Below, one piece after another: positions 1-64,000 of a stretch of 64,000 nt of DNA. The stretch comes from Candidatus Hydrogenedens sp. Its GTDB lineage: Bacteria > Hydrogenedentota > Hydrogenedentia > Hydrogenedentales > Hydrogenedentaceae. The translations under genes were made by a program, and so were the position numbers. Numbering within the stretch: the stretch's first letter is position 1; every line of letters begins with the position of its first letter. The notes below the pieces were generated by a model. That model was not told where the DNA came from. It was given only the letters and a program-made list of their open reading frames with translations, and ran no database searches. The stretch spans positions 160,001 through 224,000 of the forward strand of contig JBMFRC010000003.1 of the NCBI GenBank assembly GCA_049968235.1. The letters are read 5' to 3'.

Positions 1-4
1 TTTT

Positions 5-370
5 TTGCAAGGCGAACTCCTGAAACCTTTACCCGAAGACATGCCGGATAACTGGGATGAAATTTGCTTGTCTGTATATGCATATCGTAAAGAAGGAGGA
101 AAGATTTTTAATCGTCGTGGAAATCTTCTCTTGACCATGCCCTGGAAAACAGATAGCGGGAAAACAGCCTTAGCGGTTGCAAACGCGGATAATAAAGACA
201 GACTCTTAAAATTTACCATTTCATCCCGAGATTGGCTACTCCCTGACAAAGGCAAAATTATAAAGAATGATATAAACAACTCTATCATTGTAGGTTCCTT
301 TTCGGAAGGAATTATCCATTTCTCACAGATAATTGAGAAACAAGATGCTCTGCTCTTTGAATTTCAATAG
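5..370 (+). CDS. Hypothetical protein; C-terminal fragment, 5' end lies outside the window
   Basis: The ORF runs from the window edge. I recognise no motif. Lys/Asp-rich, 121 aa. Confidence 0.3.
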   Translation: MQGELLKPLPEDMPDNWDEICLSVYAYRKEGGKIFNRRGNLLLTMPWKTDSGKTALAVANADNKDRLLKFTISSRDWLLPDKGKIIKNDINNSIIVGSFSEGIIHFSQIIEKQDALLFEFQ

Positions 371-485
371 AAATGTCGGACTCGTCGGACTTCTATAACA
401 TTTTGTTCATCTCTTTCCCTTTCAGTATAATCAAACATCTCTTTCACCAATCGAATACAGCAATCCACCATAAAGAGGACTTTTT

Positions 486-1613
486 ATGAGCCAATCTAAC
501 GAAAACAATATCCCGTCCCAGAATAATAATGTTACTGTCTCTGTCCCTCGTATATTATCTGTTGACGCTCTCCGCGGATTTGATATGTTCTGGATTATGC
601 AAGGCAAAGAAGTCATTGTTAGTTTCATTATATTAATACTGGGTAGTGTTCCCCCATGGTTGCAGTATCAATTATCTCATCCGGAATGGGAAGGCTTTTC
701 CGCCTGGGACATGATTATGCCCCTATTCCTTTTCATCACAGGAGTAACAATTCCCTTCTCTATGAACAAATATATACAGGGGCAGGGAAGTCATAAAAAT
801 TTTTATATGCGACTCATCCGAAGAGTTATCTTGCTCTGGATTTTAGGTATGATAGCACAGGGCAACTTATTATCTTTTGATATAAATAAACTTCGTCTGT
901 TCAGTAATACATTACAAGCCATTGCAGTGGGTTATTTCATGGCATCGCTCGTGCTTTTATATGTACCATTTCGTTTCCATATATTCATTACACTGTCTTT
1001 GCTCGTTATATACTGGATATGGATGATGTTCATTCCACTACCGGGTGTCGGCAGAGGCATTCTCCTGCCAGAACAAAACTGGGCAATGTATATTGACGAA
1101 TTGATTTTACGTAGATTTCGTGATGGAACACACTATACATGGATATTAAGCGGTCTGGGATTTGGTGCCACTGTTATGTTAGGAACACACGCAGGTTATA
1201 TCTTGCGGAACATCCAGAGTCGATGGAAAACCTTTGGCACTTTAGTCGGTGTCGGAATTTTATGTCTTTGTCTCGGATGGTTATGGTCATTCCATTTCCC
1301 AATTATCAAACACATCTGGAGTAGTTCCATGGTACTATGGTCCGGAGGTTGGTCATTTTTACTGCTGGCTCTATTCTACCTGGTTATGGAAATTGGTGGG
1401 CTAACGACATGGGCTTTTCCCTTTATGGTAATTGGTTCCAATGCAATTATTGCATATATGGGAGCACCCTTTATTAAAGAAGGGATACTATGGATTATCG
1501 GGGACCGGCTTCCTCCCTTTGTTCAACACCATATTATCCCTCTGTCTGTCCTGCTTATTACCTGGAGCATTTTATACTTGCTCTACCGCAAAAAATGGTT
1601 CCTCCGTGTTTAG
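486..1613 (+). CDS. Multi-pass membrane protein, DUF1624/DUF5009 (HGSNAT-like acyltransferase-3) family
   Basis: N-terminal motif 'RILSVDALRGFDMFWIM' is typical of heparan-alpha-glucosaminide N-acetyltransferase-like DUF1624 proteins. At least 9 predicted hydrophobic helices. RBS-like AAGAGGA lies upstream of the ATG. Confidence 0.55.
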   Translation: MSQSNENNIPSQNNNVTVSVPRILSVDALRGFDMFWIMQGKEVIVSFIILILGSVPPWLQYQLSHPEWEGFSAWDMIMPLFLFITGVTIPFSMNKYIQGQGSHKNFYMRLIRRVILLWILGMIAQGNLLSFDINKLRLFSNTLQAIAVGYFMASLVLLYVPFRFHIFITLSLLVIYWIWMMFIPLPGVGRGILLPEQNWAMYIDELILRRFRDGTHYTWILSGLGFGATVMLGTHAGYILRNIQSRWKTFGTLVGVGILCLCLGWLWSFHFPIIKHIWSSSMVLWSGGWSFLLLALFYLVMEIGGLTTWAFPFMVIGSNAIIAYMGAPFIKEGILWIIGDRLPPFVQHHIIPLSVLLITWSILYLLYRKKWFLRV

Positions 1614-1633
1614 ACAAAAATAACGATAGCAAA

Positions 1634-2587
1634 CTATTTCCCGGCTCGCTTTTTCTGGATAGCGGTCATCAAACCCATTGCATTGATACGTGGGTCATCT
1701 CCAAGCCAATTCATTGCCAACTCCACATCCTGCACGCCACACCATTCAATTTGTTCTCGGGTCGCTTCAACAACTCTCGGATACAACCAATCCATCAACT
1801 TCTCATCCGGAACATTTTTATCAAGGGCTGTCTGCATAATCACATTCATTGCAGATAAGGAACGAAGCAAAAAAGTAGAACTATGCAACGGATTCCGGTG
1901 GATACCATAATGGGGTAAAAATACATAGTCTGGGTTTAGTGATACAATCCGCCGAATGGTCTTTTCCTCTTCTATAGGGTCAAAATCAGCCGGGGCTGTG
2001 CTTACAATCATAAATTGTGTTTCATAAGTCTGTGGGTCAGACTGCCCTAATCCGAATGAGTCCCCCGTAAACACACCGTTTGTTTTATCATCATATATGC
2101 AGATATGATGCGTGGCATGTCCCAAAGTATGCATAAAACGAAACCTCCGTTCTCCCCATTTTAGAGTTTCCTCATCCGCAACAATTTGTATTCTATCTTC
2201 CGGCACAGGTTCGATTTCACCAAAAAGTTGCGTAAATAACGGCTCTCCATAAACTGCTCGTGCCCCTTCGATTAACCGTTCCGGTTTCGCAAGAAATTTC
2301 GCCGTCTTCGGATGGGCTATCACTTTCGCATTGGGACAATGCTTCAATAAAGCAAAAGTTCCCCCTGCATGGTCGAGATGAACATGCGTTACAATCAAAT
2401 AATCCACATTTTCCGTTGGTATCGTATGTTCCTGCAGTGCCTTTAATATATAGGGAACAGCAAAAACTGTATTATTATCTACAAAACTCGCCCGATTATC
2501 TTCTATCAACATAAAGGAACATGCCCGCAACGGGACCTGATAATGACAATCAATTGGAACCAATACCTCAGTAAGAACTTTTGACAT
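1634..2587 (-). CDS. MBL-fold metallo-hydrolase
   Basis: Carries the 'THVHLDHAGG' (HxHxDH) metallo-beta-lactamase zinc motif, with downstream His/Asp ligands ('HTLGHATHH'). Confidence 0.8.
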   Translation of the reverse strand: MSKVLTEVLVPIDCHYQVPLRACSFMLIEDNRASFVDNNTVFAVPYILKALQEHTIPTENVDYLIVTHVHLDHAGGTFALLKHCPNAKVIAHPKTAKFLAKPERLIEGARAVYGEPLFTQLFGEIEPVPEDRIQIVADEETLKWGERRFRFMHTLGHATHHICIYDDKTNGVFTGDSFGLGQSDPQTYETQFMIVSTAPADFDPIEEEKTIRRIVSLNPDYVFLPHYGIHRNPLHSSTFLLRSLSAMNVIMQTALDKNVPDEKLMDWLYPRVVEATREQIEWCGVQDVELAMNWLGDDPRINAMGLMTAIQKKRAGK

Positions 2588-2744
2588 CTTTATTCCCTTT
2601 CTTTTCTAGAAAATTTAACATTTACGAATCGAAAAGAATTTCCCTTCCCAAACATTATACCAATAATCCACTTTTCTTACACCCCTGTAAAAACCTTTGC
2701 ATCCCACTTCAATATATTGTTTTATTTATCCGAAAATACAGACC

Positions 2745-3944
2745 TCACTCGAATGTTGGAACTTTAAGCAATTCACCATCTTTGAGTGCGGACTGATGAG
2801 CAATGAAACCCGAAACAGACAGATTTAAAGCCATTGCTACATCAATAAGTGGACGGCGATTCTCGATGATGGAACGGATAAACTCATCCGTTAAATAACC
2901 ATGCGACCCTCCATGTCCACCTGCATGCACTGTCGGTGGTAATGGCGGTTTTTTAATATTGATTTTAGAAACATCTTCTACACCTTCATAGTCTACTCCA
3001 CTCACCGAACCTTTCTGCCCACGAACACGCCCTATTTCTCCTTCAAATCCCGGCGTATCCCAACTAACCGCCATCCGTGCCATGCCACCTTCTTTCGTGC
3101 GAAATAGGGCTATCTCCGTTCCAAAGGGATTATTGTAAACATTATTTTCCTTCAACAAATGCTGAACTTTTGATGGCATGCCCATACACGAAACTTCCGT
3201 AAAATATCCCCCGTTTACACAGATATAATAAGCATTAGAATGTGTGGGATACCATTGCGGAGGAAGACCTATTCTCCACCCCTTATATGAATCCAGTGGT
3301 GTCTCCATATAGTGATAATATTCTCCTTCACAGTAAACCAATTCGCCAAGAGCCCCCGCTTTATATAGGGCCCGCATCGCATAGCAATCATCACGATAAG
3401 CACTGGTTTCCATCAGCATGTAATTAAGTCCTGTTGATTTCACCGTTTCATACAGAGCATACGAATCTTCAAGTGAAGCAAAGGAAGCGGGTACTGCGGA
3501 TGCCACATGTTTACCATGTTTCAATACTTCTATACAATGTTTCGCATGGTTCGGAGCATCTGTAGCAACAAAAACCGCTTCTATGTCCCTGTCTTTTACC
3601 ATCTCCTCCAGAGAGGGATAGGTTTTTGAACAGCGACAATCTTTCGCTAAACCAGCACATCGCTCGGGTATCAAATCTGTAACCGCAACTACCTCTACAT
3701 TGGGATGGTCTTGAAAACCAAATGCAGCACCAAATTTACATAAACCATAGCCGGCAATTCCAACACGAATTTTACGGTCGGAATATGGTTCCCACTTCTT
3801 CTCCGTATCTGTATTTGAGCGTGTCTCATCAAAACCTTTTATAACCTCCTTTTCCGGAGCAGAAAAGGATACATTGCTAACCATCATTCCCATACCCATA
3901 GTAAACCCTTTTAATAATGTTCGTCGTGAAAAATCTCCAAACAT
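2745..3944 (-). CDS. Gfo/Idh/MocA-family NAD(P)-dependent oxidoreductase with twin-arginine (Tat) signal peptide (GH109-like fold)
   Basis: N-terminus 'SRRTLLKGFTMG' is a Tat motif. Rossmann segment 'IRVGIAGYGLCKFGAAF' and Gfo/Idh/MocA-like core follow. Confidence 0.8.
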   Translation of the reverse strand: MFGDFSRRTLLKGFTMGMGMMVSNVSFSAPEKEVIKGFDETRSNTDTEKKWEPYSDRKIRVGIAGYGLCKFGAAFGFQDHPNVEVVAVTDLIPERCAGLAKDCRCSKTYPSLEEMVKDRDIEAVFVATDAPNHAKHCIEVLKHGKHVASAVPASFASLEDSYALYETVKSTGLNYMLMETSAYRDDCYAMRALYKAGALGELVYCEGEYYHYMETPLDSYKGWRIGLPPQWYPTHSNAYYICVNGGYFTEVSCMGMPSKVQHLLKENNVYNNPFGTEIALFRTKEGGMARMAVSWDTPGFEGEIGRVRGQKGSVSGVDYEGVEDVSKINIKKPPLPPTVHAGGHGGSHGYLTDEFIRSIIENRRPLIDVAMALNLSVSGFIAHQSALKDGELLKVPTFE

Positions 3945-4031
3945 ACAAGTCCTTTCTTTATATAATAATTAAATCTATTAAAATTATACCCCTATGCTAA
4001 AATAAAACAAAAATAAAAAAAAGAAATTTTT

Positions 4032-4682
4032 ATGTCCTTAAATATAGAACTGTATAAAAAACGAATTCCTTTCTATCCCATAGACTGGGAAGAATGGCAA
4101 ACGGAGATTTCACAATATATATCCCTGCTTAAAGAATGGAACCCCTTATTAAATCTTGTATCCAAAAATGATCTCGAAAAAAATTGTATTTCTCATATCG
4201 AAGATAGTTTAAGTCTTATACCTTATATTTATAACAAGATGAACAATTATAAGGAAAACCTCTGGTTAGACATAGGCACAGGGGGCGGGTTCCCTGCTAT
4301 TCCTATTCTGTTAACAAAGAAAGATTTCCCGACACTCCTTATAGAAAGAAAATCCAAAAAAGTTGGCTTCCTACAGATGCTCATTTCCCGATTCAAACTA
4401 AAAAATACAAAGGTAGTCTGCGATATTTTTCCTGAATGTTTAGACCATATCAATATCCAGATAGAAAATATAGGTGTGATTACATCACGAGGTATTGAAA
4501 AACCTGAAAAAATGGCTCTGTTTCTGAAGCAATGGCTTCCCCAAAAAACCTGGTTACTATGTCAAACACCCCATCTGGAACAAATATTCGACTCTGAAAT
4601 CTTCCAAAAAGAGATTATTCAAGATGAATTTACAACAATAAATATGCGAAGAGGAAAACTTGTAATAATTCATAGGAAATAA
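4032..4682 (+). CDS. rsmG: 16S rRNA (guanine527-N7)-methyltransferase RsmG (GidB)
   Basis: Motifs 'LLKEWNPLLNLVS', 'HIEDSL' and the SAM-binding 'LDIGTGGGFPAIPILL' match RsmG. About 216 aa, which is typical. Confidence 0.8.
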   Translation: MSLNIELYKKRIPFYPIDWEEWQTEISQYISLLKEWNPLLNLVSKNDLEKNCISHIEDSLSLIPYIYNKMNNYKENLWLDIGTGGGFPAIPILLTKKDFPTLLIERKSKKVGFLQMLISRFKLKNTKVVCDIFPECLDHINIQIENIGVITSRGIEKPEKMALFLKQWLPQKTWLLCQTPHLEQIFDSEIFQKEIIQDEFTTINMRRGKLVIIHRK

Positions 4683-4829
4683 TTTAAAAAATATCTTATA
4701 AATCTTATATGAATACCACGAATACTTTTTAATCCTGCCTATATCGTTATTGTTCATATCGATATATTGATTTTTTCAACTATTTAATCTATTTGTTCCA
4801 TGTATTAAATAAAAATTTGAGAACAAACA

Positions 4830-4865
4830 TGTTAATATGTTAATCTAATGATAACAAGTTAATGT
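4830..4865. promoter_or_regulatory. Candidate operator: direct repeats TGTTAAT-A-TGTTAAT plus a third GTTAAT copy, upstream of the GntR/LacI-like regulator
   Basis: Sequence 'cATGTTAATATGTTAATctaatgataacaaGTTAATg'. The same TGTTAAT-TGTTAAT-AT tandem occurs upstream of gap (50414-50429). Confidence 0.35.
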
Positions 4866-4908
4866 CAGATACCTCTTTTTAATCCTAAACATAAAGGGGA
4901 ACCTGCTC

Positions 4909-5991
4909 TTGATACGATTAAATAAACGAGAACGACTCAGGTTTGTAAAAGAGGACTTAATTAACAAAATCCTCGACCAGTATTATCCACCCGGGTCCGA
5001 TTTCCCATCCGAAAAAATGCTGATGCATGAGTATAGTCTTACCCGTGGATATATCCGACAAATCCTGCATGAATTACAATTAGAGGGATATTTAACAAGT
5101 TCTCAAGGAAAAAGAACAAAGGTATGTCCGCCTGATAACTACAGTCCTTCCCCGATAACTCCCGAACAAACTACCTTCGCTATTGCCATGCAGGATCAAC
5201 AGACTCATCATACTCAACGCATACTTCAGGGATTTATGGAAGTTGCAGGTAAAAATCTTATTCAAACTATTTCCTATAACCTTTACTTTGATATTCATAC
5301 AGAACAAAAGTTTTTGCGAAACATAAAACGGACAGGAATTCATGGTTTTGCTTTCTGGACACATTTTAACAATGAGCAGAATTGTGAACTTCTGCAAAAA
5401 CTGGTACACTCTCATTTCCCTGTTGTGCTTGTTGACCGTTACTTACCCCAAATCTCTATTGATGCCGTAGTTTCGGGTAATGAATATATTGGTGAAAAAC
5501 TAACAGAGACCCTCATCCAAAGAGGACACAAACGAATTGCTTTTGTTTCTGCAGAACTAAATTCCACCAGCGCCTTTGAGAGATATAAAGGGTATAAGAA
5601 CGCCCTCAAAAAGAACCACATCGAGTATAACGATTCATTTTTAGTTGTCAATTATGATAATGAATTACCCCCTTCCCTTTACAGACTTCTTGCGATGAAA
5701 ACACGACCCACAGCAATAGTTTTTTCTTACGATAACCTTGCTCGAATTGCTTATCAGGAAATTACAAAATTAGGGTATAAAGTTCCAGATGAAATTGAAT
5801 TTGCCACGCTCGGAGATGAAGGAATGGCTCAGGCTTATAATTTTCCTGCTTGGATGTTTTCTCAGGACAGTATTAAAATGGGACATCTTGCCTGTGAGAA
5901 ACTTCTACAAAGGATACAAATGCCCGATAAGCCTTTTGAAGTCATCAAACTTCTACCCCATCCATTAGAACCACAGTTATTTGTGCCATGA
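4909..5991 (+). CDS. Transcriptional regulator: GntR-type winged HTH N-terminus fused to a LacI/PBP-type sugar-binding domain (TTG start)
   Basis: N-terminal 'SEKMLMHEYSLTRGYIRQILHELQLEGYL' is GntR-like. The C-terminal ~270 aa resemble periplasmic-binding-protein type I ('KRIAFVSAELNSTSAFERYKGYKNAL'). Upstream TGTTAAT direct repeats may be its operator. Confidence 0.65.
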   Translation: MIRLNKRERLRFVKEDLINKILDQYYPPGSDFPSEKMLMHEYSLTRGYIRQILHELQLEGYLTSSQGKRTKVCPPDNYSPSPITPEQTTFAIAMQDQQTHHTQRILQGFMEVAGKNLIQTISYNLYFDIHTEQKFLRNIKRTGIHGFAFWTHFNNEQNCELLQKLVHSHFPVVLVDRYLPQISIDAVVSGNEYIGEKLTETLIQRGHKRIAFVSAELNSTSAFERYKGYKNALKKNHIEYNDSFLVVNYDNELPPSLYRLLAMKTRPTAIVFSYDNLARIAYQEITKLGYKVPDEIEFATLGDEGMAQAYNFPAWMFSQDSIKMGHLACEKLLQRIQMPDKPFEVIKLLPHPLEPQLFVP

Positions 5992-6044
5992 ACGATATAA
6001 AAAAGTTTTTGTAACACTTAATCCATAATTTAAGGAGTCATATA

Positions 6045-7001
6045 ATGTATAAAAAACAAAAAGGTTTCACACTAATCGAATTACTGGTAGTCATCGCTAT
6101 CATCGGCATCTTAGCAGCCATCTTACTCCCCGCTTTAGCCCGTGCTCGAGAAGCAGCGCGTCGTTCTTCCTGCCAGAACAACCTGAAAGAAATGGGGCTG
6201 GTGTTCAAGATGTATGCAAATGAAGCCCCGGGGGAAAAATTTCCGCGCGTTCAGATGAGAGATTATCCTGGCACCACAATAAAACCGCAGTTTTCATTAG
6301 CACCTGATATAATGTCCATCTACCCGGAATATTTGAATGATGCGAAGATTCTTGTATGTCCTTCCGATACAGATAATAAAATCTTTTTCCGTGATGAATG
6401 TGTTTTCAATGACCCTACAGGACAACTGATAGCAACCAAATACCCGGATGCCCCTGCTTTTATTTACTGGCCCTTTGAACAGGCAGGGCACAGTTATTCC
6501 TATTTTGGTTGGGTATATGACAAATTTGATGAAGACCCAACAGACCCGGAAATCTCTGCAATTGCAAGTCAGATGGGTGTGCAGGTGCCGGCAGGAACAA
6601 AGGCACCTCGACAAATATTTGAGCATTGGGTCAATAAATTGGTTAACTGGTATCTTACAAACAATCAGACGTATTCCGCATGCCAGCCAGATGAAGACGG
6701 AACTGTAAGTCCCGGATTTGGAAATGCTGGAGGCTCCACAATATATCGTCTGCGGGAAGGGATTGAACGATTTCTTATTACAGATATTAATAATCCCGCA
6801 GAATCTTCAAAGGCACAAAGTTCCATATTTATCATGTTGGATAATTACAGTTCTTTAGCCAGTGAATTTAATCATATTCCCGGCGGGTCCAATGTATTAT
6901 TTATGGACGGACATGTTCAATTTATGCGTTATCCCTCAGAACCGCCTATGTTAGCCCGTTTTGCTATCATATTAGGTATCATCCAGAAGGGCGGTTCATA
7001 A
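6045..7001 (+). CDS. DUF1559 'H-X9-DG' protein with prepilin-type N-terminal cleavage/methylation domain (type II secretion pseudopilin-like)
   Basis: Prepilin leader plus hydrophobic helix '[26 protein letters not shown]'. C-terminal '[10 protein letters not shown]' (DG motif). RBS AAGGAG at -10. A close paralog lies at 30837-31808. Confidence 0.85.
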
Positions 7002-7115
7002 ATTCTGTAATTATCTGAACATTATCAAACAAAGAAAATAAGAAAAAGATCTTGTAGCACAGGCATTCCTCCCTGTGCTACTTTCTTTAAAGGAGATATC
7101 TATGTATAAAAAAAA

Positions 7116-7155
7116 AACCCCTTGAAAAAATACTGTTCCTATTCGTCAAGGGGTT
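7116..7155 (-). terminator. Rho-independent terminator for the minus-strand gene ending at 7161; possibly bidirectional
   Basis: Hairpin AACCCCTTGA-N20-TCAAGGGGTT. On the minus strand it is followed by a 10-nt U-run (plus-strand A-run at 7107-7117). Confidence 0.5.
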
Positions 7156-7160
7156 ATTAT

Positions 7161-7649
7161 TTACGCCAAAATATCTAATGAATGACTATTTTTTACTACC
7201 GCTGTTGGGGTTTCCGTTTTTACACTTTGTTCCACAACAGGTGGATTATCAGGTTTCTGTTGTTCTTTTACTTTCTCCACCTTTTGCGGTAAGAGTGCAT
7301 GATTATCGGAAAGAATCACATCAACCTCTAATGGTTTTTCTTCTTTGGGCATAACTAATTCACGCGGGACAAAAATAGAACCTGTCGGTATAATAGGTAC
7401 AACACCTAACCCGATGGGAATTTCTCCATCTTCATACCGGATAGAGGTTGATGCTTCGTTCTGACGGACTGCAGGTTCTTCTACTTTTTGTTCTTTTCCT
7501 ATCAGACCGTTTGTCGGTTTAACAATCCCTGTTATTATATTTTCCATCATAATGTTCATAAGCCTCATCCTTGAGTTTTCTACATATCCTTCATCTATTC
7601 TATCGGCAAAATTTATATAAACTTTAGTAAATTTTTTATAATTTCTCAT
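7161..7649 (-). CDS. Hypothetical Pro/Glu/Val-rich protein. The shorter start is chosen to avoid a ~100-nt overlap with the divergent PTS IIA gene.
   Basis: The ORF is closed by a good intrinsic terminator. I recognise no family. A longer ORF to 7835 exists, but it overlaps the start of 7729..8220. Confidence 0.35.
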   Translation of the reverse strand: MRNYKKFTKVYINFADRIDEGYVENSRMRLMNIMMENIITGIVKPTNGLIGKEQKVEEPAVRQNEASTSIRYEDGEIPIGLGVVPIIPTGSIFVPRELVMPKEEKPLEVDVILSDNHALLPQKVEKVKEQQKPDNPPVVEQSVKTETPTAVVKNSHSLDILA

Positions 7650-7728
7650 AATAATTGTTTCTGTTAAAACTTTTTTATCCAAATCGTTTATAATTGATGA
7701 AAAACAATATATCTGCTGGTGATTAGTT

Positions 7729-8220
7729 ATGTTTATAGATTTAAGGAAATATATAAAACCAGAGACAGTTTGTGTATATACTGCATCTCTTTCTAAACAT
7801 TCCATTATTGAAAAGATAGCGGACATTGTGTCCACCTGTAATGAGAATTACGCATCATTGAAGCTTTCTATTTACGAAGGATTGCAAGCACGGGAGATGT
7901 TAGGTTCAACCGCTTTAAGCCGTGGGCTTGCTCTTCCTCATTGTAGAGTTGAGTGCATTAGCAATTTCATTGCAGGGATACTCGTCTCTCCTGAAGGTGT
8001 TGCTTATGGTTCTCTCGACGGAAGATTAACTCATGTATTCTTTTTTATCATTGCTCCAAAAGAAAAAACGGATGAATATTTGGGCATCATGGCAGAAATT
8101 GGTGCTTTTCTTGGTAGGGAGGAAAATATAACACTGTTAGCAGAAAGTAAAAATAGCGAGGTCTTATATCAAAACTTTTTGAAATTCTGGGAGGAGTATG
8201 TTAGGAACATTAATCAATAA
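7729..8220 (+). CDS. ptsN: PTS EIIA type-2 (PtsN / nitrogen-regulatory IIA-like) domain protein
   Basis: Motif 'GLALPHCRVE' matches the GxAIPH(A/G)R phosphorylatable-His motif of fructose/mannitol-type EIIA and IIA-Ntr. 163 aa. Confidence 0.65.
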   Translation: MFIDLRKYIKPETVCVYTASLSKHSIIEKIADIVSTCNENYASLKLSIYEGLQAREMLGSTALSRGLALPHCRVECISNFIAGILVSPEGVAYGSLDGRLTHVFFFIIAPKEKTDEYLGIMAEIGAFLGREENITLLAESKNSEVLYQNFLKFWEEYVRNINQ

Positions 8221-9884
8221 TGAGTATAGATTGTGGTTCAAATTCCTGTAGTATTCAGAAAGACATGGGTATTGTTTCAGGTGTAAAATCCATAATTACC
8301 CATCCTAACTCACACTGTCCCTTGTGGAATTCCTTTTTAATTGTAATTATTATATCTGTCTTTGGACAGGTGGTATATTTTGACTTCATCTATTATGATG
8401 ATTACCTGTATACCGTTTCTAAAGCAGAAAAGGGGGATTTATGGACATATTCCTTCTTACACTGGGCTATAACTTCTACAGATGACGGTTTCTGGGCACC
8501 TATAACGAAAATTTCACACAGGATAGATACATATCTGTTCGTGAATAAAGCAGGTGGTCACCATGCGATTAACATTCTATTTCACATTATTAATTCCTTA
8601 CTCCTGTGGCGTTTTCTATGCCGAATTACCGGTGATAAACTGGTGCAATTCTTATCCGTCTGTATCTTTGCAATACATCCAATGCATGTAGAACCTGTCT
8701 CATGGATAGCAAGCAGGAAAGATCTACTTTGCACTTTTTTTCTCTTACTTATGTTATTAAAATACATTGATTGGCAAGAGAAAGGAAGGAAGAAAGATTA
8801 TCTTCTTCTCTTTATTTTCTTTCTCTGTTCCGCTATGTCAAAACCAGTTAGTATCACTTTTCCTTTGCTCCTCCCTGTTTTAGATTTAGTTATTTCAGGG
8901 AAAAACAGTTTTTCTACCATTAAAAATTTCATCTTTTATATACCCTTTTTTATTGTCTCTTTGTTCCTGTTATTTATAACGATTCATTCAGAGCAGGAAG
9001 CGATTATTCCCGTTTCTTTAACTATAAAGGAATGGACTTCCCGGATAATCGCTTCCCTCTCACTATATTTCATTCTTACTTTTATACCTACAAGCATGCA
9101 TATTCCTTACGGGGCAGAGTATTATCCATTTTTTGGTTGGACAAAAGGTATACCTGTATATGACAAGTTTAGCATACTTACGGTTGCTATTATCACAAAT
9201 GTACTTTTTACTTTAATATGGATTTTAATAAGAAGAAAATATAGAGAGAACCTATTGTCCTTTTCTTTCTTCATACTTCCACTTCTACCTGTGATTGGGA
9301 TTATTCCTTTTGGTGACCATCTCATAGCGGACCGGTTTTCATATATACCTCATATAGGCTTGTGTATTCTTATTTGCACATCCCTCACGGGTGTTAAAAA
9401 GATGACCTATATGTTCTCCAATATTTTTTTATCATTTATTATTGTTCTATTTTCTATTAATTCAAAACACTATACATCCCTCTGGGAAAATAGCGAAAAA
9501 CTTTTTAGAAATACATTGAAGTATGAGCCTAATAATTATATAGCACTTTGTAATTTAGGCAGTGCATTGGTCAGGCAGGGACGATATACAGAATCTATTT
9601 CTCATTTACAAAAAGCAATTGAAGTTTATCCATTACGGGTAGGGCCTTACAATGACCTTGCATTCTCTTATCTCTCGTTGGGAAGGTATAATGATGCTCT
9701 TACTCTATACGAGAAGTCACTCCAAATTTCCGGAGGAGACCCAGAGATATTGAGCAATGTTTCTTATCTATTTTTTAAAATGGGTAACTATCAAATGTCG
9801 AAAGAATATGCAGAAAAGGCTTTAAAAGTGAACCCTGGATTATCAAACGCAAGGAAGATTCTTGAACTGTTAAGAACGAAATAA
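8220..9884 (+). CDS. Polytopic membrane protein (PMT/TMTC-like glycosyltransferase-type fold) with C-terminal TPR repeats
   Basis: N-terminal ~430 aa carry 10 or more hydrophobic helices. The C-terminus has TPR repeats ('YIALCNLGSALVRQGRYTESISHLQKAIEVYP', 'YNDLAFSYLSLGRYNDALTLYEKSLQI'). The start overlaps the ptsN-like stop (TAATG). Confidence 0.5.
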   Translation: MSIDCGSNSCSIQKDMGIVSGVKSIITHPNSHCPLWNSFLIVIIISVFGQVVYFDFIYYDDYLYTVSKAEKGDLWTYSFLHWAITSTDDGFWAPITKISHRIDTYLFVNKAGGHHAINILFHIINSLLLWRFLCRITGDKLVQFLSVCIFAIHPMHVEPVSWIASRKDLLCTFFLLLMLLKYIDWQEKGRKKDYLLLFIFFLCSAMSKPVSITFPLLLPVLDLVISGKNSFSTIKNFIFYIPFFIVSLFLLFITIHSEQEAIIPVSLTIKEWTSRIIASLSLYFILTFIPTSMHIPYGAEYYPFFGWTKGIPVYDKFSILTVAIITNVLFTLIWILIRRKYRENLLSFSFFILPLLPVIGIIPFGDHLIADRFSYIPHIGLCILICTSLTGVKKMTYMFSNIFLSFIIVLFSINSKHYTSLWENSEKLFRNTLKYEPNNYIALCNLGSALVRQGRYTESISHLQKAIEVYPLRVGPYNDLAFSYLSLGRYNDALTLYEKSLQISGGDPEILSNVSYLFFKMGNYQMSKEYAEKALKVNPGLSNARKILELLRTK

Positions 9885-9918
9885 AAATAGTAACCCGCAC
9901 TGACGTATCTTACAGGAC

Positions 9919-10734
9919 TTATGTGTTTAGAGGAGGAAACTCGGGCTTTACAAGTTCCTGGCTTAATACCATTTCTAACATACCAAACTTTTCATAGCGG
10001 AATTGCTCTGCATAACTATAGCCTGGGACCTTTCCTTTCTCTGCTGTATAACTTTTCACAGCGTTTGCGATTATTTGATTTCTTGTATCCTTATCTACGT
10101 TTCTCATACCTGGTAAATCGACACCTAAAGTCTTCGCTTCTAACAATAGGGAGTCAAAGGTAAGTTCCATCTGAGTTTCATGAGCCAACAAGGACTCTAC
10201 TTTCTTATCTATACTATTTGTAATATCTACGAAGGTCAGTGCATCTTCCGGCTTTTTTGCAAACCAATATGCTTCCGAAACAGAATGAGGTGGATAGAGT
10301 CCCGGTGTACCAAAGTTAGGATTGCTACTAAATGTTATTGCTTCGTAGGTAGCCATTGCAGTAACTCTGTGGTCAGGATGGTCTTCTCCTTTAGCAAAGG
10401 GATCCCAACTTAAAACTATATTTGCCTTTACCTCTCTTATCATATCTATTATTATATTTCTTATGTGTTTCCTAGGCATATCCTCCAGTTCCCCATCTAT
10501 AAAATTACCGAACCTTACTTCTTTCAATCCAAGTATTTTACCTGCCTCTATTGCTTCCTGTTTTGACAATGTAACAATTTCACTTTCCCTCAAAGTATAT
10601 GTCCCCTTTCTATTATCCGTTAGTATGAGTTCATAAACGGGAAATCCATATTCTTTTATCCACCGATATGCTGTTCCCGCACACATAAACTCCATATCGT
10701 CCCCATGAGCGACAACAACCAGAACCGTTTTCAT
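9919..10734 (-). CDS. PIG-L/LmbE-family N-acetylglucosaminyl deacetylase
   Basis: Motifs 'VVVAHGDDMEFMCAGT' and 'HPDHRVTAMAT' are characteristic of the zinc-dependent PIG-L deacetylase family. Confidence 0.75.
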   Translation of the reverse strand: MKTVLVVVAHGDDMEFMCAGTAYRWIKEYGFPVYELILTDNRKGTYTLRESEIVTLSKQEAIEAGKILGLKEVRFGNFIDGELEDMPRKHIRNIIIDMIREVKANIVLSWDPFAKGEDHPDHRVTAMATYEAITFSSNPNFGTPGLYPPHSVSEAYWFAKKPEDALTFVDITNSIDKKVESLLAHETQMELTFDSLLLEAKTLGVDLPGMRNVDKDTRNQIIANAVKSYTAEKGKVPGYSYAEQFRYEKFGMLEMVLSQELVKPEFPPLNT

Positions 10735-10760
10735 CTTTTCTTCTCCTATTATAAACTAAG

Positions 10761-10769
10761 TTATCCACA
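10761..10769. promoter_or_regulatory. Perfect DnaA box (TTATCCACA) downstream of dnaN. A one-mismatch box TTTTCCACA lies at 10915-10923.
   Basis: Exact 9-mer consensus in the AT-rich intergenic region 10735-10927. Confidence 0.5.
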
Positions 10770-10927
10770 ACTTTTTCACAGTCTATGTTAATAAAGTAAG
10801 TAAAACTTATATACTCTTTACAGTATGGATATATAAAGGTTTATAAATAAGAGACTTAAATAATAAAGTGTTAAATATAAGAAACAATACAGGAAAAATA
10901 ATTTTATTCACATGTTTTCCACAAATA

Positions 10928-12034
10928 CTATAATTTCACGGGCATTATAATATTTATATATCTCTCATCTTCCTCTGCCTCTGGAGTTAATGGCTTTATA
11001 ACACAGGGACTGCTTCCGTCTTTTACAGACATTACCAATCTATCTGTTGTTATATGGTCAACAACATCTACCAAATACTCAATATTAAATCCTGTCTTAA
11101 CTTCATCTCCATCGTATTCTACTTCTAACATATCAGAAAATTCACCTACTTCTGGATTTTGAACTTCTATATCTATACGCCCCTTTTGAACACGCACCTT
11201 TACGGACATTGTTTTCATTGCTTCTGCTCTCTTTAAAACAGATTTCCAATCTTCTGTTTTTATTATTATATGTTTACTATAATCCTTAGGTATAACAACT
11301 TCATAATTTGGAAACGTTCCCTCTATCAAACTACTTGTCAATCTCATTTTATTAAATACAAAAGATACCCTTGTCTCACCCACAAAAATCTTTATATCAC
11401 CTGTTCCATCCATTTGATTCATCAGTTCTTTTATTGTCCTCTCCGGTATTGTTATACGAACATTTCTCTTAACAGGAACACATTCCTTTTCTCTCCTGAG
11501 ACTCATTCTTTTTCCATCTGTCGCTACCACAGTAAGATTGCCCTCATTTATTTCAAATAGAACACCTGTTAATGCATACCTTGCTTCTTCTGTGCATACC
11601 GCAAATGCCACCTTACGGAACATATCTATCAACAATGATTCCGAAATAATTATTGGTTCTACATCATCTACAAACATTACAGGCGGAAATTCTTCCGGAG
11701 TCATCGATATATACTTTACTTCCGTCCTACCACTTTTAACTATTACTTGATTTTCTCCTGAGGACCTTATAATCACATCACCCTTAGGTAAATTTGAAAG
11801 TAAATTTGAAAACAAATGAGCCCTTAATGTAATTCTTCCTTCTTCTTCTATCTCACATTCCTCCAACTCCTGCTCAATGGTCATTCGAAGGTCTGTACTT
11901 GTTAATTTTAATAAACCATTTTCCGCAGTTATTAAAATAGAAGATAAAATAGGTAAAGATGATTTTGCAGGAACTGCATTTCTTACTTTTGATAATGCTT
12001 CATTTAATTTTTCCTGACTTACTGTAATTTTCAT
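10928..12034 (-). CDS. dnaN: DNA polymerase III beta subunit (sliding clamp)
   Basis: N-terminus 'MKITVSQEKLNEALSKVRNAVPAKSSLPILSSILI' and the ~368-aa three-domain clamp organisation. Confidence 0.9.
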   Translation of the reverse strand: MKITVSQEKLNEALSKVRNAVPAKSSLPILSSILITAENGLLKLTSTDLRMTIEQELEECEIEEEGRITLRAHLFSNLLSNLPKGDVIIRSSGENQVIVKSGRTEVKYISMTPEEFPPVMFVDDVEPIIISESLLIDMFRKVAFAVCTEEARYALTGVLFEINEGNLTVVATDGKRMSLRREKECVPVKRNVRITIPERTIKELMNQMDGTGDIKIFVGETRVSFVFNKMRLTSSLIEGTFPNYEVVIPKDYSKHIIIKTEDWKSVLKRAEAMKTMSVKVRVQKGRIDIEVQNPEVGEFSDMLEVEYDGDEVKTGFNIEYLVDVVDHITTDRLVMSVKDGSSPCVIKPLTPEAEEDERYINIIMPVKL

Positions 12035-12309
12035 GTTTTTCCTCCGAATGTTGCTTTCTTCTTCTTTCTTCTTAATATATTTAAAAATATTGTAGTAGTA
12101 ATAGTAGTATATGTTTATTTGTGGATAACTATAAAAGATTATCCTTTTTTGATGTTCAAAAGCAACTTTTTATTGTTAATATGTTCTTTATTTTATTGTA
12201 GAAAAGTTTGTCTTTTCCACAATAAAAAATTGATTTAATTTTTTAAGTTAATATTTTGTTAATAAAAATAAATAAATTCACAAATAAATAACAACTTTTA
12301 CATAAAAAA
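12035..12309. promoter_or_regulatory. AT-rich intergenic region with a DnaA-box cluster; candidate oriC/DNA-unwinding element upstream of dnaN
   Basis: Perfect box TGTGGATAA (12120-12128, reverse), TTATCCTTT (12139-12147) and TTTTCCACA (12213-12221). Very high AT content with A/T tracts. Confidence 0.45.
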
Positions 12310-14286
12310 CTATAACCTTACAACCCTTAAAAATTCTTCAGGTGTAACAATCCCTTCTTTAATCTTTTCTCTGCAATGGTCTGCCATTGTTTTCAATTTT
12401 GCTGTTTGTGCAATAACTTCAGGTGTAGCACCTTCTGCAATTAACTTTCTGATCTGCGGTGTGATTTCTAATAACTCAAAAATTCCTGTTCTTCCTTTGT
12501 ATCCAGTATGATAGCAATTATTACATCCCTTACCGCGGAATAACGTCTTCGTGGATAGTGGTAAACCCACTTCTTTGAGTATAGATGTTCCTGGCTTATA
12601 AGCGACCTTACATTCATCACATATTTTTCTAACAAGTCTCTGTGCAATAACTGCGGTTAAGGCGCTTGAAATGAGATAAGAGGGTATTCCCATGTTGCGT
12701 AGTGTATTTATAGCATCAGGCGCATCGTTTGTGTGTAGTGTACTAAATACAAGATGTCCTGTCATTGCTGCCCTGATTGCTATATGAGCTGTCTCCGTGT
12801 CACGTATTTCTCCTACAAGAATAACATCCACATCCTGCCTGAGAGCTGCCCGCAATGTGTTTGCAAAAGTAACATTAATATCCGGATCAATCTGAACCTG
12901 ATTAATACCCGACAGCTGATATTCAACAGGGTCTTCGAGAGTAACGATACTCTCTGTCATAACATTTTTCTGATTCAGGGCAGCGTATAAAGTAGTTGTT
13001 TTACCGCTCCCCGTAGGGCCAGTAACGAGAATCATTCCATAGGGCTGTGCAATAAGTTTAATAAAACGGTTTTGTTCTTTCTCGGATATTCCTAAATCTC
13101 CAATACCTGACATCACAGCAGATTGGTCTAATAATCGTAAAACAACACGCTCGCCTAAGAATGTTGGTAATGTTGCAACTCTTATATCTAACTCTCTTCC
13201 TTCGACTTCGAGGTTCATGTGTCCATCCTGCGGATGCCGGGTTTCTGTTATGTCAAGGTCAGAAAGAATTTTCACACGGGAGACAACTGCATTTTGCATA
13301 GAAGGGGGGATGCTCATAACATCATGTAATATACCATCAATACGGTAACGTACGCGCATCTCAGGTTCCTGTGGGTCAAGATGAATGTCTGTAGCACCTG
13401 CTTTTACTGCACCTTCGAGAATCGTTTTTACTGTATTGATAGCTGATGTGCCGGACGCTTCTTTCGCTATTTGTTCAAACCTTTTATCTACTTCATTACT
13501 TTTAGCCTCAGTTTTCTTCATACTCGGCTCCGCATCCATAATTTCACCCTTTCTCTTTTGCTTGTCTATCTTCTCAACTTTTTTTACTTCTTTTACCACA
13601 GGTTTTATCTCTTCATTTGTTTCATTTATTACTGCTATCCCCCTATACCACTTTTCAATAACAGCAGACATATCATCAACCGCTGTCAGCATAGGATAGA
13701 TTCGTTTCCCTGTGAGTACAGATAAGTCCTTCGTCTTTTGAACATTCTGCGGTGTGGAAATGAGAACACTTACCTTATCCCCCTCGATATATACAGGAAG
13801 TACCTGATAACGACGGGCTAAAGCCTCAGAGATTGCATTCAGAGCATTCGGGTCCGGTTTCACAGTTTTAATATCTACATATTCAAGATTGTGCTGTTTG
13901 GCAAGAGTTTTACATATGTCCTCCCTTGTAACATAGCCAAGTTCGAGAAGAATATTTCCCAATAGACGGTTGGTTCTCCTCTGGACTCGGAGTGCTTCTT
14001 CCAATTGTCCTTTTGTGATTACACCATCATCAAGAAGAGCCATCCCCAGAGATTTGTGTTTTTCTTGAGTATCCCGCGAGTGCCATTCATAACGAAGGAC
14101 ATCTTCAATAACGGAAAAGGTAACTTTACCCATCTGGATGAGTTGCTTGTGCCAGGGAACACCGCTAATTTTTTCCCGTTCACGAACCCTGTCAAGTTCC
14201 TCTTGAGTAATATACTCACCTTTTACAAGACCTTCTGCTATCTTACTATCATTGGTTCTTTCATCAGACATATTTCCTGCTCCCAC
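12310..14286 (-). CDS. GspE/PilB-family secretion ATPase (type II secretion / type IV pilus assembly) with tandem N-terminal GSPII domains and C-terminal CxxC zinc finger
   Basis: Walker A 'GPTGSGKTTTLYAAL'. Asp-box and His-box regions present. Two N-terminal T2SE_Nter-like segments. C-terminal 'CDECK...CNNC'. Confidence 0.85.
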   Translation of the reverse strand: MGAGNMSDERTNDSKIAEGLVKGEYITQEELDRVREREKISGVPWHKQLIQMGKVTFSVIEDVLRYEWHSRDTQEKHKSLGMALLDDGVITKGQLEEALRVQRRTNRLLGNILLELGYVTREDICKTLAKQHNLEYVDIKTVKPDPNALNAISEALARRYQVLPVYIEGDKVSVLISTPQNVQKTKDLSVLTGKRIYPMLTAVDDMSAVIEKWYRGIAVINETNEEIKPVVKEVKKVEKIDKQKRKGEIMDAEPSMKKTEAKSNEVDKRFEQIAKEASGTSAINTVKTILEGAVKAGATDIHLDPQEPEMRVRYRIDGILHDVMSIPPSMQNAVVSRVKILSDLDITETRHPQDGHMNLEVEGRELDIRVATLPTFLGERVVLRLLDQSAVMSGIGDLGISEKEQNRFIKLIAQPYGMILVTGPTGSGKTTTLYAALNQKNVMTESIVTLEDPVEYQLSGINQVQIDPDINVTFANTLRAALRQDVDVILVGEIRDTETAHIAIRAAMTGHLVFSTLHTNDAPDAINTLRNMGIPSYLISSALTAVIAQRLVRKICDECKVAYKPGTSILKEVGLPLSTKTLFRGKGCNNCYHTGYKGRTGIFELLEITPQIRKLIAEGATPEVIAQTAKLKTMADHCREKIKEGIVTPEEFLRVVRL

Positions 14287-14454
14287 ATGATTAAAAAAAC
14301 AAATAAATTATACAATAATTATGTTAAAAGAAATTATATATGCAATATACAAATTACAGAGTAAAAAAGTCAAGAATTTTTTGCTATATTATCTTATTGC
14401 AAAACGATACGAATAATCGGTAATATTCTTACAGAATTTTTATAAGGACTGGTA

Positions 14455-16269
14455 ATGAAGATACTCGGAATTTCTGCATTTTATCATGATAGTGCCTCCG
14501 CACTACTAATTGATGGTGAAATAATCTCTGCGGCACAGGAGGAACGGTTTACAAGAAAGAAGCATGACCCTCGTTTCCCTAAAAACGCAATTGAGTATTG
14601 TTTAAGAGAAGGAAATATAGAAATATCTGATGTTGACTGTATTGCCTTTTATGATAAACCTTTTTTGAAATTTGAACGACTGTTGATGACCTATCTTGGA
14701 ACTGCTCCTGCAGGACTATCTTCCTTCTTTGTTCAGATGCCTTCATGGCTTTCAGAAAAACTAAACATGCGGGGAACTATTCGGAAGGAATTGAACTATC
14801 AAGGAGAAATACTATTCTCTACACATCACTTATCCCACGCCGCATCTGCATTTTATCCAAGCCCCTTTGAAGAAAGTGCTATTATTACTTTAGACGGTGT
14901 TGGAGAATGGGCGACATCTGCTTATGGTGTCGGTCAGGGGAATAAAATAAAGTTATTAAAGGAGATTCGTTTTCCACATTCCTTAGGTCTGCTTTATTCT
15001 GCTTTTACCTATTTCACAGGTTTTAAGGTGAATAGCGGTGAATATAAACTCATGGGACTGGCTCCCTATGGAGAGCCGAAGTATGTGGATGTGATAAAGA
15101 AAGAACTTGTGGATATACATGAAGATGGTTCTTTCCGCCTTAATTTGAAATATTTCGATTATTGTGCGGGTCTGAAAATGACCAACAATCGGTTTGCCAA
15201 ACTTTTTGGTGGTCCCCCGCGAAAACCGGAATCGAAGATTACGCAAAGGGAAATGGATTTAGCCAAATCCATACAAATTGTTACGGAAGAAATTGTCCTG
15301 AAAATTGCAAGGCATGTGCATAAAGAGACAGGTATGAAAAAATTAGCCATGTCCGGTGGTGTTACACTGAACTGCGTTGCCAACGGTAGATTATTGAGAG
15401 AAGGACCTTTTGACGAAATATGGATACAGCCCTGTGCCAGTGATGGAGGGAACGCCCTGGGTTGTGCCTTACTGGCATGGCATCAGGTATATGGTAAAGA
15501 GCGTATAGCTCATTCGCGACGACAAAAAGCCAGTTATTTAGGTCCATCGTTTTCTGATGAGGAGATTGAGAAGTTCCTGAGAGAAGAAAATATTCCGTAT
15601 GAAAAACTATCGGAACAAGAGATTGCGACACGCGTCGCACAACTGATAGCCGAAGAGAAAGTTGTTGGTTGGTTTCAGGGGAGAATGGAATTCGGACCGC
15701 GTGCACTGGGAGCACGGAGTATTTTAGGGGATGCACGTTCCCGTGAGATGCAATCTGTACTAAATCTCAAAATAAAGTTCCGTGAGTCGTTTCGTCCCTT
15801 TGCTCCTACGGTGTTGTGCGAATATGCAGATGAATACTTCGAACTTAATGGGGCAGAAAGCCCGTATATGTTATTGGTTGCAAATGTTCGAAAAGAACAC
15901 CTTCGCAAACTTACGGAGGATGAACAGAAAGCCACAGGTTTTGATAAATTAAAGGTGATACGCTCCGACATTCCCGCTGTTACGCATGTTGATAATTCTG
16001 CACGCATACAAACCATTCGTCGGGAAGACCATCCCCGATATTATGATATGATAAAAGCCTTTTATGAAAAGACAGGTTGTCCCGTTATTATCAATACTTC
16101 TTTTAATGTTCGAGGGGAACCGATTGTTTGCACACCGCAGGAGGCATATACCTGCTTTATGAGAACACATATGGATTACCTTTGTTTAGGTTCATTCCTT
16201 CTGGATAAAACAAAACAAAAAGCATGGAAAGATGAAGTGGACTGGAAAAAAGAATTTGAATTGGATTAA
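14455..16269 (+). CDS. Carbamoyltransferase (NodU/CmcH/TobZ family)
   Basis: N-terminal Kae1/YgjD-like motif 'KILGISAFYHDSASALLIDGEIISAAQEERFTRKKHD'. The ~600-aa length and C-terminal carbamoyltransferase domain fit the family. Confidence 0.85.
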   Translation: MKILGISAFYHDSASALLIDGEIISAAQEERFTRKKHDPRFPKNAIEYCLREGNIEISDVDCIAFYDKPFLKFERLLMTYLGTAPAGLSSFFVQMPSWLSEKLNMRGTIRKELNYQGEILFSTHHLSHAASAFYPSPFEESAIITLDGVGEWATSAYGVGQGNKIKLLKEIRFPHSLGLLYSAFTYFTGFKVNSGEYKLMGLAPYGEPKYVDVIKKELVDIHEDGSFRLNLKYFDYCAGLKMTNNRFAKLFGGPPRKPESKITQREMDLAKSIQIVTEEIVLKIARHVHKETGMKKLAMSGGVTLNCVANGRLLREGPFDEIWIQPCASDGGNALGCALLAWHQVYGKERIAHSRRQKASYLGPSFSDEEIEKFLREENIPYEKLSEQEIATRVAQLIAEEKVVGWFQGRMEFGPRALGARSILGDARSREMQSVLNLKIKFRESFRPFAPTVLCEYADEYFELNGAESPYMLLVANVRKEHLRKLTEDEQKATGFDKLKVIRSDIPAVTHVDNSARIQTIRREDHPRYYDMIKAFYEKTGCPVIINTSFNVRGEPIVCTPQEAYTCFMRTHMDYLCLGSFLLDKTKQKAWKDEVDWKKEFELD

Positions 16270-16274
16270 ATACT

Positions 16275-16688
16275 ATGGCTCTAAAGATGAATTATACGGA
16301 CAAGAAAGAACAGCGTAAATTCGGGTTGCTTGTGGGTGTCGTGTTCATCATAATCGGAACTATACGTTGGGCGATTCATGGCTTTATTGGGATACCTTAT
16401 GTATGGTGGGGTATTGGTGGAACTTTAATTCTTTTAGGTATCCTTTTCCCAAAGATCCTCCAACCCGTTTTCTTCCTCTGGATGAAATTAGCGGAAGCAT
16501 TAAATTGGGTAATGACACGGTTTTTCTTGTTTGTCGCTTTTTATCTGGTTATTACTCCCACAGGCATACTTTATCGGTTGTTCAAAGGAGACCCTTTGAA
16601 TCGTCAATGGCTTTCTAAAGATGTAACATATTGGGATGAGGTAGAAACACAGCCTGAAAATATAGATGAATTTCGCAGGCAATTTTAA
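16275..16688 (+). CDS. Small membrane protein resembling SxtJ (a partner commonly encoded after carbamoyltransferase genes)
   Basis: 137 aa, three predicted TM helices, and a position immediately 3' of the carbamoyltransferase. I recall the similarity to SxtJ-like proteins from memory and have not verified it. Confidence 0.4.
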   Translation: MALKMNYTDKKEQRKFGLLVGVVFIIIGTIRWAIHGFIGIPYVWWGIGGTLILLGILFPKILQPVFFLWMKLAEALNWVMTRFFLFVAFYLVITPTGILYRLFKGDPLNRQWLSKDVTYWDEVETQPENIDEFRRQF

Positions 16689-16724
16689 TTGAACATAAAA
16701 CTTAACAGGATAGGAGGTTATATT

Positions 16725-17903
16725 ATGGAACATGTTGTTATTACATCAGGTGTTCGTACCGCAATTGGTTCGTTTGGTGGAAGTCTCAAAGATTACCCTG
16801 CACCTGACCTTGCGGGTCTCGTTGTAAAAGAAGCCCTTCAACGGAGTAAAGTAGAACCCGATGCAGTCGGCGATGTCATTATCGGTCAGTGTATGCAACG
16901 GACGGATGAATTGCCGACAGGTAGGCTTGCTGCGTTAAAAGCAGGTTTACCTACACAGGTGCCCGGTATAACGATACAGAGGAACTGCGCCTCAGGAATG
17001 CAAGCCATTGTTTACTCCGCACAACAAATTATGCTCGGTGATATGGACATTGCGGTAGCAGGTGGTGTAGAGATTATGAGCCGTGTCCCCTATACTGTGG
17101 ATAAGGCACGCTGGGGCATACGCCTGCAACATGCCACACTTGCAGATGGTGTCTGGGATGGACTTACCGATTCATGGAGCGGTCTTATCATGGGGCTAAC
17201 CGCAGAAAATTTAGCAGAGAAATACAATATCACCCGCGAAGAACAGGATACAATCGCATTAAAGTCTCACAATTGTGCTGAGAAAGCCATCAAGGAAGGA
17301 AAGTTCAAAGAGGAAATTCTTCCTGTGGAGATAAAAGGTAAAAAAGGAAGTGTTACTATTTTCGAGCAGGATGAACATGTGCGTATGGGGTTAACAATGG
17401 AACAGTTAGCCTCTCTGAAACCTTCTTTTAAGAAAGAGGGTACCGTTACTGCTGGCAATGCCTCCGGTATTAACGACGCAGGATGTGCGGTCGTTTTAAT
17501 GAGTGAGAAGGAAGCCAATCGCAGAGGATTGGAACCGTTAGGTCGCCTTGTTTCGTATGCTGTAGCCGGGGTGGAACCTGAACTTATGGGATACGGTCCC
17601 GTACCCGCTACAAAAAAGGCGTTGGAAAAAGCAAAGATGAAATTAGATGATATTGAACTGATAGAACTAAACGAAGCCTTCGCATCACAATACCTCGCCT
17701 GTGAAAAATTGTTAGGGCTAAATCGCGATATTACCAATGTGAACGGTTCCGGCATTGCCTTAGGTCATCCCGTCGGTTGCACAGGTGCTCGAATTGTATT
17801 ATCCCTGCTTAATGAAATGAAACGAAGAAACCTCAAATACGGACTCGCTACACTCTGCGTTGGTGGTGGTATGGGGATGACCACAATCTGGGCACGGGAC
17901 TAA
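16725..17903 (+). CDS. Acetyl-CoA C-acetyltransferase (thiolase II)
   Basis: Motifs 'VITSGVRTAIGSFGGSL', 'NASGINDAGCAVVLMSE' and 'GHPVGCTGARIVLSLLNEM', ending 'CVGGGMGMTTIW'. GGAGG RBS before the ATG at 16725. Confidence 0.9.
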   Translation: MEHVVITSGVRTAIGSFGGSLKDYPAPDLAGLVVKEALQRSKVEPDAVGDVIIGQCMQRTDELPTGRLAALKAGLPTQVPGITIQRNCASGMQAIVYSAQQIMLGDMDIAVAGGVEIMSRVPYTVDKARWGIRLQHATLADGVWDGLTDSWSGLIMGLTAENLAEKYNITREEQDTIALKSHNCAEKAIKEGKFKEEILPVEIKGKKGSVTIFEQDEHVRMGLTMEQLASLKPSFKKEGTVTAGNASGINDAGCAVVLMSEKEANRRGLEPLGRLVSYAVAGVEPELMGYGPVPATKKALEKAKMKLDDIELIELNEAFASQYLACEKLLGLNRDITNVNGSGIALGHPVGCTGARIVLSLLNEMKRRNLKYGLATLCVGGGMGMTTIWARD

Positions 17904-18050
17904 AAAAGAAGTTATAACTCTCGTGTAAACGGTTGAGATGGTATAATGATACGATACAAGACTATTAAACGGTAGAAATTTTTGGAACGAAAATTAAAAA
18001 TTTCCCATAAACATTATAAGTAATAATAATTAAATGATGGATTTAGTCCT

Positions 18051-19538
18051 ATGAAAAACCTGCATATTGTAGCGTTTTTGCTCATTTTTGCATGTATTGT
18101 ATCTTTATGTATCGGTTGCACACGCACACGAATACCTCTCACAAAGATAGAAGTCCCTATGGTTGCTGTCCCTCTACCGGAACTACCCCTGCCCTTGCCC
18201 AAAATACCCCTGTTGATGAGTGGTGAAGGCGATTATCGGCTATTACCCTGGAAAAAAGCATTTAATAGGCTTTGTGACCAGATAGAACGCGAATATCCAT
18301 ATACAGAATGGAAAAATATAAATTGGGATGACTTGCGGTCGAAGTATTTGGAAAAAATAGCACAGGCAAAAGAGAAAAAAAATCGCGATGCCTACTATCT
18401 TGCCCTCCGTGAATTTATGTATTCCATCCCTGATGCCAATGTCCGCATAGAAACAAATGAATCCGTTCTTGCTTCATCTATCGGTGGCGGTTATGGCTTT
18501 GCTATGACACGAACCGATAATGGAGAATACCGGGTGTTTTATATCCAACCGGATAGTTCAGCGGACAAAGTGGGTATGAAACCCGGTGCAAAACTTTTGC
18601 AATGGAATAATATCCCAATAGAACAGGCTGTTCAGGAAACATCCGTCCTCTGGGCAGATAATCCACCAGCGACGAAGGAAGGAAAATTATACGAGCAATG
18701 TAAACTTTTGGGAAGAGCACCGGTTGATACAGAAATTGAAGTAACTTTTTTAAATCCATCACAAACAGAGCCCATAGTTGCAAAATTGAAGGCACAAAAG
18801 GACGACTATGCTACCTTGCAAATTCCGGTGTGGGATAAAGTCCATGTGGGTCCTACTGATAATCCCTTACAAAAGAAGAAACTGGAAGGGTCTTATGGAT
18901 ATGTTCGCATTCTCTTCTTTTCCCCGAGTATCACCACACCGTTCCCTGCACAGGCATTCCAAAAAATTGTTAGTGATTTTATCCGTGATGGTGTTCCCGG
19001 TCTTATCATTGACCTACGCGGAAATACAGGTGGTGACCCGGAATTAATTCCACGCTTCGCAGGATATTTTGTTGAAGAAGAAACCTTCTTGCACGACCTT
19101 GCTTTTTATAGCAAAAAAGAAAAGGGATTTAAAGTAAGCCCGGGCGATAGGCTGGTTATTAAGCCATTACCTATACGGTATCGGGGAAATATCGTTGTTC
19201 TTGTAGATTATGGCACAGCAGGCTGTGCAGAAGGATTTGTTTCCGTTTTAAGTAAACAAAAGAATGTCCAGATTATTGGAATGTGCAATACAAGAGGTGC
19301 AATGGGTGTTCCCGGTGGTGATGTGCGTATGCCGGAAGGCATTACTGTTTCATATCCCGTTGCTCGTTCACTTGATAAAGATGGACAGGTGCAGATTGAA
19401 GCCAATGCACAGGGCGAAGGTGGAATTGCTCCAACAATAAAAATACCCATGAATGAAGACAATCTACAAAAAATCTTTATAGATAAAAAAGACATTATCT
19501 TAGAACGGGCAATAGAATATCTAAATAGCAAGAAATAA
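18051..19538 (+). CDS. S41-family peptidase, lipoprotein
   Basis: Lipobox 'LCIGC'. S41 motifs 'LIIDLRGNTGGDPELI' and 'NIVVLVDYGTAGCAEGF'. Confidence 0.7.
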   Translation: MKNLHIVAFLLIFACIVSLCIGCTRTRIPLTKIEVPMVAVPLPELPLPLPKIPLLMSGEGDYRLLPWKKAFNRLCDQIEREYPYTEWKNINWDDLRSKYLEKIAQAKEKKNRDAYYLALREFMYSIPDANVRIETNESVLASSIGGGYGFAMTRTDNGEYRVFYIQPDSSADKVGMKPGAKLLQWNNIPIEQAVQETSVLWADNPPATKEGKLYEQCKLLGRAPVDTEIEVTFLNPSQTEPIVAKLKAQKDDYATLQIPVWDKVHVGPTDNPLQKKKLEGSYGYVRILFFSPSITTPFPAQAFQKIVSDFIRDGVPGLIIDLRGNTGGDPELIPRFAGYFVEEETFLHDLAFYSKKEKGFKVSPGDRLVIKPLPIRYRGNIVVLVDYGTAGCAEGFVSVLSKQKNVQIIGMCNTRGAMGVPGGDVRMPEGITVSYPVARSLDKDGQVQIEANAQGEGGIAPTIKIPMNEDNLQKIFIDKKDIILERAIEYLNSKK

Positions 19539-19670
19539 AAAACCCCTCCTGTTAAAGGTCCAAATTGTTCGAGTTGTAGAACGCGTCTTGCTTATCCGGT
19601 ACCCTACAAGAATTTGACAATCTCTAATTTTATGTGCATTATAATAAAGAAAAAGATTATGGGACCTGAT

Positions 19671-39500: not shown

Positions 39501-40179
39501 CAAAGGGGTCTACTGTAACCTGTGCTATTACAGGGACATGTTTTCCGCACTCTCGCATGGCGTCCCGTGCCCCAAAAATACCTGCTTTCAGTTCCAGAAT
39601 ATCCTGTTGGGTTTCAAATAATATTACATCCACGCCCCCATCTAATAAGCCTTTTATCTGAATACGGAAATTTTCTCGTATCTCTCCAAAAGTTGATGGA
39701 GTTAATCCTGCACGCGAAAAAGTCAATACACGATTGGATGGTCCTACGGAACCTAAAATGAAAAGCGGTCTGCCGTCATATTTCTTTGAGTTCCGATATT
39801 CTTCGCGTGCTTCACAGGCAATTTCAGCCCCACGACGGCTGAGGTAATAACTCCATTCCTTATGGGTAATTTTCTGGAGGGTTATATTATAAGGATTGGC
39901 GGGAAAGATTTTTGTGTCCAGTTCTGTAAAATCGTATTCCGAGAGACGTAGATAGGATGCTCCGAAGGTATTGGTCTCCACAGCACTACTACCCGATTCA
40001 AAATAGGTTCGATGAATAGATTTCATTGCTTCTGGTGTGGAGAAATTTATTAAATCTGTAAGCATTCGATAAGGCTCACCACCGTAATACTCAGCACCTA
40101 AATTCAGGTCTTGCACCATTGTGCCTGTGGCACCATCAATAATTAAAATTTGTTGTTTGATATAATCCAGAAATTGCAT
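36553..40179 (-). CDS. metH: Cobalamin-dependent methionine synthase
   Basis: 1208 aa. N-terminal homocysteine S-methyltransferase domain. Pterin-binding domain. B12-binding 'DVHSIGKDL' (DxHxxG). C-terminal AdoMet reactivation domain. Confidence 0.9.
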   Translation of the reverse strand: MQFLDYIKQQILIIDGATGTMVQDLNLGAEYYGGEPYRMLTDLINFSTPEAMKSIHRTYFESGSSAVETNTFGASYLRLSEYDFTELDTKIFPANPYNITLQKITHKEWSYYLSRRGAEIACEAREEYRNSKKYDGRPLFILGSVGPSNRVLTFSRAGLTPSTFGEIRENFRIQIKGLLDGGVDVILFETQQDILELKAGIFGARDAMRECGKHVPVIAQVTVDPFARMQIFNTDIHSAIVSMEALGVDVFGINCSIGPDLMQTAVEKMSRYAHVPLSTIPNAGLPQSEGGKTVFRFEPKPFAEILSSLALEYGLNIVGGCCGTRPEHIAELVERLRDKKPAPRKPSDTIFIAGVQNAVPLDAERSLIRIGERLNVRGSKKVREAVEIDNGIDMDALEEVAREQINDLGCEIIDVCMDSNHVNTVKTLSRVVHQISADIKGAMCIDSFQPDALIEAVHHYAGVPILNSISLEEVEAGKTKLDILLPPTKDFGCFYVALCTDSKGPADTVERKITLAKQIVEKARDYGVPTHRLFIDVNVFPIGAEPNETQNYALETLQGIEQVRKELPDAFTIIGVGNLTNGLAQKPHMRKVLTSVFLDEARKRGLHSAILNPQHYVFVENLDPEDYRLAKKIIFERDMESFAILEERSLSLKQKETVKKSNYDELPLEMAICEKIKDGLKQHAKGQVEFQGFIYEYQDLIVPQVAKALEKHEPLNFVSDYLMSAMQELGDLFGKGEVSLPHLLRSADVMKQAMGFIEGYLRYKAKREKREQSEDTVRGTIVLGTVYQDVHSIGKDLTKTLLENYGYRVIDLGVMVPLQEFIDQAKKHNATAIGMSALLVQTANHMITVARMCKEQGLDIPILTGGAAVTPRHTAFVAMMGQDNIGKIRADVFYCRTAMDGVNIMNQITTSSETRDKLYQQNREALKQRYLQATKRLQEEEQKLLNLPRRIISTPFPQYPKSPRFRHRIFRIPLSKFVQYIDKQTLFSLNWKFGGKTSQEKAGHIIEELELLFNKWTSLTEQKKWIEPQAIYGLLPAKSDDNWVLVYDPENLDEILGKIEFTTVIGAGEKDLVSGSQYFRSIRDNEWDVIGIQVCTAGPSIEQGLAYFKEQGNSESSLFLQGLGDRIAEDTAEYIHRHLQDLLHIPHEHGRRWSPGYPGMTNIMMNETILNILGGGDPIGVSLLESGQFHPTCTTAAVISFHPEAKYT

Positions 40180-40312
40180 AGATACTTTCCCGGGAACACA
40201 AGAAAAAAATTGGAGGTTTAAATAATATCATAATAAGGGGTTATGATTGTCTAATCTGTCCGGCGGGTCCGACGAGTTAAATGAGTTGGACAGGTCAAAC
40301 AGGTCCGATGGG

Positions 40313-41479
40313 TCAGACTAAAGGCAAAGCATTAAAATGCTCCGGTAATAGAACAAGATGAATTTCTTCGTAACCGAAGCGGGATGTATTAAAAACGATT
40401 CCTGAATTGTCCGTTAAAAATGATGCATGCGGATGCACTTTAATGTTATTTCCTATTTTGCCAGAGACAAGTAATCTCCGTTCCTTTTTGTCCGGGTCTA
40501 TCAACCAGATATTTCTGTCAAAATCATCACCCAGAACCCACTTAAAATCATGACTACCGTGAGTATGCCATGCAGGGTATTGAGATAATACATTCATCAT
40601 ACTTTTGCTCCCTTTTTCTCTATCTGTCTCTGCTACACCGTGAGGTAATTTTTTATGAACTTCATCATAAGGCCAGATGGTAAATAAAGCCCGCTCCTTG
40701 CCCCACCATACCTCATGAGTTATCCAGAGATTGTCATGTTCTACAAAGAAGGGTTCTGCCTTACGAGTTTGTTCTGACCAGCACCATGTGCGTTGAGGAC
40801 CATCTCCGCCTGTTTCCCAACAAAACATAACCAGGTCTGTGTTCCAAAAGTTGGGCTGAACATGTCCTATTTTGAAGGGCATCTGTGCACATTCTTCCCA
40901 TGTGCCTTCCGGAATACTCATCCGACGTAGGACACTTTGTTCTTTTCCTTCTTTGTGTGTAGCACAATATAACCATTTCTCATCTGCTGAAATTCCAATT
41001 CCCCCTATCTGTGTTCCAAATTCATCGGGATAAGTTCCTATTTCCGTTCTGCTCCCATCCATCTCTTGTTTGCATACTTTATTCCCGTTAAAGAAATAAA
41101 CCCTTTCTGTATCCCATGATAATGAAAAATTCCCTATATTTGTTTCTAACACAGGAACAATTTTTTTTGTGGTTCTTTCTAAACGATGTAATTGTAATTT
41201 GCCTTCAGAGCGATCTGAAAAAAAGTAAAAATGTTCACAGGATTTTCCCCACATAGGATGGGTTTGATATATAGTTGTATTTTTCGAAGGACCGTTAACA
41301 ATTCTGTATATCCTGGCTCCTGTTGTTTCATCTTCATACGACTCGAATTCGTCCCATACATTGTGAGGCTTCGTTGAAGTTACCGGATTTTGTGTATAAG
41401 CCACGTTTACAACAGGTAATATAAGGGTAGATGCAAGAAAACTACGACGGGTAAGATGTATTTTATTTTCTCTGAACAT
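40313..41479 (-). CDS. Tat-signal beta-propeller protein resembling oligogalacturonide lyase (PL22)
   Basis: Tat motif 'TRRSFLAST'. The ~388-aa length and His-rich 'AWHTHGSHDFKW' segment suggest an Ogl/PL22-like fold. The assignment is tentative. Confidence 0.4.
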   Translation of the reverse strand: MFRENKIHLTRRSFLASTLILPVVNVAYTQNPVTSTKPHNVWDEFESYEDETTGARIYRIVNGPSKNTTIYQTHPMWGKSCEHFYFFSDRSEGKLQLHRLERTTKKIVPVLETNIGNFSLSWDTERVYFFNGNKVCKQEMDGSRTEIGTYPDEFGTQIGGIGISADEKWLYCATHKEGKEQSVLRRMSIPEGTWEECAQMPFKIGHVQPNFWNTDLVMFCWETGGDGPQRTWCWSEQTRKAEPFFVEHDNLWITHEVWWGKERALFTIWPYDEVHKKLPHGVAETDREKGSKSMMNVLSQYPAWHTHGSHDFKWVLGDDFDRNIWLIDPDKKERRLLVSGKIGNNIKVHPHASFLTDNSGIVFNTSRFGYEEIHLVLLPEHFNALPLV

Positions 41480-41500
41480 ATAAACTTCCTGTCAGTTAGG

Positions 41501-42562
41501 TTATGGGGTGAAATCTATGGATGGGGTCAATGAAAGTATCCAATTTTTTATTAATTTTATAGCATTTTCTACATCTGTCAATGAGACAATTTCTACGGGT
41601 GTATGCATATAACGATTGGGAATACCAATAAGTCCTGTGGCAACGCCTTTACGACTTAATTGAATTGCATTTGCATCGGTTCCTGTGGCTCGCGGTGCAG
41701 GCATAAGTTGATAAGGGATTTTCTGATTTTGGGCTATTTTTATTAAACCTTCAAGCACTTTTGGATTGATATTAGGTCCTTTATCAAGAATAGGACCTTT
41801 TCCCAATTTAATTTCAGCATATCGGGCTTTGTCAATTCCCGGATGGTCAGTTGCCCAGCCGACATCAACTGCTATGGCGGTATGGGGTTCGCATGCAAAT
41901 GCACTTGTAATAGCGCCTCGTAAGCCAATTTCCTCTTGAACCGTAGTAACGCAATACACAGCTACTTTCAGTTTATTTTTTGGCAGACTGCGTATGGCTT
42001 CAAGACAGACGAAAGCACCAATACGGTCGTCCAATCCACGCGCAGAAATCAAGTTGTTTTTGAGTTCGCGAACAGAAACATCTAAAGTAATCGGGTCGGC
42101 TACAGATACTATTTTTTCTGCCTCTTTCTTGCTCGTAACTCCAATGTCAATCCATAATTCATATAGTTCGGGAGTTTTTTCTCGTTCTTTCTCCGGCGTT
42201 AGATGAATGGGCTTTCTGCCAATAACACCATATACAGGACCTTTTGCTGAGTGTACTACTACTCTTTGTCCAGGAAGCACAGCGGTATCTACACCGCCGA
42301 TAGATACTCCATGAATAAAACCATTATCATCGATTGAATTAACCATCAGTCCAATCTCATCTACATGTCCACAAAGCATAACTCGCAAAGGTGCGTTTTT
42401 ATTGATTACAAAAAATTGGTTTCCATGAACATCTTTATAGATGTAATCGGCATAGCCGGTCATATATTCTTTACATTTTTCCTGAATTTTGACTTCAAAT
42501 CCCGAAGGACTTGGAGTACTAAGTAAATCATAGAGAAAAGATTTTGATGCAGTTGATAACAT
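41501..42562 (-). CDS. M42-family metallopeptidase (glutamyl aminopeptidase / FrvX-CelM-like)
   Basis: 'VMLCGHVDEIGLMV', 'GRGLDDRIGAFVCLEAI', 'AVDVGWATDHPG'. Start taken at 'MLSTASKSFLYDLL', because the longer ORF adds an unlikely TM segment. Confidence 0.7.
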   Translation of the reverse strand: MLSTASKSFLYDLLSTPSPSGFEVKIQEKCKEYMTGYADYIYKDVHGNQFFVINKNAPLRVMLCGHVDEIGLMVNSIDDNGFIHGVSIGGVDTAVLPGQRVVVHSAKGPVYGVIGRKPIHLTPEKEREKTPELYELWIDIGVTSKKEAEKIVSVADPITLDVSVRELKNNLISARGLDDRIGAFVCLEAIRSLPKNKLKVAVYCVTTVQEEIGLRGAITSAFACEPHTAIAVDVGWATDHPGIDKARYAEIKLGKGPILDKGPNINPKVLEGLIKIAQNQKIPYQLMPAPRATGTDANAIQLSRKGVATGLIGIPNRYMHTPVEIVSLTDVENAIKLIKNWILSLTPSIDFTP

Positions 42563-42925
42563 GGCAGTAATCCTTTGTTCTTTGCTATAAACTAACATAC
42601 AGGGAACAAGCAGAACAAGTGAAAAGGATACAATGAAGGCTAAAAAGCAGATATAAAAAATTTCTATTAACAATTAATTGTTGACAAAAATATAAAATAA
42701 ACAAAATACTACCCCTATTCTTAAATAACAAGGACCTGCAGAACAAAAATGTTTTATATCTAACAATCTATAATTTTTTTATCACCTCGTAATTTATTAT
42801 ACCTCAATTCTCAAAATTTTGCTTGAAAATTTAACTTTTTCTGTAAAATAAATCCTTATATTCCATAGATATATACAAATAGACGAAAATTTTGTTACAA
42901 AAATTTAAATTTTTTAAAATTTTAT

Positions 42926-42954
42926 TTGACAAAACGGGTTAATTCGTGTTAAAT
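42926..42954 (+). promoter_or_regulatory. Candidate sigma70-type promoter for the M23 peptidase-bactofilin operon
   Basis: -35 TTGACA (42926-42931), 17-nt spacer, -10 TTAAAT (42949-42954), within a 370-bp AT-rich intergenic region. Confidence 0.35.
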
Positions 42955-43045
42955 TTGAATTTACCTTAAAATTGAAAATTGAATTAATAGATATATATAA
43001 ATTGAGGAAAGGGAATAAACCTTTTTCTATAAGGAGCCGAATCGC

Positions 43046-44059
43046 GTGAAATCGTGGACAATAATCAGGCTTCCTAAAAAGGAAGGTGAGAAAATCCATG
43101 TAAGGTTATCGCCGGGCGTATTTGGTTTTATTTTATTTTTAATTGCGGTGCTTACATTCTTTACTTCCTTTTTATATACCCGCCAGCATATTATTTCTAC
43201 ACATCTGTCGGAATTAAAGCAAATAAACCGCAATTTGGAATATGCAACGGGTAATGGAAATACTGGTCAGGCAGTTGCAAATGGCGTTTCTGAAGAGGAA
43301 TTGCGACGCATAGAGAATCAACTTCGTTCAGAATATGAATCCACAATAGCGGTGATTACATCACAATTGAATGAATTGCTGGAAATAGAGACCAAAGCAC
43401 GGCAGGCAACGGGTCTAACTCCGAAATACAAGACGCCGGCGGTGGATACTACAAACAGGAACGAGGGGGGAAAAGGAGGTCCAGCAGGGAAACCTTTTAA
43501 CACGGAGTTTCAAGTAAATCGTAACACCATAAGCGTTCCCACCTTTTTACATAGATCCAATCGACTTTCGGCAGACTTAATATTACAGGAAATTGCGTTA
43601 CGTAAAATAGGACTGCAGGATTTGCTCAAAGGGGTAGAGGCAAAAAATGTTAAGATTGAGCGTACACCAAATAGTTGGCCTCTTGCGAGACGGATGGGTA
43701 AGTTGACGTCCTATTTTGGATATCGTATAGACCCATTCACGCGGAGAATAAAACATCATGATGGATTGGACATTTCAGCACCTTACGGCACGCAGGTAAT
43801 ATCCGCTGGTAAAGGGACGGTAAGTTTTGCGGGGCGTGAAGGGGATTATGGGAAGATGGTTATTATTGACCATGGCGATGGTATGCAGACTGCATATGCT
43901 CATCTATCACAGATTCATGTTACTGTGGGTCAAAAAGTGGAAAAAGGACAGGTTATCGGTGCAGTAGGGAGCACAGGTAGAAGTACAGGTCCGCATTTAC
44001 ATTTTGAAGTCCGAATTGGAAAGCAATCCGTAAATCCGTTAAAATACTTGAGTAGATAA
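43046..44059 (+). CDS. M23-family (LytM) peptidoglycan DD-metalloendopeptidase with N-terminal membrane anchor and coiled coil (GTG start)
   Basis: 'HHDGLDISAPYGTQVISAGKGTVSFAG' and 'GPHLHFEVRIG' (HxxxD / HxH zinc motifs). GGAG RBS. Confidence 0.8.
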   Translation: MKSWTIIRLPKKEGEKIHVRLSPGVFGFILFLIAVLTFFTSFLYTRQHIISTHLSELKQINRNLEYATGNGNTGQAVANGVSEEELRRIENQLRSEYESTIAVITSQLNELLEIETKARQATGLTPKYKTPAVDTTNRNEGGKGGPAGKPFNTEFQVNRNTISVPTFLHRSNRLSADLILQEIALRKIGLQDLLKGVEAKNVKIERTPNSWPLARRMGKLTSYFGYRIDPFTRRIKHHDGLDISAPYGTQVISAGKGTVSFAGREGDYGKMVIIDHGDGMQTAYAHLSQIHVTVGQKVEKGQVIGAVGSTGRSTGPHLHFEVRIGKQSVNPLKYLSR

Positions 44060-44127
44060 CAATTGTTGGCTTTTTAATAAATCGGTCTTTTATAAAAACC
44101 AAGTGAATTAAAGAGTAGGAAAGTATT

Positions 44128-44505
44128 ATGTTAGATGTAAGAAAGAAAGGTCCTGGTGAAATGGATGTAAAGAGTGTAATTGGTCCGGGCACAGTAGTAA
44201 ATGGTGATATAACATCAGAAGGCTCACTCCGAATAGAAGGAGAGGTCATCGGTAAGATCACCAGTAAAGATACTGTTGTAATTCATGATAACGGAAAAGT
44301 TAAAGCAGAGATTCGGGGACAGCAGGTTATCGTAAGCGGTGAAGTCCAAGGAAATATCTTTGCAACGGAGCGATTGGAAATTACCGCTTCCGGTAGAGTT
44401 ATTGGGGATATTACTGCTCCCCGCGTTAGTATTGCAGAAGGAGTCGTGTTTGAAGGAAAATGTACCATGAAACCCCCTTCATCTCCGAAATCTCAGCAGA
44501 AGTAA
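44128..44505 (+). CDS. Bactofilin (CcmA-like, DUF583) cytoskeletal protein
   Basis: Repeating beta-helix pattern 'VIGPGTVVNGDITSEGSLRIEGEVIGKITSKDTVVIHDNGKVKAEIRGQQVIVSGEVQGNI'. Confidence 0.85.
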   Translation: MLDVRKKGPGEMDVKSVIGPGTVVNGDITSEGSLRIEGEVIGKITSKDTVVIHDNGKVKAEIRGQQVIVSGEVQGNIFATERLEITASGRVIGDITAPRVSIAEGVVFEGKCTMKPPSSPKSQQK

Positions 44506-44538
44506 AAGAGAGTATTCAAGTCTGATAGGTCGGATGTA

Positions 44539-45015
44539 TCAGGTACTATTATCTTTCAATTTCATTTTTTTTAGTTTCCTCCAGAGTGTGTTTCTGCCAA
44601 TACCTAATCTGCGTGCTGTTTCTGAACGATTAAAATGACATTCTGCCAGAGTTTTTAGTATGGTTTCGGTTTCCAGTTCCATGAGCGTTACGGATTTTTT
44701 TTCGAGCATAGTTTTACCCGTTTTCCATTGTCCAAGGGCTCTTTGTATCATCATGGCTACTTCATCCGGCTGGAAAGGAATAAAAATATATCCATATACT
44801 CCTTGTCTCATTAATTCTACCGCCTGAGGTATTTGTTGTGCTGAAGCAAGAACGAGCGTGGGTTGATTTTCTGCATGTCGCAATGCAAACGAATAATCAT
44901 CGGTAATCAATACATCAGCGGAATCGTTTACAATAACGTATCCATATGCCTCAATGAGCATTTTCAGAGTAAACTCGTTGATAGGTTGTTGAATAACTAA
45001 TTTTATACGAGCCAT
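44539..45015 (-). CDS. Fis-type HTH transcriptional regulator with a degenerate (pseudo-)receiver domain
   Basis: C-terminal 'ILKTLAECHFNRSETARRLGIGRNTLWRKLKK' matches the Fis/NtrC HTH. The N-terminal ~110 aa are REC-like but lack an obvious phospho-acceptor Asp. Confidence 0.55.
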   Translation of the reverse strand: MARIKLVIQQPINEFTLKMLIEAYGYVIVNDSADVLITDDYSFALRHAENQPTLVLASAQQIPQAVELMRQGVYGYIFIPFQPDEVAMMIQRALGQWKTGKTMLEKKSVTLMELETETILKTLAECHFNRSETARRLGIGRNTLWRKLKKMKLKDNST

Positions 45016-45102
45016 GTAAACAATCCTTTTACTTTCCTTTTTTTATACATAGTATAATACATTCCAAAAAGAATTAATATAGAAGGGAACTATCGGAAAT
45101 TT

Positions 45103-46503
45103 ATGTCTCAATCCGTTTATGAAAATACTACTGCCAAACATTTACTATGGGTAGAAGCCATTCGTGAAGTGTTCTATATGTCCTGGCCTATTGTGTTAGG
45201 TTCCCTTTCCTATACGGTTATGGAATTCTGTGATAAATGGATGGTCGCTCAATTAGGAACGGTATCTCTGGCGGCGGTCGGTTCTGCAGGAATATGGTCC
45301 TATACGATGAGCACATTACTGTTGGGTATTGTCGGTTGCACAGGGACATTCGTGGCACAGTCGTATGGTAAAGAAGTGTGGAAAGATTGTTCGAGGTATA
45401 CATGGCAGGGAATTTATCTGGCATTGTTCTCTATCCTGTTGGCAGGGGTATTGTTCGTTTTTTCAGAGTTGTTGTTTTCATGGATGAAGCACAGTCCCGA
45501 AGTAACCCGCCAAGAACTAATTTATTTCCGTATCCGATTACTGGGCTATTTCCCGATGGCTATGGGTTCCGCTTTAGCATCATTTTTCCCTTCTATCAAC
45601 AAACCTCGTGTTCCCATGTATTCTGCCATTATAGGAAATATCTTAAATTTAATATTAAACTATATTCTGATTTTTGGTAAATTAGGATTTCCACGGCTGG
45701 AAATAGCTGGCGCCAGTTATGCTACTGTAATCTCGCAATGGACGCAGACATTAATTCTATTCTTTCTCTTTCTGAAACCGAAATTACATCAAAAATTTGG
45801 GACACGGACATATCATCATTTTGATTTACGACGGATGAAGGAATTAATACGAATTGGGATACCTGCGGGTCTATCTATGTTTTTAGATATTTGTAATTGG
45901 AGTATATTTACCAGTTTCATCGTAGGTAGGTTTGGAGATGTTTCCCTTGCATCCCACAATGTAGCCATCAGTTTTATGCACTTGTGTTTTATGCCTGCAG
46001 TTGCTGTGAGTATTGGTATATCTGCCATTGTAGGGCAGTGGTTGGGAAGGCGTGAAGTGCAGATAGCCAAACAACGGGTTTATGTAGCACTGGCGCTTTG
46101 TATGGGGTATATGGTAACAATGGGTATTATTCTTGCCGTTTTTGGGGGTAAACTTATTTACCATATATTTAGTAAAGACCCGGAGGTTGTCCGTTTTGGA
46201 CATCGACTATTAATTTTGGCTGCTTTATTTCAAGCATTTGATGCCGTTAATATTATTTGTTTAGGTGCCTTGCGGGGTGCTGGCGATACCCGCTGGGTTA
46301 TGTGGGCAATGGTTATCAATGCATATTGCCTTTTCCTCCCTCTGGCAATTATTATGGGCTTCATTTTGGGTTGGGGTGCTTTTGGTTCCTGGATTTCTGC
46401 TACTATTTACATTGCTGTTTTAAGTATGACACTCATATATCGTTTCCTTTCTGAAAAGTGGACGAAAATTATTATTTTTTCGGAACAAGTGCCAACTCAA
46501 TAA
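45103..46503 (+). CDS. MATE-family efflux transporter
   Basis: 12 TM helices, and an N-terminus 'EVFYMSWPIVLGSLSYTVMEFCDKWMVAQLG' typical of NorM-like MATE proteins. Confidence 0.8.
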   Translation: MSQSVYENTTAKHLLWVEAIREVFYMSWPIVLGSLSYTVMEFCDKWMVAQLGTVSLAAVGSAGIWSYTMSTLLLGIVGCTGTFVAQSYGKEVWKDCSRYTWQGIYLALFSILLAGVLFVFSELLFSWMKHSPEVTRQELIYFRIRLLGYFPMAMGSALASFFPSINKPRVPMYSAIIGNILNLILNYILIFGKLGFPRLEIAGASYATVISQWTQTLILFFLFLKPKLHQKFGTRTYHHFDLRRMKELIRIGIPAGLSMFLDICNWSIFTSFIVGRFGDVSLASHNVAISFMHLCFMPAVAVSIGISAIVGQWLGRREVQIAKQRVYVALALCMGYMVTMGIILAVFGGKLIYHIFSKDPEVVRFGHRLLILAALFQAFDAVNIICLGALRGAGDTRWVMWAMVINAYCLFLPLAIIMGFILGWGAFGSWISATIYIAVLSMTLIYRFLSEKWTKIIIFSEQVPTQ

Positions 46504-46633
46504 AACTTCTATTTAAGATTTGCTTTTTATTTTATTGTCGGTTTTCAAATCTATGTTAAATGTGGTATTATGAAATTTAATGCAAATGTGGAATGTTCAG
46601 AAAAGATAAAACCATTATTAGAAGGAGCAATAT

Positions 46634-47320
46634 ATGAATTACAAAAGGACACTGTCAATAATGTTCACAATGATTATTTTTGTGTTCTCAATTATGATGT
46701 TTCTTAAAGCAGAGGACTCAAAATCTGCAGAGAAAGGCGATTGGATTTCATTATTTGATGGGAAATCATTACAGGGTTGGGTTCAATTTATTCCTGACCC
46801 CAATGCAGACCCTTCAAAAACATGGATGATAAAAGACGGAGTTATTCTTTGTACCGGGAAGCCAGCCGGTTATATTCGCACAGACAAAAAATTTGGGAAT
46901 TATCAGTTACAATTGGAATGGCGTTGGGCAGGCTCTCCCGGAAATAGTGGCGTCCTGCTTCATGTTCAGGATAAAGATGAAGTCTGGCCTAAATCTATCG
47001 AGGCACAACTCATGCATAAGAATGCGGGAGATTTCTGGGTAATTGGGGGTACAGATTTTGAGGAGCATCAGAAACACGCAAGCAAAGATGATGACCGTCG
47101 TGTGCCAAAGCGGGAGAAATGTAGTGAAAAGAAGCCTGGCGAGTGGAATCAATATGATATTTGGTGCGATGGGGATACCATTCGTGTTTTTGTAAATGGT
47201 GTATTACAAAATGAAGCACATAAATGCACCGTAACAGAGGGTTATATTGGATTACAAAGCGAAGGGGCCCCTATTGAATTTCGTAATATCAAATTAAGAA
47301 AGTTAGAACCCAAAAAGTAA
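46634..47320 (+). CDS. DUF1080 (3-keto-disaccharide hydrolase / LamG-like) secreted protein
   Basis: 'DGKSLQGW', 'WMIKDGVILCTG', 'GYIRTDKKFGNYQLQLEWRW', 'SGVLLHV' and C-terminal 'IEFRNIKLR'. Confidence 0.8.
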   Translation: MNYKRTLSIMFTMIIFVFSIMMFLKAEDSKSAEKGDWISLFDGKSLQGWVQFIPDPNADPSKTWMIKDGVILCTGKPAGYIRTDKKFGNYQLQLEWRWAGSPGNSGVLLHVQDKDEVWPKSIEAQLMHKNAGDFWVIGGTDFEEHQKHASKDDDRRVPKREKCSEKKPGEWNQYDIWCDGDTIRVFVNGVLQNEAHKCTVTEGYIGLQSEGAPIEFRNIKLRKLEPKK

Positions 47321-47503
47321 CCATTCAGAAAGTAATTTTTATCAATTTTGTTTTGTTGTATAATTCTAAAAGTAAAGATATAACTCATTTCTAATAAGCA
47401 AGTTGTGTAAGTTAAAATGGATGAAAATAATTTTTAACTTAAAAAAGAGAAACGAAATGAGTATTCAATGTAATATACTTATAGGAGTAAAAAATAACAT
47501 ATA

Positions 47504-47908
47504 TTGAAGGAAAACACAATGAAAACTTTCTTTTCTTTCCATTGGATATTTACTTCCCTGTTATTACTATGTATTATGGTATTTTTAACAGGATGCCCCA
47601 AACCGGATTTGCAGGTATCCGCATTATCACATCATTTTGGCGGGGATATATATACCGGTACTATAGAGACGGACTGGGAGTTTCAAATTTGGAACGCCGG
47701 TGACAAAAACTCTACCCTATTCTATAAAGTGGAACCTACAAGAAATTGGATTCTTGTAAATCCAGATTCCGGAAAAATTGCTCAATCTGATAAACCGGTA
47801 AATATTTCTGTTCATATCAACCGTAGTAACAATCAAAAGGGATTGCCTTCTTTTGCCACAGGATATATTAAAGTTTCAGGAGGTGGGAAAAAAAAACAAT
47901 TACAGTAA
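47504..47908 (+). CDS. Lipoprotein (ORF ends immediately after an A9 run)
   Basis: Signal plus lipobox 'LLLLCIMVFLTGC'. The stop lies 10 nt after AAAAAAAAA (47888-47896). Confidence 0.6.
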   Translation: MKENTMKTFFSFHWIFTSLLLLCIMVFLTGCPKPDLQVSALSHHFGGDIYTGTIETDWEFQIWNAGDKNSTLFYKVEPTRNWILVNPDSGKIAQSDKPVNISVHINRSNNQKGLPSFATGYIKVSGGGKKKQLQ

Positions 47909-48573
47909 CAACAGTTCCTAATTTCTATACTGAAGTATTTGGTGGATTTTATAATCGACCTTTTGATTTGTCCAATACCACATTGGTGTTTATACCGGAC
48001 AGTAATAGCCTTCATTTCTATAAGCAGGGAATAAAGAAAAATGTCCAACAATTTCCTCAACAAACACCAGATATAGGACAACCTGCCTTTTTTTCAATTA
48101 GGGACCCATTTTATATAAAATCCACAATAGCCCCGATACCTTTTTATGGAGTTAAATATGATGATATTTACATTTCCAGTAAAGGATTTATCTCTTTCGG
48201 AGCAGAGGGATTGGAACCTACAAGTGTGGGCAGACATTTTGCATATCCACAAATTTCCCTTTTACCTCTGGATGTATTGAAAGCAGATGAAGATGGCGGT
48301 GTTATTTACACTATTCTACCTCAAAAGTTAGTTATTTCATGGATAAACATTCCTCTTGCACAAAATCCGACAATCGGTGAAGATGGTAAGGCATATAAAA
48401 ACAATATTCAGGTTGAGTTGTTCTATGATGGGAAGATTCAGATAACTTATCTTAGCATTGATCCGAAACAATTTGTCGCTGTTGTTGGTTTATCTTGTGG
48501 TGGGGGTGATGGAACAAACCCTCCTGTGCAGGATTTTGTTATCAGTGATTTATCAAGTGCTCCGGAAATATAA
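47872..48573 (+). CDS. Hypothetical protein in the -1 frame relative to the upstream lipoprotein ORF; probably its C-terminal continuation
   Basis: The frame is open from 47872 through the A9 run. It has no ATG/GTG start or RBS of its own; the annotated ORF starts with TTG at 47968. Confidence 0.5.
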   Translation, partial: SFRRWEKKTITVTTVPNFYTEVFGGFYNRPFDLSNTTLVFIPDSNSLHFYKQGIKKNVQQFPQQTPDIGQPAFFSIRDPFYIKSTIAPIPFYGVKYDDIYISSKGFISFGAEGLEPTSVGRHFAYPQISLLPLDVLKADEDGGVIYTILPQKLVISWINIPLAQNPTIGEDGKAYKNNIQVELFYDGKIQITYLSIDPKQFVAVVGLSCGGGDGTNPPVQDFVISDLSSAPEI

Positions 48574-48585
48574 ATTTTCTAAAAT

Positions 48586-48626
48586 AAAACGCTCCGAACA
48601 CCTGAGTTGGGAGCGTTTTGTTTTCG
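48586..48626. terminator. Bidirectional rho-independent terminator between the convergent lipoprotein gene and rpsU
   Basis: Hairpin AAAACGCTCC-N13-GGAGCGTTTT followed by GTTTTCG. Confidence 0.55.
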
Positions 48627-48662
48627 ATTATCTCTTGTGCTTGTACTAAATGGAACAAATTT

Positions 48663-48866
48663 CTATTGAACTGTTTCGGATTCCATAATAGAACGGGATA
48701 CCGCTTTGATTAGCCTTCTACGGCGGCGTTCCGATGGTTTTTCATAATGGCGGAGTTCACGAAGTCTCTGCATAATACCATCTTTATTGCACTTTTTCTT
48801 AAAACGCCTCATAGCCTTATCAAAAGACTCTTCCGGCTTAATTCGAACCTTTGTCAAAGAAATCAA
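48663..48866 (-). CDS. rpsU: 30S ribosomal protein S21
   Basis: 'VRIKPEESFDKAMRRFKKKCNKDGIMQRLRELRHYEKPSERRRRR' matches the S21 consensus. Confidence 0.8.
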   Translation of the reverse strand: MISLTKVRIKPEESFDKAMRRFKKKCNKDGIMQRLRELRHYEKPSERRRRRLIKAVSRSIMESETVQ

Positions 48867-49090
48867 CCTCCTTTCAATATAAATTTATGAGTTGAAAAGG
48901 ATTTTTATTATATAACAAATAGGGGTAATATTTCAATAGATAATCTATTTTTATTTTTACTTCTATTTATGCTAAAATAATAAATCAATGTAGTGGAGAT
49001 GGGGTTCTCCTAAATCGCCGATGTGGCTGATGACTCCTACCTGAAATATCCTCAATGTAACTCTCTTTATTTTTATGAAAGGAATATGAC

Positions 49091-50284
49091 ATGGAACATC
49101 TATATCTATCTGCATCAATCTGGTTATTTCTCGCCCTAACCTCCGCTATCATTGCATATTACTTGAAGGTTTCTATTGCTTTGATAGAGATTTGTGTAGG
49201 TATTATCGCAGGATATATAGCGACCCATTTTCTACAGACCGATTTGCTTAATAATAATGAAGAATGGTTAAAATTTCTTGCAGGTAGTGGAGCCATTTTT
49301 CTTACTTTCCTTGCAGGTGCTGAATTAGAGCCTACTGTGATTAAAAATAAATGGAAGGAGGTTCTTCTTATCGGCTTGATTGGATTTTTTTCTCCATTTG
49401 TCGGTTGTTCATTGATTGCTCATTTTTTGTTAGGGTGGGACCCGAGAGCCAGTTTGCTATGTGGTGTAGCCCTATCAACTACTTCAATGGCTGTGGTTTA
49501 TGCGGTGATGATTGACACAGGATTAAATGTTACAGAATTTGGGAAGGGCATATTAGGTTCTTGTTTTATCAATGATATCGGGACCGTTCTCGCTTTAGGA
49601 ATCATCTTTGCACCGTTTACCTACAAGACCTTTATCTTTATTACTATAACAATTATTTATCTTGTTCTTTTCCCGTTTTTTACCAACCATCTGACGAAGG
49701 TATATGGGAATCGAACTGCTGCAATTCGAACCAAATGGATTTCATTCACACTGTTCGGATTAGGTGCATTAGCACTATGGTCGGGCAATGAAGCAGTCTT
49801 GCCTGCCTATATAGCGGGTATGGTCCTTGCAGAATTCAGTCAAAGAAATCCTATATGGTTACGAAGATTACGAACTTTGACCATCGGATTTCTTACCCCA
49901 TTTTATTTTTTAAGGGCAGGCACACTTGTATCCGTTCCTGCATTAATTTCTGCACCATTTCTTATCGTTGCCCTATTAGGGGCAAAAGTAGTTTCCAAGA
50001 TATTTGGACTATACCCTTTTATCATACAATTTCGGAAAGAAAAAAATGAACGATGGTATTACACCTTGATGATGTCCACAGGACTCACCTTCGGAACTAT
50101 CTCTGCTCTATTTGGATATTCTCATAATATTATCAATACAGAACAATATTCCTATATAGTAATTGCTGTTATTGCAAGTGCTGTAATTCCAACTATGTTT
50201 GCATCCTACCTCTTCACACCGAGACATCTTTTATCTCAGAAAATTCATGTCTCAAAATCTATACATGAATTATCTGAGGAATAG
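49091..50284 (+). CDS. Cation:proton antiporter (Na+/H+ exchanger, CPA-type) membrane protein
   Basis: About 11-12 TM helices with an N-terminal exchanger-family pattern ('LKVSIALIEICVGIIAGY'). No RCK domain. Confidence 0.65.
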   Translation: MEHLYLSASIWLFLALTSAIIAYYLKVSIALIEICVGIIAGYIATHFLQTDLLNNNEEWLKFLAGSGAIFLTFLAGAELEPTVIKNKWKEVLLIGLIGFFSPFVGCSLIAHFLLGWDPRASLLCGVALSTTSMAVVYAVMIDTGLNVTEFGKGILGSCFINDIGTVLALGIIFAPFTYKTFIFITITIIYLVLFPFFTNHLTKVYGNRTAAIRTKWISFTLFGLGALALWSGNEAVLPAYIAGMVLAEFSQRNPIWLRRLRTLTIGFLTPFYFLRAGTLVSVPALISAPFLIVALLGAKVVSKIFGLYPFIIQFRKEKNERWYYTLMMSTGLTFGTISALFGYSHNIINTEQYSYIVIAVIASAVIPTMFASYLFTPRHLLSQKIHVSKSIHELSEE

Positions 50285-50413
50285 TAACCCCGTTACAATG
50301 TAAATAAATTGAATATTCCCTTTAATTTATGCGATAATATAGTCCCCGATAAGTAAAGAGAGCGGTGAGGGGGAAATAATCAGGAAAAAATGCTTCCGTT
50401 CTAAAAGACGGAT

Positions 50414-50429
50414 TGTTAATTGTTAATAT
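50414..50429. promoter_or_regulatory. Direct repeat TGTTAAT-TGTTAAT-AT upstream of gap; the same motif as upstream of the GntR/LacI-like regulator
   Basis: 'attgTTAATTGTTAATATacat', about 90 bp upstream of the gap start codon. Confidence 0.3.
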
Positions 50430-50519
50430 ACATTTGCAAAATAAAATCACTATATAGCAAACAAGTATTCGTATAAATAAAAACCAAACAAATAACTTTT
50501 AACAAGAAAGGGTTCAGTT

Positions 50520-51518
50520 ATGGCAATCAAGGTTGGTATTAATGGTTTTGGTCGTATTGGTCGCACGGTATTTAAACTTTTGGTAAAAAGCGCTGATTTT
50601 GAGGTTGTTGGCGTTAATGATATTACCGATGCGAAAACTCTGGCTCACTTGCTCAAATACGACAGTGTATTTGGTGTTCTCGATGCAGAAGTAAAGGCAA
50701 CGGAAAATTCAATTATTGTTAATGGGAAAGAATACAAAGTAACTGCAATAAAAGACCCGGCACAACTTCCCTGGAAAGATTTAGGTGCGGAAATTGTAGT
50801 TGAATCAACAGGGATTTTTACCAAGAAGGATGATTGCTTAAAGCATGTTTCTGCGGGTGCTAAAAAAGTTTTGTTAACAGTCCCACCGAAGGATGAAGTG
50901 GATGCTATTATCGTTATGGGTGTAAATGATGAAACATTGAAACCTACGGATGTCGTCGTTTCTAATGCCAGTTGCACTACGAATTGTCTTGCTCCTGTTG
51001 CCAAAGTCCTTCACAAGAATTTTGGAATTATTCGTGGCTTTATGACTACGGTTCATGCTTATACAAATGACCAGCGTGTGCTTGATATGCCTCATAAAGA
51101 CCTTCGTCGTGCCCGTGCTGCTGCGAATTCCATTATTCCTACTACAACCGGTGCAGCAAGAGCGGTTGGTAAAGTATTACCTGAATTAAAAGGGAAATTA
51201 GATGGTTTTGCCATGCGTGTTCCGGTTATTGATGGTTCTGTGGTTGATCTTGTTGCGGAATTGGAAAAGAAAGCGACGAAAGAAGATATTAACAAGGCAA
51301 TTAAAGAGGCATCCGAAACCTTACTTAAAGGCATCCTTGCATACACGGAAGACCCGATAGTCTCCTGTGATGTAATCGGCAACTCACATTCCAGTATTTT
51401 CGATGCACAAAGCACTATGGTAATGGGCGATAACTTTGTAAAAGTAGTATCCTGGTATGATAACGAATTTGGTTATTCCAACCGTTGTGTCGATTTGCTT
51501 AAATTGATGGCAAAATAA
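50520..51518 (+). CDS. gap: Type I glyceraldehyde-3-phosphate dehydrogenase
   Basis: 'KVGINGFGRIGR' and the catalytic 'ASCTTNCLAP'. Confidence 0.92.
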   Translation: MAIKVGINGFGRIGRTVFKLLVKSADFEVVGVNDITDAKTLAHLLKYDSVFGVLDAEVKATENSIIVNGKEYKVTAIKDPAQLPWKDLGAEIVVESTGIFTKKDDCLKHVSAGAKKVLLTVPPKDEVDAIIVMGVNDETLKPTDVVVSNASCTTNCLAPVAKVLHKNFGIIRGFMTTVHAYTNDQRVLDMPHKDLRRARAAANSIIPTTTGAARAVGKVLPELKGKLDGFAMRVPVIDGSVVDLVAELEKKATKEDINKAIKEASETLLKGILAYTEDPIVSCDVIGNSHSSIFDAQSTMVMGDNFVKVVSWYDNEFGYSNRCVDLLKLMAK

Positions 51519-51566
51519 CCTGTTTAACATATAGAAATAAAAAACAACACACCTTATTGAAAGGAT

Positions 51567-52820
51567 GTGGATATGAATAAATTAACATTAAAAGATATTG
51601 ATGTCCGTGGTAAGCGTGTTCTTATGCGGGTAGATTTCAATGTTCCGCAGAATGAAGACGGCTCTGTCCGTGATGATACCCGTATTCGCGCCGCTTTACC
51701 CAGCATTCAGTATGTTCGTGAGAACGGTGGAAAATTAATCCTGATGTCACATTTAGGAAGACCGAAGGACTATATTAAAGCAGGAGATACCGAAGGCTTA
51801 AAGAAATTGAAGTTAGATCCCGTTGCAGACCGTTTGCGTGAGTTAATAGGTGGTAATGTGAAGAAGGTTGACCAGGTAGTCGGTCCCGAGGTTGAGAAAG
51901 CAGTAGCGGAAATGCAACCGGGTGATATTGTATTACTTGAAAACACACGATTTGAAAAAGGTGAAGAGAAAAACGACCCGGAACTTTCCCAGCAATTGGC
52001 GAAGTTAGGGGATGTTTATGTAAGCGATGCCTTTGGTACCGTGCACCGTGCTCATGCTTCTACCGAAGGTGTAACGAAGTTTATGCCTGTAAGTGTTGCA
52101 GGTTTTCTGGTAGCCAAAGAAATTGAATACTTTGAAAAAGTATTAAAGAATCCGGAACATCCTCTGGTGGCGATATTAGGTGGCAAGAAGGTAAATGACA
52201 AGATTAAGGTCATTGAGAACCTGCTCAACCTGGTAGATGTTCTGATTATTGGTGGTGGTATGTCTTATACCTTCTTGAAAGCCATGGGCTATGAAATTGG
52301 CGATTCGCTTTTAGATAAGGAAGGAATTGAATTTGCTAAAAATGCAATGGAAAAAGCCAGAGAACGCAATATTCCTTTATTATTACCGGAAGACATTGTC
52401 GTTGCTAACCGTTTTGCCGTAGATGCAGATACGAAGGTTGTTCCCGCAGATGGAATAGAACCCGGCTGGATGGGTATGGACATTGGTCCGAAGACAATCG
52501 AAAATTTCTGCGATGAAATTCGTAAGGCAAAGATGGTGGTTTGGAACGGACCCGTCGGTGTTTTTGAAATGGAGCCTTTTGCAAAGGGTTCTCGGGCGAT
52601 TGCAGAATGCCTTGCCAATAGCGATGCGATTAGTGTTATCGGTGGTGGTGATACCGCAGCAGCCATTGAAGCCTTTGGTTTAACAGATAAGATGTCCCAT
52701 GTATCCACCGGTGGCGGTGCATCTCTCGAAATGTTAGAAGGGAAACAATTACCCGGTGTAGTTGCCCTTACAGATATTGATGCAGTCTCCGGATGTGGTT
52801 GTGGATGCACTTGCTGTTAA
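51567..52820 (+). CDS. pgk: Phosphoglycerate kinase with an unusual Cys-rich C-terminal tail
   Basis: 'RVDFNVPQ', 'MSHLGRP' and 'GGGASLEMLEGK'. The C-terminal extension 'DIDAVSGCGCGCTCC' is not found in canonical PGKs. Confidence 0.92.
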   Translation: MDMNKLTLKDIDVRGKRVLMRVDFNVPQNEDGSVRDDTRIRAALPSIQYVRENGGKLILMSHLGRPKDYIKAGDTEGLKKLKLDPVADRLRELIGGNVKKVDQVVGPEVEKAVAEMQPGDIVLLENTRFEKGEEKNDPELSQQLAKLGDVYVSDAFGTVHRAHASTEGVTKFMPVSVAGFLVAKEIEYFEKVLKNPEHPLVAILGGKKVNDKIKVIENLLNLVDVLIIGGGMSYTFLKAMGYEIGDSLLDKEGIEFAKNAMEKARERNIPLLLPEDIVVANRFAVDADTKVVPADGIEPGWMGMDIGPKTIENFCDEIRKAKMVVWNGPVGVFEMEPFAKGSRAIAECLANSDAISVIGGGDTAAAIEAFGLTDKMSHVSTGGGASLEMLEGKQLPGVVALTDIDAVSGCGCGCTCC

Positions 52821-52887
52821 ATCGCTTTTTGAGATAGGACAACTTTTAAGTTTATAATAGAAATGTAAATTTAACTACCCAGCACCT

Positions 52888-52914
52888 GGAGAGGGGAGAT
52901 GTGAACCCCTCTCT
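52888..52914 (+). other. GC-rich hairpin in the rpsO 5' leader (possible S15 autoregulatory structure or pgk terminator)
   Basis: GGAGAGGGG-N9-CCCCTCTCT, 28 nt upstream of the rpsO start. No U-tract follows it. Confidence 0.3.
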
Positions 52915-52941
52915 AAGGTTGGGCGAATGAAAGGAAAAAAT

Positions 52942-53211
52942 ATGGCTTTAACAAAGGAGAAAAAGCAAGAACTTATTCAGGAATTTGCACGAACCAATGA
53001 AGATACGGGTTCTCCTGAAGTGCAGGTAGCAATTCTCACGGAAAGAATTCGCGAGCTCACAGAACACTTGAAAAAGCATAAGAAGGATTTTGCAAGCCGT
53101 CGTGGTTTACTGCAAATGGTAGGGAAACGGCGTTCTTTATTAGCATACCTTCGCAAGAGTGATTTTGAACGCTATCAGGCTCTCATTGATAAACTTAATC
53201 TTAGAAAATAA
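52942..53211 (+). CDS. rpsO: 30S ribosomal protein S15
   Basis: '[15 protein letters not shown]...[35 protein letters not shown]'. Confidence 0.9.
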
Positions 53212-53249
53212 CAATCATAATTCACGCCTAAATGTAAAGAAAATTAAAT

Positions 53250-55493
53250 ATGGTAGAAAGAATTTCAGTAACAATCGGTACCAAAGAAGTTTCATTTGAA
53301 ACGGGGAAAATAGCAAAGCAGGCACAGGGGGCTGTAATATGCCAATGTGGTGATACGATGGTGCTATCCACTGCTTGTGTGGACCTGAACACGAAATTGG
53401 ATGTGGACTTTTTCCCGCTGACTGTTGATTATCGCGAAAAATTTTATTCCGTCGGTCAAATTCCCGGCAACTTTTTCCGTCGGGAGTCCAAACCTTCGGA
53501 GCGTGAAGTTCTCGTATCGCGATTGACAGACCGTCCTTTAAGACCTTTATTCCCCAAGTCTTTCAAGAACGAAGTTCAGGTATGTCAAACGGTCCTGTCC
53601 GCAGATAATGTTCATGACCCGGATGTATTGTCCATTAACGCTGCTTCTGCGGCACTCCATATTTCGCCTATACCATTTTTAGAGCCTATTGGTGCGGTTC
53701 GTATCGGTTATATTGATGACAATTTTGTTGTAAATCCCACCATTGCGGAAATGAAAAACAGTCTAATTGATATTGTAGTTGCAGGGACAGAAAGCGCCAT
53801 TTGCATGGTGGAAGGTATGGCGAAGGAAGTTTCAGAACAATTAATGATAGAAGCCCTTGAATTTGGTCATATCTGGATAAAAAAACTGGTTTCCGCTATT
53901 GAAGAGTTACGAAGTAAATGTGGTAAGGAAAAATTACATGTTGAAGAGCCTGTTAAGAACGAAGCGTTAGAACAAGAAATTCAGCAATGGCTTTCCGGAA
54001 AAATGGAAGGTGTCTTATTCCAGACTGTAAAGCAGGAACGTAGGGAAGGGATTAGCAAACTTAAAGAAGAATTGCTTGCTTTTTTAAAAGAAAAATATGG
54101 GGAAGAACAATATCCTGAAATAGAAATACAAGCAAAAGAAATTTATGAAGAAATGGTTCGTAATACATTGCGGGGACGGGTTATTAAAGAAAATCTTCGT
54201 GTAGATGGTCGTAAACTGGACGAGATTCGTCCTATCAGTATAGAAGTGGGGGTTCTCCCGCGTGCTCATGGTTCCGCATTGTTTACAAGAGGCGAAACTC
54301 AGGCTTTAGTAACAACGACATTGGGAACCAGTCAAGATGAACAGCGGTTGGATGAACTAACCGGTGATTCGATGAGTCGTTTCTTCTTGCATTACAATTT
54401 CCCGCCATGGTCTGTAGGGGAAGTGGGACGATTAGGTGCACCTGGAAGACGCGAAGTCGGGCATGGAAAATTAGCGGAACGTGCTCTAACATGTGTTCTT
54501 CCATTCGACCCGAACGATTCCACCGTTGTAACGGACCCGACAACATGTTTCCCTTATGTCGTTCGTGTAGTATCCGACATAACCGAAAGCAATGGTTCGA
54601 GTTCAATGGCATCTGTTTGTGGTGGGTCATTAAGTTTAATGGATGCAGGTGTCCCCATTAAGTCTCATGTGGCAGGAATTGCTATGGGCTTAATCAAAGA
54701 AGGGGAAGAATTTCGTGTCCTGACGGATATCTTAGGAGATGAAGACCATCTCGGAGATATGGATTTTAAAGTCTGTGGTACCCGTAAAGGAATTACTGCG
54801 TTCCAGATGGATACAAAGATTAAAGGTGTTCCTCGTTCTGTTATGGAGCAAGCCCTTGAACAGGCACGACAGGGACGCTTGTTTATATTAGATAAAATGG
54901 AAGCAGTTCTACCTCAACCACGCCCAGAAATTTCTCCGTATGCTCCACGAATATATACCATCAAAATTGACCCGGATAAAATCCGTGAGGTTATTGGTCC
55001 CGGAGGAAAAGTTATTCGTGATATACAGATGAAAACAGGGACAGAGATTACTATCCAGAACGATGGGACAGTATTGATTGCTGCGGTTGATAGCGAGAGT
55101 GCGGCCAAAGCAACCGCGATGGTATCGGGTATTACCGCAGAAGTTGAGGTTGGAAAAATCTATCATGGAAAAGTTACACGAGTTATGAACTTCGGTGCCT
55201 TTGTCAGCATACTGGGAAATCGAGAAGGTCTCGTGCATGTATCCGAATTGGCTCCCCACCGTGTCCAGGAAGTTACAGATGAAGTGAATATAGGTGATGA
55301 GATAGATGTGAAAGTAATTGAAGTAGATAAATTTGGTCGTATCAATCTTTCCAAAGTTCAGGCGGATATGGAAATGGGAAAAATTCCCAATGCACCGAGG
55401 AATAAAAGTAATCATTCCCAACCGCATTATGAAAGAAAGGACCGGGGGGGAAGGAATTTCAATCGTAACGACTCCAATAGACATCGGCGTTAA
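53250..55493 (+). CDS. pnp: Polynucleotide phosphorylase (PNPase) with a basic C-terminal tail
   Basis: Two RNase PH domains, then KH and S1 ('[28 protein letters not shown]'). Conserved rpsO-pnp linkage. Extra basic tail '[19 protein letters not shown]'. Confidence 0.92.
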
Positions 55494-55534
55494 TTCATAT
55501 AGCAGAAATATCTTATCATCAATAAAATAGTTCC

Positions 55535-56845
55535 ATGAAACATTTTAAAAGGGCAAAGCATCCCATAACCCCTTCATTAGAGGAAAATATCAATTCCTAT
55601 TCATTACCCAATGGTATCCGGGTATTTACGAAAAGTATTCCGTACTTATTTTCCGTAAATTTAGGTGTATGGGTGCCTGTGGGTTCCGCATCAGAACCCG
55701 AAGGTAAAGAGGGATTGGCTCATTTTTTAGAACATCTTTTCTTTAAAGGCACAAAAACAAGAAGCACTCGCGATATTATGGAAGCAATTGAATGTAAAGG
55801 AGGACAGATTAACGCCTTTACAACACAGGAATATACCTGCTTCTACATTAAAACGCTGACAGAATATTTATCGCTCGCCATTGAAATTTTATCGGATATC
55901 TTAAAGAATTCAACTTTCAAAGAGATAGACAAAGAACGGAATGTTATCCTTGAAGAAATATCTTTATTGGAAGACACACCGGAAGATATAATTTTAGACC
56001 TATTTCACCAATTTGTATGGCAAAAGCATCCCCTTTCACGACCCATATTAGGAACCATTTGTTCTATAAAACACCTGACACGACAGGATATTATCTCGTT
56101 TTATAGAAAAGTTTACTCCGCACAGAATATAATAATCACAGCGGTTGGAAATTTTAAAGAGCAAGAACTTCTCCATACTTTCCAATACTGGTTTCAGGAC
56201 TTTCCAAAAAAGAACCTGAGAAAGGAAATAGAACACAAGCCAATATTTCATACCGGTGTAAAACATCATTCACGCGATATATCACAAATGCATTTCTGTT
56301 TGGGTTATCCTGCATCATCGATAACGGATCAAGAGCGATTTGTCTGTGAATTAGCAAGTAATATATTAGGAGGGGGCTCTACTTCTCGACTTTTTTATCG
56401 TATTCGCGAGCAGGAAGGGCTTGCATACAATATATTTTCTTTCCACGACCTATTCCGGCAGGCAGGGACTTTCGGTGTATATGCAGGTGTGGCACCGGAG
56501 AATTTCAGGGATGTAGTCCATATTATCCTGAATGAGATAAAAAAATTGCATGATACACCTATTACAGAAGCAGAACTTGATTTATATCGTCAGGAGCTCA
56601 AAGGTGAATTGCTCATGGCTCATGAACATGCGGAAACACACATGACGCGTATTGGTAAAAGCATCATTTATCATAATCGTATTCTCTCCATCAAAGAAAT
56701 CCTTTCTGCCCTTGACCTGATTACTCCCTTACAGATTTGTCAATTCTTCCGTAAGTATTGCACATTCAATAATATTGCTCTGGTGTCATTAGGTCCTGCA
56801 AAATATAAGCTATCTGTTAAAGATATTCGAAGAGAATTACTCTGA
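55535..56845 (+). CDS. M16-family (pitrilysin-like) zinc peptidase
   Basis: Inverted zinc motif 'HFLEHLFFKGT' (HxxEH). The position after pnp mirrors the Bacillus pnp-mlpA arrangement. Confidence 0.8.
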   Translation: MKHFKRAKHPITPSLEENINSYSLPNGIRVFTKSIPYLFSVNLGVWVPVGSASEPEGKEGLAHFLEHLFFKGTKTRSTRDIMEAIECKGGQINAFTTQEYTCFYIKTLTEYLSLAIEILSDILKNSTFKEIDKERNVILEEISLLEDTPEDIILDLFHQFVWQKHPLSRPILGTICSIKHLTRQDIISFYRKVYSAQNIIITAVGNFKEQELLHTFQYWFQDFPKKNLRKEIEHKPIFHTGVKHHSRDISQMHFCLGYPASSITDQERFVCELASNILGGGSTSRLFYRIREQEGLAYNIFSFHDLFRQAGTFGVYAGVAPENFRDVVHIILNEIKKLHDTPITEAELDLYRQELKGELLMAHEHAETHMTRIGKSIIYHNRILSIKEILSALDLITPLQICQFFRKYCTFNNIALVSLGPAKYKLSVKDIRRELL

Positions 56846-57096
56846 TAAATATCTATTCTAAAAACTGTCTGGGTAAGGCTTTCTATTTATTTTTTTATAG
56901 GAGCGATGAGGGTAAGGCAGACCTGTCTGATATGTGTATTCCTCTTTTTTAGTTACTATCATCGGTCTCTTCAGTTCGTCTGGGTTAATATGAAAAGTTG
57001 AAAGGTTACTTCTCCTATAAAATAAAAGAGTGTATAATTATGTTAAAAGAAAAAAAGGTATGAAACGGATAATCTGAATTGGAGGATTAAGAACAT

Positions 57097-57753
57097 TTGA
57101 GAATACATCAGCATGTAAACCCGCTGAATAAAAAATATCTTGTTGTTCCACCGATGCCCCAATGGTCGAATGTTTATAAGGAACCTTTTCTTCCCCTTCA
57201 TCTTGATTTAGGTTCTGCGAGTGGTAAATTCTTGCTCCAAATGGCACAAAAGAATAGGGATTGGAATTATTTAGGATTGGAGATACGTGAACCGTTGGTA
57301 GAACGAGCCAATCGCTGGAAAGATGAGTTAAGACTTACCAATCTTTACTTCTTTTTTGGGCATACGCATGTTGTTTTACATCCTCTTCTTGAAAGTTTAC
57401 CTGTTGGCGTATTGCACTATGTAAGTATTAACTTTCCAGACCCGTGGTTCAAGAGACGCCACCATAAACGGAGATTGGTTACGCCAGAACTGGTTCAGAT
57501 ATTGGCAAAATATTTACAGCCTGAGGGAAAGGTATTTATTCAAACCGATGTTGAAGAGTTAAGTAAGAATATTTGTGATGCCTTTGTAAATAGTTCTCAT
57601 TTCCGAATTGTAAATACACCGACAGAACAAAATCCTTTTGGTATCCCGACAGAACGAGAAATGTCTGTGGCACGATTAGGTCGTTATATATATAGAACTG
57701 TATTGGAACGGAAAATTGAAATTTTGAAAGAAATCAATCCAAACAACAATTAG
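57097..57753 (+). CDS. trmB: tRNA (guanine46-N7)-methyltransferase TrmB (TTG start)
   Basis: Hallmark 'INFPDPWFKRRHHKRRLV' and SAM-binding 'LDLGSASGKFLLQMA'. Confidence 0.8.
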   Translation: MRIHQHVNPLNKKYLVVPPMPQWSNVYKEPFLPLHLDLGSASGKFLLQMAQKNRDWNYLGLEIREPLVERANRWKDELRLTNLYFFFGHTHVVLHPLLESLPVGVLHYVSINFPDPWFKRRHHKRRLVTPELVQILAKYLQPEGKVFIQTDVEELSKNICDAFVNSSHFRIVNTPTEQNPFGIPTEREMSVARLGRYIYRTVLERKIEILKEINPNNN

Positions 57754-57762
57754 GACATAAAT

Positions 57763-64000: not shown

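What the first reader, a model, noticed from the sequence alone, without database searches (positions are those of the whole stretch)
10735..12309. Candidate chromosomal replication origin: DnaA-box clusters on both sides of dnaN, with dnaA not adjacent
Perfect DnaA boxes occur at 10761-10769 (TTATCCACA) and 12120-12128 (TGTGGATAA). One- or two-mismatch boxes occur at 10915-10923, 12139-12147 and 12213-12221. All lie within two strongly AT-rich intergenic regions flanking dnaN. The 275-bp region upstream of dnaN also has A/T tracts suitable for a DNA-unwinding element. The gene upstream is a GspE-type ATPase rather than dnaA, so the usual dnaA-dnaN linkage is broken here.
Basis: partly seen in the sequence, partly recalled or inferred. 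Interest (0 to 1): 0.55.

Follow-up and report, generated by a model that had tools for sequence, protein, structure and literature searches.

The report
Chromosome replication origin next to dnaN
The two AT-rich gaps around the sliding-clamp gene dnaN of this uncultured Candidatus Hydrogenedens bacterium very probably hold its chromosomal replication origin, built like the Bacillus subtilis unwinding module and sited as in cyanobacteria (next to dnaN, with dnaA elsewhere), so it is a solid but ordinary find.

Summary
Five boxes with one mismatch or fewer lie in 468 bp flanking dnaN, against two in 6.1 kb of other intergenic DNA (p = 3e-5).

The strongest evidence is new. Just upstream of dnaN lies a basal unwinding system (BUS): TTATCCACA, a weak second box, a 4-nt gap, then five DnaA-trios (3'-GAT GAT AAT GAT GAT-5'), then a 20-bp A/T run. 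The 12-nt spacer equals that of B. subtilis. It is the best BUS candidate in the window.

Boxes and BUS are conserved as footprints in all eight other lineages aligned (74-90% DnaN identity). A box cluster plus BUS pointing at dnaN also occurs in lineages at 63% and 40% identity.

With gene orientation removed, the GC-skew switch falls exactly in this gap (1 of 2000 permutations), and again in a distant relative.

No dnaA lies in the window or near dnaN in any relative. The downstream box cluster is confined to the closest relatives, so it is probably accessory.

Verdict: a dnaN-linked oriC, a new member of a known kind.

The parts
12120..12128 (-). BUS upstream DnaA box, a perfect TTATCCACA that points toward dnaN
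   Evidence: Exact match. Pairwise identity is 0.88 across 9 lineages, against 0.51 for the rest of the intergenic region.
12112..12119 (-). Weak second tandem box, (A)AATAAACA, which shares one base with the first box. The geometry matches B. subtilis box 7, AATCCACA.
   Evidence: Four mismatches, which is within the limit the published BUS rules allow for the less conserved box (PMC8287927).
12108..12111 (-). 4-nt gap between the boxes and the trios. It reads TATA here and is GC-rich (GTGC/GCGC) in L003, L005, L011 and L012.
12093..12107 (-). Five DnaA-trios. The minus strand reads CTA CTA TTA CTA CTA, so the plus strand reads 3'-GAT GAT AAT GAT GAT-5', the strand DnaA would bind as single-stranded DNA.
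   Evidence: (YTA)x5 occurs at only two places in the window on both strands. This is the top BUS candidate in the window.
12072..12091 (.). 20-bp run of pure A/T next to the trios; the probable start of the DNA-unwinding element
   Evidence: Sequence. Its 40-bp duplex stability is in the lowest 2.7% of the window but is not the extreme.
12054..12073 (-). Conserved polypurine (AAG/AAAG)n tract between the A/T run and the dnaN ribosome-binding site (GGAGGA, 12040-12045). Function unknown.
12138..12165 (-). Putative dnaN promoter: TTGCTT (12160-12165), 16 nt, GATAAT (12138-12143).
   Evidence: Pairwise identity 0.95 and 0.91. L014 has TTGCTT-N16-TATAAT. The block is unchanged in L009, where all the boxes changed. 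It falls below the threshold of the consensus scan, so this is an inference.
12174..12182 (-). Weak box U5, ATATTAACA; reads TTCAACA or TTCCACA in relatives
12197..12205 (-). Box U4, TTTTCTACA (two mismatches); reads TTATCAACA, TTTTCCACA or TTATTCACA in relatives
12213..12221 (+). Box U3, TTTTCCACA (one mismatch); faces U4
12257..12265 (-). Box U2, TTATTAACA (two mismatches); reads TTTTCCACA in L002, L003, L005 and L008
10928..12034 (-). dnaN (DNA polymerase III beta clamp), transcribed away from the unwinding site
   Evidence: Pfam PF00712, PF02767 and PF02768. 100% identical to an NCBI MAG protein named for Candidatus Hydrogenedens sp..
10904..10923 (+). Downstream tandem box pair D3 TTATTCACA and D4 TTTTCCACA, 11 bp start to start. 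D4 ends 4 bp from the dnaN stop codon (10928-10930).
   Evidence: Pairwise identity 0.82-0.88, against 0.38 background.
10761..10780 (+). Downstream tandem box pair D1 TTATCCACA (perfect) and D2 TTTTTCACA, 11 bp start to start
   Evidence: Pairwise identity 0.82-0.94. Kept in L003 and L005, where the downstream gene differs. Absent in L009 and L014-L018.
12310..14286 (-). MshEN + T2SSE (GspE/PilB-type) ATPase gene, occupying the place that dnaA holds in the classical arrangement
   Evidence: Its position next to the origin region and dnaN is kept down to 40% DnaN identity.
4032..4682 (+). gidB/rsmG, a gene classically found near origins, about 6 kb from dnaN
   Evidence: Pfam PF02527. Also within about 5 kb of dnaN in L018.

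Best explanation
The 275-bp region upstream of dnaN (12035-12309) is the core of the chromosomal origin (oriC) of this Candidatus Hydrogenedens genome.

Proposed mechanism:
1. DnaA binds an array of about seven boxes of type TT[A/T]TCCACA.
2. The perfect box at 12120-12128, with the weak tandem box beside it, directs an ATP-DnaA oligomer onto five DnaA-trios on the plus strand (12093-12107).
3. The duplex opens there and melting spreads into the adjacent A/T run toward dnaN. Helicase loads and forks leave in both directions.
4. dnaN is transcribed co-directionally with the leftward fork, probably from a conserved TTGCTT-N16-GATAAT promoter just upstream of the unwinding module. DnaA occupancy and dnaN transcription would then be coupled.
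5. The four boxes just beyond the 3' end of dnaN (two tandem pairs) are a lineage-specific accessory DnaA-binding cluster. They may reinforce or regulate the orisome but are not part of the conserved core.

Evolutionary reading: the origin stayed with dnaN when dnaA moved away early in Hydrogenedentota, and a GspE/PilB-type ATPase gene now sits where dnaA used to be.

Shown here: the sequence elements, their enrichment, their conservation, the local skew switch and the absence of dnaA. Inferred: DnaA binding, unwinding, promoter activity and any looping.
For: 1. Box enrichment. 5 of the 7 intergenic boxes (one mismatch or fewer) in the 64-kb window lie in the two dnaN-flanking regions (p = 3e-5); simulations never reach 3.

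2. BUS geometry. The window reads TTATCCACA|AATAAACA|TATA|CTACTATTACTACTA. B. subtilis reads TTATCCACA|AATCCACA|GGCC|CTACTATTACTTCTACTA, also with a 12-nt spacer (Table S2 of PMC8287927). It is the top-scoring candidate of 21 in the window; the next has three trios and a two-mismatch box. (YTA)x5 occurs at only two places in 128 kb of strand.

3. Phylogenetic footprints in 9 lineages. Box columns score 0.74-0.94 pairwise identity, against 0.38-0.51 for the remainder. Box, 8 nt, 4-nt gap and CTA trios are kept in register.

4. Deep conservation.
- L014 (63% DnaN identity), L015/L016 (40%, 58% GC) and L018 (40%) all have a T2SSE ATPase gene, a long intergenic region with boxes plus a BUS pointing at dnaN, then dnaN.
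- L017 (40%) has different upstream genes but still has boxes and a BUS upstream of dnaN.
- 6 of the 8 boxes in 21 kb of L015, and 7 of the 13 in 13 kb of L018, lie in that one region.

5. GC skew with gene orientation regressed out. The best minus-to-plus breakpoint is exactly between dnaN and the ATPase gene (RSS 469 to 315; 1 of 2000 permutations). In L015 it is at the same place (RSS 257 to 68). In L014 and L018 it is a near-tie with the neighbouring breakpoint.

6. Indicator genes: dnaN is adjacent and gidB is about 6 kb away.

7. The Omnitrophota outgroup L019 shows the presumed ancestral layout, dnaA-[boxes, BUS pointing to dnaN]-dnaN.
Against: - Only 64 kb is visible. The replicon-wide skew minimum and the coverage peak are unknown.
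- GC3 skew alone prefers a breakpoint at 23-24 kb, slightly over 11.5-13 kb.
- The dnaA locus of this phylum could not be retrieved, so a second and possibly stronger box cluster beside dnaA is not excluded.
- The gap between box and trios is TATA here, not GC-rich.
- The published BUS search rules are permissive: 85% of predicted origins pass.
- The A/T run beside the trios is not the least stable DNA in the window.
- L017 shows no skew signal.
- In L009 all the boxes read TTAACA instead of TCCACA.
- No experiment of any kind supports binding or firing.
Confidence: 0.82

Rival explanations
1. True bipartite origin. Both clusters belong to one orisome. DnaA bound at the two tandem pairs 3' of dnaN bridges to the upstream cluster and loops out the 1.1-kb dnaN gene, as oriC1 and oriC2 loop out dnaA in Helicobacter pylori. 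Both clusters would be needed for efficient firing.
For: - The four downstream boxes are the best-conserved columns of their intergenic region (0.82-0.94 against 0.38).
- They stay with dnaN even where the downstream gene differs (L003, L005).
- They form co-oriented tandem pairs with a 2-bp gap, an arrangement allowed for BUS box pairs.
- Their orientation converges on dnaN from the side opposite the BUS boxes.
Against: - The cluster is absent from L009 (78% DnaN identity) and from all more distant lineages that keep the upstream cluster and BUS (L014-L018), so it is dispensable for the conserved core.
- No conserved trios lie next to it.
- The distance between the two pairs varies among relatives (143-162 bp).
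- Looping is untested.
Confidence: 0.3
2. Not an origin. The boxes are DnaA-dependent transcriptional control sites for dnaN and/or DnaA-titrating clusters (like datA or the B. subtilis DnaA-box clusters), and oriC lies elsewhere, for instance beside dnaA.
For: - A conserved promoter-like element (TTGCTT-N16-GATAAT) sits immediately upstream of the perfect box. DnaA there could repress dnaN.
- DnaA-box clusters outside oriC are known in model bacteria (general knowledge).
- The dnaA locus was not examined.
Against: - Control or titration sites need no trios, yet a box-spacer-trio module followed by an A/T run (shown in the window) is conserved in register from 90% down to 40% DnaN identity.
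- The orientation-corrected skew switch falls in this very region in the window and in L015.
- The layout equals the dnaA-dnaN origin of the outgroup L019 with dnaA removed.
Confidence: 0.1
3. Chance. AT-rich intergenic DNA happens to contain sequences that resemble boxes.
For: - The box consensus is AT-rich, as are the intergenic regions.
- The window as a whole has only a modest excess of boxes (35 against 23 expected).
Against: - Composition-matched simulations never give 3 or more boxes, against 5 observed.
- Other AT-rich intergenic regions hold 1 box in 1590 bp.
- The boxes are positionally conserved across lineages whose intergenic background has diverged.
Confidence: 0.01

Closest known systems
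Bacillus subtilis oriC incC region and its basal unwinding system (DnaA boxes 6 and 7, DnaA-trios, AT-rich 27-mer between dnaA and dnaN)
   Same: - Same module and geometry: a perfect TTATCCACA, an overlapping weak tandem box, a 4-nt gap, and trios beginning CTACTATTACT.
- Same 12-nt spacer.
- An A/T-rich stretch follows, and the module lies directly upstream of dnaN and points toward it. The B. subtilis orientation is from my own knowledge; the same layout was verified here in the Omnitrophota locus L019.
   Different: - The upstream neighbour is a GspE/PilB-type ATPase gene, not dnaA.
- The gap is TATA, not GGCC.
- The second box cluster lies downstream of dnaN rather than upstream of dnaA.
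- The Firmicute helpers DnaD and DnaB were not looked for.
Cyanobacterial dnaN-linked oriC (Synechococcus elongatus PCC 7942, Anabaena PCC 7120, Cyanothece 51142)
   Same: - The origin is adjacent to dnaN with dnaA elsewhere on the chromosome.
- TTTTCCACA is a frequent box variant.
- A BUS is present in S. elongatus.
(PMC4009838; PMC4674748; Table S2.)
   Different: - A different phylum, with a different conserved neighbour (T2SSE ATPase).
- Here an additional box cluster lies 3' of dnaN.
- No experimental confirmation exists for Hydrogenedentota.
Helicobacter pylori bipartite oriC1-dnaA-oriC2
   Same: - Two DnaA-box clusters are separated by a replication gene of about 1-1.4 kb.
- The unwinding module (boxes, gap, trios, AT-rich stretch) is in only one of the two clusters (PMC8235120).
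   Different: - The embedded gene is dnaN, not dnaA.
- The second cluster is not conserved beyond the closest relatives.
- Looping and any requirement for the second cluster are untested.
Non-origin DnaA-box clusters (E. coli datA, B. subtilis DnaA-box clusters)
   Same: Clusters of several DnaA boxes in intergenic DNA. This may describe the downstream cluster at 10761-10923.
   Different: The upstream cluster has trios, an A/T run and a skew switch, none of which such clusters need. This comparison rests on general knowledge and was not tested here.

Membership tests
DnaA-dependent bacterial chromosomal origin (oriC) | A cluster of DnaA boxes significantly above the background of comparable DNA | tested here: met
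   5 boxes in 468 bp against 2 in 6109 bp of other intergenic DNA, p = 3e-5. Simulations never reach 3.
DnaA-dependent bacterial chromosomal origin (oriC) | Location at the minus-to-plus switch of strand compositional asymmetry | tested here: inconclusive
   Locally met. The orientation-corrected breakpoint lies between dnaN and the ATPase gene (1 of 2000 permutations), and at the same place in L015. GC3 alone slightly prefers 23-24 kb, and the whole replicon is not available.
DnaA-dependent bacterial chromosomal origin (oriC) | Adjacent AT-rich DNA-unwinding element | tested here: met
   A 20-bp pure A/T run at 12072-12091 abuts the trios, and the intergenic region is 19% GC. The criterion discriminates weakly, because other intergenic regions are just as unstable.
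DnaA-dependent bacterial chromosomal origin (oriC) | Origin activity: DnaA binding, unwinding, autonomous replication, or a marker-frequency peak | not testable with these tools
   No coverage data, no closed genome and no biochemistry.
Basal unwinding system (BUS; PMC8287927) | A DnaA box with two mismatches or fewer, optionally followed by a weaker tandem box with four or fewer | tested here: met
   Perfect TTATCCACA plus (A)AATAAACA with four mismatches.
Basal unwinding system (BUS; PMC8287927) | A spacer of 16 bp or less between the box and the first trio, with the trios on the strand complementary to 5'-TTATCCACA-3' | tested here: met
   The spacer is 12 nt, as in B. subtilis. The orientation was checked against Table S2.
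Basal unwinding system (BUS; PMC8287927) | At least three consecutive trios 3'-NAN-5', preferably 3'-[G/A]AT-5' | tested here: met
   Five consecutive GAT/AAT trios. Two to six are kept in register in relatives.
dnaN-linked oriC without adjacent dnaA (cyanobacterial type) | The origin abuts dnaN and dnaA is not the neighbour | tested here: met
   No DnaA domain or tblastn hit in the 64-kb window or in loci L001-L018. Positive control: the E. coli DnaA query hits the L019 dnaA at 8e-101.
Bipartite oriC (H. pylori / B. subtilis type) | Two box clusters separated by a gene, both conserved | tested here: inconclusive
   Two clusters flank dnaN and both are conserved in 8 close lineages. The downstream cluster is missing in L009 and L014-L018.
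Bipartite oriC (H. pylori / B. subtilis type) | The two clusters interact (looping) and both contribute to initiation | not testable with these tools
   Needs electron microscopy, 3C or mutagenesis.

The most novel reading that the evidence does not exclude
In the Candidatus Hydrogenedens clade the clamp gene dnaN, rather than dnaA, is embedded inside a bipartite orisome. DnaA on two tandem box pairs just past the dnaN stop codon would bridge to the BUS-bearing cluster at the dnaN promoter and loop out the gene. Origin firing and clamp expression would then be mechanically coupled. A related oddity: one lineage (L009) has converted every box from TCCACA to TTAACA, which hints at a co-evolved change in DnaA specificity.
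Probability: 0.25. Interest if true: 0.5.

Novelty: new member of a known kind. Interest (0 to 1): 0.3.

Why it matters
- It gives the first concrete, testable origin assignment for Hydrogenedentota, a phylum known to me only from metagenome-assembled genomes. A full-text search found no paper on a Hydrogenedentes oriC.
- The coordinates are precise enough to design DnaA-binding or strand-separation assays, to orient MAG assemblies, and to compute growth-rate indices (peak-to-trough coverage) for these organisms in digesters and sediments.
- It extends the box-spacer-trio unwinding module, with B. subtilis-like geometry, to another deep lineage.
- It adds a second phylum, besides cyanobacteria, in which oriC stayed with dnaN after dnaA left.
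- None of this overturns current understanding.

Tried and rejected
1. The AT-rich divergent intergenic region at 42674-43045 is the raw cumulative-skew minimum of the window and a strand-switch point. I rejected it as an origin: it has no box with one mismatch or fewer and fits poorly once gene orientation is removed.

2. Six boxes inside coding sequences at 14970-17104 looked like a third cluster. They are not kept as boxes in distant relatives, and the one that persists is simply a Val-Asp-Lys/Asn codon string with free synonymous variation.

3. Locating the Hydrogenedentota dnaA failed.
- A protein search with the Omnitrophota DnaA from L019 returned only Omnitrophota-type hits.
- The window's own DnaN (P0001, NCBI MAG, 267-kb contig) is not retrievable through the look-up of encoding contigs.

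4. The consensus promoter scan found no more sites than shuffles do (5 against 9.7). The dnaN promoter proposal therefore rests on conservation, not on that scan.

5. Duplex-stability ranking does not single out the unwinding element.

6. A second BUS next to the downstream pair D1/D2 passes only the permissive NAN rule and is not conserved, so I rejected it.
Full report
**What is there**

dnaN occupies 10928-12034 on the minus strand, with all three beta-clamp domains. It is flanked by two intergenic regions:
- a 193-bp region on its 3' side (10735-10927, 22% GC);
- a 275-bp region on its 5' side (12035-12309, 19% GC).

The gene upstream is an MshEN + T2SSE (GspE/PilB-type) ATPase at 12310-14286. 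The gene downstream is a PIG-L deacetylase.

The closest public relatives identify the organism as Candidatus Hydrogenedens, phylum Hydrogenedentota.

**Checking the observation**

Four further boxes were missed:
- 10904 TTATTCACA;
- 10772 TTTTTCACA;
- 12197 TTTTCTACA;
- 12257 TTATTAACA.

The enrichment is real:
- The two regions hold 5 boxes (one mismatch or fewer) in 468 bp. All other intergenic regions hold 2 in 6109 bp (binomial p = 3.4e-5).
- Against only the AT-rich intergenic regions, p = 0.003.
- Composition-matched simulations give a mean of 0.12 and never 3 or more in 5000 runs.

**The unwinding module**

Read on the dnaN sense strand, the upstream region ends with:

TTATCCACA AATAAACA TATA CTA CTA TTA CTA CTA, then a 20-bp pure A/T run, a polypurine tract, GGAGGA and ATG.

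Table S2 of Pelliciari et al. 2021 (PMC8287927) writes the B. subtilis basal unwinding system (BUS) as AATAGGTGT / TTAGGTGT / CCGG / GATGATAATGAAGATGAT (3' to 5'). That corresponds to 5'-TTATCCACA AATCCACA GGCC CTACTATTACTTCTACTA-3', with a 12-nt spacer.

The window has the same order, strand relation and spacer length, and the first 11 trio bases are nearly identical.

A scan of both strands of the window used the published rules, tightened so that the first trio must be CTA or TTA. It ranks this site first (perfect box, five perfect trios). The runner-up has a two-mismatch box and three trios. (YTA)x5 occurs at only one other place in the window.

**Conservation in close relatives**

Thirteen loci at 74-90% DnaN identity were fetched, and eight distinct lineages among them were aligned with the window. 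The synteny ATPase-dnaN is kept in the eight loci checked for it. All loci whose upstream region was recovered keep box, 8 nt, 4-nt gap and CTA trios in register. The gap is GC-rich (GTGC/GCGC) in four of them.

In the alignments the boxes are footprints:
- Downstream boxes score 0.82-0.94 pairwise identity, against 0.38 for the rest of that region.
- Upstream boxes score 0.74-0.88, against 0.51.

The two most conserved upstream blocks are not boxes. They are AAAGTTGCTTTT (0.95) and GGATAATCTTTTATAG (0.91). Together they read TTGCTT-N16-GATAAT; the 63%-identity lineage L014 has TTGCTT-N16-TATAAT at the same place. I infer a dnaN promoter whose transcript starts at or just before the BUS box. 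The consensus scan does not call it.

**Conservation in distant relatives**

A protein search and contig look-ups gave distant lineages.
- L014 (63% DnaN identity), L015/L016 (40%, 58% GC) and L018 (40%) again show a T2SSE ATPase gene, a long intergenic region of 368-692 bp, then dnaN.
- 6 of the 8 boxes in 21 kb of L015, and 7 of the 13 in 13 kb of L018, lie in that one region.
- Each region ends in a BUS pointing at dnaN. Examples: ATATCCACA TTTCCACA AGTC CTA GTG TTA TTA, and TTATCCAGA TATCCACA GCTC TTA CTA TTA.
- L017 (40%) has different upstream genes but the same boxes and BUS.
- None of these lineages has boxes downstream of dnaN.
- The Omnitrophota outgroup L019 has the classical rnpA-dnaA-dnaN-dciA-gyrB order, with a box and trios in the dnaA-dnaN gap pointing at dnaN.

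The simplest history: the origin stayed with dnaN when dnaA left, early in Hydrogenedentota. The downstream cluster was added later, in the Hydrogenedens clade.

**GC skew**

Raw cumulative GC skew has two minima, at about 14-15 kb and about 42-43 kb. Both track gene orientation.

Regressing per-gene skew on orientation plus a side term gives these results:
- In the window, the best minus-to-plus breakpoint lies exactly between dnaN and the ATPase gene (RSS 469 to 315). Only 1 of 2000 gene-order permutations does as well.
- GC3 alone slightly prefers 23-24 kb.
- In L015 the same analysis puts the best breakpoint at the dnaN-upstream region (RSS 257 to 68).
- L014 and L018 give a near-tie with the adjacent breakpoint. 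L017 is flat.
- The 42.7-43.0 kb region has no boxes and fits poorly.

**dnaA**

No window ORF of 120 aa or more has a DnaA domain. Neither hits anything in the window or in L001-L018. The E. coli query hits the L019 dnaA at 8e-101, so the query is valid.

dnaA is therefore more than 10 kb away on one side and more than 50 kb away on the other. I could not find the phylum's dnaA locus, so a competing cluster beside dnaA remains formally possible.

**Interpretation**

The upstream region is a DnaA-dependent origin core of the B. subtilis BUS type, in the dnaN-linked configuration that is standard in cyanobacteria (PMC4009838, PMC4674748). I put this at about 0.8.

The downstream cluster is two co-oriented tandem pairs converging on dnaN. 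It is clearly under selection in the close relatives. It is absent in L009 and in all deeper lineages, so I treat it as accessory. A genuine looped bipartite origin like that of H. pylori (PMC8235120) is possible, at about 0.25-0.3.

A purely regulatory or titration role with oriC elsewhere is unlikely (about 0.1). The trios are conserved in register and the skew switch coincides with the region.

**Novelty and score**

No paper in the library addresses a Hydrogenedentes origin. Every component is known, however, so this is a new member of a known kind. Interest 0.3.

Noticed in passing
L009:5739-6000 and L009:7108-7206: In this lineage (78% DnaN identity, same synteny) every DnaA box upstream of dnaN reads TTAACA where relatives read TCCACA. 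8 of the 17 TTATTAACA-like sites (one mismatch or fewer) in the 13-kb locus lie in this 262-bp region. The downstream cluster is absent, and the GATAAT promoter-like block is unchanged. This could be a coordinated shift in box specificity or decay to low-affinity boxes.
   Followed up: partly
window 48986-49046 (+): Fluoride riboswitch (Rfam RF01734, 57 bits, E = 3e-13). It lies directly upstream of a gene of the Na+/H+ exchanger family (49091-50284) rather than a crcB or eriC gene.
   Followed up: no
window 14970-17104: Six DnaA-box matches (one mismatch or fewer) lie inside the carbamoyltransferase and thiolase coding sequences, as dense as at the origin. They are not kept as boxes in distant relatives. 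The persistent one is a Val-Asp-Lys/Asn codon string.
   Followed up: yes
window 10907-10934 (+): Near-consensus sigma-70-like promoter TTCACA-16-TATAAT (11 of 12), antisense to the 3' end of dnaN. Its -35 lies inside box D3 and its -10 overlaps the dnaN stop codon. It could be a DnaA-controlled antisense promoter, or a by-product of the box and of the Lys-Leu-stop codons.
   Followed up: no
window 12310-14286; L014, L015, L016, L018: A MshEN + T2SSE (GspE/PilB-type) ATPase gene is the conserved upstream neighbour of the origin and dnaN, from 90% down to 40% DnaN identity. It sits where dnaA sits in the Omnitrophota outgroup L019.
   Followed up: partly
window 42674-43045: A 372-bp intergenic region with 22% GC lies between divergently transcribed M42 and M23 peptidase genes, followed by about 21 kb of almost entirely plus-strand genes. 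It is the raw cumulative GC-skew minimum of the window, but it has no DnaA boxes and fits poorly once gene orientation is removed.
   Followed up: yes
window 25266-25283 (+): This is the only other (YTA)n run of five or more units in the window. It lies inside ORF 24929-26326 (-), which has no Pfam match.
   Followed up: no
window 12054-12073: A conserved polypurine tract, AAGAAGAAAGAAGAAGAAAG on the dnaN sense strand, lies between the A/T run and the dnaN ribosome-binding site. It is kept as AGAAG repeats in most close relatives. Its role is unknown; it could belong to the unwinding element, be a 5'-UTR element, or be a binding site.
   Followed up: no

What the first reader, a model, noticed from the sequence alone, without database searches (positions are those of the whole stretch)
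47872..47970. A9 homopolymer separates a lipoprotein ORF from a downstream ORF that lacks a start codon; consistent with -1 or transcriptional slippage
The lipoprotein ORF 47504..47908 ends '...VSGGGKKKQLQ*' straight after AAAAAAAAA (47888-47896). The downstream ORF has no ATG or GTG start and no RBS. Its reading frame, which is -1 relative to the lipoprotein frame, is open back through the A-run to 47872. A one-nucleotide shift on the A-run would join them into a ~335-aa lipoprotein ('...GGGKKK|TITVTTVPNFYTEVFGGFYNRPFDLSNTTLVFIPD...'). A9 tracts are classic sites for ribosomal -1 frameshifting and for RNA-polymerase slippage. The alternatives are a genuine frameshift mutation or a homopolymer sequencing error.
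Basis: seen in the sequence. Interest (0 to 1): 0.5.

Follow-up and report, generated by a model that had tools for sequence, protein, structure and literature searches.

The report
One-base deletion splits a lipoprotein gene
The run of nine A's is real, but it is the scar of a recent one-base deletion (a lost G) that broke a normally single lipoprotein gene in this strain, so this is an ordinary strain-level frameshift mutation and not an evolved recoding signal.

Summary
A9 lies at 47888-47896. A 129-aa lipoprotein ORF (47519-47908) stops 9 nt after it, and the -1 frame is open from 47872 to 48573.

The programmed-slippage reading does not hold.
- All 14 orthologous loci (Ca. Hydrogenedens/Hydrogenedentota MAGs and metagenomes) encode one uninterrupted ~350-aa protein. 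At the junction they read AAR-GAR-AAA-GTN, with no long A-run.
- A sister MAG (GCA_049971155.1) is 99.9% identical over 35.9 kb and carries the intact 351-aa gene. It reads GGGAAAGAAAAAACA where the window reads GGGAAAAAAAAACA.

So A9 is what remains after deleting the single G from A3-G-A6. The frameshift mutation created the "slippery" run.

A second MAG (GCA_049969095.1), with a different SNP background, carries the same deletion. Every other homopolymer compared agrees between assemblies, including an A10. A real population variant is therefore more likely than an assembly error.

The break falls at the start of the last beta-strand of the N-terminal BACON/Ig-like domain, and the downstream piece has no signal peptide. 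Neither fragment looks functional alone.

An A9 run sits at the known threshold for RNA-polymerase slippage, so some incidental rescue by A-insertion is plausible but untested.

Verdict: ordinary strain-level frameshift allele, low interest.

The parts
47519..48573 (+). Whole disrupted gene. It is a BACON-domain lipoprotein, 351 aa when the frame is restored, orthologous to single ~350-aa ORFs in Hydrogenedentota.
   Evidence: gap-free alignment to 16 homologues. (intact 351-aa allele P0019 in a sister MAG). (conserved position, convergent with rpsU).
47519..47908 (+). 5' fragment (ORF1, 129 aa). It holds the signal peptide with lipobox LTGC and most of a BACON/Ig-like domain, and ends KKKQLQ*.
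   Evidence: The exact product is deposited twice in GenBank as 'BACON domain-containing protein'. Pfam BACON_2 scores 29.4 bits against a cut-off of 25, spanning residues 64-133 of the fused protein, which is across the break.
47888..47896 (+). A9 run. This is the deletion scar: the sister strain reads AAAGAAAAAA (A3-G-A6) and the window lacks the G.
   Evidence: the only indel in a 7.3-kb alignment. (same A9 in a second MAG). (orthologues read AAR GAR AAA GTN).
47872..48573 (+). 3' fragment, in the -1 frame. It holds the last beta-strand of the BACON domain plus a ~220-aa C-terminal domain with no family assignment. It has no signal peptide and no ATG.
47878..47885 (+). Shine-Dalgarno-like AGGAGGTG inside the Ser-Gly-Gly-Gly codons, ending 4 nt before a slippery A AAA AAA heptamer. 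It is also present in the intact allele, so it is most likely incidental.
   Evidence: Sequence. L015 has the same bases. Orthologues use other Gly codons.
48586..48624 (.). Hairpin AAAACGCTCC...GGAGCGTTTT followed by GTTTT, lying between the convergent lipoprotein gene and rpsU. It is probably a shared terminator. No terminator or promoter lies between the two gene fragments.
   Evidence: Read from the sequence. The consensus scan found no promoter-like site on the + strand and no terminator-like site between the fragments. It also missed this hairpin, whose loop is too long for the scan.

Best explanation
This is a recent, real one-base deletion in one gene. The G of ...GGG AAA GAA AAA ACA... 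was lost from a conserved BACON-domain lipoprotein gene of a Candidatus Hydrogenedens population.

Losing the G fused A3 and A6 into A9 and shifted the frame. Translation now stops 3 codons later, giving a 129-aa lipoprotein stub that lacks the last strand of its Ig-like domain. The remaining 225 codons lie in the -1 frame with no start codon or signal peptide of their own.

The allele segregates in the population: two of three near-identical MAGs carry it and one is intact. It is a loss-of-function or strongly hypomorphic variant, not a recoding device.

Shown: the deletion, its distribution among assemblies, the single-ORF state of all orthologues, and the position of the break inside a domain.

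Inferred: that the deletion exists in the cells rather than only in the assemblies, that the fragments are non-functional, and that any full-length protein would come only from incidental slippage on the new A9.
For: - Orthologues are single 345-359-aa ORFs collinear across the junction. All 14 orthologous loci read AAR GAR AAA GTN there, and no A-run in the gene exceeds 7.
- Sister MAG GCA_049971155.1 encodes an intact 351-aa protein (P0019) that differs from the frame-restored window protein only by KEK versus KKK.
- At the DNA level, L015 versus window 42519-49838 shows 7 SNPs and exactly one indel, the G.
- A second MAG, GCA_049969095.1 (L016), carries the same A9 and the identical truncated product, on a background with 2 different synonymous SNPs.
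- A three-way SNP mosaic shows three distinct consensus genotypes.
- Assembly quality is good. Over 35.9 kb and 11.5 kb of comparison there are 28 and 10 SNPs, and only one other one-base indel, which is intergenic at 10848. All other homopolymers agree, including A10 at 7108-7117 and several T8 runs. The window is tiled by long intact ORFs.
- The break falls at the start of beta-strand 124-132 of the N-terminal Ig-like domain and inside the Pfam BACON_2 match 64-133.
Against: - No read-level data could be examined.
- The downstream frame shows no further decay. At 0.1% divergence none is expected, so this neither supports nor contradicts inactivation.
- The new A9 could let some full-length protein be made, so 'loss of function' may be incomplete.
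Confidence: 0.75

Rival explanations
1. Assembly or sequencing artefact. The cells carry the intact A3-G-A6 gene, and the G was dropped by a systematic error in an A-rich context in two assemblies.
For: - Low-complexity A-rich contexts are error-prone on some platforms (general knowledge).
- The only other indel between the MAGs has the same flavour, AAATAA versus AAAAA at 10848.
- No reads could be inspected.
Against: - The same deletion appears in two assemblies with different SNP backgrounds.
- All true homopolymers, including A10, A8 and several T8 runs, agree between assemblies.
- There is only one coding indel in about 47 kb compared, and no other broken genes are evident.
- At 10848 it is the window that keeps the interrupting base, so the window's assembly has no consistent tendency to drop such bases.
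Confidence: 0.12
2. Incidental ('adventitious') rescue. The deletion is real, but RNA-polymerase slippage on the template T9 (A9 in the mRNA) adds one A to a fraction of transcripts. Alternatively, ribosomes slip -1 on A AAA AAA. Either way some full-length KKK-variant lipoprotein is made, and the allele is a hypomorph rather than a null.
For: - Either event gives the same in-frame product...GGGKKKTITV....
- Bacterial RNAP slippage is reported as efficient on runs of 9 A or T. Thermus thermophilus dnaX uses such a run (PMC5009743).
- A11 in C. rodentium tssM1 gives 20-25% frame restoration (PMC4256274).
- A human DMD delG that turned A4GA5 into A9 gave about 15% full-length protein through A10 transcripts (PMC12946587).
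Against: - In reporter assays E. coli RNAP gave little or no rescue on poly(A) and preferred poly(T) (PMC6260861).
- There is no stimulatory RNA structure (z = -0.19).
- The SD-like element ends 4 nt before the heptamer. From my own knowledge, the dnaX-type spacing that favours -1 shifts is about 10 nt.
- Nothing is known about RNAP fidelity in Hydrogenedentota, and no expression data exist.
Confidence: 0.35
3. Programmed recoding or phase variation. The A-run is a selected device, either a regulated frameshift or a slipped-strand ON/OFF switch for a surface lipoprotein.
For: - The gene encodes a probable surface-exposed lipoprotein, a class often phase-varied (general knowledge).
- The run has the length and frame arrangement such devices use.
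- The broken allele is present in 2 of 3 MAGs.
Against: - The run is absent from all 14 orthologous loci.
- The ON allele in the sister strain is A3-G-A6, not a length variant A10 or A7.
- No A10 allele exists in the 15-billion-protein collection.
- No stimulators are present.
- The divergence between ON and OFF genomes is only about 0.1%, so the run is very young.
Confidence: 0.04

Closest known systems
Strain-level frameshift (pseudogene-forming) alleles caused by single-base deletions
   Same: An intact, collinear gene exists in all orthologues and in a 99.9%-identical sister genome. A single missing base explains the break, and the break falls inside a folded domain.
   Different: The deleted base was the only interruption of an A-rich stretch, so the mutation itself made a 9-base homopolymer that might permit leaky decoding.
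DMD c.2281delG (A4GA5 to A9) rescued by transcriptional slippage (PMC12946587)
   Same: Nearly the same mutational event: deletion of the G that interrupts an A-run creates A9 and a frameshift that one extra A in the mRNA would correct.
   Different: That case is human RNA polymerase II with demonstrated A10 transcripts and about 15% protein. Here the polymerase is bacterial and there is no expression evidence.
Transcriptional-slippage genes: Thermus thermophilus dnaX (run of 9), Citrobacter rodentium tssM1 (A11), Shigella mxiE/mxiA/spa13/spa33 (PMC5009743, PMC4256274)
   Same: There is an A-run in the mRNA just upstream of a premature stop, with the rest of the protein in another frame that added A's can reach.
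   Different: In those genes both products, or their ratio, are shown to be functional. Here the run is absent from all relatives and is only as old as a 0.1% strain split.
dnaX-type programmed -1 ribosomal frameshifting
   Same: A slippery A AAA AAA heptamer lies in the zero frame, and an SD-like sequence lies upstream.
   Different: There is no downstream stem-loop. The SD-like element is 4 nt away instead of about 10, and it derives from Gly codons. The arrangement is not conserved.
Endosymbiont poly(A) frameshifts rescued by polymerase infidelity (Buchnera, Blochmannia; cited in PMC5009743)
   Same: A frameshift within a poly(A) tract of an otherwise intact gene may be tolerated because slippage restores some product.
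   Different: Those occur in extremely AT-rich, reduced genomes. From my own knowledge some are retained across species. This one is in a free-living 38.7% GC lineage with an intact allele co-existing.

Membership tests
Frameshift mutation / strain-level disrupted gene | Orthologues encode one uninterrupted protein collinear across the break | tested here: met
   16 homologues align without a gap at the junction. All 14 orthologous loci are single ORFs.
Frameshift mutation / strain-level disrupted gene | The break is explained by an indel relative to a close relative | tested here: met
   In L015 versus the window, the single missing G is the only indel in 7.3 kb.
Frameshift mutation / strain-level disrupted gene | The variant is reproducible and not a one-off consensus error | tested here: met
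   The same A9 is in GCA_049969095.1 on a different SNP background. Other homopolymers agree between assemblies.
Frameshift mutation / strain-level disrupted gene | Read-level support for the deletion | not testable with these tools
   No raw reads are available.
Programmed transcriptional slippage | Homopolymeric A/T run of about 9 or more, placed so that added bases join the frames | tested here: met
   The run is A9, and one extra A gives the 351-aa fusion.
Programmed transcriptional slippage | The run and the split frame are conserved among relatives | tested here: not met
   Both are absent from all 14 orthologous loci and from the 99.9%-identical sister MAG.
Programmed transcriptional slippage | Heterogeneous mRNA (A9/A10...) and two protein products | not testable with these tools
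   This needs RNA sequencing or proteomics.
Programmed -1 ribosomal frameshifting (dnaX type) | X XXY YYZ slippery heptamer in the zero frame | tested here: met
   A AAA AAA lies at 47890-47896 with zero-frame codons AAA AAA.
Programmed -1 ribosomal frameshifting (dnaX type) | Downstream stimulatory stem-loop or pseudoknot | tested here: not met
   The fold of 47870-47990 gives z = -0.19 against shuffles, with no hairpin 5-9 nt after the run.
Programmed -1 ribosomal frameshifting (dnaX type) | Conservation of the frameshift arrangement | tested here: not met
Phase-variable contingency locus (slipped-strand mispairing) | Tract-length polymorphism (N versus N+/-1) among close strains | tested here: not met
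   The alternative allele is A3-G-A6, not A10 or A8. The A10 product is not in the protein collection. Only three genomes were sampled.
BACON-domain lipoprotein | Pfam BACON-type domain above the curated cut-off | tested here: met
   BACON_2 (PF19190) scores 29.4 bits against a cut-off of 25, E = 7.8e-7, residues 64-133. The Ig-like fold is seen in the model, and its PDB matches are PapD/ASH/MSP-like.
BACON-domain lipoprotein | Signal peptide with a lipobox cysteine | tested here: met
   The signal reads MKTFFSFHWIFTSLLLLCIMVFLTGC. The Cys column is present in all 14 full-length homologues. No dedicated predictor was run.

The most novel reading that the evidence does not exclude
The deletion is 'self-mitigating'. 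By removing the one G that interrupted an A-rich stretch, it created an A9 tract on which the Hydrogenedens RNA polymerase or ribosome slips often enough to give a useful low level of full-length lipoprotein. The allele would then be a naturally segregating, tuned-down expression variant. This could be favoured if the lipoprotein is, for example, a phage or predator target. It might also be the first step toward a contingency locus.
Probability: 0.1. Interest if true: 0.4.

Novelty: already known. Interest (0 to 1): 0.15.

Why it matters
- **For annotation.** The two GenBank CDSs in this MAG (a 129-aa 'BACON domain-containing protein' and a 196-aa 'hypothetical protein') are halves of one gene. 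They should be treated as a disrupted gene, not as two proteins or as a recoding event.
- **For recoding screens.** A homopolymer at a frame break can be the product of the frameshift mutation rather than a signal for bypassing it. A comparison with a near-identical strain settled the matter at once.
- **For biology.** At most this documents a segregating loss-of-function or hypomorphic allele of a lineage-restricted surface lipoprotein in an uncultured Hydrogenedens population.

Tried and rejected
- **Source contig look-up.** Exact look-up of the downstream product P0011 found no contig. The window's own contig is not in the position index, so read or sample metadata could not be traced.
- **Paper search.** A search for the assembly accessions found nothing. 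The sequencing platform and habitat remain unknown.
- **NCBIfam.** It gave no family for the intact protein.
- **Fold search.** Foldseek against PDB matched only generic Ig-like (PapD/ASH/MSP) folds for the N-terminal domain and gave no informative match for the C-terminal domain. The model has a mean pLDDT of only 70.
- **Separate genes, rejected.** I considered two independently initiated genes. There is no start or RBS near the 5' end of the second frame, no signal peptide, the break is inside a domain, and all relatives have one ORF.
- **Miscounted homopolymer (A10/A8), rejected.** The sister allele is A3-G-A6.
- **Designed SD-like stimulator, rejected.** The internal AGGAGGTG is present in the intact allele, arises from Gly codons, is absent in orthologues and is wrongly spaced.
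- **Database limits.** The metagenome and genome scans were each limited to one, so I could not run a DNA-pattern search for A9/A10 variants in public metagenomes.

Full report
**1. The observation**

The window reads ...TCA GGA GGT GGG AAA AAA AAA CAA TTA CAG TAA..., with nine A's at 47888-47896.

- The upstream ORF runs from ATG 47519, which is preceded by AAGGA (ORF listing extends it to TTG 47504), to TAA 47906-47908.
- It encodes MKTFFSFHWIFTSLLLLCIMVFLTGC..., a lipoprotein-type signal with a lipobox, and ends VSGGGKKKQLQ.
- The frame one base back is open from 47872 (after TAA 47869-47871) to 48573.
- Inserting one A gives a 351-aa protein, ...GGGKKKTITVTTVPNFYTEVFGG...

Two details in the finding need correcting.
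- The fusion is 351 aa, not ~335.
- The downstream frame has no ATG, but it does contain in-frame TTG (47968, 47983) and GTG (47986). None has an obvious ribosome-binding site, and all lie well inside conserved sequence.

An A-run of 9 or more is not improbable here. About 1.0 is expected per 64 kb at 30.5% A, and two are present.

**2. Relatives**

A search of 5.8 billion proteins with the fused sequence returned only 16 hits. The named ones come from Candidatus Hydrogenedens or Hydrogenedentota MAGs. Fourteen are full-length proteins of 345-359 aa that align across the junction without a gap, with consensus SGGGKEKVITVTTVPN.

Fourteen orthologous loci were fetched from genome and metagenome collections.
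- All carry a single ORF.
- At the junction their DNA reads AAR GAR AAA GTN. No A-run in the gene is longer than 7.
- All 14 keep the conserved convergent arrangement with rpsU. The closer relatives also keep the upstream PF06439 and MatE genes.

The frame break and the run are therefore not conserved features of this gene.

**3. The decisive comparison**

The exact-sequence cluster look-up returned four GenBank proteins from three MAGs:
- the 129-aa stub, deposited twice (MGC8737715.1 and MGC8846980.1);
- two downstream pieces of 196 aa and 184 aa;
- an intact 351-aa 'BACON domain-containing protein' (MGC9052361.1, P0019).

P0019 differs from my frame-restored protein at one residue, KEK instead of KKK.

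Its contig (GCA_049971155.1, JBMFLO010000007.1; locus L015) aligns to window 42519-49838 at 99.89% identity, with 7 substitutions and exactly one indel:
- L015 reads GGGAAAGAAAAAACAAT.
- The window reads GGGAAAAAAAAACAAT.

The A9 run is A3-G-A6 minus its G. The mutation that shifted the frame is also the one that created the homopolymer.

**4. Real variant or artefact?**

The second MAG carrying the stub (GCA_049969095.1, contig JBMFPN010000521.1; L016) has the same A9. It differs from the window at two synonymous sites.

More of both MAGs was fetched and compared with the window.

| Compared MAG | Length compared | SNPs | One-base indels |
|---|---|---|---|
| GCA_049971155.1 | 35.9 kb | 28 | 2 (the G; a T at 10848, intergenic, AAATAA vs AAAAA) |
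| GCA_049969095.1 | 11.5 kb | 10 | 0 |

- All true homopolymers in the compared regions have the same length in the assemblies. These include A10 at 7108-7117 and several T8 runs.
- The three consensus sequences form a mosaic of shared SNPs, so they are three distinct genotypes.
- The window is tiled with long intact ORFs.

These facts favour a genuine segregating deletion. Without reads, a shared context-specific error cannot be fully excluded, and I put it at about 0.12.

**5. Consequences for the protein**

- Pfam BACON_2 matches residues 64-133 of the fused protein, above its curated cut-off. The match spans the break at residues 126-128.
- The AlphaFold model (mean pLDDT 70) places strands at 113-121 and 124-132 as the closing hairpin of the N-terminal Ig-like domain. 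PDB matches are generic PapD/ASH/MSP-type Ig folds.
- The stub therefore lacks the last strand of its only domain.
- The downstream piece lacks a signal peptide and a credible start.
- The ~220-aa C-terminal domain, with an invariant GLSCG.G motif, has no Pfam or NCBIfam family.

Neither fragment is likely to function alone.

**6. Recoding signals**

The zero frame does present a slippery A AAA AAA heptamer, and AGGAGGTG (47878-47885) lies just upstream.
- That SD-like element ends 4 nt before the heptamer. From my own knowledge, dnaX-type stimulation uses a spacing of about 10 nt.
- It comes from Ser-Gly-Gly-Gly codons, is present in the intact allele, and is absent from orthologues.
- There is no downstream RNA structure beyond shuffled controls (z = -0.19).
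- No promoter-like site on the + strand and no terminator-like site lies between the fragments.
- A hairpin at 48586-48624 follows the whole gene (read from the sequence).

**7. Could the new A9 leak?**

The literature says a run of 9 A or T is where bacterial RNA-polymerase slippage becomes efficient.
- Thermus thermophilus dnaX exploits such a run (PMC5009743).
- A11 in Citrobacter rodentium tssM1 restores the frame in 20-25% of products (PMC4256274).
- A human DMD delG that converted A4GA5 to A9 gave about 15% full-length dystrophin through A10 transcripts (PMC12946587). That is an almost identical mutational event.
- Against this, reporter work found E. coli RNAP rescued poly(A) frameshifts poorly and needed at least 8 A's for any detectable signal (PMC6260861).

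Incidental partial rescue is plausible, at about 0.35, but untested. It would be a by-product, not a programme.

**8. Verdict**

The two ORFs are one gene.

The programmed-slippage interpretation is not supported. The twist is that the A-run is the consequence of the mutation.

This is a known, ordinary kind of event: a strain-level disrupted gene. Interest is low (0.15).

The most novel reading not excluded is a self-mitigating hypomorphic allele maintained by slippage, with probability about 0.1 and interest about 0.4 if true.

Noticed in passing
window 10848 (intergenic, between ORFs 9919-10734 and 10928-12034, both on the minus strand): This is the only other indel between the window and the sister MAG GCA_049971155.1 in 35.9 kb. 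The window reads AAATAA and the sister reads AAAAA. It is the same type of event as at the A9 site (loss of the single base interrupting an A-run), but here the window keeps the base.
   Followed up: partly
window 7108-7117: An A10 run, the longest homopolymer in the window, lies in the intergenic gap between ORFs 6045-7001 (+) and 7161-7835 (-). Its length is identical in the sister MAG, which supports homopolymer accuracy in both assemblies. A C/T SNP lies nearby at 7085.
   Followed up: partly
window 9460-48507, compared with L015-L021: SNPs among the three near-identical MAGs form a mosaic. GCA_049969095.1 shares some alleles with the window and others with GCA_049971155.1. This suggests recombination within the population or chimeric strain consensus in the MAGs.
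   Followed up: partly
window 47897-48573 (C-terminal ~220 aa of the restored protein): This conserved domain has an invariant GLSCG.G motif near the C-terminus and no Pfam or NCBIfam family. Only 16 homologues were found among 5.8 billion proteins, and all named ones are Hydrogenedens/Hydrogenedentota. It looks like a lineage-restricted domain of unknown function.
   Followed up: partly
L003 (CAZJTZ010000010.1): One orthologous locus, 66% identical with conserved rpsU synteny, sits in a MAG labelled 'uncultured Nitrospirales bacterium'. All other named hits are Hydrogenedentota. This may be a taxonomic mislabel or a binning error.
   Followed up: no
window 47878-47885: A perfect 8-nt Shine-Dalgarno-like sequence, AGGAGGTG, lies inside the coding sequence (Ser-Gly-Gly-Gly codons) directly before the A-run. 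It is specific to this species, since orthologues use other Gly codons. It could cause ribosome pausing, but it is also present in the intact allele.
   Followed up: partly
window 48586-48624: A long hairpin, AAAACGCTCC...GGAGCGTTTT with a T-rich tail, lies between the convergent lipoprotein gene and rpsU. It is probably a bidirectional terminator. The consensus scan missed it because the loop is long.
   Followed up: no
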